A stretch of 64,000 nucleotides of DNA. It comes from Betaproteobacteria bacterium. GTDB taxonomy: Bacteria; Pseudomonadota; Gammaproteobacteria; Burkholderiales; SG8-39. Positions 1 through 64,000 of this stretch are shown one piece after another. Positions within the stretch are counted from its first letter, which is position 1. The number at the start of each line of letters is the position of its first letter. The translations under genes and the position numbers were made by a program. The DNA lies in the NCBI GenBank assembly GCA_022340285.1, contig JAJDOG010000096.1:24934-88933 (forward strand), in the 5' to 3' direction. The notes below the pieces were generated by a model. The model did no database searches. It worked only from the letters and a program-made list of their open reading frames with translations, and was not told where the DNA came from.

Positions 1-883
1 GCGAGATGAGCGCGTTGGCGGCGTTCAGGATATTGCCGTGCGAGCGGTAGTTCTGCTCCAGGCGGATGAGATTCGGAACCTTGAAGTCGCGCTCGAAATC
101 GGCCATGTTGCCTACGTTCGCGCCGCGGAACCGGTAGATGGACTGATCGTCGTCGCCGACGCCGAAGATCGCGGTATGCGGACCCGCGAGCAGCTTGAGC
201 CAGCGGTACTGGAGCCGGTTGGTGTCCTGGAACTCGTCGATCAGCACGTGCCGGAAGCGGCTCTGATAGTGCTCGCGCAGGACCTCGTTACGGGTCAGCA
301 GCTCGAAGGAGCGCAGCAGCAGCTCCGGGAAGTCCACGAGCCCTTCGCGCTGGCATTGCTCGTCGTAGACCGCGTAAATCTCGCCCATGCGCCGCGAGAT
401 GTCGTCATAGGCCTCGACGTCCTTCGCGCGGGTGCCCTCCTCCTTGTGGCCGTTGATGAACCACTGCACCTGCCTCGGCGGGAACTTGTCCTCGTCGATG
501 TTCATGCCCCTCAGCACCCGCTTCACGAGCCCGGCCTGGTCCTGCGTGTCGAGGATCTGGAAGAGCTGCGGAAGACCCGCTTCCCGGTAATGCGCCCGCA
601 GCATGCGGTTGCAGAGCCCGTGGAACGTCCCGATCCACATGCCGCGCGTGTTGATCGGCAGCATCGCCGAGAGACGCGTGAGCATCTCGCGCGCGGCCTT
701 GTTGGTGAAGGTCACCGCGAGGACACCCCCGGGGCTGACGTTGCCGGTCTGGATCAGCCAGGCGATGCGCGTCGTGAGCACGCGCGTCTTGCCGCTCCCC
801 GCTCCGGCGAGGATCAGCGCGTGCTGGTTCGGGAGGGTGACTGCGGCGAGCTGCTCGGGATTGAGATTGTCGAGGAGCGCCAT
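1..883 (-). CDS. uvrD: DNA helicase II (UvrD/Rep superfamily 1), N-terminal part; 3' end lies beyond the left window edge
   Basis: Absent from the ORF track because it runs off the edge. Reverse translation from the ATG (complement of 881-883) reads MALLDNLNPEQLAAVTLPNQHALILAGAGSGKTRVLTTRIAWL..., with Walker A GSGKT, then ...VLIDEFQDTN...DDDQSIYRFRGA. The + strand ORF 38-976 is its antisense shadow. Confidence 0.85.
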   Translation of the reverse strand, partial: MALLDNLNPEQLAAVTLPNQHALILAGAGSGKTRVLTTRIAWLIQTGNVSPGGVLAVTFTNKAAREMLTRLSAMLPINTRGMWIGTFHGLCNRMLRAHYREAGLPQLFQILDTQDQAGLVKRVLRGMNIDEDKFPPRQVQWFINGHKEEGTRAKDVEAYDDISRRMGEIYAVYDEQCQREGLVDFPELLLRSFELLTRNEVLREHYQSRFRHVLIDEFQDTNRLQYRWLKLLAGPHTAIFGVGDDDQSIYRFRGANVGNMADFERDFKVPNLIRLEQNYRSHGNILNAANALIS

Positions 884-987
884 TCAGGGTTTCGTGAAAC
901 TGCCGCGATTCTACCGCAGCGTCCCCTGCCTATCTCGGTCTGCCGTTATTCCGTCACTGAGTCACCCGCGGCGTGACGATCGGATGA

Positions 988-3717
<2,730 letters not shown>

Positions 3718-3750
3718 TGGCATGGGACACGAGGAGTGGAGGAGTGAAGA

Positions 3751-4272
3751 GTGAATCGTGATCGCACATCGCACCGGCTCGCTCGCCACGTATCGGTCTC
3801 CGCGCTCTTCCTGCTCCTCGCCGCGTTGCTCTCCGGGTGCGGCTTTCAGCTTCGTGGAACGGCCGAACTGCCCTTCAAGACGATCAGCGTCCCCGCGGAG
3901 ACGCCGCTCGCGATCGACCTCCAGCGTAACATCGCCTCGGGCACCAACGCGAAGATCGTCCCCGCGACCGAGAATCCGCAGGCCGTGCTCGCGCTGCTGA
4001 GCGAAGGTCGCGAACGCCTCATCCTGTCGCTTAACGCGCAGGGCCAGGTGACCGAATACGAACTCCGTTACCTGGTCTCGTTCAGGCTGTACTCGCCCAA
4101 GGGCACCGACTACATCCCGGCCAACCAGATCGTCCTGCGGCGGCCGATCACGTTCAACGACCAGGTGCTCGCGAAGGAGGAGGAGGCGGAGCTCATCTAC
4201 CGGGAGATGCGCCAGGACATGGTGCAGCTCATCATGCGGCGGCTCGCCGCTGCGAAGCCGCCGGCCGAGTAA
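3751..4272 (+). CDS. lptE: LPS-assembly lipoprotein LptE (RlpB)
   Basis: GTG start with GGAG about 7 nt upstream. Signal peptide ends in the lipobox LLSGC. It sits in the conserved position between leuS and holA. Confidence 0.8.
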   Translation: MNRDRTSHRLARHVSVSALFLLLAALLSGCGFQLRGTAELPFKTISVPAETPLAIDLQRNIASGTNAKIVPATENPQAVLALLSEGRERLILSLNAQGQVTEYELRYLVSFRLYSPKGTDYIPANQIVLRRPITFNDQVLAKEEEAELIYREMRQDMVQLIMRRLAAAKPPAE

Positions 4273-4279
4273 CGCGGCG

Positions 4280-5284
4280 ATGCAGCTTCGCGCCGAGCAG
4301 CTCGAGGGAGATCTGGCGCGCAGATTGCATCCGCTCTACGTGATTCACGGCGACGAGCCGCTGCTTGCGCTCGAGGCCGCAGACGCGGTGCGCGCGAGGT
4401 CTCGCGCAAACGGATTCACCGAGCGCGAAGTGCTGCTCGCCGAGCGGTCCTTCGACTGGTCGCAGCTCACGATGAGCGCGGCCGGCATGTCGCTTTTCGG
4501 CGACAAGAAACTGATCGAATTGCGTATCCCCTCGGGCAAGCCGGGAACCGACGGTGCCGCAGCGATCCAGGCTCATTGCAGGGGCCTCCCGCCAGACACG
4601 ACGACGCTTGTCACGCTGCCACGCCTCGATCGGCAGGGACAGAACTCGGCGTGGTTCGGTGCCTTGAGCGATGCCGGCGCGGTCGTGAACGTTTACCCGA
4701 TTGAACGAACGAAGCTGCCGCAATGGATTGCCGCGCGGCTGGCCCGACAGAAACAGCGCGCCGGGACCGAGGCGATCGAGTTTCTCGTCGAATGCGTCGA
4801 GGGCAACCTGCTCGCGGCGCACCAGGAGATCCAGAAGCTCGGGCTCCTTTACCCGGAAGGGGAGCTCACGCTCGACCAAGTACGCGACGCGGTGCTGGAC
4901 GTGGCGCGATTCAACGTCTACCAGTTGACCGAGGCCGTGCTCGGGGGTGACGCGCTGCGCCTCGCGCGCGTGCTCGACGGGCTGGCGGGTGAGGGCGAGC
5001 CCCCGCTGCGGGTGCTCTGGGTCATGAGCGAGGACATCCGGGCCGTGTTCAAGCTGCAGCGGGGGCGCGCCGCGGGGCGACGCGATCAGGAAATCTTCCG
5101 CGGCGAGCGCATCTGGGGCGACGCGCGCCAGCGCCTCGTTTCGCAGGCGGCGACACGCGTGCGCGGTGAGGTCCTCTCGAATGGGCTCGAGCACGCGGCG
5201 CACGTCGACCGCGTAGCGAAGGGCGTTGCCCAAGGCGACACGTGGGACGAGCTCCTGCAGCTCGGATTGCGCTTCGCCCGCTGA
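4280..5284 (+). CDS. holA: DNA polymerase III subunit delta
   Basis: 334-aa ORF in the canonical leuS-lptE-holA position. The N-terminus (LHPLYVIHGDEPLL) is typical of HolA. Confidence 0.85.
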   Translation: MQLRAEQLEGDLARRLHPLYVIHGDEPLLALEAADAVRARSRANGFTEREVLLAERSFDWSQLTMSAAGMSLFGDKKLIELRIPSGKPGTDGAAAIQAHCRGLPPDTTTLVTLPRLDRQGQNSAWFGALSDAGAVVNVYPIERTKLPQWIAARLARQKQRAGTEAIEFLVECVEGNLLAAHQEIQKLGLLYPEGELTLDQVRDAVLDVARFNVYQLTEAVLGGDALRLARVLDGLAGEGEPPLRVLWVMSEDIRAVFKLQRGRAAGRRDQEIFRGERIWGDARQRLVSQAATRVRGEVLSNGLEHAAHVDRVAKGVAQGDTWDELLQLGLRFAR

Positions 5285-5334
5285 GCCCGGCCCGGGGCTC
5301 GGGCCCTCCACCGGTGGGGTAACATATCCCTCCC

Positions 5335-6606
5335 ATGCACCGCGACATCGTGGACATCGCCGGATACATGCGGGACGTCGGTCGACGGGCCCGCGCGGCG
5401 TCGCACGCGCTCGCGCGGGCCGACACCGACACGAAGAATCGCGCGCTCCACGCGATCGCCACCGCCATCCGGCACGCGTGTGAGCCCATCCTCGCCGCCA
5501 ATGCCGAGGATGTGGCCGACGCGAAGAAGGAAGGCCTCGAGCCTGCCCTGATCGACCGGCTCACGCTGAGCGCGAAATCGGTCGAAGCCATGGCGCAGGG
5601 CGTGGAAACGGTGGCGGGCCTGCCCGACCCGGTGGGCGAAGTGAGCGAGCTTCGCGAGCAGCCCACCGGCATCAAGGTCGGCCGGATGCGCGTGCCGCTT
5701 GGGGTGATCGGCATCATCTACGAGTCGCGACCGAACGTGACGGCGGATGCCGCGGCGCTCTGCATCAAGTCCGGTAACGCAGCGATCCTGCGTGGCGGCA
5801 AGGAAGCGATTCGCGCCAACCAGGCGATCGCCGAATGCGTGCGCACCGGCCTGCGCGACGCGGGCCTCCCCGAGGATGGCGTGCAGGTCGTGGAGACGAC
5901 CGATCGTGCCGCAGTGGGCGAGCTGCTGCGCATGAACGAGTTCGTCGACATCATCGTGCCGCGGGGCGGCAAGGACCTCATCGAGAGGGTGATGGCCGAG
6001 TCACGCATCCCGATGATCAAGCATCTCGACGGCGTATGTCATGTCTACATCGACGCCGACGCCGACGTTGAAATGGCGATCAAGATCGCCGACAACGCCA
6101 AGACACAGCGCTACGGCACCTGCAACACGATGGAGACGCTGCTCGTCGCCGAGTCGGTCGCTCCGCAGGTGCTGCCGCGCCTTTGCAAGATCTATCGGGA
6201 GAAGGGCGTCGAGCTGCGCGGCGACGAGCGGGCGCGAGCGATCTTCCCCGACATGAATCCTGCCGCCGAGGCGGACTGGTTTGCGGAATACCTCGCGCCG
6301 ATTCTCGCCATTCGCGTGGTGAAGGACGTTGACGAGGCGATGGAGCATATCGCCCGCTACGGCTCGCAGCACACCGACGCGATCGTGACGGCGAACGAGG
6401 AGCGCGCCCGGCGGTTCCTGCGCGAAGTGGATTCGAGCTCGGTGATGTGGAATGCCTCGACGCGCTTCGCCGACGGCTTCGAATTCGGTCTCGGTGCGGA
6501 GATCGGCATTTCGACCGAAAAGCTGCATGCCCGAGGGCCGGTGGGGCTCGAGGGCCTCACCTCGCAAAAGTGGGTGGTGCTCGGCGAGGGGCAGGTGCGC
6601 GGGTGA
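5335..6606 (+). CDS. proA: glutamate-5-semialdehyde dehydrogenase (gamma-glutamyl phosphate reductase)
   Basis: 423-aa ORF of the aldehyde dehydrogenase-fold ProA family (…IYESRPNVT…, …[11 protein letters not shown]…). Confidence 0.95.
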
Positions 6607-6619
6607 CGCATCGCGCGCG

Positions 6620-7261
6620 ATGAGCACTCGGGAAGCTTCGCGACTCACCTGGTATTTCGACTACGTCTCGCCCTTTTCGTATCTTCAGCTCGCGACGCAC
6701 CCGGATCTTTTCCGGCGCGACCAAGTCGTGCTGAAGCCCGTCGTATTCGGCGGCGTCCTGGCGAACTGGAGTCACAAGGGTCCCGCGGAGCTTCCGCCGA
6801 AGCGCACGTTCAGCTATCGATACGTGCTGTTCCGCGCGCGCGAGCTCGGCGTTGCGCTGCGCTTTCCGCCCGCGCACCCTTTCAATCCTCTGCAGGCGCT
6901 GCGTCTCACCGTGGGACTCGGAAGCAAAATCGACGTCGTGCAGACGATCTTCGATTTCGTCTGGAAGGAGGGCCGCTCGCTCGGCGACGGGTGGCGCGTC
7001 CTCTGCGAGCGGCTCGGTGTGACCGACGCCGATGCGCTCTGCAATGCGCCCGAAGTGAAGGCCGAGCTGCGCGCCAACGGTGATTCGGCGAGTGCCGCGG
7101 GCGTGTTCGGCGTGCCGACGTTCGAGGTCGACGGCGAGCTCTTCTGGGGCGTCGACGCGACGTCGATGCTGCGCGCCTATCTCGCTGACCGCGAGCTTTT
7201 CAGCGACCCCGAGATGTACCGCGTCACGCACTTGCCGGCCGCGGTCCAGAGAAAACTCTGA
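6620..7261 (+). CDS. DsbA-fold 2-hydroxychromene-2-carboxylate isomerase family protein
   Basis: Track ORF 6452-7261 trimmed to the ATG at 6620, because the upstream part overlaps proA. The N-terminus WYFDYVSPFSYL and the GVPTFEVDGELFWG motif are typical of the HCCA-isomerase/DsbA-like family. Confidence 0.65.
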   Translation: MSTREASRLTWYFDYVSPFSYLQLATHPDLFRRDQVVLKPVVFGGVLANWSHKGPAELPPKRTFSYRYVLFRARELGVALRFPPAHPFNPLQALRLTVGLGSKIDVVQTIFDFVWKEGRSLGDGWRVLCERLGVTDADALCNAPEVKAELRANGDSASAAGVFGVPTFEVDGELFWGVDATSMLRAYLADRELFSDPEMYRVTHLPAAVQRKL

Positions 7262-7902
7262 TGGCACTGCTCGGCCTCATGGGCGGGACGTTCGATCCGG
7301 TGCACTTCGGTCATCTGCGGCTCGCGACGGAGGCGCTCGAGGCGTTCGGTCTCGATGCGGTGCGCTGGATTCCCTCCGGCCAGCCGGGTCACCGCGACAC
7401 GCCGACGACGATCGCGCTGCATCGCGTCGAGATGGTCCGGCTCGCCATCACCGGCGAGCCGCGCTTCACGCTCGACCTGGCAGAAACGCGCACCTCCGAA
7501 CCCACGTTCACGATCAACACCTTGAAACGGCTGCGCGCGGAGCTCGGCAATGACCGACCGCTGGTGATGATTCTGGGGATGGATTCCTTTCTTTCGCTGC
7601 CGACCTGGCGTTCGTGGACCGAACTCTTCGATCTCGCCCACTTTGCGGTCGGCGAACGGCCGGGTTTCGAATTGTCCACGCAGACCATGGTGTCCGGCCT
7701 CGCCCTGGAATTCGCGCGGCGTTCTGCAACCCCGGAAGCGGCGCGGGGAGCGGCGGCCGGAGCCATCATGTCGTTTCCCATGACGCTGCTCGATATCTCC
7801 GCGACCGAGTTGCGCGCGCGAATCTCGCGTGGCGCGAGCATTCGTTATTTGCTTCCGGAAAGCGTGTTGGCTTATATTGGGGCGCATAGATTGTATCGAT
7901 AG
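7261..7902 (+). CDS. nadD: nicotinate-nucleotide adenylyltransferase
   Basis: 213-aa ORF with GGTFDPVHFGHL, the nucleotidyltransferase (H/T)xGH motif. Its ATG overlaps the upstream stop by 1 nt. The order nadD-rsfS-rlmH is conserved. Confidence 0.9.
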   Translation: MALLGLMGGTFDPVHFGHLRLATEALEAFGLDAVRWIPSGQPGHRDTPTTIALHRVEMVRLAITGEPRFTLDLAETRTSEPTFTINTLKRLRAELGNDRPLVMILGMDSFLSLPTWRSWTELFDLAHFAVGERPGFELSTQTMVSGLALEFARRSATPEAARGAAAGAIMSFPMTLLDISATELRARISRGASIRYLLPESVLAYIGAHRLYR

Positions 7903-7960
7903 GTTTGTATCGACAGGTTTGTGTCGATAGAGCTGTATCGATCGCGTTGTATCGATGGGT
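7891..7960. repeat. five head-to-tail 14-bp units with core TGTATCGAT
   Basis: Read directly. Units start at 7891, 7905, 7919, 7933 and 7947: TTGTATCGATAGGT, TTGTATCGACAGGT, TTGTGTCGATAGAG, CTGTATCGATCGCG, TTGTATCGATGGGT. Confidence 0.85.
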
Positions 7961-7982
7961 TCGCGTAGGAGAAATCACCGGT

Positions 7983-8363
7983 TTGGACATCCGCAAGAAG
8001 CAGAAGGCGGTCATCGCCGCACTCGAGGACATCAAGGCGCGGGATATCGCCGCCTTCGATGTCACCCATCTCACCGCACTGTTCGATCGCGTCATCATCG
8101 CGACCGCCGACTCCGCCCGTCAGGGCCGGGCGCTCGCGGGTCACGTGCATGAGCGACTGAAGTCCGTGGGCGAGCGCATTTACGCCACCGAGGGCGGGCC
8201 GGACAGCGACTGGATTCTCGTTGACCTCGGAGACATCGTGGTGCACATCATGCAACCCGCGGCGCGCGAGTACTACAATCTCGAGGAACTCTGGGGCGAG
8301 CCCAAGCCGCGCACACGGGCGGTGCAGACGAAGCGCGGATCCACGCGCGCAAGCGCTTCGTGA
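7983..8363 (+). CDS. rsfS: ribosome silencing factor RsfS (iojap family)
   Basis: Track ORF 7905-8363 reads through the 14-bp repeat array. I trimmed it to the in-frame TTG at 7983 (AGGAG at 7967-7971), which gives an N-terminus that aligns with E. coli RsfS. The motif DWILVDLGDIVVHIM is typical. Start codon is uncertain. Confidence 0.8.
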   Translation: MDIRKKQKAVIAALEDIKARDIAAFDVTHLTALFDRVIIATADSARQGRALAGHVHERLKSVGERIYATEGGPDSDWILVDLGDIVVHIMQPAAREYYNLEELWGEPKPRTRAVQTKRGSTRASAS

Positions 8364-8482
8364 TGGGACCGACATCGGGGGCGCAGCGTGCGCCCGGGTT
8401 ACCGCACCGGTTATCGACTCTACATTGACGCCGGCTTCCGAACGGTCTCCGATCGGGATCGTGGCCGGGCGGAAATCGGTTC

Positions 8483-8953
8483 ATGAAGTTGTTCGTCGTG
8501 GCGGTGGGCGAACGGATGCCGGGTTGGGTGGACGAAGCGTTCGCGGATTACGCTCGCCGTATGCCGCGCCGGGCGCGCATCGAACTCGTGGAGATCCGGC
8601 CAGCGCCGCGCCACGCGACCAGCTCGGTCGCTCAGGCCCTGACGGCGGAGGCTAAGCGGATTCACGCCGCGCTGCCCGCCCGGTGCCGGCGCGTGGCACT
8701 CGACGAGCGGGGCCGGACGCTGACGACGATGGAGTTGGCGCGCAATATGGAGTCCTGGCTGGCGGGAGGCGAGGATGTCGCGTTCCTGATCGGAGGTCCG
8801 GACGGGCTGGCCCCCGAGCTCAAGCGCTCTGCCGGCCTGGCCATGCGGCTGTCGAGCTTCACTCTTCCACACGGACTGGCACGTGTGGTGCTTGCCGAGC
8901 AGCTTTACAGGGCACTTTCCATACTCGATCACCACCCGTATCACAGAGAATAG
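8483..8953 (+). CDS. rlmH: 23S rRNA (pseudouridine1915-N3)-methyltransferase
   Basis: 156-aa SPOUT-family ORF ([16 protein letters not shown]…IGGPDGL…LPHGL) directly after rsfS. Confidence 0.93.
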
Positions 8954-9115
8954 GGGGATCCCGACCGGGGTCCGAAACAAGGCGACCGGGCCCCGCCCCG
9001 AGCGAGCTAGAGGAGACCGGATGCGCATCACCCAGGTGCCAAGGCAGCATGCCCGCCGGACCCGGTGTCCGGCTGGCGCCTGCGCGTTCCGGCGAACCGC
9101 ATCGCCTCGATAAAC

Positions 9116-9733
9116 ATGGCGCCTCCCTTCACAAAGGTCTACCTCGCGTCGCGGAGCTCGCGCCGGCGCGAGCTGCTCAAGCAGATTGGCGTGGCGTTCG
9201 AGGTTCTCCTGCTTCGCGAGCACTGGTCCCGCGGGCCGGACGTCGATGAAGCCGTGCACGAGGGCGAGACGCCCGAGGAGTACGTTCGGCGCGTGGCGCA
9301 CGAGAAGGCCGAGACGGGCTGGATGCGCATCCTGCAGCGAAGCCTTCCGCGTCTGCCGGTGCTCGCCGCCGACACGACCGTGTGCCTGGGTTCGACGATC
9401 TTCGGCAAGCCCGCGAATCGTCACGAGGCGGTGGCGATGCTGAAGGAGCTTTCCGGCCGGGAGCACCGCGTGCTGACGGCGGTCACGCTGCGCTTCGACG
9501 CGGTCGAGGAAGGAATCGTGAACGACAACGTCGTGCGCTTTCGCGAGCTCGACGAGGCGGAGATCCAGCACTATGTCGACACCGGCGAGCCCTACGACAA
9601 GGCCGGCGGCTACGCGATCCAGGGCCGCGCCGCGGTGTTCATTCCCGAGATCCTCGGCAGCTACACAGGCGTGATGGGGCTGCCGCTCTACGAGACTGCC
9701 GACCTGCTGCGGAAGTTCCAGAGCCGCACATGA
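9116..9733 (+). CDS. maf: Maf-like nucleoside triphosphate pyrophosphatase
   Basis: Track ORF 9065-9733 trimmed to the ATG at 9116 (MAPPFTKVYLASRSSRRRELL…). The motifs LASxSxRR and …KAGGYAIQG… are typical of Maf/YhdE. Its stop overlaps the rng start. Confidence 0.88.
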   Translation: MAPPFTKVYLASRSSRRRELLKQIGVAFEVLLLREHWSRGPDVDEAVHEGETPEEYVRRVAHEKAETGWMRILQRSLPRLPVLAADTTVCLGSTIFGKPANRHEAVAMLKELSGREHRVLTAVTLRFDAVEEGIVNDNVVRFRELDEAEIQHYVDTGEPYDKAGGYAIQGRAAVFIPEILGSYTGVMGLPLYETADLLRKFQSRT

Positions 9734-11184
9734 TCGAGGACATCCTGATCAATGTCACGCCGCAGGAGACGCGCGTCGCGGTGGTCCAGAACGGGGTCGT
9801 GCAGGAACTGCACGTCGAACGCGCAGCCAACCGAGGGCTGGTCGGCAACCTCTACATGGGTCGCGTCGAGCGGGTGCTCCCGGGCATGCAGTCGGCGTTC
9901 GTCGACATCGGCCTCGACCGGGCCGCGTTCCTGCACGTGGCGGACATCTGGGAGCAACGCGGCAACGGCGACTCCCAGAAGCCCATCGAGCGGATCCTCT
10001 CGGAAGGTCAGCCCCTGATGGTTCAGGTGCTCAAGGACCCGATCGGGAGCAAGGGTGCGCGCCTCTCGACGCAGGTTTCGGTCGCTGGCCGCCTGCTGGT
10101 GCACTTGCCGCGCGATCCGCACATCGCCGTGTCGCAGCGCATCGAGGAGGAAACCGGGCGAAAGCTCCTCAAGGAAAAGCTCGAGAGGCAGTTGCCCGAA
10201 GGCGAGACGGGCGGGTACATCATCCGCACCATGGCCGAGTCGGCCGACGAGGAAGATCTCGCGCTCGACATCCAGTACCTGAAACGGATCTGGGATGACA
10301 TCCAGTCGCGCGCGGCAACCGCGACGGCCCCCGCCCTGCTCTATCAGGATCTCTCGCTCGCGCAGCGCGCGCTGCGCGATTTTGCGGATGACCTAACCGG
10401 ACGGATCATCGTCGACTCGCGGGAGAACTTCGTCAAGCTCCAGGAGTTCGCCCGCGACTACGTGCCGCGCGTCCTTTCCAGGATCGAGCACTACTCGGGC
10501 GAAAGGCCGCTCTTCGATCTATACGGCGTCGAGGACGAGATCGAAAAGGCACTGGCCCGGCGCGTCGACCTGAAATCGGGCGGCTACCTGATCATCGACC
10601 AGACCGAGGCGCTCACGACGGTGGACGTGAACACCGGCGGCTTCGTCGGCCTGCGAAACTTCGACGACACGATCTTCAAGACGAACCTCGAGGCGGCGCA
10701 GGTCATCGCGCGCCAGCTCAGGCTGCGCAACCTCGGCGGCATAATCATCATCGACTTCATCGACATGACTGGCGAGGACCACCGCGCCGCGGTGCTCGCC
10801 GAGTTCCGGAAGGCCCTCACGCGGGACCGGACGAAGATGACCGTAAACGGCTTCACCGCGCTCGGGCTCGTTGAGATGACCCGCAAGAGGACACGCGAGA
10901 GCCTGGCACACGTGCTCTGCGAGCCGTGCCCGACGTGCGCCGGCCGCGGCGAGGTCAAGACCGCGCGCACCGTCTGCTACGAGATCCTGCGCGAGATCCT
11001 CCGCGAAGCGCGCCAGTTCAGTGCGCGCGAGTACCGCATCCTGGCTTCGCAGGCGGTGATCGATCTCTTCCTCGAGGAAGAATCGCCGTCGCTCGCGATG
11101 CTCTCGGATTTCATTGGCAAGCCTGTCTCGATGCAGGTCGAGACGAGCTACAACCCTGAACAATTCGACGTGGTGCTGATGTGA
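9730..11184 (+). CDS. rng: ribonuclease G
   Basis: Track ORF 9382-11184 trimmed to the ATG at 9730, which overlaps the maf stop. MIEDILINVTPQETRVAVV…GNLYMGRVERVLPGMQSAFVDIG is the S1-domain N-terminus of RNase E/G. The maf-rng pairing matches E. coli yhdE-cafA. Confidence 0.9.
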   Translation: MIEDILINVTPQETRVAVVQNGVVQELHVERAANRGLVGNLYMGRVERVLPGMQSAFVDIGLDRAAFLHVADIWEQRGNGDSQKPIERILSEGQPLMVQVLKDPIGSKGARLSTQVSVAGRLLVHLPRDPHIAVSQRIEEETGRKLLKEKLERQLPEGETGGYIIRTMAESADEEDLALDIQYLKRIWDDIQSRAATATAPALLYQDLSLAQRALRDFADDLTGRIIVDSRENFVKLQEFARDYVPRVLSRIEHYSGERPLFDLYGVEDEIEKALARRVDLKSGGYLIIDQTEALTTVDVNTGGFVGLRNFDDTIFKTNLEAAQVIARQLRLRNLGGIIIIDFIDMTGEDHRAAVLAEFRKALTRDRTKMTVNGFTALGLVEMTRKRTRESLAHVLCEPCPTCAGRGEVKTARTVCYEILREILREARQFSAREYRILASQAVIDLFLEEESPSLAMLSDFIGKPVSMQVETSYNPEQFDVVLM

Positions 11185-11618
11185 TGAAGACGAAGCCCGG
11201 CCTCGAAGACAAGGAACAGGCATTGATCGATGAAGCGCTGCGCGAGCTCAAGGCGCGCAAGGCGGCGTCGGCACGCCCGCCGCAACGAGCAGCCGCCGCC
11301 TCGACGACGGCGCAAAAAGGCGCAGCGGTGGCCGCCCGGAAACGCCCGGCCATGCCGCAGCCCCGACGCGTGCCGGCCAGCCCGACGACCCCCATCGACC
11401 ACCCCACCGTCGACGGTTGGGATCATCCGTCGGCGCGCGACGCGGCGCCCAAGGTGAAGATCGCCACAGAGGAGAAGTGGGCGCGGGTCGCCGCCGCAAT
11501 GGAGGCGGAGCAGCGCGAATCGCGCCAGGCGCGCGAGCGGATGCGCCGCATGGGGCGGCGCTTCGCGATTGGCGCCGCGGTCGTCATCTTTCTTGCCGTC
11601 ATCACCATGCTCCACTGA
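11181..11618 (+). CDS. hypothetical tail-anchored membrane protein
   Basis: GTG/ATG start overlaps the rng stop (…ATGTGATGAAG…). It has a charged helical N-terminus, an Ala/Pro/Arg-rich middle and a single C-terminal TM (FAIGAAVVIFLAVITML). I recognise no family. Confidence 0.45.
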   Translation: MMKTKPGLEDKEQALIDEALRELKARKAASARPPQRAAAASTTAQKGAAVAARKRPAMPQPRRVPASPTTPIDHPTVDGWDHPSARDAAPKVKIATEEKWARVAAAMEAEQRESRQARERMRRMGRRFAIGAAVVIFLAVITMLH

Positions 11619-11645
11619 TTCGCCGCCGGTCCGGACGGCGCTTCC

Positions 11646-13058
11646 ATGACGGATTCCGATCTCTGCAGCCTCGACGCGACCGAGCTCGTGCGCCTGGTCC
11701 GCACGCGGGCCATCTCCGCAACCGAGCTCCTCGCCGCGCATCTGGCGAGAATCGAGCGGGTCAATCCCGCGCTGAATGCGATCGTCACCTGCGTGCCGGA
11801 GCTCGCCCGCGAAGCCGCGCGGCGCGTCGACCAGGCGCTTGCGCGCGGCGACCCGCCCGGGCTGCTGGCCGGATTGCCCACCGCCGTCAAGGACCTCGTC
11901 CCGACGGCTGGCGTGCGCACCACCTTCGGCTCGCTCGTGTATCGCGATAACGTGCCTGCCGAGGACGCGCTGATCGTCGAGCGAATGAAGGCGGCCGGAG
12001 CGATCATCGTCGGCAAGACCAACTCGCCCGAATTCGGCGCCGGATCGCAAACGTTCAACAGCGTATTCGGGACGACACGCAATCCCTACGATCCGGCGTT
12101 GACCTGTGGCGGTTCGAGCGGCGGCGCAGCCGTCGCCGTCGCCTGCGGAATGGTGCCGGTCGCCGATGGGTCGGATCTCGGTGCCAGCCTGCGCAACCCC
12201 GCGAGCTTCTGCAACGTGGTGGGCCTGCGTCCCAGCGTCGGCCGGGTGCCCATCTGGCCGACGCCCAATGCGTGGGCATCCCTCTCGGTATTCGGGCCGA
12301 TGGCGCGTACGGTCAGCGACACTGCGCTCCTGCTCGCGGCACTCGCCGGACCTGACTCACGGTCACCCATCTCGCTCAGCGAGCCCGGCGAGATTTTCGC
12401 GCGCCCGCTCGAACGCGGATTTAAAGGGATACGGGTCGCCTGGAGCCGCGATCTCGGGGGCGCGCCGGTCGATCCGGTCGTCACGCAAGTCCTCGAATCC
12501 CAACGTCACGTCTTTGTGGAGCTCGGCTGCGTCGTCGAGGAAAACGAACCCGACCTGTCGGGCGCCACCGAGGCGTTTCACGTGCTGCGCGCCCACCAGT
12601 TTGCCCAGCGCTACGCACCGCTCCTCGAAGCGCATCGCGACAAGATCAAGCCCACGGTGGTGTGGAATGTCGAGGCGGGATTGCGGCTCACGCAGCAGGA
12701 CATCGCGCGCGCCGAGATGCAACGCACCGAGATCTACCACCGTGCGCGGCAGTTCTTCGAACGCTACGAGTTTCTGTTGTGCCCGGTCACGCAGGTGCTC
12801 CCGTTCCCGATCGAGATCGAGTATCCGACCGAGATCGGCGGCGTCAAGCTGGCCAACTATATCGAGTGGCTCAGGACCTGTTACGCGATCACGGTGACCG
12901 GACATCCGGCGATCTCCGTGCCGTGCGGGTTCAGCGACTCGGGCCTGCCGGTCGGCATACAGATCGCCGGACGAGCACGCGACGATTTCGGCGTGCTTCA
13001 GCTCGCCTACGCCTTCGAGCAGGCGACGCAGGTCGGACGCCGACGGCCGCCGGAATAG
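11646..13058 (+). CDS. amidase-signature family amidase
   Basis: 470-aa ORF with the GGSSGG signature, the catalytic-Lys context (AVKDLVPTAG) and SDLGASLRNPASFC. Confidence 0.85.
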   Translation: MTDSDLCSLDATELVRLVRTRAISATELLAAHLARIERVNPALNAIVTCVPELAREAARRVDQALARGDPPGLLAGLPTAVKDLVPTAGVRTTFGSLVYRDNVPAEDALIVERMKAAGAIIVGKTNSPEFGAGSQTFNSVFGTTRNPYDPALTCGGSSGGAAVAVACGMVPVADGSDLGASLRNPASFCNVVGLRPSVGRVPIWPTPNAWASLSVFGPMARTVSDTALLLAALAGPDSRSPISLSEPGEIFARPLERGFKGIRVAWSRDLGGAPVDPVVTQVLESQRHVFVELGCVVEENEPDLSGATEAFHVLRAHQFAQRYAPLLEAHRDKIKPTVVWNVEAGLRLTQQDIARAEMQRTEIYHRARQFFERYEFLLCPVTQVLPFPIEIEYPTEIGGVKLANYIEWLRTCYAITVTGHPAISVPCGFSDSGLPVGIQIAGRARDDFGVLQLAYAFEQATQVGRRRPPE

Positions 13059-13090
13059 GAACGCGCGCCCTGACCATCGGCGCGCCCGCC

Positions 13091-13540
13091 CTAGGCGCAG
13101 CCATGGCAGGGTTTCTGCGGCGCCGCCGTGGCCCCCAGGGCGGCGGCGATCCTCTGACCGACGCGGCGGATCGTACGACCGACCGCCACAAACGCGTCGC
13201 GGAAGGCTTCCGCCCGCAAGCGACGAGCGTTTTGGTCGTACGCCTCGAAGTTCTCGACAGCGTCCGTCCAGACGGCCGTCCAATCTTCCGGCGCAGGCGG
13301 GGGAACGACTTCGATGTCGGCCGAGCCAAACGCCATGACGAGCGCCATTCCGGGTGCCTGGAGCGTGACGGACTGCCCGGCGTGCAGAACGATGTCCTCG
13401 TGCCGGTCCTGCTCCGTGATCCAGACGTCACCGCTCAGGCTGACGATGCGGTGACCGCGCGCGTCCGGCACCCGCAGGACGCGGGCTTCCGGGAGCGCAG
13501 CGGTCAGATGTACGAGATGGGGCGTGCCACGAATGTCCAT
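13091..13540 (-). CDS. hypothetical small beta-rich protein (DUF2917-like, from memory)
   Basis: Track ORF 13091-13624 trimmed to the ATG at 13540, which has AAGGAG 6-7 nt upstream on the minus strand. It is divergent from a LysR regulator. The segment …SLSGDVWITEQDRHEDIVLHAGQSV… resembles DUF2917 proteins as I remember them. Unverified. Confidence 0.45.
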   Translation of the reverse strand: MDIRGTPHLVHLTAALPEARVLRVPDARGHRIVSLSGDVWITEQDRHEDIVLHAGQSVTLQAPGMALVMAFGSADIEVVPPPAPEDWTAVWTDAVENFEAYDQNARRLRAEAFRDAFVAVGRTIRRVGQRIAAALGATAAPQKPCHGCA

Positions 13541-13667
13541 GTTTCGACTCCTTCTTGCATGATCCTGATGCATCCAGATCGGTGGCTTCCTCCCGCCGAT
13601 CTCTGCTAGGCTTGAGTCGTACATTGCACCGATGCCTGACGCCTCTCAAACGATCATTTCGCATGCT

Positions 13668-13690
13668 TTGCATGCGTTCAAGGAATGCAA
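13668..13690 (+). promoter_or_regulatory. LTTR-type box TTGCAT-N11-ATGCAA
   Basis: Perfect 6-bp inverted repeat with an 11-nt spacer (T-N11-A logic) in the DUF2917-like/LysR divergent region. The right arm overlaps the LysR ATG at 13685. Confidence 0.3.
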
Positions 13691-14647
13691 GGAAAGCGCT
13701 TCGACCTGCCCCCGCTCGATCGGCTCGAGGTGTTCGAGGCCGCGGCGCGCAATCTCTCGTTCACCCGCGCCGCGGCCGAACTCCACCTGACCCAGTCCGC
13801 CGTGAGCCGCTCGATCGCCCTGCTCGAGGAGCGTCTGGGGTTCGAGCTCTTCGAGCGTCGGCACCGTGCGCTGCTGCTCACCGAGCGTGGGCAGGCGCTG
13901 TATGCGGCCACCGTCGAGGCGCTCGAGCGGCTGCACGGCACCGTGGGCCGCCTGCGCGCATCCGAAGCGGCCCCCACGCTGACGGTCACCACGACCCTGT
14001 CGTTCGCCGCGCTCTGGTTGATCCCGCGCCTCACCGGGTTCACGCGCACTCATCCCGGCGTGGACGTCCGTATCGCGGCGAGCAACGACGTTCAGGACCT
14101 CGACCGGGCCGGCATTGACGTCGCCGTGCGCTACACGCGGGCCGAGCGCGCCCTGGGCGCGACCAGGCTCTTCGGCGAGGAGGTGTTTCCGGTCTGCAGC
14201 CCGAAGCTCGCGCAGGACTCCGCGCACCCGCTGGCGCGCCCCGAGGATCTGCGCCACCACGTTCTCCTGCACGTCGAGAATCTGCACGCGACGCCGTGGC
14301 TCGTGTGGAACCAGTGGCTCGAGGCCGCGGGCATCGCGGACCTCAAACCGGCCGGTTCACTGCATTTCAGCCATTACGAGCAGCTCGTTCGCGCCGCCCT
14401 GGACGGTCAGGGCGTCGCCCTGGGTCGCATGCCGCTCATGCGCGACCTGCTGCGTTCGGGCAAGCTCGTGTCGCCCTTCGAGCGCGCGATCGCCTCGCCG
14501 CGGTGCTACTACCTGCTGCGCAGCCAGCGCTCCCTCGGCAATCCCGACGTCGACCTGTTCGAGAAATGGCTACGCAAGGAAGCGACGCAGAGCGCGAAGC
14601 CGCCTGCACGCCGCTCCGTTGCCGTAAAGCCCGTCAAGCGGACTTAG
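13685..14647 (+). CDS. LysR-family transcriptional regulator (GcvA-like)
   Basis: 320-aa ORF with an N-terminal wHTH (LEVFEAAARNLSFTRAAAELHLTQSAVSRSIALLEERLG) and a LysR substrate-binding domain. Confidence 0.9.
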   Translation: MQGKRFDLPPLDRLEVFEAAARNLSFTRAAAELHLTQSAVSRSIALLEERLGFELFERRHRALLLTERGQALYAATVEALERLHGTVGRLRASEAAPTLTVTTTLSFAALWLIPRLTGFTRTHPGVDVRIAASNDVQDLDRAGIDVAVRYTRAERALGATRLFGEEVFPVCSPKLAQDSAHPLARPEDLRHHVLLHVENLHATPWLVWNQWLEAAGIADLKPAGSLHFSHYEQLVRAALDGQGVALGRMPLMRDLLRSGKLVSPFERAIASPRCYYLLRSQRSLGNPDVDLFEKWLRKEATQSAKPPARRSVAVKPVKRT

Positions 14648-15260
14648 GCACCCGCCCGAGCAGGTAGAACTCGTCGTTCGGCCGTATGTCGATCATGTTT
14701 GCCATCCGGTTCGAGAGGGCGAAGAATGCGGCGATCGCTCCGATGTCCCAGATGTCCTCGTCGGAATAACCGTGGTCGCGCAGGGCGGCGAAATCCGACT
14801 CACCGATCTGCCGCGACGCGAGCGCGACCTTCACGGCGAAGTCGAGCATCGCGCGCTGGCGCGGGGTGATGTCCGCTTTAAGGTAGTTGATCGCGACCTG
14901 GTCGGCGACCAGCGGGTTCTTTGCCCGGATGCGCAGGATGGCGCCGTGCGCGATCACGCAGTAGTGGCAGTCATTCGCAGCGCTGGTGGCCACCACGATC
15001 ATCTCTCGGTCGGCCTTCGATAGACCGCTTTCCTTCTCCATCAGCGCGTCGTGATAGGCGAAAAACGCACGGAATTCGTCGGGTCGATGCGCGAGGGTCA
15101 GGAAGACGTTGGGCACGAAGCCCGACTTCTCCTGCACGGCCTCGATGCGCTCGCGCATGTCGGGCGGCAGCGACGCGAGGTCCGGAACCGGGTAGCGGCT
15201 GATGGGGTGGGTCGTTCCTGATACGGATTTGCTCACTGTGGCTCTCTCCTCCTCGCTCAT
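14634..15260 (-). CDS. AhpD/carboxymuconolactone-decarboxylase family peroxidase-related enzyme
   Basis: 208-aa ORF with the CxxC motif in the AhpD-like context (ANDCHYCVIAHG). Its 3' end overlaps the convergent LysR gene by 14 nt. Confidence 0.8.
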   Translation of the reverse strand: MSEEERATVSKSVSGTTHPISRYPVPDLASLPPDMRERIEAVQEKSGFVPNVFLTLAHRPDEFRAFFAYHDALMEKESGLSKADREMIVVATSAANDCHYCVIAHGAILRIRAKNPLVADQVAINYLKADITPRQRAMLDFAVKVALASRQIGESDFAALRDHGYSDEDIWDIGAIAAFFALSNRMANMIDIRPNDEFYLLGRVPKSA

Positions 15261-15411
15261 CGCTCATCGCTCAGTGTCCTCTCCGAACCGGCACTGGCGC
15301 GCGCCGCGGCTGGACCACGGTCCAGCTTACCACCGGGGGGGGGGACCCGGACCGCACATCCACCGGGCACCGCGCGCGTACAATCCGGATCGTCAACCTG
15401 GGGAGCCGGCG

Positions 15412-15837
15412 ATGGAGCTTTCCAAAGAGGTCGCGAAGCGCGGTTTCCGCAGCTGGTACGAACGCCAGCTCATCGAAAGCCACCTCTACCTGACTACGTG
15501 CATCATCTGCGCTTTCGGCGTAGCGGCGTTCATCGAGGCGTACCGATCGTCCGGCGGCGCGGCGCGCGGGCTCATCATGCTGCTGGCCGCGTTCCTGTCC
15601 GGGATCGTCGCGATACACGCGTGGCAGCGCTACCGGGGAATGATGGTGCGTGCGCAGCGCTTTGCGGACAAGGCCACGTGCACGAAGTGCGGCGTGTACG
15701 GAATACTCAGCGTGACCGATGCAAGCCGCATCGCGCACCCCGTCTACGACGAACGCGGAGTCAGCAAGGCTGACGATACGGATGGCGCGTGGCTGCGCGT
15801 GCAGTGCAAGCATTGCGGCCACGAATGGGCTATTTAG
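15412..15837 (+). CDS. hypothetical membrane protein with C-terminal CxxC…CxxC zinc-ribbon-like motif
   Basis: Track ORF 15202-15837 trimmed to the ATG at 15412 (MELSKEVAKRGF…). It has two hydrophobic helices, then CTKCG…CKHCGHEW. No family recognised. Confidence 0.5.
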   Translation: MELSKEVAKRGFRSWYERQLIESHLYLTTCIICAFGVAAFIEAYRSSGGAARGLIMLLAAFLSGIVAIHAWQRYRGMMVRAQRFADKATCTKCGVYGILSVTDASRIAHPVYDERGVSKADDTDGAWLRVQCKHCGHEWAI

Positions 15838-15891
15838 AAGCGGTCTCGAGGTTCGCGCACTTCGTTCGCCTTCGGTCTGGCGCCGACGAAG

Positions 15892-16212
15892 TCAATCCCA
15901 TCGATCGTCGCGTACCTCCACGACGCCGTCCTTGACGCGCACCGGAAGCACTGCAGTAGGTTCGTAGGCCGGCGCCGTAAGCGCCTCGCCAGTACGGATG
16001 CAGAAACGCGCGCCGTGACGCGGGCAGATGATCTCGGCGCCTTCCACGGTGCCGCCGGTGAGCTGTCCGCCGTCGTGCGTGCACACGTCCTCGATGGCAT
16101 GAAACGCGCCCTCGAGGTTGAAGACCGCCACCTGCGTGCCATCGACGTCTGCGACGCGATGCTCCCCCGGTCCCAGCTCGGCGACCGGGCAGACCGCCAC
16201 CCAATCACTCAT
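15892..16212 (-). CDS. Rieske [2Fe-2S] ferredoxin (non-heme iron oxygenase ferredoxin-subunit type)
   Basis: Trimmed to the ATG at 16212, which overlaps the upstream gene's stop (ATGA). Rieske ligand motifs CTHDGG … CPRHGARF are present. It is the last gene of the suf operon. Confidence 0.8.
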   Translation of the reverse strand: MSDWVAVCPVAELGPGEHRVADVDGTQVAVFNLEGAFHAIEDVCTHDGGQLTGGTVEGAEIICPRHGARFCIRTGEALTAPAYEPTAVLPVRVKDGVVEVRDDRWD

Positions 16213-16787
16213 ACCGGAACGACTTGAAGCTCGGGGTCGATCTCGCGGACCATGTACTCGATCGCCGACAGCGTGCCCGAAAAGGCGCTGGGACAGCCGC
16301 CACATGCGCCCTGGTAGTGGAGCTTCAGCTGATTCCCCTCGAGGCCGAGGATGTGCACGTCGCCGCCGTCGCCGCGGAGATAGGGTCGGACCTGCTGGTC
16401 GAGCACCGCCTCGATCATCTCGAGCTTCTGGGCATCCTCGGCGGAAAGCTCGTCCACCGGCGTGACCTGCGCGTGGGGGTTATCGTCGTTGGCGAGAAAC
16501 TCGGCCGTGCGCTCCGCCGCATTGGGCGCTTCGCGGATCGGCACCGCGACCTGACGCGCAAGCTCGTTCCAGTCCGCCTCGCCGTCCTGGGTCACCGTGA
16601 TCCACATGTCCACGTAGAAGACGCTCGTCACGTGCGGAATCGCGAACAACGCTTCCGCCAGCGGATCGCCCCGCGCGGATTCCGCGCTCTCGTAGGAACG
16701 CGAGACGCCATGGGTGAGCGGCTCGCGCAGCACGAACTTGCGCGCATTCGGATTGGGGGTCGGTTCGATTTCTGCGATCTTGGGCAT
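16209..16787 (-). CDS. Nfu/NifU-type Fe-S cluster carrier (Nfu N-terminal domain plus NifU C-terminal CxxC domain)
   Basis: Track ORF 16209-17156 trimmed to the ATG at 16787 (MPKIAEIEPTPNPNARKFVL…). The C-terminal part …LHYQGACGGCPSAFSGTL… is the NifU-like CxxC motif. Confidence 0.8.
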   Translation of the reverse strand: MPKIAEIEPTPNPNARKFVLREPLTHGVSRSYESAESARGDPLAEALFAIPHVTSVFYVDMWITVTQDGEADWNELARQVAVPIREAPNAAERTAEFLANDDNPHAQVTPVDELSAEDAQKLEMIEAVLDQQVRPYLRGDGGDVHILGLEGNQLKLHYQGACGGCPSAFSGTLSAIEYMVREIDPELQVVPV

Positions 16788-16792
16788 GACGT

Positions 16793-17266
16793 CTATGCGT
16801 TCGCGAAGGGGTCGTTGGCCCCTTCCGTGGAGATGGTTGCTTCCTGGGCAAACGCGGCGTGCAGGGTGTGCCACGGCAGGATCGCGCACTTCACGCGCGC
16901 CGGAAGGTCCTTGACGCCGGCGAACACCGTCAGCCGCCCGAGATGGTGCGTGCCTTGCCCGACATCGAGTTTTCCGGTGGCCATCTCGCGAAATTCCTGC
17001 ACGAGCGCGTCGGCCTCGGCGAGCTTCTTGCCCTTCACCGCAGTGGTCATCATCGAGGCCGAGGCCTTGCAGATCGCGCAGCTCTTCCCTTCGAAGGCCA
17101 CGTTCTCGATCGCGTCGTCGACCACTTTCAGCGTCACCCAGATGTGATCGCCGCACAGCGGATTGAGGCCCTCACTCTTGTGCGTGCAGCCCTCCACCTT
17201 GCCCCAGTTCCGGGGCTTCTTGTTATGGTCGAGGATGATCTCCTGGTAGAGCTGCGTGCTGTCCAT
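16793..17266 (-). CDS. sufU: SUF system NifU-family sulfur acceptor/scaffold SufU
   Basis: 157-aa ORF with YQEIILDHNKKPRN…NPLCGD…GKSCAICKASASMM…RVKCAILPW, the typical SufU/IscU-like three-Cys pattern. It sits directly after sufS. Confidence 0.85.
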   Translation of the reverse strand: MDSTQLYQEIILDHNKKPRNWGKVEGCTHKSEGLNPLCGDHIWVTLKVVDDAIENVAFEGKSCAICKASASMMTTAVKGKKLAEADALVQEFREMATGKLDVGQGTHHLGRLTVFAGVKDLPARVKCAILPWHTLHAAFAQEATISTEGANDPFANA

Positions 17267-17287
17267 GGCTTCTTCGGTCCGGTCCCC

Positions 17288-18553
17288 TCACGCAAACAGC
17301 TTCTGTACCCGACGGACGGAAGCGGCGAGCTGGTCCACCTCCGCGAGCGTGTTGTAGAACGCAAACGAAGCACGCGCCGTCGCGGCCACGCCGAAGCGGT
17401 CCATGACCGGCTGAGCGCAGTGGTGGCCGGTACGCACCGCGACACCGTCGTCGTTCAACAGCGAGCCGACGTCGTGCGGGTGGACCTCTCCCACGTTGAA
17501 CGACAGAACCGATGCCTTCTGTTGCGCCTCGCCGATGATGCGAACGTCGGGAATCGCGCGCAGCGACTCTGTCGCGTACCGCAGCAGCTCGTTTTCGTAC
17601 GCTGCAATCCGGTCCAGGCCGACTCCCGTCACGTAATCGAGCGCCGTGGCGAGCGCAATGGCCTGCGAGATCGGTGGCGTGCCGGCCTCGAACTTGTAGG
17701 GAATGACGTTGTAGGTCGTCTTCTCGAAAGTGACCGACAGGATCATGTCGCCACCGCCGCGGAACGGACGCATCTTCTCCAGCAGCGCCGCCTTCCCGTA
17801 GAGCACGCCCACACCGGTGGGGCCGAACACCTTGTGGCCGGTGAAAGCATAGAAGTCGCAGTCGAGCGCCTGCACATCGACCGCCATGTGCTGCACGGCC
17901 TGGGCGCCGTCGATCATGATCGGCACGCCGTGGCGGTGCGCGATCTCGGTCATCTCGCGCACCGGGTTGATGGTGCCAAGTGCGTTCGCGACGTGGGTGA
18001 CCGAGACGAAACGCGTGCGCGGGCTGAAGAGCTTCTCGAACTCCTCCATGATCACTTCGCCGGAGTCGTTGATCGGCGCGACGCGCAGCTTTGCGCCCTT
18101 CTCCTCGCAGAGCATCTGCCAGGGCACGATGTTCGCGTGGTGCTCGAGATGCGTGATGATGATTTCATCGCCCGCACCGATGAAAGCCCGTCCGTAGCCG
18201 TGCGCGACGAGGTTGATCGAGTCGGTCACGTTGGAGGTGAAGACGATCTCGCGGTCCTGCCGCGCGTTCAGAAAGCGCTGCACCGTGACGCGCGCGGCCT
18301 CGAACGCCGCGGTCGCAGTCGCCGACAGGTAGTGGACGCCGCGGTGAATGTTGGCGTGCTCGCGCGTCTGGTAGCGGACGAGGCGGTCGATCACCTGCTG
18401 CGGCATCTGCGAGGACGCTCCGTTGTCGAGATACGCGAGCGGTTTGCCGTTCACGCGCACCTCGCCGAGAATCGGGAAGTCAGCGCGAATCGGCTCGACG
18501 TCGAACGGTGCGGCGATGATGCCCGACGGGGTCTGAAGCGGAAGGGCGCTCAT
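17288..18553 (-). CDS. sufS: cysteine desulfurase SufS (class II)
   Basis: 421-aa ORF with PLP-Lys context (FTGHKVFGPTGVGVLYG) and active-site loop (RTGHHCAQP). Confidence 0.93.
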   Translation of the reverse strand: MSALPLQTPSGIIAAPFDVEPIRADFPILGEVRVNGKPLAYLDNGASSQMPQQVIDRLVRYQTREHANIHRGVHYLSATATAAFEAARVTVQRFLNARQDREIVFTSNVTDSINLVAHGYGRAFIGAGDEIIITHLEHHANIVPWQMLCEEKGAKLRVAPINDSGEVIMEEFEKLFSPRTRFVSVTHVANALGTINPVREMTEIAHRHGVPIMIDGAQAVQHMAVDVQALDCDFYAFTGHKVFGPTGVGVLYGKAALLEKMRPFRGGGDMILSVTFEKTTYNVIPYKFEAGTPPISQAIALATALDYVTGVGLDRIAAYENELLRYATESLRAIPDVRIIGEAQQKASVLSFNVGEVHPHDVGSLLNDDGVAVRTGHHCAQPVMDRFGVAATARASFAFYNTLAEVDQLAASVRRVQKLFA

Positions 18554-18557
18554 CGCG

Positions 18558-19853
18558 TCAGACCTTTGCCTGCGTGCGCCGCGTCACCAGCTCTTCCAGC
18601 CGCTCGCGCAGCGAGGCGATCGGGATCCGGTCGACGATTTCGGCGGCGAATGCGTAGGTGAGCAGGTTGCGCGCCGCCGCTTCGCTCAGGCCGCGGCTGC
18701 GCAGGTAGAAAACGTGGTCGGGGTCGAGCTGGCCGACCGTTGCGCCATGCGCGCACTTCACGTCGTCGGCGAGAATCTCTAGCTGGGGCTTCGTGTCGAC
18801 GTGCGCTTTGCCGGTGAGCAGCAGATTGCGGCTCGACTGGGCCGAATCCGTGCGCTGCGCGCCCCGGCGGACCACGATCCTGCCGTTGAAGACCGCGTGC
18901 GCCGCGCCGTCCACGATGCACTTGTGAAGCTGGCGGCTGCGTCCGTTCGGCTGTGCATGGTCGATCGAGCTGTGGGTGTCGGCGAGCTGCCGTCCGGCAA
19001 CGAGCGCGAGTCCGTCGAGCTTGCAGTCGGTGCCCTCGCCTTCCTGGCGCACGTTGTGGCTCAGGCGCGAGATGCGGGCGCCAAAACAGATGTTCTGCGA
19101 AGCGTACCGCGCGTCGCGCGCGAGCGATACGCCGCAGGTGGCTATGTGAAACGATTGTTCGCTATCGCGCTGCACGCGCACGTGGCGGACGCTCGCGTTC
19201 TCGCCGACGGCGATCTCGGTGACTCCGTTTACGAAATACGCCCCGCCGGCGAGGCTCACGTAGTCCTCGATGAACGACAGCTCGGCGCCGCGTTCGACGA
19301 CCACCAAGACGCGTGGGTAGCTGGCGCGCTCCGGCTGGGTGCTCACGAAGAGCAGCTGCACGGGACGGCTCGCCTGATGGTCGCGCGGCACGGCGACCAC
19401 GGCGCCGTGCTGCAGGTAGGCGGTGTTGACCGCGGCGAACGGATCCTGCTCGACTCCGACAAGCCGCGCGATGTGTCCCTCGGCAATTCCCGGCGCCCCG
19501 CGCACGCTATCCACGACGGTGCCCACCGAGATCCCGTCGTCGCCGGTCATGGACATTTCCGGCACATAGTGGCCGTCAACATAGACGAGGCGGCTCGTCG
19601 CTTCGGGCACGAACAGTCGCTCGATCGCCTCGCGCGGCATCTCAGTCGGGAAGGTCGCCGGCTGATACGCCGTCTTGTAGAGCGGCGAGAGGTCGGTGAA
19701 CCGCCAATCCTCGTCGCGGGTCGTGGGCACGGCGAGTGCGTTGGCGCGCTCGAGGGCGGCCGCGCGCAGCCGATTCAGCCACGCATTCGGTCCGGCCGGC
19801 AGCGTGCCGGGTAGCAGCGCGGCGGCGTAGCTCTTTGCGGCGCTTTCGGTCAT
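18558..19853 (-). CDS. sufD: Fe-S cluster assembly protein SufD
   Basis: 431-aa ORF between sufC and sufS. The C-terminal beta-helix region is typical of SufB/SufD (…GAKVDTKPQLEI…DVKCAHGATVGQL…). Confidence 0.88.
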   Translation of the reverse strand: MTESAAKSYAAALLPGTLPAGPNAWLNRLRAAALERANALAVPTTRDEDWRFTDLSPLYKTAYQPATFPTEMPREAIERLFVPEATSRLVYVDGHYVPEMSMTGDDGISVGTVVDSVRGAPGIAEGHIARLVGVEQDPFAAVNTAYLQHGAVVAVPRDHQASRPVQLLFVSTQPERASYPRVLVVVERGAELSFIEDYVSLAGGAYFVNGVTEIAVGENASVRHVRVQRDSEQSFHIATCGVSLARDARYASQNICFGARISRLSHNVRQEGEGTDCKLDGLALVAGRQLADTHSSIDHAQPNGRSRQLHKCIVDGAAHAVFNGRIVVRRGAQRTDSAQSSRNLLLTGKAHVDTKPQLEILADDVKCAHGATVGQLDPDHVFYLRSRGLSEAAARNLLTYAFAAEIVDRIPIASLRERLEELVTRRTQAKV

Positions 19854-19859
19854 TGCAGC

Positions 19860-20641
<782 letters not shown>

Positions 20642-20645
<4 letters not shown>

Positions 20646-22081
20646 CCGACACTTCCCTCCAGCTTCAATCCAAGGAGCTTCGTCGCCTCCACCGCAAACT
20701 CCATCGGCAGTTGCGTGAAGACCTCCTTCACGAATCCGTTGATGATCATCGACACCGCCTCCTCGGGACCGATGCCTCGCTGGGCGAAGTAGAACAACTG
20801 GTCTTCGCCGATCTTCGACGTGCTGGCCTCGTGCTCCACGGTCGCGCCGTTGTTCTGCACCTGGATGTAAGGAAAGGTGTGCGCGCCACAGGCGTCGCCG
20901 ATCAGCATCGAGTCGCACTGCGAGAAGTTGCGCGCCCGGTCCGCCTTGGGCCCGATCTTCACGAGTCCGCGGTAGCTGTTGTTCGATTTGCCCGCCGAGA
21001 TGCCCTTGCTGATGATCCGGCTGCGCGTGTTGCGTCCCACATGGATCATCTTGGTGCCGGTATCGGCCTGCTGCATGTGATTGGTGAGCGCCACCGAGTA
21101 GAACTCGCCCACCGAGTCGTCTCCGAGGAGGACGCAGGACGGGTACTTCCAGGTGATCGCTGAACCGGTTTCCACCTGGGTCCACGAAATCTTGCTTGCC
21201 ACGCCCTTGCAGAGTCCGCGCTTGGTCACGAAATTGTAGATGCCGCCGCGCCCGTTCTCGTCGCCGGCATACCAGTTCTGCACCGTCGAATACTTGATCT
21301 CGGCGTTGTCGAGCGCGACGAGCTCGACGACCGCCGCGTGCAGCTGATTGGTGTCGAATTGCGGCGCGGTACAGCCCTCTAGGTAGGAAACATGACTCCC
21401 TTCCTCGGCCACGATCAGCGTGCGCTCGAACTGCCCGGAATCCTGCGTGTTGATCCGGAAGTAGGTCGACAACTCCATCGGGCAGTGCACGCCCTTCGGT
21501 ATGTAGCAGAACGAGCCGTCGGTGAAGACCGCCGAGTTGAGCGCCGCATAGAAATTGTCGGACGTGGGCACGACGGACCCGAGGTATCTGCGCACCAGGT
21601 CGGGGTGGTCGTGCACGGCTTCCGAAATAGAGCAGAAGATGACCCCCACCTCGGCGAGCTTCTTCTTGTAGGTCGTCGTGACCGACACCGAGTCGAAGAT
21701 CACGTCCACGGCGACCCCGGCGAGCACCTTCTGCTCATGGAGCGGCACGCCGAGCTTCTCGAACGTTCGGCGCAGCTCCGGATCCACATCGTCCATGCTG
21801 GCGAGCTTCTTCTTCGGCTTCGGCGCCGAGTAGTAGCTGATGTCCTGGAAGTCGATCTTCGGATACGTCACGTTCGGCCACTTCGGCTCGGCCATGGTGA
21901 GCCAGTGCCGGTACGCGGTCAGGCGGAACTCGAGGAGCCACTCCGGCTCGTTCTTCTTGCGCGAGATGAGCCGGATCGTCTCTTCGGAAAGCCCCTTCGG
22001 CGTGGTCTCCGACTCGATGTCGGTGACGAAACCGTGCTTGTAGGGCTGATCGATCAGATTCTGAAGCGCCGTGTTGCTCAT
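20642..22081 (-). CDS. sufB: Fe-S cluster assembly scaffold SufB
   Basis: 479-aa ORF highly typical of SufB (…YKHGF…, …[16 protein letters not shown]…, …[16 protein letters not shown]…). Confidence 0.95.
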
Positions 22082-22106
22082 CTGCTCACCATGTGTCGCG
22101 TCGTTG

Positions 22107-22433
22107 TCACTCGACGCTGAAGCTCTCGCCGCAACCGCACTCGGCCTTCACGTTCGGGTTCTGGAACTTGAACGCCGAACCGAAGCCGCTCTTCTGGAAA
22201 TCGAGCACCGAGCCGTCGAGGTAGCCGATGACTTCCTTGTCCACCACGACCTTCGTGTCGTACGAGTCGAAAGCGAGGTCGTTTGCGCCGATCTCGTCCG
22301 CGAAATCGAAGGTATAGGCGAAGCCCGAGCAGCCCACTTTCTTGATTCCCACGCGCAGCCCCAGGCCCTTGCCCCGGTTGGCAAGGGTGCTCTGGATGTG
22401 CTTTGCGGCACTTTCGGTCAACGTGATAGCCAT
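22107..22433 (-). CDS. A-type Fe-S carrier (IscA/SufA/ErpA family)
   Basis: 108-aa ORF with the HesB/IscA Cys pattern (GCSGF … CGCGESF). Confidence 0.85.
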
Positions 22434-22467
22434 GTCGGTCGCTCCGGCCTGCGAGGATCCTCCGCGT

Positions 22468-22947
22468 TCATGCCGCCACGGGCTCGGTCTGCGAGCGCTT
22501 GCCCTGGCGCTGGTCGCGCAGCTCGACCACGTTCGCCTGCTTGGCGCGGTGCTGCTCGACGAGCTCTCCTAGCGTCACCGAGCGGAGGAACTCGAAGATC
22601 TGGTCGTTCAGCCGCACCCACAAGTCGTGCGTAAGGCACTTCTGATCGTCGTGGCAGTTTTCCTTGCCGCCGCACTGCGTCGCGTCGATCGGTTCGTCGA
22701 CCGCGATGATGATGTCGGCGACAGTGACCTCGCCCATCGGCTTGGCGAGGCGGTAGCCCCCGCCCGGGCCGCGCGCGCTCTTGACCAGCGCGCGACGACG
22801 CAGCTTGCTGAAGAGCTGCTCCAGGTACGAAAGCGAGATGCCCTGGCGTGCGGAGATGTCCGTCAACGGCACGGGCGATTGCGTGGCATGCATGGCCACG
22901 TCCACCATTGCGGTTACTGCAAAGCGTCCCTTGGTCGTCAGTCGCAT
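22468..22947 (-). CDS. iscR: Rrf2-family Fe-S-sensing regulator, IscR type
   Basis: Track ORF 22468-23007 trimmed to the ATG at 22947 ([16 protein letters not shown]…). The wHTH is followed by the ligand set [16 protein letters not shown] (C-X5-C-X5-C-X2-H), as in E. coli IscR. Confidence 0.85.
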
Positions 22948-23080
22948 GGGTTCATCCCTTTCTTGCCCCGGAACCCGGCCGCGTCGGCGGCGTCGTCCGA
23001 AAGGCATCGTTTGGAGGAGTTGTCAGTGCCCGAGAGGCTCCGACTCGCAACCCCTCGTCTATTCCTGAGAGCCACGGTCA

Positions 23081-23109
23081 ACTATAAAGTTCCCGACTAA
23101 TTCAGTCAA
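23081..23109 (-). promoter_or_regulatory. candidate sigma70 promoter of the iscR-suf operon (TTGACT-N17-TATAGT)
   Basis: The minus strand reads TTGACT (23109-23104), a 17-nt spacer, then TATAGT (23086-23081), in an AT-rich patch about 130 nt upstream of iscR. Confidence 0.5.
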
Positions 23110-23113
23110 CTAT
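23089..23113. promoter_or_regulatory. IscR type-1 binding site
   Basis: GTTCCCGACTAATTCAGTCAACTAT against the remembered consensus ATASYYGACTRWWWYAGTCRRSTAT: all positions match except two in the first triplet. It overlaps the promoter above. The decamer GTCAACTATA recurs at 23078 and 23105. Confidence 0.6.
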
Positions 23114-23323
23114 ATACCGCGGCGCTTCGCCATAGGAAATCGATAAGCGCCTGTTTCAAATTAGTTTTTCTAATCGGCGCCGCGGCACAAACACTCGGTG
23201 CGCCCTGGGCAACCGACTCGGTAAGCGCTTCCGCCCCGCACGGCCACGGGCCGCGCTCCGGCCACGCTCCGGCCAGGGCCAGGAGATGAGGCCCGCGTTG
23301 CATACAGGTTGAAGCGGACGATG

Positions 23324-23400
23324 CTGGCGCGCCCGGCGGGATTCGAACCCACGACCCTTGGCTTCGGAGGCCAATACTCTATCCCCTGAGCTACGGGCGC
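23324..23400 (-). tRNA. tRNA-Arg (anticodon CCG)
   Basis: The reverse complement GCGCCCGTAGCTCAGGGGATAGAGTATTGGCCTCCGAAGCCAAGGGTCGTGGGTTCGAATCCCGCCGGGCGCGCCA folds into a cloverleaf. It has a 7-bp acceptor stem, anticodon loop CTCCGAA, a TTCGAAT T-loop and an encoded CCA. Confidence 0.93.
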
Positions 23401-23522
23401 TCGTGGCGCGGCGGATTCTACCGCATGACCGGCGTCTCGCTCACCACACTGCGCTCGCCGCCGCGGCTCGCTCCTGCGGCAGCAGCGCGGAGCGCCGTGC
23501 GCGAGTGAGGGCGTGGCTCGCT

Positions 23523-23550
23523 TTGCCCGACTGCGGCGGGCGGCTATAAT
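23523..23550 (+). promoter_or_regulatory. candidate sigma70 promoter (TTGCCC-N16-TATAAT) for the cytochrome c gene
   Basis: Hexamers read directly at 23523-23528 and 23545-23550, about 50 nt upstream of the ATG at 23603. Confidence 0.35.
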
Positions 23551-23602
23551 CCGCACCTTTCTCAAGACCTTCCCTTTCCCTTCCCTGTACGAGTCCCCAC
23601 TG

Positions 23603-24169
23603 ATGAGCGCCGAGATGACGTCGCACGACCCCGAAGACCACGCGAGCTTCATCAAGACCCCGCGGCAACTCATCACCATCGTCGTCCTCGCCTTCTTGGT
23701 GCCAGTGGTGCTGATCATCCTGCTTGCCAAGGCGGTGGTCAGCATGCGCGCTCCGGATCCGGCCGTGCTCGCGCCGGAAGCGGTCGCGATGCGGATCAAG
23801 CCGGTGGCCGATGTGGCGATCGACACGACGGGCCGCGCTGCCGCGGCTGCGGCCACCCTCGCCGCGCAAGCGCCCGCGCCGGCGGCATCCGCCCCGGCCC
23901 CCGCTGCTCAGGCGAGCGCAACGGGGGCCGCCGACGGGAAAGCCGTCTATAACCGGGTCTGCGTCGCCTGCCATCAGGCGGGCGTGGCGGGCGCCCCGAA
24001 GTTCGGGGACAAGGCCGCCTGGGCGCCGCGGATCGGAACAGGCATGGATGCCCTGTACGCCAGTGTCCTGAAGGGCAAGGGCGCGATGCCGCCGAAGGCC
24101 GGCCAGCCGGGCCTGGCCGATGCGGAGATCAAGGCTGCCGTCGACTACATGGTGGCGGCTGCGAAGTAG
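23603..24169 (+). CDS. membrane-anchored cytochrome c5-family protein
   Basis: Track ORF 23513-24169 trimmed to the ATG at 23603. It has an N-terminal TM (LITIVVLAFLVPVVLIILLA), an Ala/Pro-rich linker, and a C-terminal class I heme site CVACH with downstream …GAMPPKG-like Met ligand context. Confidence 0.8.
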   Translation: MSAEMTSHDPEDHASFIKTPRQLITIVVLAFLVPVVLIILLAKAVVSMRAPDPAVLAPEAVAMRIKPVADVAIDTTGRAAAAAATLAAQAPAPAASAPAPAAQASATGAADGKAVYNRVCVACHQAGVAGAPKFGDKAAWAPRIGTGMDALYASVLKGKGAMPPKAGQPGLADAEIKAAVDYMVAAAK

Positions 24170-24284
24170 CCCCCAAGATGCCGCTTGCCCCTTGTACCGA
24201 CGACGGATACCTTGTGCACGGGGATTTGAGTAGAATCCGGGCGCGGCAGTAGTCGCCGCCCCAGACGGATCAAAGAACAACTAA

Positions 24285-25424
<1,140 letters not shown>

Positions 25425-25474
25425 CCTTCTAGCAGACCTCACCGACTTTCCGTACCCGACTCGGGAGCGGGCTG

Positions 25475-26032
25475 GTGCGCCTGGGAGACTGGTTCGGGCG
25501 GCTGGAGGAAGGCCTGATCGCCTTCCTCCTCGCCGTGATGACGCTGGTCTCTTTTTCTCAGGTCGTCGCACGGTACGTCTTCAACTACAGCTTCGTCTGG
25601 GCGCTGGAGCTCGTCACGTTCCTGTTCGCCTGGATGATCTTTCTCGGCATGTCCTACGGCGTGCGAGTCGGGTCGCACATCGGGGTGGATGCCCTCGTGA
25701 AGGTGCTGAAGCCGCGCACGGCGCAGATCGTCGGCGCAGTGGCGGCGCTTCTCTGCATCGTCTATGCCGTCATCGTCTTCATCGGCGGCTGGATATACGT
25801 CGGGAAGATGTACGAGATCGGGATCGAAGCGCAGGACATTCCGATCCCGCAATGGGTCCCGCGGCTCATTCTGCCGATCGGCTTCGGACTGCTTGCAATC
25901 CGGTTCGCGGAGGTGCTTTACCGGATCGTGACCGGCAAGGGCGCACGGCTGCTCGGCGACGAAGCGGAAGAAGCCCTCAAGCACCGGCTCGAAAAGCCCG
26001 ATGACGTGCCCGACACAGGTTCGAAGCAGTGA
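25475..26032 (+). CDS. dctQ: TRAP transporter small permease (DctQ family)
   Basis: 185-aa four-TM ORF between dctP and dctM. Its stop overlaps the dctM start by 4 nt. Confidence 0.85.
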   Translation: MRLGDWFGRLEEGLIAFLLAVMTLVSFSQVVARYVFNYSFVWALELVTFLFAWMIFLGMSYGVRVGSHIGVDALVKVLKPRTAQIVGAVAALLCIVYAVIVFIGGWIYVGKMYEIGIEAQDIPIPQWVPRLILPIGFGLLAIRFAEVLYRIVTGKGARLLGDEAEEALKHRLEKPDDVPDTGSKQ

Positions 26033-27306
26033 CCACTGTCATCCTGTTCGTCCTGCTGTTCACGTTCATGCTCATCGGGATGCCGATCGCGGTCGCGCTC
26101 GGCCTCTCGTCGCTTCTCACGATCCTGTTCTTCGGCCAGGACTCGCTCGCCTCGCTCTCGCTGAAGCTCTTCGAGACGTCCGAGCACTTCACCCTCCTCG
26201 CGATCCCCTACTTCATTCTCGCCGGCGCGTTCATGACGACGGGCGGCGTGGCACGGCGGATGATCCGCTTCGCGATCGACTGCGTCGGCCACCTGCGCGG
26301 CGGCCTCGCGATCGCGTCGGTGCTGGCTTGCATGCTCTTTGCCGCGGTGTCGGGCTCTTCGCCCGCGACCGTTGTCGCCGTCGGGTCGATCGTGATCGCC
26401 GGGATGGTGCGCGCCGGCTACCCGAAGCCGTTCGCCGCCGGCGTGATCTGCAACGCCGGCACGCTCGGCATCCTGATCCCGCCGTCGATCGTCATGGTTG
26501 TCTACGGCGCGGCCACCGAGACGTCGGTCGGCAAGCTCTTCATGGCGGGAGTGATCCCCGGCCTCCTGCTCGGCCTGATGCTGATGATCGCGATCTACGT
26601 GCGCGCCCGCATCATCGGCCTCCAACCCCAGCCCCGCGCGCCGCTGCGCGAAGTGCTGGTCGCCGGACGGGACTCGCTCTGGGGGCTGCTGCTGATCGTG
26701 ATCATCCTCGGCGGGATCTACGGCGGCATCTTCACGCCGACCGAGGCTGCGGCAGTTTCGGCCGTCTACGCGTTCATCATCGCGGTGTTCGTCTACCGCG
26801 ACATCGGGCTACGCAACGTCCCGCAAGTGCTGGTCGATGCCGGCAAGGTCACGGTGATGCTGATGTTCATCATCGCCAACGCCCTGCTCTTCGCGCACGT
26901 GCTCACGACGGAGCGCATCCCGCAGGCGATCGCCGAGCAGATCCTGGCGTGGGGAATGCCCTCCTGGGCGTTCCTGATCGTCGTGAACATCCTGTTGCTG
27001 ATCGCGGGCAACTTCATGGAGCCGACCGGGATCATCCTGATCCTCGCGCCGATCCTCTTCCCGATCGCGACCGAGCTCGGCATCGACCCCGTCCACCTCG
27101 GCATCATCATGACGGTGAACCTCGAGATCGGCATGGTGACGCCGCCCGTGGGATTGAACCTGTTCGTGACCGCGGGCATTACCAAGATGTCCATCATGGA
27201 AGTGGTGCGCGCGGCGCTGCCGTGGCTGTCGGTGCTGCTCCTCTTCCTCGTGCTCGTCACCTACATCCCGCAGATCGCGCTGTTCCTGCCCAACCTGCTG
27301 TTCTGA
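26029..27306 (+). CDS. dctM: TRAP transporter large permease (DctM family)
   Basis: 425-aa polytopic ORF typical of DctM (…LLAIPYFILAGAFM…). Confidence 0.92.
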   Translation: MTTVILFVLLFTFMLIGMPIAVALGLSSLLTILFFGQDSLASLSLKLFETSEHFTLLAIPYFILAGAFMTTGGVARRMIRFAIDCVGHLRGGLAIASVLACMLFAAVSGSSPATVVAVGSIVIAGMVRAGYPKPFAAGVICNAGTLGILIPPSIVMVVYGAATETSVGKLFMAGVIPGLLLGLMLMIAIYVRARIIGLQPQPRAPLREVLVAGRDSLWGLLLIVIILGGIYGGIFTPTEAAAVSAVYAFIIAVFVYRDIGLRNVPQVLVDAGKVTVMLMFIIANALLFAHVLTTERIPQAIAEQILAWGMPSWAFLIVVNILLLIAGNFMEPTGIILILAPILFPIATELGIDPVHLGIIMTVNLEIGMVTPPVGLNLFVTAGITKMSIMEVVRAALPWLSVLLLFLVLVTYIPQIALFLPNLLF

Positions 27307-27371
27307 TCTGGAACACGGGTTCCGGCGGGCGTATCCTGTAGCCGCGTACACCCTCGAATTGAAAGAACCGG

Positions 27372-28316
27372 ATGAGAATCGGCGTCATCCTCGATCCCCT
27401 TTCGTCGATCAAGACTTACAAGGACACGACCTACGCCATGATGGCGGAGGCGGCGCGCCGCGGGCACGAGCTCGACTTCATGCTCCAGGAGAGCCTGATG
27501 TGGAAGGACGGCGCCGTGATCGGCGAGCACGCGAAGCTCACGCTGACCGGCGAGAAGGAGCGCTGGTACCACATCGGCCTGCCGCGCGAGACGCCGCTCG
27601 CCGAGTTCGATGCAGTGCTGATGCGCAAGGACCCTCCTTTCGATGCGGAGTACGTGGCGAGCACCTGGCTCCTCGAGCAGGCGGTGCGTGACGGCGCGCG
27701 CGTCTTCAACGATCCGCGCGCGATCCGCGATCACAGCGAGAAGCTCGCCGTCATGGAATTCCCACAGTTCTGCGTGCCGACCCTCGTGAGCCGACTCCCC
27801 GGCCAGGTTCACTCGTTCATCGAGGCGCACGGCGACGTCGTGGTCAAACCGCTCGACGGCATGGGCGGGGAATCGATCTTCCGGGTGACGGACACCGATC
27901 CCAACCGGTACGTGATCGTCGAGACGATCACCGCCCACGGCCGTCGCACCGTGATGGCCCAGCGTTACATCCCGGAGATTCGCGACGGCGACAAGCGGAT
28001 CCTCCTGATCGCGGGCAAGCCCGTGCCGTTCTGCCTGGCGCGCATCCCGAAGCCTGGCGAGACGCGCGGCAACCTTGCCGTCGGCGGCACCGGGGTGGCG
28101 CGGCCGCTCACCGAGCGCGACTTCGAGATCGCGAACGCGCTCGGTCCGGTGCTCGCCAGTCGCGGCCTGCTGCTCGTGGGAGTGGACGTCATCGGCGACT
28201 ACCTGACCGAAGTGAACGTCACCAGCCCCACTTGCTTCCGCGAGATCACCGACCAAAGCGGCTTCGACGTCCCGGGCATGTTCATCGACGCCCTTGAGGC
28301 GGCGGTCGCGAAATAG
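27372..28316 (+). CDS. gshB: glutathione synthetase
   Basis: 314-aa ATP-grasp ORF (MRIGVILDPLSSIKTYKDTTYAMM… ; …VVKPLDGMGG…). Confidence 0.93.
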   Translation: MRIGVILDPLSSIKTYKDTTYAMMAEAARRGHELDFMLQESLMWKDGAVIGEHAKLTLTGEKERWYHIGLPRETPLAEFDAVLMRKDPPFDAEYVASTWLLEQAVRDGARVFNDPRAIRDHSEKLAVMEFPQFCVPTLVSRLPGQVHSFIEAHGDVVVKPLDGMGGESIFRVTDTDPNRYVIVETITAHGRRTVMAQRYIPEIRDGDKRILLIAGKPVPFCLARIPKPGETRGNLAVGGTGVARPLTERDFEIANALGPVLASRGLLLVGVDVIGDYLTEVNVTSPTCFREITDQSGFDVPGMFIDALEAAVAK

Positions 28317-28393
28317 TTCTCCGCCCGCGCGGCCCTTCACAGGGCGGCAAAAAAGGGTTAATTTTGAAGGTTCTAGAGCCAGCGGGACCTCGC

Positions 28394-28801
28394 ATGGTCG
28401 GGATTCTGATCGTCGCCCACGGAACCTTCGGTGAAGCGCTCATCCATTGCGCGAGCCATGTGCTCGGCAAGCGGCCGCTCGCCGTCGCACAGCTTGGCGT
28501 GACGGTGCACGACGATCCCGAAGCATTGCTGCCCCAGGCGGAAGCGCTGCTTGCCGGCCTCGACAAGGGCGCAGGCGTACTGGTGCTGAGCGACATCCTC
28601 GGCGCGACGCCCGCGAACCTTGCGACCCGTCTGCTCGAGCCGGGCCGGGTCGAGGGCCTGGCCGGGGCGAATCTGCCGATGTTGATTCGCGCGATTACCT
28701 ACCGCGACCAACCACTTCCCGCGGTCATCGGCAAGGCAGCCAGCGGCGGGATCGAAGGCGTGGCGCGCCTCGGCAAGGGGCGGGTGGATGCCACGGCTTG
28801 A
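28394..28801 (+). CDS. PTS EIIA component, mannose/fructose family
   Basis: Trimmed to the ATG at 28394 (MVGILIVAHGTFGEAL…, with the phosphorylatable His in the AHG context). It is followed by ptsH and ptsI. Confidence 0.8.
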   Translation: MVGILIVAHGTFGEALIHCASHVLGKRPLAVAQLGVTVHDDPEALLPQAEALLAGLDKGAGVLVLSDILGATPANLATRLLEPGRVEGLAGANLPMLIRAITYRDQPLPAVIGKAASGGIEGVARLGKGRVDATA

Positions 28802-29057
28802 GCTCGAGATTCAGAACAAGCTCGGCCTGCATGCGCGCGCCTCGGCAAAGCTCACACAGACCGCGGGGCGATTCGCGTCCGACGTCTGGATGTCGCGCAA
28901 CGGGCGCCGCGTGAACGCGAAGAGCATCATGGGCGTGATGATGCTTGCCGCCAGCAAAGGTAGTCGCGTCGAGATCGAGGCAAACGGTGCCGACGCGGAC
29001 GACGCGCTCGCCGCGCTGGCGATCCTCATCAACGACAAGTTTGGAGAAGGTGAATAG
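28788..29057 (+). CDS. ptsH: phosphocarrier protein HPr
   Basis: 89-aa ORF with the active-site His context (NKLGLHARAS) and the regulatory-Ser region (NAKSIMGVMML). Confidence 0.88.
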   Translation: MPRLELEIQNKLGLHARASAKLTQTAGRFASDVWMSRNGRRVNAKSIMGVMMLAASKGSRVEIEANGADADDALAALAILINDKFGEGE

Positions 29058-29061
29058 CGCG

Positions 29062-30837
29062 ATGGACCAGCCGCCGCTCGACATCATCCGGGTCGACCCG
29101 CGCGCCACGCAGCACGGGAGCTTCACCCTGCATGGCGCCGGCGTGTCGAACGGAATCGCCATCGGCTATGCGCACCTCGTGTCCACCGCTCGACTCGAAG
29201 TGGCGCACTACGAGATCGAGCCGGATCAGATCGACGCGGAGATCGAGCGCTTCGACACCGCCGTCGCGCAGGTGCGCGGCGAACTGATCGGCCTGCACGC
29301 CAGCGTACCCGCCTCGGCGCCGGCGGAGATGGGGGCGTTCCTCGACGTCCACATCATGATCCTGAACGACTCGATGCTGTCGGAGATCCCGCGCGAGCTC
29401 ATCCGCGCGCGGCGCTGCAACGCGGAGTGGGCGCTGGTGCAGCAGATGGAAATGCTGATCGCGCGGTTCGAGGAGATCGAGGACCTCTACCTTCGCGAGC
29501 GCAAGGCCGACGTCCGGCAAGTGGTCGAGCGCGTTCTCAAAGCGATGCTCGGCACGGGTCAAACACCCGAACATCCCACGCACGAGGAGAACGTGGTCGT
29601 CGTGGCGCACGACTTCTCGCCGGCGGACATGATTCTCTTCAAGCAGCACCAGTTCGCGGGATTTGTCACCGACCTCGGTGGCGTGACCTCGCACACTGCG
29701 ATCGTGGCGCGCAGCCTGGGGCTGCCCGCGATCGTCGGCCTGCACCACGCCCGCCAGATGATCCGGGAGAACGAGCTCCTGATCGTGGACGGCACCGAAG
29801 GCGTGCTGATCGTCAACCCCGACGAGCGGGTGCTCGCCGAGTACCGCCTGAAGCAGTCCGCTCTGCTGATCGAGCGGCAGAAACTGAGGCGCCTGCGGTC
29901 CACCCCGGCGGCCACCCTGGACGGCACTCCCGTCGAGCTGCAAGCCAACATCGAGCTTCCGGACGACGTCGAGGAGGCGCTTGAGGCGGGGGCGACGGGC
30001 GTCGGCCTCTTCCGAACCGAGTTCCTGTTCCTGAACCGGGACGACCTGCCGAGCGAAGACGAGCAGTTCGAGGCCTATCGACTCGCCGCAGAGGCGATGC
30101 CGGACCGCCCGGTCACGATCCGAACGCTCGATCTGGGCGCCGACAAGATCATCAACGGTGCGGATCGGGGCGGCCCCAACCCGTCCCTGGGTCTGCGCGC
30201 CATCCGGTTCTGCTTTGCCGAGCCGGCGATGTTTCTCGCGCAGCTGCGCGCCATTCTGCGTGCCTCGGCTTACGGGAAAGTGCGGCTGCTCGTCCCCATG
30301 CTGGCCCACGCGCACGAGATCGATCAGGTGTTCCAGTACGTGCAGCAGGCCCGCGACACGCTGGAGGCGATGGGCATCCCCTACGACCACGAGATCCAGA
30401 TCGGCGGCATGGTCGAGATTCCGGCAGCCGCGCTTGCCGCGCCGCTGTTCATCAAGCGGCTCGACTTCCTGTCGATCGGCACCAACGACCTGATCCAGTA
30501 CACGCTGGCGATCGATCGAACGGACGATACGGTGGCCCATCTCTACGATCCGCTGCATCCTGCCGTGCTGCAGCTCGTGGCAGGCACGATTCGCGCCGCG
30601 GTCAAGGCCGGCAAGCCGGTTGCCGTGTGCGGCGAGATGGCAGGCGAGGTGGCGCATACTCGGCTCCTACTCGGATTCGGACTACGCCAGTTCTCGATGC
30701 ATCCGGCCCTGCTGCTCCCGGTCAAGCAGCAGGTGCTGCGCGCGACGCTGTCCGAGGCCGAGGCGCTGGCCAGCCGAATCCTGCGCACCGACGACCCCGA
30801 GAAGACCCGTCAACTCCTTGGTAGACTTAACGCATGA
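29062..30837 (+). CDS. ptsI: phosphoenolpyruvate--protein phosphotransferase (PTS enzyme I)
   Basis: Track ORF 28945-30837 trimmed to the ATG at 29062. The phospho-His region GGVTSHTAIVARSLGLPA and the PEP-binding barrel (…FLSIGTNDLIQYTLA…CGEMAG…) are present. Confidence 0.92.
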   Translation: MDQPPLDIIRVDPRATQHGSFTLHGAGVSNGIAIGYAHLVSTARLEVAHYEIEPDQIDAEIERFDTAVAQVRGELIGLHASVPASAPAEMGAFLDVHIMILNDSMLSEIPRELIRARRCNAEWALVQQMEMLIARFEEIEDLYLRERKADVRQVVERVLKAMLGTGQTPEHPTHEENVVVVAHDFSPADMILFKQHQFAGFVTDLGGVTSHTAIVARSLGLPAIVGLHHARQMIRENELLIVDGTEGVLIVNPDERVLAEYRLKQSALLIERQKLRRLRSTPAATLDGTPVELQANIELPDDVEEALEAGATGVGLFRTEFLFLNRDDLPSEDEQFEAYRLAAEAMPDRPVTIRTLDLGADKIINGADRGGPNPSLGLRAIRFCFAEPAMFLAQLRAILRASAYGKVRLLVPMLAHAHEIDQVFQYVQQARDTLEAMGIPYDHEIQIGGMVEIPAAALAAPLFIKRLDFLSIGTNDLIQYTLAIDRTDDTVAHLYDPLHPAVLQLVAGTIRAAVKAGKPVAVCGEMAGEVAHTRLLLGFGLRQFSMHPALLLPVKQQVLRATLSEAEALASRILRTDDPEKTRQLLGRLNA

Positions 30838-31280
30838 TGCCCGCCAATGCCCTTCGCGAAATCTCCGGTGTCCGCCAGGACGAGCCGCAGACCATGCGTC
30901 GCTGGTTCCACAGCGACTACTTCGATCTCTTCGTCTGGCAGACCCCCGACGGGGAGGTGATGTCGTTCCAGCTCTGCTACGGCATCGACACGAGCGAGCG
31001 GGCGCTGGTCTGGCGACGCGAGCTCGGCTTCTTCCACGACGGCGTCGACTTCACCGAGGGCCGACCGGCACGCTCCGCCTCACCGCAATCGGATTCGGAA
31101 GAACCGTTCCCGGCCACCGCGGTCGCGGCGCGCTTCGCGCGCGAGGCGGAAAGCGTGCCGAACGAAATCCGTAACTTCATCATCACGCGGATCCGCGAGT
31201 TTGGCCGGCTTCATCCCTATCCCAAGTCGCGGCGACGGCGCTTCCGCCGGGCAGACTGGCAGCAGCGCAAGCCCAACTGA
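30834..31280 (+). CDS. hypothetical protein, start coupled to the ptsI stop
   Basis: ATGA stop/start overlap with ptsI. The ORF is 148 aa with a strongly basic C-terminus (KSRRRRFRRADWQQRKPN). No family recognised. Confidence 0.45.
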   Translation: MMPANALREISGVRQDEPQTMRRWFHSDYFDLFVWQTPDGEVMSFQLCYGIDTSERALVWRRELGFFHDGVDFTEGRPARSASPQSDSEEPFPATAVAARFAREAESVPNEIRNFIITRIREFGRLHPYPKSRRRRFRRADWQQRKPN

Positions 31281-31312
31281 GCTGCTGCCTCGGGGCGGCA
31301 CCTTCGAAATGC

Positions 31313-31343
31313 GGCGGGGCGCTTCCTGAGAAAGCGCCCCGCC
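31313..31343. terminator. GC-rich stem-loop between convergent genes (possible bidirectional terminator)
   Basis: GGCGGGGCGCTT-cctgaga-AAGCGCCCCGCC, a perfect 12-bp stem. There is no clear U-tract on either strand. Confidence 0.4.
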
Positions 31344-31360
31344 GGTGGAGTTGCATTCGC

Positions 31361-32929
<1,569 letters not shown>

Positions 32930-33110
32930 GACTTGGATGCTCCTTCTTTGCGACTGGACGAATTAAACGCTTATCGTGATTGTGGAGCACATGGTCCGCG
33001 CGGGCTATTGGCTGTGGGTACAGCAGGCCCTGCCCCTTGGTGCAGGTTCACGTTACCGTCCTGCCTGGCACGCCGCCCAGCGCCGAGGGGTTTGACGCTA
33101 CAATTCGTCC

Positions 33111-33190
33111 AACGCGCCGATTTGAACGTCAGCTTGCGGGCGCGACCCGGCTTGCATCACCGCCGGGGACAAATGCGGCTAAAGCGAGGG
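33111..33190 (+). promoter_or_regulatory. candidate SAM-II-like riboswitch aptamer in the metX leader
   Basis: The + strand leader contains GATTT (33119-33123), GCTTG (33132-33136 and 33150-33154) and TAAAGC (33180-33185). These resemble the conserved AUUU / GCUU / AAAGC pseudoknot elements of SAM-II as I remember them. A terminator follows. TACAAT at 33099-33104 could be the -10. No covariance model was run. Confidence 0.3.
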
Positions 33191-33192
33191 TG

Positions 33193-33231
33193 ACCCGTTC
33201 GAGCCGTGAAGCTGAACGGGTTTTTTGTTTT
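33193..33231 (+). terminator. intrinsic terminator (attenuator) in the metX leader
   Basis: ACCCGTTC (33193-33200) pairs with GAACGGGT (33214-33221), followed by TTTTTTGTTTT. There is no upstream + strand gene to terminate, so it behaves as a leader attenuator. Confidence 0.7.
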
Positions 33232-33246
33232 GGAGCACGATGTTTT

Positions 33247-33352
33247 CCCCTCCTCCCCGAGGAGGGGTGCCGCCGGAGGCGGCGGGGTGGTGTGCAACGC
33301 TCGCCGAACCACTCCGGCTGCTTCGCAGCCACCCCTCCTTGAAAAGGAGGGG
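33247..33352. repeat. REP/MITE-like structured element bounded by twin hairpins CCCCTCCT-N5-AGGAGGGG
   Basis: Hairpin 1 is 33247-33267 and hairpin 5 is 33332-33352, with identical 8-bp arms. Three further short hairpins lie between them. GGAGGGGTG (33261-33269) is exactly complementary to CACCCCTCC (33330-33338). Confidence 0.5.
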
Positions 33353-33369
33353 AAGAGAAGAATCGACAG

Positions 33370-34608
33370 ATGACGGAAGCATCGCATACCCGATCGGTCG
33401 GCGCGGTCGTGCCGCGCCGGTTGAGCTTCGACGCGCCCCTTACATTCAGGAGCGGCGCGGTGCTCGACTCGTACGACCTCGTCTACGAGACGTACGGAAC
33501 GCTCAACGCGGCGCGCTCCAACGCGGTGCTGATCTGCCATGCGCTGAACGCGTCGCATCACGTTGCCGGCTACTACGCGGACGATCCGAACAACGTCGGG
33601 TGGTGGGACAACATGATCGGTCCCGGCAAGCCGGTCGACACCGACCGCTTCTTCGTGATCGGCGTGAACAATCTCGGGAGCTGCTTCGGATCCACCGGCC
33701 CCGCGTCGCTCGATCCGCGTAGCGGCAAGCCGTACGGCTCGCGATTCCCGGTGATCACGGTCGAGGACTGGGTCGCAAGTCAGGCGCGACTCGCCGATCG
33801 GCTCGGGATCGAGCGCTTCGCCGCGGTGATGGGCGGCAGCCTCGGTGGCATGCAGGCCATCGCGTGGGCAACGGCATTTCCGGACCGGATCGCCAACGCG
33901 ATCGCGGTGGCGGCGACGCCCAAGCTGACCGCGCAGAACATCGCCTTCAACGAGGTCGCACGCCGCGCGATCGTCACCGACCCCGACTTTCACGGCGGCG
34001 ACTACTACGAGTATGGCGTGAAGCCCAAGCGGGGCCTGCGGCTCGCGCGGATGATCGGCCACATCACGTACCTGTCGGATGACGCGATGATGGAGAAATT
34101 CGGCCGGATCCTGCGCTCCGACGAGATCGGCTACCACTTCGACGTGGATTTCGAGGTGGAGTCCTACCTGCGCTACCAGAGCGATAAGTTTGCCGAGTAC
34201 TTCGACGCGAATACCTATCTCCTGATCACGCGCGCGCTCGACTACTACGACCCGGCACGCGATTTCGATCACGACCTCACTGCGGCCCTCGCGGCGGCGC
34301 GGGCACGCTTCCTGGTGGTTTCGTTCACGTCGGACTGGCGCTTTGCGCCGGAGCATTCGCGCCTGATCGTCAAGGGACTCCTCGACAATCGCCGCGACGT
34401 GTCGTATGCCGAGATCGACGCACCGCACGGCCACGACGCGTTCCTGCTGGACGATTCGCGCTATCACGCCCTGGTGCGCGCCTACTTCGGCAACGTCGCG
34501 CGCGCAGTCGGCGCCGACGTCTCGACCGCCGCCGACCTCGAGCTGCCGGGCGAGCCGCTGGTGGGCGGAGAACGGACCGAAGGATCCAGCGAAGGATTCG
34601 CCGCATGA
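33370..34608 (+). CDS. metX: homoserine O-acyltransferase (MetX)
   Basis: 412-aa alpha/beta-hydrolase ORF typical of MetX (…[10 protein letters not shown]…, nucleophile motif GGSLGGMQA, …[11 protein letters not shown]…). Confidence 0.93.
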
Positions 34609-35222
34609 CCGGCCCGGAGCTCACGCGGCTCGCCGAGCGCGCTGACCTGAAGGCGATTGCCGGCTGGGTGCGCCAGGGCGCCTCGGTGCTCGACCTCGGC
34701 TGCGGCGACGGATTGCTGCTCAAGCATCTCGCGCAGACGCGCAGCGTGCGCGGCTACGGGGTGGAGATCGAGGACGCGAAAGTGATCGCCTGCGTCGGCA
34801 ACGGCGTGAACGTGATCCAGATCGACCTCGAGCGCGGCTTGTCGGACTTCGATTCGGGCTCCTTCGACTACGTGATCCTGTCGCTCACGCTCCAGGCCGT
34901 GCTTCACACCGAGCGAATCGTGGGCGAAATGCTGCGAATCGGGCGCGAGGCGATCGTCACGTTTCCGAACTTCGGCCACTGGGCGGCACGCTGGCAGATC
35001 ATCCGCGGGCGCATGCCCGTGTCGAAGACGCTTCCGTACCAGTGGTACGAAACACCCAACGTCCACCTTTTCACGATCGAGGACTTCGAGCGGTTCTGCC
35101 GTGCGCTCGGGATTCGCGTGCTCGAGCGCGTCGTCCTGCACGACGGCGACGCAGTGCGATTTCTGCCAAATCTGCGCGGGAGCGTCGCCGTCTACCGCAT
35201 TCAGCGTAGCGCGAGCGCCTGA
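34605..35222 (+). CDS. metW: methionine biosynthesis protein MetW
   Basis: 205-aa SAM-methyltransferase-like ORF (VLDLGCGDG). Its ATGA overlaps the metX stop. Confidence 0.9.
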
Positions 35223-35229
35223 CGCCGGC

Positions 35230-36717
35230 GTGCCGTTCACCCGCTCCAGCCTGCTGCGCTCCAAGTTCTTCTGGGTCGCGGTGCTCTACTTTTCCGAGGG
35301 CTTTCCCCTCGGTGTGTTCTACGAGCTCTTCCCGGTCTACTTCCGCCAGCAGGGCGTGGAGCTCCGGGACATCGGCGTCATCAGCCTGCTGGGACTCGCC
35401 TGGACGTTGAAATTCCTCTGGGCGCCGGCGGTGGATCACTACCGGCATCATCGGCTCTGGATGGCCGCGGTCGATCTCGCCATGGGCGCCGTGTTGATCG
35501 CCTTCGCGGCCACCCAGGGCTTCGGACCGTGGGTGTGGGCGGCGATCGGCACGTTCACCGTGCTCTCGGCCACGAACGACGTCGCCATCGACGGCTACAC
35601 CATCGAGCTTCTCGACCGGCGCGAGTTCGGGCTCGCGAACGGCATCCGCATCGGCTTCTACCGGGTCGGCATGCTCGCCTCGGGCCTGGTGCTCGTCCTC
35701 TCGGACTGGATCACATGGCCCGGAGCATTCCTGTGCGGCTCCGGCATCCTCGCGGCCTGTGCCATAGTCGTTCTCATGGCGCCGCGCGAGCGGACCGTCG
35801 AGCGCGACGAACAGATCTCGCTCCGCGCGGAGGTTGTGCGGATCGTCACCGATCCGAGATCGGCCGCGCTGGTCGTCGGGCTCGCACTGGGCACGCTCTG
35901 GCTCGTGGACAACGTCACCCACTGGTCGGCGGCCTGGCCGGCATTCTGGGCCGCCGCCTGGGGTGCGGCAGCGGCCGCGATCGCGTTCGCCTGGATCGCG
36001 CGCGCCCGGCGCGAGCGCTCGCGCGCAGATGGGTCCGTTCCAGCGGTGCGCGGGCCGATGTTCGGTGCACTCTTCGAGCTGCTCGCGCGGCCGTATATCT
36101 GGCCGGTGCTCCTGTTCGTGCTGATCTTCAAGCTCGGCGACGCGTCGATGGGTTTCATGGTGAAGCCGTTCTGGGTGGATGCCCAGTTCACAGCGACGGA
36201 GATCGGTCTCGTCTCCGTCAACATCGGCCTCACACTATCGATCGCCGGGGGACTCGTAGGAGGCTGGTACGCGGACCGCGCGGGAATCTTCAAGGCCCTT
36301 TGGGTGCTGGGCCTCTTCCAGGCGCTGTCGAATCTCGGCTACGCGGTCGCGGCCGCGGTGATTCCCTATGGGGCGGGCGCATCGCCTGAAGCCTGGCATC
36401 GCGTGGTGATGTACTCGGCGAGCGCCGCGGAGTCCTTCACCGGCGGCCTGGGCACCGCGGCATTTCTCGCGTTCCTGATGGCGATCGTGGACAAGCGCCA
36501 TTCGGCAACCGAGTACGCGCTGCTCTCGTCGGTCTTCGCGCTCTCGCGATCGGTGGCGGGCTGGGCGGGCGGGTTCGGCGCGCAGGAATTTGGCTACGCT
36601 CACTACTTCCTGCTGACCTTCTTTCTCTCGTTCCCCGCCTATGCACTCCTTCCATGGGTCCGGCGAATGCTGGACTTCGCCGATGCCCGCAATCGCGGCA
36701 TCGCCGCGACGGGATAG
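35230..36717 (+). CDS. ampG: AmpG-family muropeptide/MFS permease
   Basis: Track ORF 35101-36717 overlaps metW. I trimmed it to the GTG at 35230, and the start is uncertain. The motif …LGLAWTLKFLWAPAVDHY… matches the AmpG KFLW(S/A)P..D signature. Polytopic. Confidence 0.8.
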   Translation: MPFTRSSLLRSKFFWVAVLYFSEGFPLGVFYELFPVYFRQQGVELRDIGVISLLGLAWTLKFLWAPAVDHYRHHRLWMAAVDLAMGAVLIAFAATQGFGPWVWAAIGTFTVLSATNDVAIDGYTIELLDRREFGLANGIRIGFYRVGMLASGLVLVLSDWITWPGAFLCGSGILAACAIVVLMAPRERTVERDEQISLRAEVVRIVTDPRSAALVVGLALGTLWLVDNVTHWSAAWPAFWAAAWGAAAAAIAFAWIARARRERSRADGSVPAVRGPMFGALFELLARPYIWPVLLFVLIFKLGDASMGFMVKPFWVDAQFTATEIGLVSVNIGLTLSIAGGLVGGWYADRAGIFKALWVLGLFQALSNLGYAVAAAVIPYGAGASPEAWHRVVMYSASAAESFTGGLGTAAFLAFLMAIVDKRHSATEYALLSSVFALSRSVAGWAGGFGAQEFGYAHYFLLTFFLSFPAYALLPWVRRMLDFADARNRGIAATG

Positions 36718-36788
36718 CGGCATCGCGCAGGCTCATGTGATACCGTTCCCGGTGATTCCTATCAATCGACGATTCGGGGCCGTTCGCC

Positions 36789-37922
36789 ATGAATGATCCG
36801 AAACGGATGCTGGGCTGGATGCTGGTTTTCCTCGTGGCGGTCGCCGTGGCCTGCGCGCTGCTTTTCAGTCCTCTGAAGAGCGCGTTCCTGGCAAACCAGG
36901 TCTTCAACGGCTTGATCCTGGCGGTGTTCGCGATCGGCATCGCGATCAATTTCCTGCAGGTCGTGACGCTCGGCCCGGCGAACGACTGGATCCGCGTCAC
37001 CGAGCGCGGCCCGGTGCCGCGCGATGCGCCGAGCCTCCTCGCGCCGATGGCGCGAATGTTCGGCAGTCGCGAAAGGGAGGGCCTGCGCCTCTCCACGATG
37101 GCCATGCGCTCCATGCTGGACGGCATCCGGATGCGTCTCGACGAGTCCCGCGACATCTCGCGCTACATGATCGGGTTGATGGTGTTCCTCGGCCTGCTCG
37201 GAACATTCTGGGGACTGCTCGACACCGTGGGCGGCGTCAGCAAGGTGATCGGCGGACTTACCGGGGGCGCGGGAGATCCGAGCGCCGTCTTCGACGGGCT
37301 CAAGCGCGACCTGCAGGGGCCGCTCACGGGCATGGGGACGGCATTCAGCTCGTCGCTATTCGGCCTCGGTGGCGCGCTGGCGCTCGGCGTCCTCGATCTC
37401 CAGGCCGGCCACGCGCAGAACCGGTTCTACAACTACCTCGAGGAATGGCTCGCCACGCTGGCCCACCTGCCGAGCGGACGGCTCGGGGCCGATGGCGAGC
37501 AATCCCCCCTGCCGACCTACATCGAGGCGCTGCTCGAGCAGACTGCGGACAATCTGGATCAACTGCAGCGCACGCTTGCGCGCAGCGAAGAGGATCGCCG
37601 CGCGACGCAGACGAGCCTGGCCAACCTGGGCGACCAGCTCTCGGCGCTGACCGACCAGCTGCGCTCCGAGCAGAAGCTGATCCTCAGCCTGGCCAAGGGG
37701 CAGACCGACCTGCAGCCGGTCATCGCCGAGCTCGCAACCCAGGTCGCCAGCGCCCTCGGCGGCACCGAGCAGATGCGCGACTACCTGCGCAGCTCCGATC
37801 TCTCGCTGAGGCGGCTGCTCGATGAGGTCGCGGCGGCGCGCGAGCAGGTGCCCCAGCAGCTCCGCGACGAAGTGCGGCTGCTCGCGCAGACCCTCGGTCG
37901 GAAGGCACCCACGGAGAGCTGA
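36789..37922 (+). CDS. MotA/TolQ/ExbB-type proton-channel (stator A-like) protein with about 160-aa C-terminal coiled-coil tail
   Basis: 377 aa with four hydrophobic helices. The last two carry GLLGTFWGLL and MGTAFSSSLFGLGGALALG, the MotA_ExbB-type signatures. A heptad-like tail follows (LEQTADNLDQLQRTLARSEEDRRATQTSLANLGDQLSALTDQLRSEQKL…). Confidence 0.7.
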   Translation: MNDPKRMLGWMLVFLVAVAVACALLFSPLKSAFLANQVFNGLILAVFAIGIAINFLQVVTLGPANDWIRVTERGPVPRDAPSLLAPMARMFGSREREGLRLSTMAMRSMLDGIRMRLDESRDISRYMIGLMVFLGLLGTFWGLLDTVGGVSKVIGGLTGGAGDPSAVFDGLKRDLQGPLTGMGTAFSSSLFGLGGALALGVLDLQAGHAQNRFYNYLEEWLATLAHLPSGRLGADGEQSPLPTYIEALLEQTADNLDQLQRTLARSEEDRRATQTSLANLGDQLSALTDQLRSEQKLILSLAKGQTDLQPVIAELATQVASALGGTEQMRDYLRSSDLSLRRLLDEVAAAREQVPQQLRDEVRLLAQTLGRKAPTES

Positions 37923-37933
37923 GCGCGTCCGCC

Positions 37934-39106
37934 ATGCTCGCGCTCTCGCGCCGCAATCGCTACGGCATCAACGTCTGGCCGGCGTTCGTCGACGCGTTGG
38001 CCTCCGTGCTGCTGGTCTTCGTGTTCGTCCTGCTCGTGTTCGTGGTCGGCTACTTCGTGCTGGGAGACACGCTTGCGGGCAAGACCCGCGCGCTCGACGA
38101 GCTGGGGCGGCAGGTCACCGCGCTGGCCGAGACGCTCTCGCTGGAGCGCGCGCGCAGCGCGGATCTCCAGTCCCGGCTCGACGACCTTGCGACGCGCCTG
38201 CAGGCCACCCTGGCGGAGCGCGCCGGAGCGATGGCAAGGGCGGAGGCGGCTGAAGGCGCCGCGGCAAGGCTGCGTGGCGAGCTCGACGAGTCGACCGCCC
38301 GGATCGCATCGAGCGAGGAGGAAGTTGCACGGCAGAAGCAGGAACTCGCGAGCCTACAGGCGGATATCGAATCGCTGCGGCAGCTGCGCGCCGACCTCGA
38401 GCGCCGTGCCGCAGAGCTCGCCGCCACGGTTCAGCAGCGCGACCGAGACCTGACCGCGAGCGAATCGCAGAACGCGCTGCTCGAGGCGCGCGTGAATCTC
38501 CTCAACCAGCAGATCGCCGCATTGCGCGATCAGCTCGCGCAGCTCTCCGCGGCGCTCGATCTTGCCAGGGTAGAAGCGAAGAGGAAAGACGCGCAGATCG
38601 CCGATCTCGGCGAGCGCCTCAACATCGCGCTCGCGCGCAAGGTCGACGAGCTCCAGCGCTATCGTTCTGAGTTTTTTGGGCGCCTGCGCGAGATCCTGGG
38701 CAAGTACCCGGGCATCCGGATCGAGGGCGACCGATTCGTGTTCCAGTCGGAGCTGCTCTTTCCGACTGCGTCCGCGACGCTGACGCCGGAAGGCCAGCGC
38801 CAGCTTGCGCAACTCGCCAAGACGCTCAAATCCACGACCGCGCAGATTCCCGACGACATCGACTGGGTGCTGCGCGTCGACGGGCACACCGACCTCCGGC
38901 CGATCAACACGGTGCGCTATCCCTCGAACTGGGATCTGTCGACGGCGCGCGCGCTATCGGTCGTCGAGTTCCTGATCAGCCAGGGCATTCCGCCGAACCG
39001 GCTGGTGGCTGCGGGATTCGGTGAATTCCATCCGATCGACAAGGCCGTGACGCCGGAAGCACTGGCGCGCAACCGGCGCATCGAGATCAAGCTGACGCAG
39101 CCCTAG
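37934..39106 (+). CDS. MotB/OmpA-type (stator B-like) protein with about 200-aa coiled coil between the TM and the peptidoglycan-binding domain
   Basis: 390 aa, starting 12 nt after the upstream stop. It has an N-terminal TM with an embedded Asp (NVWPAFVD20ALASVLLVF) and a long Ala/Leu/Arg/Glu/Gln helical region. The C-terminal OmpA-like domain shows NWDLSTARA…NRRIEIKL. Confidence 0.75.
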   Translation: MLALSRRNRYGINVWPAFVDALASVLLVFVFVLLVFVVGYFVLGDTLAGKTRALDELGRQVTALAETLSLERARSADLQSRLDDLATRLQATLAERAGAMARAEAAEGAAARLRGELDESTARIASSEEEVARQKQELASLQADIESLRQLRADLERRAAELAATVQQRDRDLTASESQNALLEARVNLLNQQIAALRDQLAQLSAALDLARVEAKRKDAQIADLGERLNIALARKVDELQRYRSEFFGRLREILGKYPGIRIEGDRFVFQSELLFPTASATLTPEGQRQLAQLAKTLKSTTAQIPDDIDWVLRVDGHTDLRPINTVRYPSNWDLSTARALSVVEFLISQGIPPNRLVAAGFGEFHPIDKAVTPEALARNRRIEIKLTQP

Positions 39107-39146
39107 CTTTGCGCCGCTAATCCTGCCGACCCGAGGAGAAATCGCA

Positions 39147-39971
39147 ATGGCAAGGAAGTTCATCGACCTCTCGATCTACCTCGAGAACGACGTCGTTTCC
39201 GACCCTTCTCCATTCGCACCGAAGATCGAGTATTTCGACCACGACTCGACCTACGGCCAGATGGCGCCGTTCTTTCCGGGATTGACGAAGGAAGATCTCC
39301 CCGACGGCGCCGCGTGGGCCATCGAGAGGATCGAGCTCATCACTCACAACGGCACGCATCTCGACGCGCCGTATCACTTCCATCCCACCATGAACCACGG
39401 CGAGCGGGCGATCACCATCGACGAGGTGCCGCTCGAATGGTGCTTCCAGCCCGGCGTGAAGCTCGATTTCCGTGCGCTTCCCGACGGCTACGTGGTGACG
39501 GCGAAGGACGTCGAGACCGAGCTCGCGCGCATCGGCCACGAGCTGAAGCCGCTCGAGATCGTGGTCGTCAACACGCGTGCGGGCAGCCGGTATGGCAACA
39601 ACGACTATGTGAGCGCGGGATGCGGCATGGGCTACGAGGCCACGATGTATCTTCTCGAGCGCGGCGTGCGGCTCACGGGCATCGACGCCTGGAGCTGGGA
39701 CGCCCCGTTCGTCTACACCGCGGAGAAGTACAAGGAGACCGGCGACGCCTCTCTCATCTGGGAAGGGCACAAGGCGGGGCGCCACATCGGCTACTGCCAC
39801 CTCGAGAAGCTGCACAATCTCGAGGCGCTGCCGCCGCACGGCTTCGTGATCGCGTGCTTCCCGCACAAGATCCGGGGTGCGTCGGCGGGATGGACGCGCG
39901 CGGTGGCTATCGTGGATGACGTGCTGCTTGCCTCGACCGAGCGGGAGCGCGCCGCGCTCGCCGCGGACTGA
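39147..39971 (+). CDS. cyclase-family protein (kynurenine formamidase-like fold)
   Basis: 274-aa ORF with the cyclase-family metal motif ITHNGTHLDAPYHFH. It starts 40 nt after the stator-B-like gene. Confidence 0.8.
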   Translation: MARKFIDLSIYLENDVVSDPSPFAPKIEYFDHDSTYGQMAPFFPGLTKEDLPDGAAWAIERIELITHNGTHLDAPYHFHPTMNHGERAITIDEVPLEWCFQPGVKLDFRALPDGYVVTAKDVETELARIGHELKPLEIVVVNTRAGSRYGNNDYVSAGCGMGYEATMYLLERGVRLTGIDAWSWDAPFVYTAEKYKETGDASLIWEGHKAGRHIGYCHLEKLHNLEALPPHGFVIACFPHKIRGASAGWTRAVAIVDDVLLASTERERAALAAD

Positions 39972-39982
39972 AGGGGCAGGGC

Positions 39983-41002
39983 ATGGGCAAGAACCCGCTC
40001 GACGGCTTCACGGTCGACCGAGCGTCGATCCGCTACATCGGTCACGATCTGCAGCGCCCGGAGTGCATCCTGGCCGAACCGGACGGCACGCTGTGGTCCG
40101 CCGACGCGCGTGGCGGCGTGATGCGCATTGCTCCCGACGGCACACAGACAATGATCACCCAGCAGTCGAACGCGCAGTTCCAGTCCACCGCGGATTTCGA
40201 GGCCCGCTTCACCCAGGGCACGTTGCCGAACGGGCTGGCGTTCGCCGCGAACGGCGATTTCCTGATCGCGAATTTCGGGACGGATGCGCTCGAGGTCATG
40301 ACGCGCGACGGCCGCTCGCGCACACTCTACGACACGATCGAGGGCAAGCCGATCGGCAAGGTCAACTTCGTGCTGCGCGATTCGCGGGACCGGATGTGGC
40401 TCACCATCTCGACGCGCGTGAATCCCTGGACGGCCGCGGTCCGGCCGGGGCTGGACGACGGCTACGTCGCCGTCGCCGATGAGCGCGGCTTGCGAGTCGT
40501 CGCCGAGGGCTTCTGCTTCACCAACGAGGTGCGGCTCGACGCCAGGGAGGAGTGGCTCTACATCGTGGAAACGACGGGCAAGCGCGTGAGCCGCATGCGC
40601 GTCACCCCCGAGGCCGAGCTGCGCGACCGCGAGGTATTCGGCCCCGAGCCGCTCGGCACGGGCTTCCCTGACGGCATCGCCTTCGATGCTTATGGCAACC
40701 TGTGGTGCACGATGCTCATGGCCGACCGATTGATCGCGATCACGCCCGAAGGCGACTTGCGCGTTCTCCTGGACGACGGGGACCCGGAAGCCACGGCAGC
40801 GATGGAGGCGAAGTTCGCAAAGAGCGAGGCCACCGCAGAGGACATGCGGCGCACGAAGGGGACCATCGCGCCCTGGATGGCGAGCGTGACGTTCGGCGGC
40901 TCCGATCTCCGAACGGCCTATATCGGGAGCCTGATCGGCACGCGGATTCCCTACTTCCGCTCGCCGGTTGCCGGACTGCCGATGGTGCACTGGCGACCCT
41001 GA
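39983..41002 (+). CDS. SMP-30/gluconolactonase/LRE-family beta-propeller protein
   Basis: 339-aa ORF with repeated propeller-blade motifs (…LPNGLAFAANGDFLIANFG…, …PDGIAFDAYGNLWCT…). Confidence 0.75.
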   Translation: MGKNPLDGFTVDRASIRYIGHDLQRPECILAEPDGTLWSADARGGVMRIAPDGTQTMITQQSNAQFQSTADFEARFTQGTLPNGLAFAANGDFLIANFGTDALEVMTRDGRSRTLYDTIEGKPIGKVNFVLRDSRDRMWLTISTRVNPWTAAVRPGLDDGYVAVADERGLRVVAEGFCFTNEVRLDAREEWLYIVETTGKRVSRMRVTPEAELRDREVFGPEPLGTGFPDGIAFDAYGNLWCTMLMADRLIAITPEGDLRVLLDDGDPEATAAMEAKFAKSEATAEDMRRTKGTIAPWMASVTFGGSDLRTAYIGSLIGTRIPYFRSPVAGLPMVHWRP

Positions 41003-41132
41003 GCCGCGGTCGAGCGATTCGAGAACGTGTCAGTGTTCGAGCGACCTAGCAAGCGAGGGATCTACAAGGCTCCCTTGTTCGTGCGTCCGCCTCTCGTTGG
41101 AACGAGCGGCCACGCAGATTTCCAGACGACTT

Positions 41133-41909
41133 TCAGATACTGACGTCGTAGTCGATCGTGAGCGGCGCGTGGTCTGAAAATCGCGCGGCTTTGTAGATCC
41201 GCGCTCGTTTTGCCTTCGCCGCGATACCGGGCGTCGCGATCTGGTAGTCGATCCGCCACCCCACGTTCTTCGCCCACGCCTGCCCGCGATTCGACCACCA
41301 GGTGTACTGCTCGGCGCGCGGATCGAGCGCGCGGAAGACATCGACCCAGCCCGCCTTTTCGAACACCTCGCTGAGCCACGCACGCTCCTCCGGCAGAAAG
41401 CCCGAGTTCTTCTGGTTCCCGCGCCAGTTCTTGAGGTCGATCTCGCGGTGCGCGATGTTCCAGTCGCCGGCAAGGATGAATTCGCGTCCGCTCTTCCGCA
41501 GCCGCCTCAGGTACGGCATGAACTCATCCATGAAGCGGAACTTCGCCTGCTGCCGTATCTCCGAGCTGGATCCGGAAGGCAGATACACGGAGATCACCGA
41601 GAGCTTTCCGTAATCGACGCGCAGAAAACGCCCCTCCGGGTCGAATTCCCGACTGCCGAATCCCGCCGTCACGCGATCGGGCGCCTTCCGGCAATAGAGC
41701 CCCACTCCGGAATATCCCTTCTTCTCGGCGCAATGGAAGAAGCCGTGCAACTTGTCCGGCATGAGAATTGCGGAGTCGAGGTCGCTTTGATGCGCTTTGA
41801 CCTCTTGCATGCAGACGATGTCAGGACGACTTTTTTGCAGCCAGCCCAAGAATCCGCGACGGATTGCCGACCGGATTCCGTTGAGATTCAGAGTAGTGAT
41901 GCGTAGCAC
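41133..41909 (-). CDS. xth: exodeoxyribonuclease III
   Basis: Track ORF 41133-42062 trimmed to the GTG at 41909 (VLRITTLNLNGIRSA…CMQEVK…). This gives 258 aa, the normal Xth length. The EEP-family C-terminus reads …RFSDHAPLTIDY. Confidence 0.88.
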   Translation of the reverse strand: MLRITTLNLNGIRSAIRRGFLGWLQKSRPDIVCMQEVKAHQSDLDSAILMPDKLHGFFHCAEKKGYSGVGLYCRKAPDRVTAGFGSREFDPEGRFLRVDYGKLSVISVYLPSGSSSEIRQQAKFRFMDEFMPYLRRLRKSGREFILAGDWNIAHREIDLKNWRGNQKNSGFLPEERAWLSEVFEKAGWVDVFRALDPRAEQYTWWSNRGQAWAKNVGWRIDYQIATPGIAAKAKRARIYKAARFSDHAPLTIDYDVSI

Positions 41910-42265
41910 GTTGAAATCAGGAATGAAAATCGTCGGATTCCCGCCGCGTCGCGGCGCTCGCCGGGGCAATCTGGGGCTTGCGGCACGACGCGCCGTCCTA
42001 TCGGCACGTTGGATGCGCGGACTGACGAAACTCGGCACATTGCGCCGCGCGGGGTACGGCACACGAAGAACGTGCGGTAAGTCCTCGCAACGTATGTGGA
42101 ATTTTACGCAAAGCCTTGCCCGACACCGTGCTTATTGCGCTGCGAAGCGTTCCAATAGGCTGGGTGCGCCAGGAACGGGAAAAACGGCGTAGGGTAACCC
42201 CACGCTGCGCAACTCGCTCGCTTTTTGCCCACCATATATAACGACGACACGGAGAGACGGTCATC

Positions 42266-42904
42266 ATGAAATGCGCGAAGACCCTGTTTATCGTCTTCTG
42301 CGCGCTCCTCGCCGCGGGAACCGCGGGTGCGCAGAAACTGTATAAGTACGTCGACGAGAATGGGCGTACCCGCTACACCGACCGGCCGCCGATCGACATG
42401 ACCGGCCGCGCGTCCGAACAGCTCAACTCGCAGGGCACGGTGGTCAGGCGCAACGCGGCTGCGCTCACGCCCGAAGAAATCGCGGCACGCGAAGAAGAGG
42501 AACGCAAGAAGCGGGAAGCCGCTGCGATCGCCCGCGAAGAGAACCGCAAGAATCGCGCGTTGCTCGCCACCTATCCTTCGATCAAGGACATCGACGACGC
42601 GCGCGCGCGGGCGCTCGCGAACAACACCGAGTCGACCCGGCAGATCAAGCTGCGCATCGCCGACCTGGAAAGGCGTCATGCCAAGCTGGAGAAGGACGCC
42701 GCGCCCTACAAGGACAAGCCGTTGCCCGCCGAGCTCCGGCGCGAATCCTTCGAGATCGATAGCGATCTCCGCGCGCAGCGCGAGCTTCTCGAAGTGAAAC
42801 AGCAGGAAGTCACAGCGATCAACGCTCGCTACGACGAGGACAAGCGCCGCTACCAGCAGATCACGGGTATAACCGCCGCGCCCTCCGCGTCCGTCGCCCA
42901 GTAG
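42266..42904 (+). CDS. DUF4124 domain-containing secreted protein
   Basis: Signal peptide followed by LYKYVDENGRTRYTDRPP, the DUF4124 signature as I remember it. The remainder is charged and coiled-coil-like. Confidence 0.7.
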   Translation: MKCAKTLFIVFCALLAAGTAGAQKLYKYVDENGRTRYTDRPPIDMTGRASEQLNSQGTVVRRNAAALTPEEIAAREEEERKKREAAAIAREENRKNRALLATYPSIKDIDDARARALANNTESTRQIKLRIADLERRHAKLEKDAAPYKDKPLPAELRRESFEIDSDLRAQRELLEVKQQEVTAINARYDEDKRRYQQITGITAAPSASVAQ

Positions 42905-42921
42905 CCCGGCACTGCCCTACC

Positions 42922-42975
42922 GGGAAGGGGGTAACGGGGGAAACCAGGCGGTTTTCCCCTGTTCGCTACCTTCCC
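42922..42975. terminator. long imperfect stem-loop between convergent genes (possible bidirectional terminator)
   Basis: Inner stem GGGGGAAAC (42936-42944) pairs with GTTTTCCCC (42951-42959). Outer arms GGGAAGG (42922-42928) and CCTTCCC (42969-42975) also pair. There is no canonical U-tract. Confidence 0.4.
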
Positions 42976-42987
42976 CCTGCTTCCCGC

Positions 42988-44463
42988 TCAGCCGGCGAGC
43001 TTCCGCTTCAGAATCTCGCTGATCGCCGCAGGATTCCCCTTGCCTTTCGTGGCCTTCATCGCCTGTCCGACGAAGAAGTTGAAAGCCTTCTCCCGTCCGC
43101 CTCGGAATTCGGCCACCTGGGCGGGATTCGCGGCGATGATCCCGTCGATGATCGACTCGAGTGCTCCGGTGTCCGTGATCTGCCTGAGCCCTTTCGCCTG
43201 GATGATCGAATCCGCCGCGTCGTCTCCGGACGCCTCACCAGCCCAGAGCGCATCGAACACCTCCTTGGCGATCTTCCCCGAGATGGTGTTGTCGCGAATG
43301 CGGGCAATGAGCCCGGCAAGCTGCTGCGCCGACACCGGTGATCGATCGATCTCGAGCTCGGCGCGGTTCAGAGCGCCGGCGAGCTCGCCCATCACCCAGT
43401 TCGCGGCAGTCTTCGCCCCCGCGCGCGCGTCGCCTCCGGGCTCGCGCAACACCAGCGCGGCCGTGACCGCGTCGAAATAATCCGCGGTCTCGCGCGATCC
43501 GGTCAGCGTGGCCGCGTCGTACGCGGTCAGCCCGAGCTCGCACACGAAGCGGTCGCGCTTCGCGGCCGGCAACTCAGGTAACGCGGCGCGCTCTGCCGCG
43601 ACCCACTCATCCTTGACCTCGAGGGGAAGCAGGTCGGGATCGGGGAAATAGCGGTAGTCGTGCGCCTCCTCCTTGGAGCGCAACGAGCGGGTCTCGTCCC
43701 GATCCGGGTCATAGAGCCGTGTTTCCTGATCGATCCGCCCGCCGTCTTCGAGTATCTCGATCTGCCGGCGCACCTCGAAGTCGATTGCGCGCTCGAGGAA
43801 GCGGAACGAGTTCAGATTCTTGATCTCGCAGCGGGTGCCGAGCCGGTCCGACCCTGCCGGACGAACCGACACGTTTGCATCGCAACGGAACGATCCTTCC
43901 TGCATGTTGCCGTCGCAGATGTCGATCCAGCGCACGAGCGCATGCAGCGTCCGCGCATAAGCGACGGCCTCGCCGGCCGAGCGCATGTCGGGCTCGGACA
44001 CGATTTCCAGCAGGGGCGTGCCGGCGCGGTTGAGGTCGATGCCGGTCATGCCGTGGAAGTCCTCGTGCAGGCTCTTGCCCGCATCCTCCTCGAGGTGCGC
44101 GCGCGTGAGACGGACGGTCTTCTCCGTCCCGTCCGGCAGCACGGTCTGGATGGTCCCGCCCTGCACGATCGGGGCCTCGAACTGGCTGATCTGATATCCC
44201 TTCGGAAGGTCCGGGTAGAAATAGTTCTTGCGCGCGAAGACCGAGCGCGCGGCGATGGCACCGCCGACCGACAGCCCGAATCGTATGGCCCGCTCGACCG
44301 CTCCGCGGTTCGGCACCGGGAGCACGCCCGGCAGGGCGATGTCGACCGCGCAGGCCTGGGTGTTGGGCGCAGCGCCGAACGCAGTCGACGCGGCCGAAAA
44401 GATCTTCGAGCGCGTGGAGAGCTGCGCATGCGTCTCGATTCCGATGACTGTTTCCCACTCCAT
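42988..44463 (-). CDS. gatB: Asp/Glu-tRNA amidotransferase subunit B
   Basis: Track ORF 42988-44733 trimmed to the ATG at 44463 ([17 protein letters not shown]…). This gives 491 aa, typical of GatB. Confidence 0.93.
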
Positions 44464-44485
44464 GTCGCTACCCGGCCCCGTCGGA

Positions 44486-45970
44486 TCAGGCGTACCCCGC
44501 CGGCACACGGGCGTGCCAGTCGGTTGCCTTCTGGAACTGGTGCGCGATGCCGAGCAGTCGCGCCTCGGTGAAATAGTCGCCGACCAGGTGCAGGCCCACC
44601 GGCAGGCCTTCGCTCCCGAAGCCGCACGGGATCGACATCGCGGGCAGTCCGGCGAGGTTCGCGGCGATCGTATAGATGTCGTTGAGGTACATCTGCACCG
44701 GATCCGACACTTTCGCGCCGAGCGCGAACGCAACCGTCGGGGTGACCGGTCCCGCTATCACGTCGCACTGGCGAAAGGCGTCGGTGAAGTCCCGGGCGAT
44801 CAGCCGGCGGATCTTCTGCGCCTTGAGGTAATACGCGTCGTAATAGCCGTGCGACAACACGTAGGTACCGATCAGGATCCTGCGCTTCACCTCGGCGCCG
44901 AAGCCCTGCGCGCGGGTCTTGCAATACATGTCGACGAGATCGTCGTACTCGGGCGCCCGATAGCCGTACCGAACGCCGTCGTAACGCGACAGGTTGGACG
45001 ATGCCTCGGCCGGCGCGATGACGTAATAGGACGGCACCGAAAGCCCGGTGTTCGGCAGATGCACCTCGATCACGCTCGCGCCGAGCTTCTTCAACTCGTC
45101 GATCGCGGACTCGACCGCGGACGCGACGTCGGATGCCAATCCCGCACTGAAATACTCGCTCGGCACGCCGACGCGCAGCCCTCCGAGCGGTTTGCCCGCG
45201 CTCGCGCCGGGCAGGGGCCGCTCCAGCTCGCGCGCGTAGTCCTCGGGAGCGCGTTCCAGGGACGTCGAGTCCCGCGCGTCGAAGCCCGCCATCACGTTCA
45301 GGAGCACCGCGAGATCGGCAGCGCTGCGCGCGAACGGGCCGCCCTGGTCGAGGCTCGACGCGAAGGCGATCATGCCGTAGCGCGAGACCGTCCCGTAAGT
45401 CGGCTTCAGCCCGCAAACCCCGCTCAGGGCGGCCGGCTGCCGGATCGAGCCGCCCGTATCGGTGCCCGTCGCGACGGGCGCGAGCCGCGCGGCCACGGCG
45501 ACTGCCGAGCCGCCGGATGACCCCCCCGCAACGCGATCGACGTTCCAGGGGTTGCGCACCGGCCCGAACCACGATGTCTCGCTCGAGGAGCCCATCGCGA
45601 ACTCGTCCATGTTCGTCTTGCCGAGGACCACCGCGCCGGCATCGTTGAATCGCTCGACGACGTGCGCGTCGTAGGGGGACACGAAGGAGGCCAGCATGCG
45701 CGATCCGCAGGTGCTCGGCCACCCCTTCGCGACGAATATGTCCTTGTGCGCGACCGGGATGCCGGTGAGCGGCCCCGCGTGGCCGGCGGCAATGCGCGCA
45801 TCCGCGGCGCGCGCCTGCTCGAGGCTGCGCCCGGGATCGACGGTGATGAAAGCATTCAGCCCCTTGTCGAGCCGGCCGATGCGTTCGATGCAGTGCTCGG
45901 TGAGCTCGACGGCCGAGACCCTGCGCGCGGCAAGCGCGTCCGCGAGCTCCTTCAGTGACGCGTTAATCAT
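44486..45970 (-). CDS. gatA: Asp/Glu-tRNA amidotransferase subunit A
   Basis: 494-aa amidase-signature ORF (GGSSGGSA) in the gatC-gatA-gatB order. Confidence 0.95.
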
Positions 45971-45998
45971 TGGGTGGGGGAGCCGCGCGCCCCGCCCC

Positions 45999-46286
45999 TC
46001 ACTCGATGACCTTGGGAACGAGGTAAAGCCCCGCTTCCACCTGGGGCGCCACCGCCTGGAAGGCCTCGTGCTGGTCGCCCTCCCGGACCTCGTCCGCGCG
46101 CAGCCTGACGGTCAGGTCGCGGGCGTGCGCCATCGGCTCGATCCCCGAGGTGTCCACGGCGTTCATCTCCTCGATCAGCGCGAAGATGCGGTTCAGGTCC
46201 GCCTGCACGGCCTCGGCCTCGGCGTCCGTCACGGCGATGCGGGCGAGGTGGGCGATCCGTTTGACCTGGTCGATGGGCAGAGACAT
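45999..46286 (-). CDS. gatC: Asp/Glu-tRNA amidotransferase subunit C
   Basis: 95-aa ORF (…[16 protein letters not shown]…) heading gatCAB. Confidence 0.9.
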
Positions 46287-46328
46287 GAATTTTTCCGCTT
46301 AAACAATTGTTTGGATGCGGTATTATAG

Positions 46329-47408
<1,080 letters not shown>

Positions 47409-47526
47409 GACCTATCTCAGAAGACGGCTGCCGCCGCGTGCGGGGAGATATACAAGGGGCGCGCCCCTTGTGGGTACTACCGCTCTTGCATCACGAAGCA
47501 TGGCCCCGATTTCGAGATAGCCTCTA

Positions 47527-48438
47527 ATGGAAAGGCAGACGCCGCCGTTCTTTCACCGCGGCCCCGCCCCGCTCGCTCGGCTTGGATTCTTCGCCGTGCT
47601 ATCGGTTCTGCTGATGGTGCTCGACGCGCGCTTTCGCTATGCGGAGCCGCTCCGGCAGGTGCTTGCCCTCGCTGCGTATCCGATCCAGCAACTCGCGACC
47701 GCCCCCGTGACCGCATACGCGGATCTCTCCGAATTCCTTGCCAGCCGAGCCGCGCTGCAGCGGGAGAACGCGGCGCTACGCGAAGAACGGCTGAAGCGCG
47801 CACCGGACCTGCTCACCCTCGAAGCACTCAAGGCCGAGAACGCGGAACTGCGCAAGGCGCTCGGCGCACGGCCCAGCGCACCGCAGGAAGCCATCTTCGC
47901 CGAAGTGGTCTACGCAGGGCGTGATCCTTTCGCGCGCACGGTCATGGTGGACAAGGGCAGCCAGCAGGGCGTGCAGCTCGGTCAGCCGGTGATCGATTCC
48001 GGCGGCGTGCTGGGACAGGTGACGCGGGTGCACCCGCTCCTCGCGGAAGTCACGCTCGTCATCGACAAGGATCACCCGGTTCCCGTGCAGGTCGTGCGCA
48101 ACGGGCTGCGGGGCATCGTGTACGGCTCGGGTGACGGCGCGACACTCGAACTACGCTACATGGCCACCAATGCCGACGTGGAAGTGGGTGACGTGCTGGT
48201 CACTTCCGGCATCGACGAGGTGTACCCGGCCGGACTGCCCGTCGCCCGCATCGCGCAGGTCGAGCGTGATGCCGCGCTCTCTTTCGCGAAGATCGTCTGC
48301 GAGCCGAGCGCCAACGTGAACCGTCACAGACAGGTCCTGGTCCTCAATCGCGCGGTGCAGGTCCCGCCGCCCCCCGAAGACGCGAAACCTGCGGGCCGGA
48401 AAACGGTCACAGGCAAGCGGTCGCGGAGAAACCAATGA
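47527..48438 (+). CDS. mreC: rod shape-determining protein MreC
   Basis: 303-aa ORF with an N-terminal TM, a coiled coil (LQRENAALREE…) and beta domains. It sits after mreB. Confidence 0.9.
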   Translation: MERQTPPFFHRGPAPLARLGFFAVLSVLLMVLDARFRYAEPLRQVLALAAYPIQQLATAPVTAYADLSEFLASRAALQRENAALREERLKRAPDLLTLEALKAENAELRKALGARPSAPQEAIFAEVVYAGRDPFARTVMVDKGSQQGVQLGQPVIDSGGVLGQVTRVHPLLAEVTLVIDKDHPVPVQVVRNGLRGIVYGSGDGATLELRYMATNADVEVGDVLVTSGIDEVYPAGLPVARIAQVERDAALSFAKIVCEPSANVNRHRQVLVLNRAVQVPPPPEDAKPAGRKTVTGKRSRRNQ

Positions 48439-48959
48439 TTCCTGGCAGCTCGGGTCGCGAGCACATCCTGCTACCGGTGAAGGGAAGCTTCATGGCGCTT
48501 TCCATCATCGTTGCGCTGCTGTTCAATCTGCTGCCCTGGCGCGACCTGCGCGGGGTGCCGGACCTGCTCGCTCTGGTCATCGCGTTCTGGTGCATTCACC
48601 AGCCGCGCAAGACGGGAATCGGTATAGCGTGGGTGCTCGGACTCGTCATGGACGCGGCGAATGGCACGCTCATCGGCCAGCACGCTCTCGCTTACGCCGT
48701 GGTTGCGTTCGGGGCGCAGTGGCTTCACCGCCGGATACTCTGGTTTCCGATCTGGCAGCAGGCGCTGCACGTGCTCGCCCTGCTGCTCGTGAGCCAGGGG
48801 CTGATGCTGGTCGCGCGAATGGCGGCAGGCGGCACGTTTCCAGGCTGGTCTTTCTTCTCGGGCAGCTTCATCGCTGCGGCGCTGTGGCCGGTCGCCACGT
48901 ATGTGCTGCTAGCGCCCCAGAGACGTCCCGAAATCGTGGACGAGAACCGGCCTATCTAG
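48435..48959 (+). CDS. mreD: rod shape-determining protein MreD
   Basis: 174-aa polytopic ORF with a 4-nt overlap with mreC. Confidence 0.85.
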   Translation: MIPGSSGREHILLPVKGSFMALSIIVALLFNLLPWRDLRGVPDLLALVIAFWCIHQPRKTGIGIAWVLGLVMDAANGTLIGQHALAYAVVAFGAQWLHRRILWFPIWQQALHVLALLLVSQGLMLVARMAAGGTFPGWSFFSGSFIAAALWPVATYVLLAPQRRPEIVDENRPI

Positions 48960-49058
48960 GATGAAGCCGATGCCGCAGGCTTCGCTTCCCCCGGATTCGG
49001 GGAGCACGAGGGGGCGCCGCGAAGCGGCTCTGCCCCCTCGTAGCGTGGAGCATCTGAC

Positions 49059-51026
49059 ATGAGCACCGGTTCCATCGGCCGCAACCTCTTCACCTCGCAA
49101 TCGCGCGGCATCGGCGGCCGCCTAGGTTCGCGGGGTCTCGGGGAATATCGGGACCCCGAGCGCGAAGTGCGGCGCTTTCACCTGCGGCTCGCTGCCGCCG
49201 GAGCGCTGGTTCTCATCGCGTTCGGCGTGCTCTTCGGGCGCTTCATCTACCTACAGGTCATCCAGCACAGCTACTATCACACCAAGGCCGAGGACAATCG
49301 CATCTCGGTCGTTCCGCTGCCGCCCAACCGCGGGCTGATCATGGATCGCACCGGGGTCGTGCTGGCGCGCAATCACTCCGCGTACACGCTGGAGATCCAG
49401 CCCGACCAGGTGGACGACCTCGACGCCACGATCGATGCGCTCGCGGGCGTCGTCGACATCCAGTCCCGTGACCGCAAGCGCTTCAAGAAGCTGCGCGAGG
49501 ACATGCGGGGCGCCGAGAGCCTGCCGATCAAGACGCGTCTCTCGGACGAGGAGGTGGCGCGCTTTGCGGCGAACGCATACCGCTTTCCCGGCGTCGCGAT
49601 CAAGGCGCGCCTGTACCGCGAATATCCTTTCGGCGAGCTCGCATCCCACGTGCTCGGCTACATCGGCCGGATCAACGACCGGGACCTTCAATGGCTCGAA
49701 AGCCGCGACCTCAGCGCCAACTACAAGGGCACGGATTTCATGGGCAAGACCGGCGTCGAGCAGTTCTACGAGCAGGAACTGCACGGCTCGACCGGCTCGG
49801 CGCATGTCGAGATCGACGCGGGTGGGCGCAGCGTGCGCACCCTCTCGTCCCACGCGCCCACCGCGGGCAACAGTCTCGTGCTCACGCTGGATCTCAAGCT
49901 TCAGGAGGTCGCCGAGAAAGCGTTCGGCAGCTATCGCGGCGCGCTCGTTGCAATCGACCCGTCGACCGGCGGCATTCTCGCGTTCGTCAGCCGCCCCGGC
50001 TATGACCCGAACCTGTTCGTCGACGGAATCGATCCGCAGAGCTGGGAGCGGTTGGTGAAAGACCCGGACAAGCCGCTCAGCAACCGCGCCCTGAACGGTG
50101 CCTACCCGCCCGGATCGACGTTCAAGCCCTTTATGGCCCTCATGGCGCTCGAGCTGGGCAAGCGCACGCCCGAGTATGCGATCAGCGATCCGGGCTACTT
50201 CTCGCTGCCGGGCCAGACGCATCGCTACCGCGACTGGAAGGTCGGCGGACACGGCATGGTGAACCTCCGCAGGTCGATCGTCATCTCGTGCGACACGTAT
50301 TACTACGGGCTCGCGAGCGACACCGACATCGACAAGCTGAACGAGTTTCTCTCGCAGTTCGGGTTCGGCGAGCGGTCCGGCATCGATGTCCGTGGCGAGC
50401 ACAAGGGCCTGCTGCCCTCGCGCGCCTGGAAGAAGAAGCGGTTCGGCGAAAGGTGGTACGCCGGCGATTCCGTCTCCGTGGGAATCGGACAGGGCTACAA
50501 CCTCACCACGCCCCTGCAACTCGCCCAGGCCACCGCGATCCTGGCGAACAATGGCGTCGTCTACCGCCCGCACCTCGTGCGCGAGGTGGTCGACACCGTC
50601 ACCGGTGAACGGCGCGCGATCGAGCCCGAACCGATCCGGAAGATCAGCCTCCATCCGAAGTGGGTGCAGCTCGTGAAATCGGCGATGGTCGATGTCACGC
50701 GTCCAGGTGGCACCGCCGCCCGGGCGGGCGCCGGCGCCGAGTACACCTTCGCAGGCAAGACGGGCACGGCGCAGGTAATCGCGATGAAGCAGGACGAGAA
50801 GTACGACGAGAAGAAGGTCTCCGAGCGCTTCCGCGATCACGCGCTCTTCATCTCCTTCGCTCCGGCCGAGGCACCCCGAATCGCGCTCGCCGTCCTCGTC
50901 GAGAATGGCGGGCACGGCAGCGCCACGGCCGCGCCGATCGCCCGCGTGGTGCTCGACTACTTCCTGCTCGACAAGAAGCCGGAACAGCCGCCCGTGCTCG
51001 ACCCCGACGCTCCGGAGGAAGGTTGA
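49059..51026 (+). CDS. mrdA: penicillin-binding protein 2 (elongasome transpeptidase)
   Basis: 655-aa ORF with SxxK (GSTFKP), SxD/N (…SCD…) and KTG (GKTGTAQV) motifs. The N-terminal 40 aa or so before the TM are longer than in E. coli, so the start may lie further downstream. Confidence 0.92.
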   Translation: MSTGSIGRNLFTSQSRGIGGRLGSRGLGEYRDPEREVRRFHLRLAAAGALVLIAFGVLFGRFIYLQVIQHSYYHTKAEDNRISVVPLPPNRGLIMDRTGVVLARNHSAYTLEIQPDQVDDLDATIDALAGVVDIQSRDRKRFKKLREDMRGAESLPIKTRLSDEEVARFAANAYRFPGVAIKARLYREYPFGELASHVLGYIGRINDRDLQWLESRDLSANYKGTDFMGKTGVEQFYEQELHGSTGSAHVEIDAGGRSVRTLSSHAPTAGNSLVLTLDLKLQEVAEKAFGSYRGALVAIDPSTGGILAFVSRPGYDPNLFVDGIDPQSWERLVKDPDKPLSNRALNGAYPPGSTFKPFMALMALELGKRTPEYAISDPGYFSLPGQTHRYRDWKVGGHGMVNLRRSIVISCDTYYYGLASDTDIDKLNEFLSQFGFGERSGIDVRGEHKGLLPSRAWKKKRFGERWYAGDSVSVGIGQGYNLTTPLQLAQATAILANNGVVYRPHLVREVVDTVTGERRAIEPEPIRKISLHPKWVQLVKSAMVDVTRPGGTAARAGAGAEYTFAGKTGTAQVIAMKQDEKYDEKKVSERFRDHALFISFAPAEAPRIALAVLVENGGHGSATAAPIARVVLDYFLLDKKPEQPPVLDPDAPEEG

Positions 51027-51028
51027 CC

Positions 51029-52117
51029 GTGCGGCTGTGGCAACGCTTCACGGGCAACATAGACGGCTTGCTGCTCGCAATCGTCGCGCTCATCGTCACG
51101 CTCGGAATCGTCACGCTCTACAGCGCGACGAACGAGAGCTCGACTCGAATGACGGCGCAATTCGTCAATCTGGCGGTCGCGCTCGCCGCGATGTGGATCG
51201 TCGCACAGGTGCCCACGCAAACACTGCTGCGGTCCGCGGTACCCGTGTACCTGATCGGGCTCGCGCTGCTCGTGGCGGTTGCAGTCGGAGGCGACGTCGT
51301 GAACGGCGCGCGCAGGTGGCTGCACGTGGGTGTCACGCGAATCCAGCCCTCTGAAATGATGAAGATCGCGATGCCGCTCATGCTCGCGTGGTATTTCCAC
51401 CGCCGCGCGGCGACGCTCGGCCTCGGAGACTATCTGATCGCCGCAGTGCTGCTCGCCGTCCCGACCGCATTGATCATCCGGCAGCCCGATCTCGGCACCG
51501 CGCTTCTCGTGCTGGCGACCGGCTGCTACGTCATCTTCCTGGCGGGACTCTCCTGGCGAATCATCCTCGGGCTCGTCATTGCGGGCGCCGCGAGCCTGCC
51601 GCTCGTGTGGACACTGTTGCACGACTATCAGAAGCGACGCATCCTGACCCTGCTCGATCCGAGCCAGGATCCGCTCGGCTCCGGTTACCACACGATTCAG
51701 GCCACGATCGCTGTCGGGTCGGGGGGGCTCGGCGGGAAGGGCTGGCTGAACGGCACGCAGGCTCATCTGGAATTCATTCCGGAACGGCACACCGATTTCA
51801 TCTTTGCCGTGTTCTCCGAGGAATTCGGGCTCCTCGGCACAAGCGTCCTGCTCCTACTCTATTCCGCCCTCATCGCGCGCGGACTGATGATCGCGGCGAA
51901 TGCGCCGACGCCGTTTTCGCGACTGCTAGCGGGCAGCGTCACCCTGATCTTCTTCACCTACGCGTTCGTGAACATGGGAATGGTCAGCGGAATCCTGCCG
52001 GTGGTCGGCGTGCCACTGCCCTTCATCTCGTATGGCGGTACCGCCCTGGTCACGCTGTTCCTTGGCGTCGGCATCCTGATGAGCGTGGCGCGCGAGCGCA
52101 AACTGATGCAGACCTGA
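51029..52117 (+). CDS. rodA: SEDS-family peptidoglycan glycosyltransferase RodA
   Basis: Track ORF 50660-52117 trimmed to the GTG at 51029, 3 nt after the mrdA stop. Polytopic and typical of SEDS proteins (…RIQPSEMMKIA…, …PFISYGGT…). Confidence 0.9.
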   Translation: MRLWQRFTGNIDGLLLAIVALIVTLGIVTLYSATNESSTRMTAQFVNLAVALAAMWIVAQVPTQTLLRSAVPVYLIGLALLVAVAVGGDVVNGARRWLHVGVTRIQPSEMMKIAMPLMLAWYFHRRAATLGLGDYLIAAVLLAVPTALIIRQPDLGTALLVLATGCYVIFLAGLSWRIILGLVIAGAASLPLVWTLLHDYQKRRILTLLDPSQDPLGSGYHTIQATIAVGSGGLGGKGWLNGTQAHLEFIPERHTDFIFAVFSEEFGLLGTSVLLLLYSALIARGLMIAANAPTPFSRLLAGSVTLIFFTYAFVNMGMVSGILPVVGVPLPFISYGGTALVTLFLGVGILMSVARERKLMQT

Positions 52118-52131
52118 CCGAGGAGCGCGGG

Positions 52132-53025
52132 GTGAGGAGTGTGGGGTTCGGCATTCGCATTTTCATAGGCGTATCGCTCGTCTCGGCCGCGCTCGTTGCG
52201 GGCTGCTCGAGCACCCCCAAGAGCTCGGGATCGAGCGGGCGCGGCGGCGGCTACTACCTCGACGACGGACCGGGCGGCAATCCACCGCGCGATCTGGACA
52301 GCATTCCCGACGCGGTGCCGAAACCGGAACCGCTGAGCCGCGCCGCGAATCGACCCTACAGCGTTTTCGGGCGGGACTACGTACCGATGTCCACGCTTGC
52401 ACCCTACCGGGCGCGCGGCGTCGCGTCGTGGTACGGCCGCCGCTACCACGGGCAGCGCACGTCGATCGGCGAGGTGTACGACATGTACGCCATGTCGGCG
52501 GCCCACCCGACGCTTCCGCTACCGAGCTACGCGCGTGTCACCAACCTCTCGAACGGGCAGTCGGTAGTCGTGCGAGTGAACGATCGCGGGCCGTTCCTGA
52601 ACAACCGGCTGATCGACCTGTCCTACGCGGCGGCATATCGGCTCGGCTTCATCGGGAGCGGCAGCGCCATGGTCGAGGTAGAACTGCTGATTCCCGGGCA
52701 GCCGCTCACCGCGTCGGCGCCACCGCAAACGGTTCCCGACAGGGCAAGGCCAGAACCCGCTCCGGTGGAGCCGCCGATCGCGACAGTGGCCGACGCATCG
52801 GGCGTGTACCTTCAGCTCGGCGCGTTCGCGTCACGCGAGAATGCGGACCTCTTTCGCGACCGGGTCGCGAACGAGTTGACGTGGCTCGCCGCCGCGCTGC
52901 GCATCGAAAGCCGCGACGGCCTCCACCGCGTTCGCGCCGGACCCTATCGCGACCGTATCGAGGCGCTCGCCGTGTCCGGACATATTCGCGAGGCGCTCGA
53001 GGTGACGCCGATCGTAGTCAGATAA
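52132..53025 (+). CDS. rlpA: septal ring lytic transglycosylase RlpA (lipoprotein with C-terminal SPOR domain)
   Basis: Track ORF 51388-53025 trimmed to the GTG at 52132 (AGGAG 6 nt upstream). It has the lipobox LVAGC, a DPBB domain (GVASWYG…MSAAHPTLPLPSYARVTNL…VVVRVNDRGPF) and a SPOR-like C-terminus. Confidence 0.88.
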   Translation: MRSVGFGIRIFIGVSLVSAALVAGCSSTPKSSGSSGRGGGYYLDDGPGGNPPRDLDSIPDAVPKPEPLSRAANRPYSVFGRDYVPMSTLAPYRARGVASWYGRRYHGQRTSIGEVYDMYAMSAAHPTLPLPSYARVTNLSNGQSVVVRVNDRGPFLNNRLIDLSYAAAYRLGFIGSGSAMVEVELLIPGQPLTASAPPQTVPDRARPEPAPVEPPIATVADASGVYLQLGAFASRENADLFRDRVANELTWLAAALRIESRDGLHRVRAGPYRDRIEALAVSGHIREALEVTPIVVR

Positions 53026-53216
53026 GAGAAGTGTGGGCGGTATAATCGCAAAGCATGATCGTTTCACTGCGTCGCCGGATCGTCGCACTCTGTCACCGAA
53101 CTGCTGCGATCTGCCTGCTGGTTCGTCCCGTCCGGCTCACGCCTGCTGAACCGCGCCCAACCCTCGTTCGCTCCTCGTTCATTCCGTTCAACCCTCGCCT
53201 AAACGAGACGCCAAGG

Positions 53217-54353
53217 ATGTCATTCAGAACCCTCTTCCAGCTTGTGGCGTTTTGCGCCGTCCTCGGGTCGCACGCGTCCTTTGCTGATGCACCGCCTCCC
53301 CCCCAGGTTGCCGCAAACGCCTGGGTGCTCATGGACCTGACCGCCGACCAACCCATCGCCATGCACGATGCCGATGCGCGCGTCGAGCCCGCGTCGCTCA
53401 CCAAGCTGATGACCGCCTACCTGACGTTCGCGGCACTCGAGAAGAAGAGCATCACGCTCGATCAGCAGGTCCCGGTTTCCGAGAAGGCGTGGAAGACCGG
53501 GGGCTCCAGGATGTTCATCGAGCCGCGCAAACCCGTGACCGTGGCAGAGCTTCTGCGCGGCATGATCGTCCAGTCGGGCAACGATGCCACCGTCGCACTT
53601 GCGGAGCTGATCGCCGGCTCGGAGGACGTGTTCGCGCAGATGATGAACCGCGAGGCCCAGCGTATCGGCATGAAGAACACCAACTTCACGAACGCGAGCG
53701 GCTGGCCCGATCCCAAGCATTACTCCACCGCGCGCGACCTCGCCATCCTCGCCGCTGCGCTGATACGGGATTTTCCCGAGTACTACAAGCTCTACTCGCT
53801 CAAGGAGTTCCGCTACAACAACATCACGCAGCAGAATCGCAATCGGCTGCTTTGGCTCGATCCGAACGTGGATGGCGTAAAGACCGGACACACCGAGGCG
53901 GCGGGCTACTGCCTCATCGCATCGGCCAAGCGCGGCCCGCGGCGGCTCCTGTCGGTGGTGCTCGGCACCCGCTCCGACGCGCAGCGTGCACAGGAGAGCC
54001 AGAAGCTCCTGAACTACGGGTTCCAGTTCTACGACAGCGTGCGCGTCTACGAAAAGGGCCAGCCCATCAGCACGCTCAGGGTCTGGAAAGGCGCGCAAAA
54101 CGAGCTGAAGGCTGGGCTGCCGGAGGATCTCTACGTGGTGCTTCCCAAAGGGGAGGCGGACAAGCTCACTGCCGACTTCGTGAGCCAGCAGCCGCTCATC
54201 GCGCCGGTCAGCGAGGGCCAGCCCGTTGGCACGGTCCGGCTGACTTTGGAAGGCAAGCCGTTCGGCGAGCATACGGCCGTTGCGCTGGAGAACGTCGAGG
54301 TGGCGGGCTTCTTCGGCCGCATGTGGGATACGATGCGCCTCTGGTGGAAGTAG
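53217..54353 (+). CDS. D-alanyl-D-alanine carboxypeptidase (PBP5/6 class)
   Basis: Track ORF 53055-54353 trimmed to the ATG at 53217 (signal peptide). SxxK (ASLTKLMT), SGN (QSGND) and KTG (VKTGHT) motifs are present. Confidence 0.9.
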   Translation: MSFRTLFQLVAFCAVLGSHASFADAPPPPQVAANAWVLMDLTADQPIAMHDADARVEPASLTKLMTAYLTFAALEKKSITLDQQVPVSEKAWKTGGSRMFIEPRKPVTVAELLRGMIVQSGNDATVALAELIAGSEDVFAQMMNREAQRIGMKNTNFTNASGWPDPKHYSTARDLAILAAALIRDFPEYYKLYSLKEFRYNNITQQNRNRLLWLDPNVDGVKTGHTEAAGYCLIASAKRGPRRLLSVVLGTRSDAQRAQESQKLLNYGFQFYDSVRVYEKGQPISTLRVWKGAQNELKAGLPEDLYVVLPKGEADKLTADFVSQQPLIAPVSEGQPVGTVRLTLEGKPFGEHTAVALENVEVAGFFGRMWDTMRLWWK

Positions 54354-54394
54354 ATTTCGTACCGAGAAACGCCCCGCGCGGAGGAGATGATCAG

Positions 54395-55264
54395 ATGTCG
54401 CAGACGGTCTACCTGAACGGCGAGTTCATGCCGCTCGCCGAGGCGCGCGTTCCGGTGCTCGACCGCGGATTCATCTTCGGCGACGGGGTCTACGAGGTCG
54501 TGCCGGTCTATGCACGCAAGCCGCTGCGACTCGCCGAGCATCTCGCACGGATGCAGAACAGCCTGGATGCGATCCGCTTGCGAAATCCCCTCACGACGGA
54601 CCAATGGACGCATCTCGTGAGCCAGATCGTCGAGCGCAATCCGTGGGACGATCAGAGCGTCTACGTCCAGGTGACGCGCGGCGTGGCGCCGCGCGATCAG
54701 GCTTTCCCGGTCGACGCCACCCCAACCGTGTTCATCATGGCGAACCCGATGTCCAAGCCGAGCGCCGAGCAGCGCGAGCGGGGCGTGGGCGTGATCACGG
54801 CCGAGGACTTCCGCTGGCAACGATGCGATATCAAGTCGGTGTCGCTGCTGGCGAACTGCCTGCTTCGCCAGCTCGCCGCCGACGCGGGATGCGTCGAGGC
54901 GATCCTGCTGCGCGACGGGTATGTGACGGAGGCGTCGACCAGCAACGTGTTCGTCGTGAAGCACGGCGTGATCGTGAGCCCGCCGAAGGATCGCCGCATC
55001 CTTCCGGGCATCACGCTCGATCTGGTGCTCGATCTCGCGCGCGAGGCGAAGTTACCGCTCGAGATCCGGCCGGTGACGGAGCGTGAGCTCCGCGAGGCGG
55101 ACGAAATCTGGGTTTCATCGTCGACCAAAGAAGTGCTGCCGGTCACGATGCTGGACGGCAAGCCGGTCGGCGGCGGGACACCGGGACCGGTGTACGCCCG
55201 CATGTACGGGCTCTACCAGGAGCACAAGGCGCGCATCGCCGGCGCCGGCGCGGCGCATGCTTGA
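54395..55264 (+). CDS. class IV (fold type IV) aminotransferase, D-amino-acid transaminase-like
   Basis: Track ORF 53489-55264 trimmed to the ATG at 54395 (GAGGAG upstream). …VPVLDRGFIFGDGVYEVV… and …CDIKSVSLL… are typical of class IV enzymes. D-amino-acid versus branched-chain specificity is not decidable by eye. Confidence 0.78.
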   Translation: MSQTVYLNGEFMPLAEARVPVLDRGFIFGDGVYEVVPVYARKPLRLAEHLARMQNSLDAIRLRNPLTTDQWTHLVSQIVERNPWDDQSVYVQVTRGVAPRDQAFPVDATPTVFIMANPMSKPSAEQRERGVGVITAEDFRWQRCDIKSVSLLANCLLRQLAADAGCVEAILLRDGYVTEASTSNVFVVKHGVIVSPPKDRRILPGITLDLVLDLAREAKLPLEIRPVTERELREADEIWVSSSTKEVLPVTMLDGKPVGGGTPGPVYARMYGLYQEHKARIAGAGAAHA

Positions 55265-55526
55265 AAACGCCGAGTCCCTGCTCGCATTCCCGTGCGAGTT
55301 CCCGATCAAGGTGATGGGTCGGACCCAGCCCGGGTTCGCGCAGTCCGTCGTGAGCGTGGTGCAACGGCACGCACCGGACTTCGATCCCGGCACGGTCGAA
55401 ATGCGCTCCAGCAGGGAAGGAAACTATCTCTCGGTCACCGTCATCGTCAACGCGACGTCGCGCGAGCAGCTCGACGACCTCTACCGGGAGCTCTGTGACC
55501 ACCCGATGGTGACGATGGTTCTATGA
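55257..55526 (+). CDS. ybeD: YbeD-family (DUF493) protein
   Basis: 89-aa ORF (…[11 protein letters not shown]…) immediately upstream of lipB, as in E. coli. Confidence 0.8.
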
Positions 55527-56164
55527 AGGTCCGGCAGCTCGGGCGCGTGGAATACCTCCCGACGGTCGATGCAATGCGCGAGTTCACTGCCGCGCGCGGT
55601 CCCGGAACGCCCGACGAGCTCTGGGTCCTCGAGCATCCGCCCGTCTACACGCTCGGGCAGGCGAGCCGGGCGGAGCATCTCCCGCGCAGATCGGCGATTC
55701 CGGTTGTGCGGACCGACCGCGGCGGCCAAATCACCTACCATGGGCCGGGCCAGGCGATCGTGTACGTGATGGTGGATCTTTCGCGACACAGATTGACCGT
55801 CCGCGAGCTCGTGCGCCGGATCGAGGAAAGCGTCATGGAGTTGCTGGCGGCGCACGGCATCGCCGCCGATCGGCGCGCGGGTGCGCCCGGCGTATACGTG
55901 AACGGCGCCAAGGTTGCGGCGCTGGGACTGCGCGTTCGCCACGGCCGCAGCTACCACGGCGTCGCGCTCAATGTCGACATGGACCTTGCGCCGTATACTG
56001 ACATCGATCCGTGCGGATATCCCGGGCTGTCAGTGACGCAGATTGCGGATCTCGGCGTTCGGCTCACGCCCGCGCAGGCGGGTCTGGCGCTCGCCGAGGC
56101 CATTTCGCAGGAGCTGGAATCGCGCGCGGAAGCGCATGCAGAGGCGGATTCGACGCAACGATGA
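55523..56164 (+). CDS. lipB: octanoyltransferase
   Basis: 213-aa ORF (…[14 protein letters not shown]…, …KVAALGLRV…) with a 4-nt overlap with ybeD. Confidence 0.93.
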
Positions 56165-57138
56165 AACCGGAGAGAGAAATCGATAGCGGGCCCGGCGCCG
56201 GCGTACCGACGAAGCAGAAGGGCGCTGACAAGACTTCCCGGAATCCGGTGAAGGTCGTGGCACGCGGACCCGCGCTCAGAAAGCCCGAATGGATCCGGGT
56301 TCGCGCGGCGGGACCCGGTTCCCGCTTCTTCGAGATCAAGGACATCCTGCGCCGCCATCGGCTTCACACGGTATGCGAAGAAGCCTCGTGCCCGAACATC
56401 GGCGAGTGCTTCGGCAAAGGCACGGCGACGTTCATGATCCTGGGCGATCTCTGCACCCGGCGCTGTCCGTTCTGTGACGTGGCGCACGGGCGGCCGAAGG
56501 CGCCGGACCCGGAGGAGCCACTGCACCTCGCGCAGACCATCGCCGCGTTGCGCCTCTCGTACGTCGTCATCACGAGCGTCGACCGCGACGATCTCCGCGA
56601 CGGCGGCGCCGGACACTTTGCCGCGTGCATCGACGAAGTGCGAGAGCACTCGCCGCACACCCGAATCGAAGTGCTTGTCCCCGATTTCCGCGGCCGGCTG
56701 GACGCCGCGCTCGACATCCTTGCCGCAGCGCCACCCGACGTCATGAATCACAACCTCGAAACCGTGCCGCGACTCTACCGGCAGGCGCGGCCCGGAGCGG
56801 ATTACGCGCATTCGCTCAGGTTGCTCGCCGAGTACAAGTCGGTGCAGCCGGCGGTGCCTACCAAGTCCGGGCTGATGGTCGGGCTCGGCGAGACCGACGA
56901 GGAAATCCTTCAGGTCATGCGCGATTTGCGCGCCCATGGCGTGGACATGCTGACGATCGGGCAGTACCTGCAGCCGTCGGGGCATCATCTCCCGGTGACG
57001 CGGTACGCGCACCCGGACGTCTTCGCGATGTTCGAGCACGAGGCGCGGGCAATGGGTTTCGTGCATGCCGCGGTCGGACCGATGGTCCGATCGAGCTATC
57101 ACGCCGACCAGCAGGCGCACGAGGCGGGCGTCGCATAG
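56161..57138 (+). CDS. lipA: lipoyl synthase
   Basis: Track ORF 56011-57138 trimmed to the ATG at 56161, which overlaps the lipB stop. Both motifs are present: radical-SAM CTRRCPFC and auxiliary-cluster [12 protein letters not shown]. Confidence 0.95.
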
Positions 57139-57200
57139 GGTTCCGCCCCGTGGGTCCCCTCTGGGCGACGCGTTCACGCACCCCTCAAGGGAGTTCTTTC

Positions 57201-57887
57201 ATGCGCCACTTTTCCGTAGCGATCGCTCTCGTCCTGGCGCTCGTCTGCCCGGCCATGGCCGTCACGATCGCCGGCCTCTCGAACCAGGAGGCGGTACGGG
57301 GTTTGAAGGAGGCGTTGGTCCTGGGCGCCGACAAGGCAGTCTCGCAGCTCGGCACGGCCGACGGCTTTCTCGGCAACGCGAAGGTCAGGATCCCGCTTCC
57401 CGATTCGCTACGGCAGGCCGAAAGTGTCATGCGCATGGTGGGCATGGGGGCCCAGGCGGACGAGCTCATCACGAGCATGAACCGCGCCGCCGAGATGGCC
57501 GTGAACGAAGCAAAGCCTCTGCTCGTCGACGCGGTGAAGCGCATGAGCGTCCAGGATGCCAAGGGTATTCTCACCGGCGGCGACGACGCCGCCACGCAGT
57601 ACTTCCGGCGCACGACGTCGGATGCGCTCACTCAGAGATTTCTGCCGATCGTGAAGCAGATGACCGCGCGCGTGAACCTGGCGCAGCTCTACAACCAGTA
57701 CGCCGGCCAAGCGGCGGCGTTCGGCGTCATCGACCCCAAGGACGCCAACATCGACAACTATGTCACGCGCAAGGCGCTCGACGGGCTCTTCCTGGTGATC
57801 GCCGAACAGGAGCGTGCGATCCGCAAGGACCCGGTCGGGGCCGCCTCGAACATCGTGCAAAAGGTGTTTGGAGCGATCGGCAGGTAG
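57201..57887 (+). CDS. DUF4197 domain-containing secreted protein
   Basis: Track ORF 56625-57887 trimmed to the ATG at 57201 (signal peptide MRHFSVAIALVLALVCPAMA). …GLKEAL..G…FLGNAKVRIPLP… matches DUF4197 as I remember it. Confidence 0.7.
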   Translation: MRHFSVAIALVLALVCPAMAVTIAGLSNQEAVRGLKEALVLGADKAVSQLGTADGFLGNAKVRIPLPDSLRQAESVMRMVGMGAQADELITSMNRAAEMAVNEAKPLLVDAVKRMSVQDAKGILTGGDDAATQYFRRTTSDALTQRFLPIVKQMTARVNLAQLYNQYAGQAAAFGVIDPKDANIDNYVTRKALDGLFLVIAEQERAIRKDPVGAASNIVQKVFGAIGR

Positions 57888-57923
57888 CCGCCATGCGGTG
57901 GAGCGAAGCGTCGCTCTCGCGCC

Positions 57924-58715
57924 TCAAATGCGCGGCTCCTCGTCGAGGCGCACCACGATGCCCTCGAGCTCCGCGCTCGGTGCGCGATAGCGCTGCATGA
58001 CGAGCGGATCGTGGCCGGGTACGACGTGCTGCGGCGCCGATGCGAGCTCGCGCAGCCGACGCCAGCCGTCCACCATTTTGGCGACGTCGATGACGATCGG
58101 AAACGGCCGGCCCTGCTCCATGTTGGCGTAGTAGTGGCTCGCGTCGGACGCGAGCACGAGCCAACCCACGCGCGTCCAGACGCGGACGGCCTGCAATCCG
58201 AGCGTGTGGCCGCCGATGCGATGCACCGAGAGGCCCGGCGCCAGCTCGGCGTCGCCATCGTGGAACGTGACGCGCCCCGCGTACACGTTCCGCACCATCC
58301 CGATGACTTCCTCGAGTTCGTAGGCGTAAGCGAAATTCGCGTTGGCCATGTAGCGCCCGGTGGCGAACTGCATCTCGAGGTCCTGCAGATGAAAGGTTGC
58401 GCCGGGGAAGAGGTCGAAGTTTCCGACATGATCGTAGTGCAGGTGCGTGAGCACCACTTGCCCGATCGAGGCCGGATCGACGCCCAACAGAGCCAGGCCC
58501 TCCGCGGGCGAGCGCAGGAATTCGCGCTTGCGCCGGCGTCCCGCGTCACGATTGAAGCCGGTATCGACGACGAAGGTCCCGTTTGCGCCTCGCACCAGCC
58601 AAACGAAGTAATCGAGGCTCGTCGCGATATCGTGCGGGTCGCCGCCGATGAAGTTCTCGGCCGACCGGCGCGCCATGGTCGCATAACGTATCGCGTAGAC
58701 CTCGTATGGCTCCAT
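57924..58715 (-). CDS. MBL-fold metallo-hydrolase, N-acyl-homoserine-lactonase-like
   Basis: 263-aa ORF with HxHxDH (LTHLHYDHVGN) and downstream His/Asp ligands (…GGHTLG…, …SDASHYY…, …PGHDP…). Confidence 0.8.
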   Translation of the reverse strand: MEPYEVYAIRYATMARRSAENFIGGDPHDIATSLDYFVWLVRGANGTFVVDTGFNRDAGRRRKREFLRSPAEGLALLGVDPASIGQVVLTHLHYDHVGNFDLFPGATFHLQDLEMQFATGRYMANANFAYAYELEEVIGMVRNVYAGRVTFHDGDAELAPGLSVHRIGGHTLGLQAVRVWTRVGWLVLASDASHYYANMEQGRPFPIVIDVAKMVDGWRRLRELASAPQHVVPGHDPLVMQRYRAPSAELEGIVVRLDEEPRI

Positions 58716-58782
58716 GGCGGAAAGATTAACCCGCTTCCAAGCGTCCCGCCACCGGCGTGCGCAAGGAGCGTCCGGTGCGATG

Positions 58783-59379
58783 CTAGAGGAGGATGCTGAG
58801 ATTTCGCAGGCTCTGATCGAAATCGATCAGGTTCACCTGCTTCACCCTTATCTCCCAGCCGCCGGCGTGCTCGCTCACGCGGTGAGCGCACCAGCCAGAG
58901 AGGATGCGGCTTTGCTGGGCGCGGAACTCACTGACGAGGAACGTCGAGCGAATCATCCACACCGACGCCTCTGCGGTGCGGAAAACCTCGACGTTCGAGA
59001 CCACGTGGACGGTCCGAGACTGCGGCACCTGCGACCAGGCGTAACCCGTGCGCAGGCGGAAGATCCGGCTTTCCAGCTGTCGTCGGTCGTCGAACACGAT
59101 GGCGACCTCCCGGCGCGGATCGCCGCCGCCGGGCGTTCCGGGCACCCAGTACAGGCACTCGGGCGCGTACAGCGCGAGCCACTCGTCGAGCTGCCCCTGA
59201 TCGAGCAGGCGCGCCTCGCGCTCGAGCAGCGCGCGACATCGATCACGAAGCGCGGGATCTGCCACCGCGAGCTCGTCACGCTGCCAATTGGAAAAGTCGG
59301 AAAAGTCTTTGACGAGGGTCCCGTAGTACGTCTCATCGACGTACCACGATGAAAGTGACGGGTCACGCTCCGGTCGCAT
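58783..59379 (-). CDS. aromatic-ring-hydroxylating (Rieske) oxygenase beta subunit
   Basis: 198-aa NTF2-like ORF placed 9 nt after the alpha subunit (…EWLALYAPECLYWVP…), typical of RHO small subunits. Confidence 0.8.
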   Translation of the reverse strand: MRPERDPSLSSWYVDETYYGTLVKDFSDFSNWQRDELAVADPALRDRCRALLEREARLLDQGQLDEWLALYAPECLYWVPGTPGGGDPRREVAIVFDDRRQLESRIFRLRTGYAWSQVPQSRTVHVVSNVEVFRTAEASVWMIRSTFLVSEFRAQQSRILSGWCAHRVSEHAGGWEIRVKQVNLIDFDQSLRNLSILL

Positions 59380-59388
59380 GCCCCGCCC

Positions 59389-60771
59389 TCACGGCTCGCG
59401 CCGGACACGAAGCGCCGGCCGGGACTGCATGATGCGCCGCCACTCCTTGATGTACTCCCGCATGAACACCTCGTCGGTCGCCGGCGCGGTGATGACGCCG
59501 TTTTCGTCAACCTTGATCCGGCCGGGAATATCCATGCCCCGATGCATGTAGACCCACTCGTCCTCGATGGCGGCAAGCCCCCGCTGGATCTCCTCGAAGT
59601 TTGCCGCGTCGTCGACCTCGCCGAAATTCGGAAAGGATTCCATGGTGCGCATGCGCAGCGCGTTCACGGCGTCGACCGCTCCCTCCAGCTCGCCCGCCTC
59701 GTCGATGACGGCAGTGCCGTGCCACACCAGGTTCGTCTCGTTCACGGCGATGGGCTCGATGACCTGGACGTGATTGCCGAGAATGAGCAGGTTGGGGAAA
59801 ACGTTGATGTTCACGGGCTCCGACGCCGCGAGGTCGAGCGCCCGGTTCGCCTTGTCGCCGAGGCGCTGCCTGATCTCGTTCTCGAAGTACTCCATCCCGG
59901 GATGAGCACCCTCGATCTCCCAGAGCGCGCCCGGGCGCTGCTCGACGTTCGGTCGCTTGTCCTTGAAGTGGTGGCCGTTGCCGAAATACCGGCAGTACAT
60001 CGGCGCATCGTCGGGTTTCGATCGATAGAACGACATGCCTTTCTTCGACTCGTCCGCCAGCCGGTTCTCCATCTCCAGCAGAGAGCGATGCGAAAACACG
60101 ACGTGGTAGCCGTCGCAGGAGTTGTCGTACGCGAGCTTCCAGTTGCCCTGGTATTTGAGACGGTTGGCGCCCGCGAAAACCACCCTTCCGCCCGGGTGGC
60201 GGTCCAGCCATTCGTCGATCGGCTGTGTGACCGGGCCCAGATGCTCGGCAAGCGACGGCGCATCGGCGTTCAGCGTGCCGAAGATGAAACCCCGGTAGCT
60301 CTCCACGCGCGGCACTTGCGCGAGATTGAACTGCGCGTCCTTGAAATCGCACGCGTAGCCGTCGGGCCACGGCACGCCGGAGAGCTTCCCGCTGTTGAGA
60401 TAGGTCCAGCCGTGATACGGGCACTGAAACGCCTTGGCCGAGCCCCGCTCGTGGCGGCAGAGCGTCGTGCCGCGATGCGTGCACCGGTTGTACAGCGCCC
60501 GGATGCCTCCCGCGCTGTCGCGCACGACGATGATGGGACGCAGGCCGAGCCGCGTGGTGACGAAATCGTCGTTGCGCGGAATCTGGCTTTCGTGGGCGAG
60601 ATACACCCAGATCCCGCCGAACACCTTCGTCATCTCCTCCGCGAAGATGCCCGGGTCGGTGTAGATCAGGCGATGGACGCGATCCTCCTGGACGAGGACG
60701 TCCAGATTGCGGCGCGGCGCGGCCTCATCGAGTGTGCCCGGGGGTGCCGCCGGCTGCTCCAGTTTCGACAT
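59389..60771 (-). CDS. Rieske non-heme iron oxygenase alpha subunit
   Basis: 460-aa ORF with the Rieske motif CTHRGTTLC…CPYHGWTY and the mononuclear-iron motif NSCDGYHVVFSH. Confidence 0.88.
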   Translation of the reverse strand: MSKLEQPAAPPGTLDEAAPRRNLDVLVQEDRVHRLIYTDPGIFAEEMTKVFGGIWVYLAHESQIPRNDDFVTTRLGLRPIIVVRDSAGGIRALYNRCTHRGTTLCRHERGSAKAFQCPYHGWTYLNSGKLSGVPWPDGYACDFKDAQFNLAQVPRVESYRGFIFGTLNADAPSLAEHLGPVTQPIDEWLDRHPGGRVVFAGANRLKYQGNWKLAYDNSCDGYHVVFSHRSLLEMENRLADESKKGMSFYRSKPDDAPMYCRYFGNGHHFKDKRPNVEQRPGALWEIEGAHPGMEYFENEIRQRLGDKANRALDLAASEPVNINVFPNLLILGNHVQVIEPIAVNETNLVWHGTAVIDEAGELEGAVDAVNALRMRTMESFPNFGEVDDAANFEEIQRGLAAIEDEWVYMHRGMDIPGRIKVDENGVITAPATDEVFMREYIKEWRRIMQSRPALRVRREP

Positions 60772-60849
60772 CGCGCTTCCCTCTGCCTCTGCGTTTCAGC
60801 CTACGCGCGTGCGCCTCTTGCGTCCAGCGTCGTAAGCGGCCACTGGGAC

Positions 60850-62340
60850 CTAGAAATAATCAAAGTACTCGCTCTGCTCCCACTCGGTCGGCTCGTCGCG
60901 CCAGTCCTGCACGCCGCTGGTCTCGAGGTAGCGCAGGAATCTTCCCGCCTCGTTGCGCTTCAGCTTGAGGAAGTAGTCAAAGAAGATGTCGCCGATCTCC
61001 CGGCGGAACAGGGCGCTCCGCTCGAGGGCGTCGAGCGCATCCATGAGCGAGGTCGGCAGCATGGGGCGGTCGGCAGCATAGGGCGCGAGATCCGGCGGAC
61101 CGGGATCGCGCTCCTCCGAGATGCCGTCGAGTCCCGCAACGACCTGCGAGAGCAGGAAGAGATAGGGATTCGCGGCCGGCTCTCCGGCGCGATTCTCGAG
61201 GCGCGTGCGCGGATCGCCCGCGCCACCGAGGGCACGGATCATCGCGCCCCGATGATCGACGCCCCAGCCGCTGCGGTCCGGCGCGAGCGAGTTCGGGCGA
61301 TAGCGTCTGTAGCCGTTGACGGTGGGCGTGGCAAAGACGGTTGCCGCAACCGCGTGCTCGAGCAGACCCCCGAGAAACGAGCGGCCGAGCGACGATAGGG
61401 ATTCGCCATTCCCTTTCGGCATGAAGAGATTCTTGCCGGTCTGTGCGTCGGCGACCGACTGATGCAGGTGCCAGCCACTTGCGTAGTAGCCCTTCAGGGC
61501 GGGCCGAGCCATGAACGTCGCGAGGAAGCCCATCCGCCGGCAGATCTGCTTCGTCGCCGTGCGGAAGAGCAGCATGTCGTCGGCGGCCTGCAGGGCCGGC
61601 GAAGCGGTGAACGTGCATTCGATCTGACCGGGCCCCCACTCGTTTTCCATGGAACGAAGCGGGAGTCGCAGCGCCTCGAAGGCCTCTTGAAGCGCGGTGA
61701 GCACCGGTTGCATCAAGTCCATGTTCGATTCCGAGTGGTACGCGTAGCCGGGCTCGACTGGATACGTCCGGATCGCTCGCCCCCGCATTCCGGGAGCACC
61801 GACATGCTCCTCGGTCAGGTGTTCCTCGGCGACACGCGTGAGGTACCACTCCACCTCGAGACCGACGACGTAGTCCCTGCGCTCCTCGCTCAGCCGTCGC
61901 AGCTGCCTGCGCAGGAGGTGGCGGGGGGAAAAATGGTAGGCCGCCCCGCTCGTGAAATATTCGTCGCACAGTACCCAGCCGACCTCCGGGGCCCACGGCA
62001 GGACGCGAAACGTGCCGGGATCGGGGACGATCACGATGTTCGGCGAACCGGTCATCTCGTCCAGATCCATGCCGCCGCCGCGCGTGAACGAGCTGAACGT
62101 GCGCGCGCCCGACGCGTCCAGCGTCGTGGTCGCGACGTTGATGTTGTATCCCTCGGCAAGGGCCTCGGTGAACACCGGTATGGTGACCGCCTTGGCGCGC
62201 GCCCAGCCGTGCGGGTCCGCCCATGCGAGGCGAACGAGCCGCAAGCTCTGCTTGCGTACCCGCGCCACAAGCTCCCTGGCCTGCTTCTTCTGGTCCTCCG
62301 ACCAGAGGCCGTGTCTTTCGATGAACCCCTTGCGGGTCAT
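60850..62340 (-). CDS. glutamine-synthetase-family ligase (gamma-glutamyl-amine synthetase-like)
   Basis: 496-aa ORF with GS catalytic-domain features (…NEWGPGQIECTF…, …YYASGWHLHQS…, …NRGAMIR…). This is not the housekeeping GlnA pattern. Confidence 0.85.
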   Translation of the reverse strand: MTRKGFIERHGLWSEDQKKQARELVARVRKQSLRLVRLAWADPHGWARAKAVTIPVFTEALAEGYNINVATTTLDASGARTFSSFTRGGGMDLDEMTGSPNIVIVPDPGTFRVLPWAPEVGWVLCDEYFTSGAAYHFSPRHLLRRQLRRLSEERRDYVVGLEVEWYLTRVAEEHLTEEHVGAPGMRGRAIRTYPVEPGYAYHSESNMDLMQPVLTALQEAFEALRLPLRSMENEWGPGQIECTFTASPALQAADDMLLFRTATKQICRRMGFLATFMARPALKGYYASGWHLHQSVADAQTGKNLFMPKGNGESLSSLGRSFLGGLLEHAVAATVFATPTVNGYRRYRPNSLAPDRSGWGVDHRGAMIRALGGAGDPRTRLENRAGEPAANPYLFLLSQVVAGLDGISEERDPGPPDLAPYAADRPMLPTSLMDALDALERSALFRREIGDIFFDYFLKLKRNEAGRFLRYLETSGVQDWRDEPTEWEQSEYFDYF

Positions 62341-62365
62341 CCCCGTTCGTCTCCTTGCATGCGAC

Positions 62366-63298
62366 TCAGCCGCGCTCCTTCCTGGGAAGTTCGCTTCCCG
62401 CGAGGCGCTCCCAGTGCTTCAACGCCGCCGTGTGATCGGCCGCGCCGCCGAGCTCGCGCTCGGCGGCGGCCCACTCCGCGAGGCAGACCTCGGCGAGCGG
62501 CGCCGGCATCTTGGTCGCTTGCGCCACTTCGAGGGCGATGCGCAGATCCTTGACCATCAGTCCGACCGTGAATCCGGCATCGAACGTGCGCGGCAGGACG
62601 AACTGCGGGAACTTGTTCTCCGTCGAATTGTTGCGACCTGTCGACGCATTGAGAATCGTGACGATCGTCTCGGGTTCGATCCCGAAGCGGGCGCCTGCGA
62701 GCACCGCCTCGGCGGCGGCTGCAAACCCCGCGGCGGAGACGTAGTTGTTCAACGCCTTCATCGCATGCCCGGCACCGAGCGGCCCGGTCGCGAAAACATT
62801 CTTTCCCATGGCCTCGAGCACCGGGCGCACGGCCTCGATCGTGGCGGGATCGCCGCCGGCCATGATCGAGAGCGTGCCGTCGACCGCTTTCCTCACACCG
62901 CCCGACACGGGTGCGTCGAGGAGCGTGATGCCACGCGCCTCGAGCGCCTTTCCGAGCTCGCGCGTGCCGGTCGGCGAGGACGAGCTCATGTCGATCACCA
63001 CGGAGCCGCGTGCGAGCCCGGCGGCCAGGCAGTCTTCCCCGGCGCCCAGCGCGACCCGACGCACGGTGGCGCCGTCGGGCAGCATCGTGATCACCACGCG
63101 GCACGCAGCACCGAGCGATTTAAGGTCAGCCGGCGTTTCGCAGGGAATGTCGGCCGCGAGGCGACGTACCGCTTCGGCACTCGCATCGGCCACCGCCAGC
63201 CCAAAGCCGGCACGCGCGAGATTGCGGGCCATCGGAGCGCCCATCTGCCCGAGCCCGACCAGTCCGATCCGCTCCGGAGCGCGAATGGTTTCAGTCAT
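62366..63298 (-). CDS. NAD(P)-dependent beta-hydroxyacid dehydrogenase (3-hydroxyisobutyrate dehydrogenase family)
   Basis: 310-aa ORF with a Rossmann motif (IGLVGLGQMGAPMARNL) and a 6PGDH-like C-terminal domain. Confidence 0.85.
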   Translation of the reverse strand: MTETIRAPERIGLVGLGQMGAPMARNLARAGFGLAVADASAEAVRRLAADIPCETPADLKSLGAACRVVITMLPDGATVRRVALGAGEDCLAAGLARGSVVIDMSSSSPTGTRELGKALEARGITLLDAPVSGGVRKAVDGTLSIMAGGDPATIEAVRPVLEAMGKNVFATGPLGAGHAMKALNNYVSAAGFAAAAEAVLAGARFGIEPETIVTILNASTGRNNSTENKFPQFVLPRTFDAGFTVGLMVKDLRIALEVAQATKMPAPLAEVCLAEWAAAERELGGAADHTAALKHWERLAGSELPRKERG

Positions 63299-63335
63299 GC
63301 TGCCTCCTCTGCCTGTTCATCCCCTCACTCCTGCA

Positions 63336-64000
63336 TCAATGCGCCTCGTCCCAGTTCCGCCCGACACCGACGTCGACGACGAGCGGCACCCGCAGGTCCG
63401 CGACGCCGCTCATGAGCGCCGGCAGCTCCGTCTTGACGCGCTCGACCTCGGACTCGGGCACTTCGAGGACCAGCTCGTCATGCACCTGCATCACGAGCTT
63501 GCTGGCAAGCGCGCTGGCGTCGATCCAGTTCTGCACGGCGATCATCGAGAGCTTGATCAGGTCCGCTGCGGTACCCTGCATCGGTGCGTTGATTGCGGCG
63601 CGCTCGGCGCCGGCGCGGCGTTGGGGGTTCCCGCTCCGGATTTCGGGCAACCAGAGCCGACGTCCGAAGACGGTCTCGACGCATCCCGCCTCGCGCGCCT
63701 GCATGCGAGTGGACTCCATGTATTTGGCGACGCCCGGGTAGCGGGCGAAATAGCTGTCGATATACGCCTGCGCGGTCGCCCGCTCCAGTCCGAGCTGCTG
63801 CGCGAGTCCGAATGCACGCATGCCGTAGATCAGCCCGAAGTTGATGACCTTGGCGTAGCGGCGCTCCTCGGACGTCACCTCTGCCGGGTTCCTGCCGAAG
63901 ATTTCGGCGGCGGTGGCGCGATGCACGTCCTGGCCCTCCGCGAACGCCCTCAGCAGACTCTCGTCCTCGGAAATGTGCGCCATGATCCGTAGCTCGATCT
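63336..64000 (-). CDS. polA: DNA polymerase I, C-terminal part; 5' end lies beyond the right window edge
   Basis: The reading frame stays open to the window edge (…IELRIMAHISEDESLLRAF…). Family A polymerase motifs …QVHDELVLEV… and the C-terminal …VGVGRNWDEAH are present. The ATG at 63983 in the track is internal. Confidence 0.9.
   Translation of the reverse strand, partial: IELRIMAHISEDESLLRAFAEGQDVHRATAAEIFGRNPAEVTSEERRYAKVINFGLIYGMRAFGLAQQLGLERATAQAYIDSYFARYPGVAKYMESTRMQAREAGCVETVFGRRLWLPEIRSGNPQRRAGAERAAINAPMQGTAADLIKLSMIAVQNWIDASALASKLVMQVHDELVLEVPESEVERVKTELPALMSGVADLRVPLVVDVGVGRNWDEAH

Follow-up and report, generated by a model that had tools for sequence, protein, structure and literature searches.

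A putative three-gene relative of aniline-type dioxygenase systems set between dehydrogenase and MBL hydrolase genes in a Betaproteobacteria bacterium

Results and Discussion

Judged by sequence, three of five co-directional genes in the window (the whole stretch of 64,000 nucleotides analysed here) form a reduced relative of the dioxygenase systems that act on aniline, chloroaniline and 1-naphthylamine, rather than being parts of a five-gene pathway. These three genes, hereafter the trio, encode a glutamine synthetase (GS)-like ligase and the alpha and beta subunits of a Rieske oxygenase. As a whole, the cluster probably combines two units that are each conserved independently of the other, one being the trio and the other an HIBADH-type dehydrogenase together with an MBL-fold hydrolase. 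It occupies a variable site flanked by polA and a DUF4197 gene.

Gene content and layout of the cluster

Open reading frames, Pfam matches and translations gave the following features.

57276-57887, plus strand: DUF4197 gene, convergent, right border of the variable site, start approximate (Pfam PF13852, E 1e-77; the match spans residues 218-416 of the ORF 56625-57887)
57924-58715, minus strand: MBL-fold lactonase-like hydrolase, 263 aa (Pfam Lactamase_B, E 2e-18)
58783-59379, minus strand: Rieske oxygenase beta subunit, 198 aa (Pfam Ring_hydroxyl_B, E 2e-33)
59389-60771, minus strand: Rieske oxygenase alpha subunit, 460 aa (Pfam Rieske and Ring_hydroxyl_A)
60850-62340, minus strand: GS-like gamma-glutamyl-amine ligase, 496 aa, of the 'GoaS' clade (Pfam Gln-synt_C, E 5e-72)
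62366-63298, minus strand: HIBADH-type beta-hydroxyacid dehydrogenase, 310 aa (Pfam NAD_binding_2 and NAD_binding_11)
63336-64000, minus strand: polA, C-terminal part, left border of the variable site (Pfam DNA_pol_A, E 9e-93; NCBIfam PRK05755)

The C-terminus of polA ends at 63336, 37 nt from the cluster, and on the other side relatives retain the DUF4197-lipA-lipB synteny. From the dehydrogenase through ligase, alpha and beta to the MBL gene, the intergenic gaps calculated from the coordinates are 25, 78, 9 and 67 nt. The ligase translation contains both SGWHLHQS and NEWGPGQIECTF, that of alpha contains CTHRG...CPYHGW and DGYHVVFSH, with the Rieske Cys/His ligands and the iron motif intact, and HLHYDH is present in the MBL protein. 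The cluster itself contains no gene for an amidotransferase, reductase, ferredoxin, regulator or transporter. All this agrees with the first-pass annotation, which had described five minus-strand genes at these coordinates, with these motifs and gaps, and had remarked on the same absences. In the window all five genes point the same way, separated by 9-78 nt, and no terminator is predicted between them. They are probably co-transcribed, and a recruited functional link of the dehydrogenase and MBL genes with the trio is therefore conceivable.

The ligase, alpha and beta genes form a conserved unit

Orthologues of alpha were found in 81 loci, the 80 orthologues being 68-92% identical to the window protein, in Burkholderiales, Xanthobacteraceae, Rhodospirillaceae and other taxa. 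The trio is carried by at least 80 bacteria, mostly uncultured, from soil and sediment. The ligase gene is directly upstream of alpha in 68 of the 81 loci, and a further 9 have it within 10 kb; beta lies directly 3' of alpha in 77, the remaining four being contig ends. When the ORFs of the 81 loci were clustered, no additional family exceeded 14/81. Furthermore, tblastn searches of these loci found an amidotransferase in none of the 81 (queries DcaT, NpaA2 and Rg_GAT), and likewise no match to DcaB, Rg_Fdx or the C1 reductase in any; an FdR-like gene was located near the trio in two. The previous suggestion of a relative of the aniline-type systems devoid of amidotransferase and reductase is therefore upheld by the tight conservation of the trio across 81 loci.

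A search of the rest of the source genome for ferredoxin and reductase partners, as had been proposed, yielded three candidates that could act in trans.

C1:47152-48432: candidate Fer2-FAD-NAD reductase
C116:7735-8049: candidate Rieske ferredoxin
C69:3441-4661: candidate ferredoxin reductase

The best matches of the amidotransferase queries in this genome, on contigs C119 and C45, were 30-33% identical.

Regarding the oxygenase, alpha is 47% identical to DcaA1, 43.5% to NpaA3 and 53.5% to the Rhodococcus gordoniae alpha subunit, and beta is 43%, 38% and 46% identical to DcaA2, NpaA4 and the R. gordoniae beta subunit, respectively. The best plasmid matches of both ligase and alpha are the dca/npa clusters and, together with the structural match of the ligase described below, they corroborate the earlier view of the ligase and the Rieske alpha/beta pair as relatives of aniline, chloroaniline and 1-naphthylamine dioxygenase components.

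By homology, the ligase would couple an amine to the gamma-carboxyl group of glutamate at the expense of ATP, and alpha/beta would oxidise the gamma-glutamyl amide with electrons from a reductase or ferredoxin encoded elsewhere. By analogy with known systems, the product would be a catechol, the nitrogen presumably being released as glutamine. We infer substrate class, product and nitrogen fate from arylamine systems with 43-53% identity.

The ligase groups with arylamine ligases

The best PDB match of the ligase was NpaA1 (8WWU; E 3e-147, residues 3-494, full length), to which it is 44% identical; identity was 47% to DcaQ and 45% to the R. gordoniae enzyme (Rg_GS). The placement of this protein against GlnA-type enzymes and PuuA, recommended in the first-pass annotation, put it with the arylamine ligases: in the tree it shares a group with NpaA1, DcaQ and Rg_GS, well apart from GlnA and PuuA, and a long branch separates it from the GlnA proteins of relatives. 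Two other identities were rejected, GlnA (TIGR00653, 197.5 bits against a cut-off of 429, and no grouping with GlnA) and PuuA (NF045547, 226 bits against a cut-off of 650, and 27% identity to the E. coli protein).

One could take the GS-like protein for a normal glutamine synthetase of ammonium assimilation that lies next to an oxygenase without functional meaning, because the assembly yielded no canonical glnA and its PF00120 matches are two GS-like genes only. Canonical GlnA (~460 bits) was nevertheless present in 20/20 relatives searched, six of them from the same genus and trio-less ones included, so the missing glnA is most likely an assembly gap. This, the low GlnA score, the tree and the linkage of the ligase to alpha/beta in 77/81 loci make an assimilatory role extremely improbable.

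The dehydrogenase and the MBL hydrolase form a separate pair

The five genes had originally been read as one pathway in which an amine is glutamylated and oxygenated and the product goes on to the dehydrogenase and MBL enzyme; alternatively, deglutamylation would be the task of the MBL enzyme. Their shared direction, tight spacing and lack of a predicted terminator speak for it, as does a matching set of five genes at this site in both of the closest relatives, and in some other genomes the trio adjoins different hydrolase or dehydrogenase genes (Amidohydro_2, a GFO/DRL-type oxidoreductase, SDR). However, MBL and HIBADH genes accompany the trio in only 3/81 loci, which are the window and those two close relatives, and opposite-strand genes sit between beta and MBL in two loci (L009 and L010). 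Conversely, the trio was found in none of 82 metagenomic loci with an MBL orthologue. The HIBADH orthologue was directly upstream of the MBL orthologue in 18 of the 58 such loci with enough upstream sequence, and in 10/15 at an MBL identity of at least 70%. At one locus (L100) a dehydrogenase 68% identical to the window HIBADH overlaps the MBL gene, and at another (L102) the MBL gene adjoins DUF4197 without the trio. Within the genus, the polA-DUF4197 site is empty in two genomes (G107 and G046, with a gap of only ~0.7-1 kb) and holds HIBADH only in a third (G090). Co-conservation, the earlier check on the five-gene idea, thus holds for ligase, alpha and beta and fails for two of the five genes, because the MBL/HIBADH pair occurs elsewhere without the trio and the same-genus sites are empty or contain HIBADH alone.

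The proposal that the MBL enzyme might act as the deglutamylase also found no support. The Npa dioxygenase takes gamma-glutamyl-1NA directly as its substrate, and that system can do without the amidotransferase NpaA2 (PMC11335346), so an MBL deglutamylase is not needed. AiiA, AhlS and 4-pyridoxolactonase models scored far below cut-off for the MBL protein (best equivalogs 52-60 bits against 325-475), and in the PDB its best match (78 bits) was 8X78, described as a 'glyoxylase, beta-lactamase superfamily II' protein. For the dehydrogenase every NCBIfam equivalog fell below cut-off, the best being 2-hydroxy-3-oxopropionate reductase (237 bits against 397). No evidence of HIBADH or MBL acting on the product of the trio was found, and a single pathway of five genes seems improbable. 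We prefer the composite reading: in the lineage of the window, the trio sits between HIBADH and MBL genes whose orthologues are direct neighbours in many other bacteria.

The amine tunnel of the ligase and the possible substrate

The roles of the amine-tunnel residues have been described for NpaA1 (PMC11335346). Catalytic E232/E234 and W235 are kept in the window ligase, in which F73/F74/F75 are replaced by T/T/L and V201 by Tyr. Across the orthologues, M81 is Arg in 61/62, L202 is His in 60/62 and L203 is Ser in 58/62, while F86 is invariant and the position of W235 is occupied by Trp, Phe or Tyr. The hydrophobic aromatic set (F75, F86, W235, M81 or W81) is therefore incomplete in the ligase, with only F86 and W235 kept, and the tunnel is lined by Thr, Asn, Tyr, His and Arg, in contrast to the Phe, Met and Leu of the arylamine enzymes. 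The tunnel is polar and cationic throughout the ligase clade, pointing to a probable natural substrate other than aniline, namely a polar or anionic arylamine, for instance an aminobenzoate, aminophenol or aminosulfonate.

A polar tunnel could fit a non-aromatic amine equally well. The trio might then act on a non-aromatic polar amine, or hydroxylate a gamma-glutamyl amide without release of nitrogen, as an Ipu-like system with a Rieske enzyme instead of a P450 and not as an arylamine dioxygenase. The loss of the Phe triad with gain of Arg, His, Thr and Asn is consistent with this, as are the carboxylate-type transporters (TctABC, TRAP) that are frequent neighbours of the trio and a source genome in which no clear catechol 1,2-dioxygenase was found. 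On the other hand, alpha/beta are about 43-53% identical to proven arylamine dioxygenases compared with 29-33% to the other ring-hydroxylating oxygenases of the source genome, the ligase retains the two aromatic positions, and several trio neighbourhoods contain aromatic-catabolic genes (PcaB-like cycloisomerase, FAD aromatic hydroxylase, cupin, VanA-like oxygenases). We consider this alternative rather unlikely, and keep to an arylamine as the substrate class. In other genomes the trio has varied neighbours, which point to no downstream pathway.

Tentatively, the trio could be a natural nitrogen-salvage and catabolic module that converts a biogenic anionic or polar arylamine to a catechol-type product, transfers the nitrogen directly to glutamine and draws on a shared cellular reductase; this is possible, though short of probable. 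4- or 3-aminobenzoate, aminophenol and aminosulfonate are example substrates for such a module. If this were true, the xenobiotic aniline dioxygenases found on plasmids would have been recruited from the natural pool that this widespread chromosomal clade represents.

Comparison with known systems

NpaA1-A5 of Pseudomonas sp. JS3066 (PDB 8WWU) and AtdA1-A5 of Acinetobacter sp. YAA share with the window a GS-like gamma-glutamyl-arylamide synthetase followed by Rieske alpha and beta subunits, but the GAT-like NpaA2/AtdA2 and the reductase NpaA5/AtdA5 are absent from the window cluster. Furthermore, the hydrophobic Npa tunnel (F73-F75, M81, L202 and L203) contrasts with T/T/L, R, H and S in the trio ligase, and the Npa/Atd genes lie between IS elements on catabolic plasmids of the IncP group, whereas the trio is chromosomal in uncultured soil and sediment bacteria.

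DcaQTA1A2B/TdnQTA1A2B (Delftia pNB8c, Comamonas, Variovorax) are the best plasmid matches (ligase 47%, alpha 47%, beta 43%) and have the gene order Q-(T)-A1-A2 in common with the window trio, but their genes for T (amidotransferase), B (reductase) and a LysR regulator are absent from the window and from all 81 orthologous loci. The actinobacterial aniline dioxygenase cluster of R. gordoniae pDND3A (cf. Rhodococcus ruber R1) contains the closest alpha found among annotated clusters (53.5%). The genes for a ferredoxin and a FAD reductase, the two amidotransferase-type genes and catA that belong to this cluster have no counterpart next to the trio.

The operon of SadABCD, the 4-aminobenzenesulfonate 3,4-dioxygenase of Hydrogenophaga intermedia PBC, differs from the trio in encoding a ferredoxin and a reductase of its own, and SadA is not known to have a beta subunit. 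A second GS-like/Rieske pair of the source genome, on contig C118, resembles SadABCD in its layout, and the window trio does not. SadABCD nevertheless offers a precedent for a GS-like protein (SadB) that works with a Rieske oxygenase on an anionic arylamine, in an operon for which no amidotransferase is named (PMC5632844).

Lastly, plasmid pn1 of Nostoc sp. UHCC 0926 also carries a three-gene set (ligase 48% and alpha 53% identical), with no amidotransferase or reductase among its ORFs of at least 90 aa. Its order is beta-alpha-GS, unlike the window trio, and transposase and integrase genes flank it. Unlike the window ligase, the Nostoc enzyme retains F73, F75, M81, L202 and L203, and with them a hydrophobic tunnel of the arylamine type.

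Gene layout, conservation and distribution

All five open reading frames of the cluster lie on the minus strand, and their coordinates, Pfam matches and translations confirmed the layout, the quoted motifs and the polA and DUF4197 borders reported in the first-pass annotation:

57887: end of the convergent DUF4197 gene
57924-58715, minus: metallo-beta-lactamase-fold hydrolase (MBL; Pfam)
58783-59379, minus: ring-hydroxylating beta subunit (Pfam)
59389-60771, minus: Rieske oxygenase alpha subunit (Pfam)
60850-62340, minus: GS catalytic-domain protein, the ligase (Pfam)
62366-63298, minus: HIBADH-type dehydrogenase (Pfam)
63336: end of polA

None of the five proteins reached an NCBIfam equivalog cut-off. 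A scan of 57000-64000 gave zero promoter-like sites, and the terminator-like sites in the same interval were uninformative (3 observed, 3.4 expected).

Ligase, alpha and beta together make up a chromosomal module that is highly conserved. Scanning one genome per prokaryotic species for the alpha subunit returned 282 genomes with a relative at a loose first pass, and the best 80 of these carried alpha loci 68-92% identical to that of the window, with about 70% identity maintained across classes. These 80 loci belong to Burkholderiales, Xanthobacteraceae, Rhodospirillaceae/Defluviicoccus, Nitrosovibrio and others, nearly all metagenome-assembled. The species-level genomes with a confirmed orthologue number at least 80 and represent Alpha- and Betaproteobacteria, mostly uncultured, of soil, marsh and sediment. 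When the window was included (81 loci), beta followed alpha in 77, the remaining four being contig ends, and the ligase was directly upstream of alpha in 68 and within 10 kb in 9 more; only one locus lacked it despite sufficient room. Clustering of the neighbouring ORFs revealed no additional family in more than 14 of the 81 loci. Recurrent neighbours were heterogeneous, including Tct (TctABC), TRAP and MFS transporters, an amidase, TcuA, an isochorismatase and an Amidohydro_2 gene, together with a PcaB-like lyase in 9 loci and a DSBA, SDR, FAD hydroxylase and cupin set in about 10. The gene context of the 81 loci allowed no assignment of a substrate pathway. Of 200 other genomes in the window's own family, 18 carried the alpha orthologue, as did 5 of its 34 genera, which indicates that the trio is an accessory module. 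Our literature search found no published description of this clade.

Regarding regulation, the sigma-54 consensus TGGCAC-N5-TTGCW (at most one mismatch) was found in none of 71 loci within 350 nt upstream of the ligase, leaving Ntr-type regulation without support. Window DNA was found in salt-marsh and marine-sediment metagenomes. In addition, a salt-marsh metatranscriptome (X24) contained one 228-nt contig identical to 60510-60737, inside alpha, with the rest of the cluster uncovered; this match is a weak hint of alpha expression, DNA carry-over being possible, and it is uninformative about operon structure.

The MBL and dehydrogenase genes belong to a variable islet

The first-pass annotation had suggested a single pathway for all five genes. 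The survey of neighbourhoods upheld co-conservation for the ligase, alpha and beta and did not do so for the outer two genes. Only three loci, the window and its two closest relatives L009 and L010 (86-89%, 82-83% identity), combine the trio with MBL and HIBADH orthologues, and all three have the order HIBADH-ligase-alpha-beta-(inserts)-MBL. In L009 and L010 opposite-strand genes are inserted between beta and MBL, namely genes including TRAP transporter components, with a confirmed DctM-family protein (L009:12010-15700), and a methyltransferase (L010:11719-12432). Furthermore, the related metagenomic contig L102 has the MBL gene adjoining DUF4197, no trio, and opposite-strand genes including or resembling TRAP transporter components (L102:356-3187). 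Among same-genus genomes, two (G107 and G046) have only about 0.7-1 kb from polA to DUF4197 and no cargo, and one (G090) holds HIBADH alone at this site. This synteny indicates that the site is a small variable islet, and that in the five-gene cluster the trio sits between the two members of a dehydrogenase-lactonase pair.

The pair also occurs free of the trio. The MBL protein is widely distributed on its own at 60-90% identity, and none of 82 loci with an MBL orthologue (80 of them metagenomic) carried the ligase, alpha or beta. Of the 58 loci whose upstream sequence was long enough, 18 had a HIBADH orthologue (53-69% identity) immediately upstream of MBL and in the same orientation, as did 10 of the 15 where MBL identity was at least 70%; a CMD-family gene precedes the pair in 9 loci. 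The single-pathway reading is not supported, and neither is the proposal that the MBL enzyme removes the glutamyl group. A dedicated dehydrogenase step in the trio pathway was not supported either.

On a Steroidobacteraceae contig, an MBL orthologue of 74% identity overlaps a LigA-LigB extradiol dioxygenase pair at its end, and this dioxygenase pair sits in a meta-cleavage cluster with CHMI, an aldehyde dehydrogenase, a DHDPS-like protein, an FAA hydrolase and MarR. This context is a hint that members of the MBL family use a ring-cleavage lactone as substrate. No paper was found for PDB 8X78, the best structural match of the window MBL protein. In the closest long-contig relative the HIBADH orthologue is split into two overlapping frames of 179 and 131 aa (L005:9008-9939 / L010:7299-8281; G014:C9:942640-943562), the cause being either a frameshift in a pseudogene or a homopolymer error in long-read sequence.

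Homology places the ligase and oxygenase with arylamine systems

The top solved-structure match of the ligase was 8WWU (E 3e-147, residues 3-494), followed by ordinary glutamine synthetases at E 1e-45 or worse. 8WWU is NpaA1 of Pseudomonas sp. JS3066, which gamma-glutamylates 1-naphthylamine and anilines (PMC11335346). Among annotated plasmids, the ligase (45-49%) and alpha (42-54%) found their best matches largely in common records, which include the dca, tdn and npa aniline-type clusters of Delftia, Comamonas, Variovorax, Achromobacter and Pseudomonas JS3066, as well as related clusters in Rhodococcus and Nostoc. With the other ring-hydroxylating oxygenases of its own genome, alpha shares only 29-33% identity. 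In a maximum-likelihood tree the window ligase and its orthologues grouped with NpaA1, DcaQ and the Rhodococcus enzyme, and a long branch separated this clade from the relatives' GlnA and E. coli PuuA. This phylogeny, called for in the first-pass annotation, excludes a grouping of the ligase with ordinary GlnA. Homology and conservation together show the trio to be a ligase-oxygenase couple of the arylamine type.

No canonical glnA was found in the 120-contig assembly of this genome, where PF00120 matched only two GS-like genes. GlnA scored about 460 bits in all 20 relatives searched, including same-genus genomes without the trio, and the missing gene is most likely an assembly gap. The other GS-like gene lies outside the window and encodes a ligase of 482 aa, which shares 50% identity with DcaQ and 47% with the window ligase and is followed 28 nt on by an alpha-only, LigXa/VanA-type Rieske oxygenase of 434 aa; the two genes are at C118:43191-45968 (L095:5189-7969). 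This layout resembles the sadB/sadA pair for 4-aminobenzenesulfonate, and orthologues of the ligase are present in same-genus genomes.

Absent components and candidate electron donors

The amidotransferase and reductase had been noted as lacking from the window cluster, and this absence extends over the whole set: tblastn with the amidotransferases DcaT, NpaA2 and Rg_GAT (Rhodococcus gordoniae), the reductase DcaB and the Rhodococcus ferredoxin gave no match in any of the 81 loci, so the three-gene layout is the norm for the clade and not a peculiarity of the window. A ferredoxin-reductase-like gene was present in two loci. The Npa system can do without NpaA2, since its oxygenase acts directly on gamma-glutamyl-1-naphthylamine, and still needs a reductase (PMC11335346); the three-gene layout is therefore compatible with function. 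The search for redox partners elsewhere in the genome yielded candidates in trans on three contigs:

C1:47152-48432: Fer2-FAD-NAD reductase, class IB domain order
C116:7735-8049: soluble Rieske ferredoxin
C69:3441-4661: ferredoxin reductase, 40% identical to the Rhodococcus aniline-dioxygenase reductase

Within the window, a Rieske-domain ORF of about 195 aa (15946-16206, minus; G000:C50:40879-41139) is a possible electron donor for orphan Rieske oxygenases.

The ligase pocket suggests a polar substrate

The amine tunnel and pocket of NpaA1 are formed by the loop V68'-M81' with F75', plus F86', W235, M81 and V201, the M81 position being W81 in AtdA1 (PMC11335346). The window ligase aligned to NpaA1 with no gaps across the pocket segments, and 62 orthologues were compared. 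Catalytic E232 and E234 are invariant, as is F86, and the W235 position is Trp, Phe or Tyr. F73/F74/F75 are replaced by T(S)/T/L, M81 by Arg in 61 of 62 orthologues, V201 by Tyr, L202 by His (60/62) and L203 by Ser (58/62), and positions 66, 67 and 69 are Tyr, Asn and Asn. NpaA1, DcaQ and the Rhodococcus ligase retain the hydrophobic set at all pocket positions, and the Nostoc ligase mostly does. From this pocket chemistry we infer that the substrate is a polar, probably anionic amine. Alpha has clade-specific cationic residues (H268, K270, K272, H334, H410 and R418), positioned by sequence only. The genome encodes one divergent intradiol enzyme and several LigB-type ring-cleavage enzymes, a set that does not tell the possible products apart. 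Among 201 family genomes, a LigB-type protocatechuate 4,5-dioxygenase occurs in 11 of 19 with the trio versus 69 of 182 others, a weak association confounded by kinship.

Under the mechanism we propose, the ligase would gamma-glutamylate a polar arylamine at the expense of ATP, and alpha/beta would dioxygenate the resulting gamma-glutamyl amide with a reductase whose gene lies elsewhere. By analogy, the product would be a catechol-type compound, the nitrogen leaving on the glutamyl moiety, presumably as glutamine.

Comparison with known systems

To our knowledge, glutamylation-dependent Rieske dioxygenases come almost exclusively from degraders of man-made anilines, and in these the dioxygenase genes are plasmid-borne, in five-gene sets. 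Identifying the amine of the trio would bring to light a natural substrate of the aniline dioxygenase family and perhaps the origin from which that family evolved, and might show a route sending arylamine nitrogen straight into glutamine. For annotation, the adjoining MBL and dehydrogenase genes should not be counted in the trio pathway.

Nostoc sp. UHCC 0926 carries on plasmid pn1 (L091:5811-9491) a beta-alpha-GS trio beside integrase and transposase genes, in a region without annotation in its record. Its proteins are 48-53% identical to those of the window, its ligase tunnel is of the hydrophobic arylamine type, and no amidotransferase or reductase was found among neighbouring ORFs of at least 90 aa. 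In the Sad system of Hydrogenophaga, a GS-like protein assists a Rieske oxygenase on an anionic arylamine (PMC5632844), although the oxygenase and gene layout are unlike those of the trio. The closest known systems are Npa, Atd, Tdn and Dca and the actinobacterial aniline dioxygenases, which have the ligase and oxygenase in common with the trio, whereas three defining features of Npa/Atd/Tdn/Dca, the amidotransferase, the dedicated reductase and the hydrophobic tunnel, do not apply to it. The trio is a previously uncharacterised variant related to these systems.
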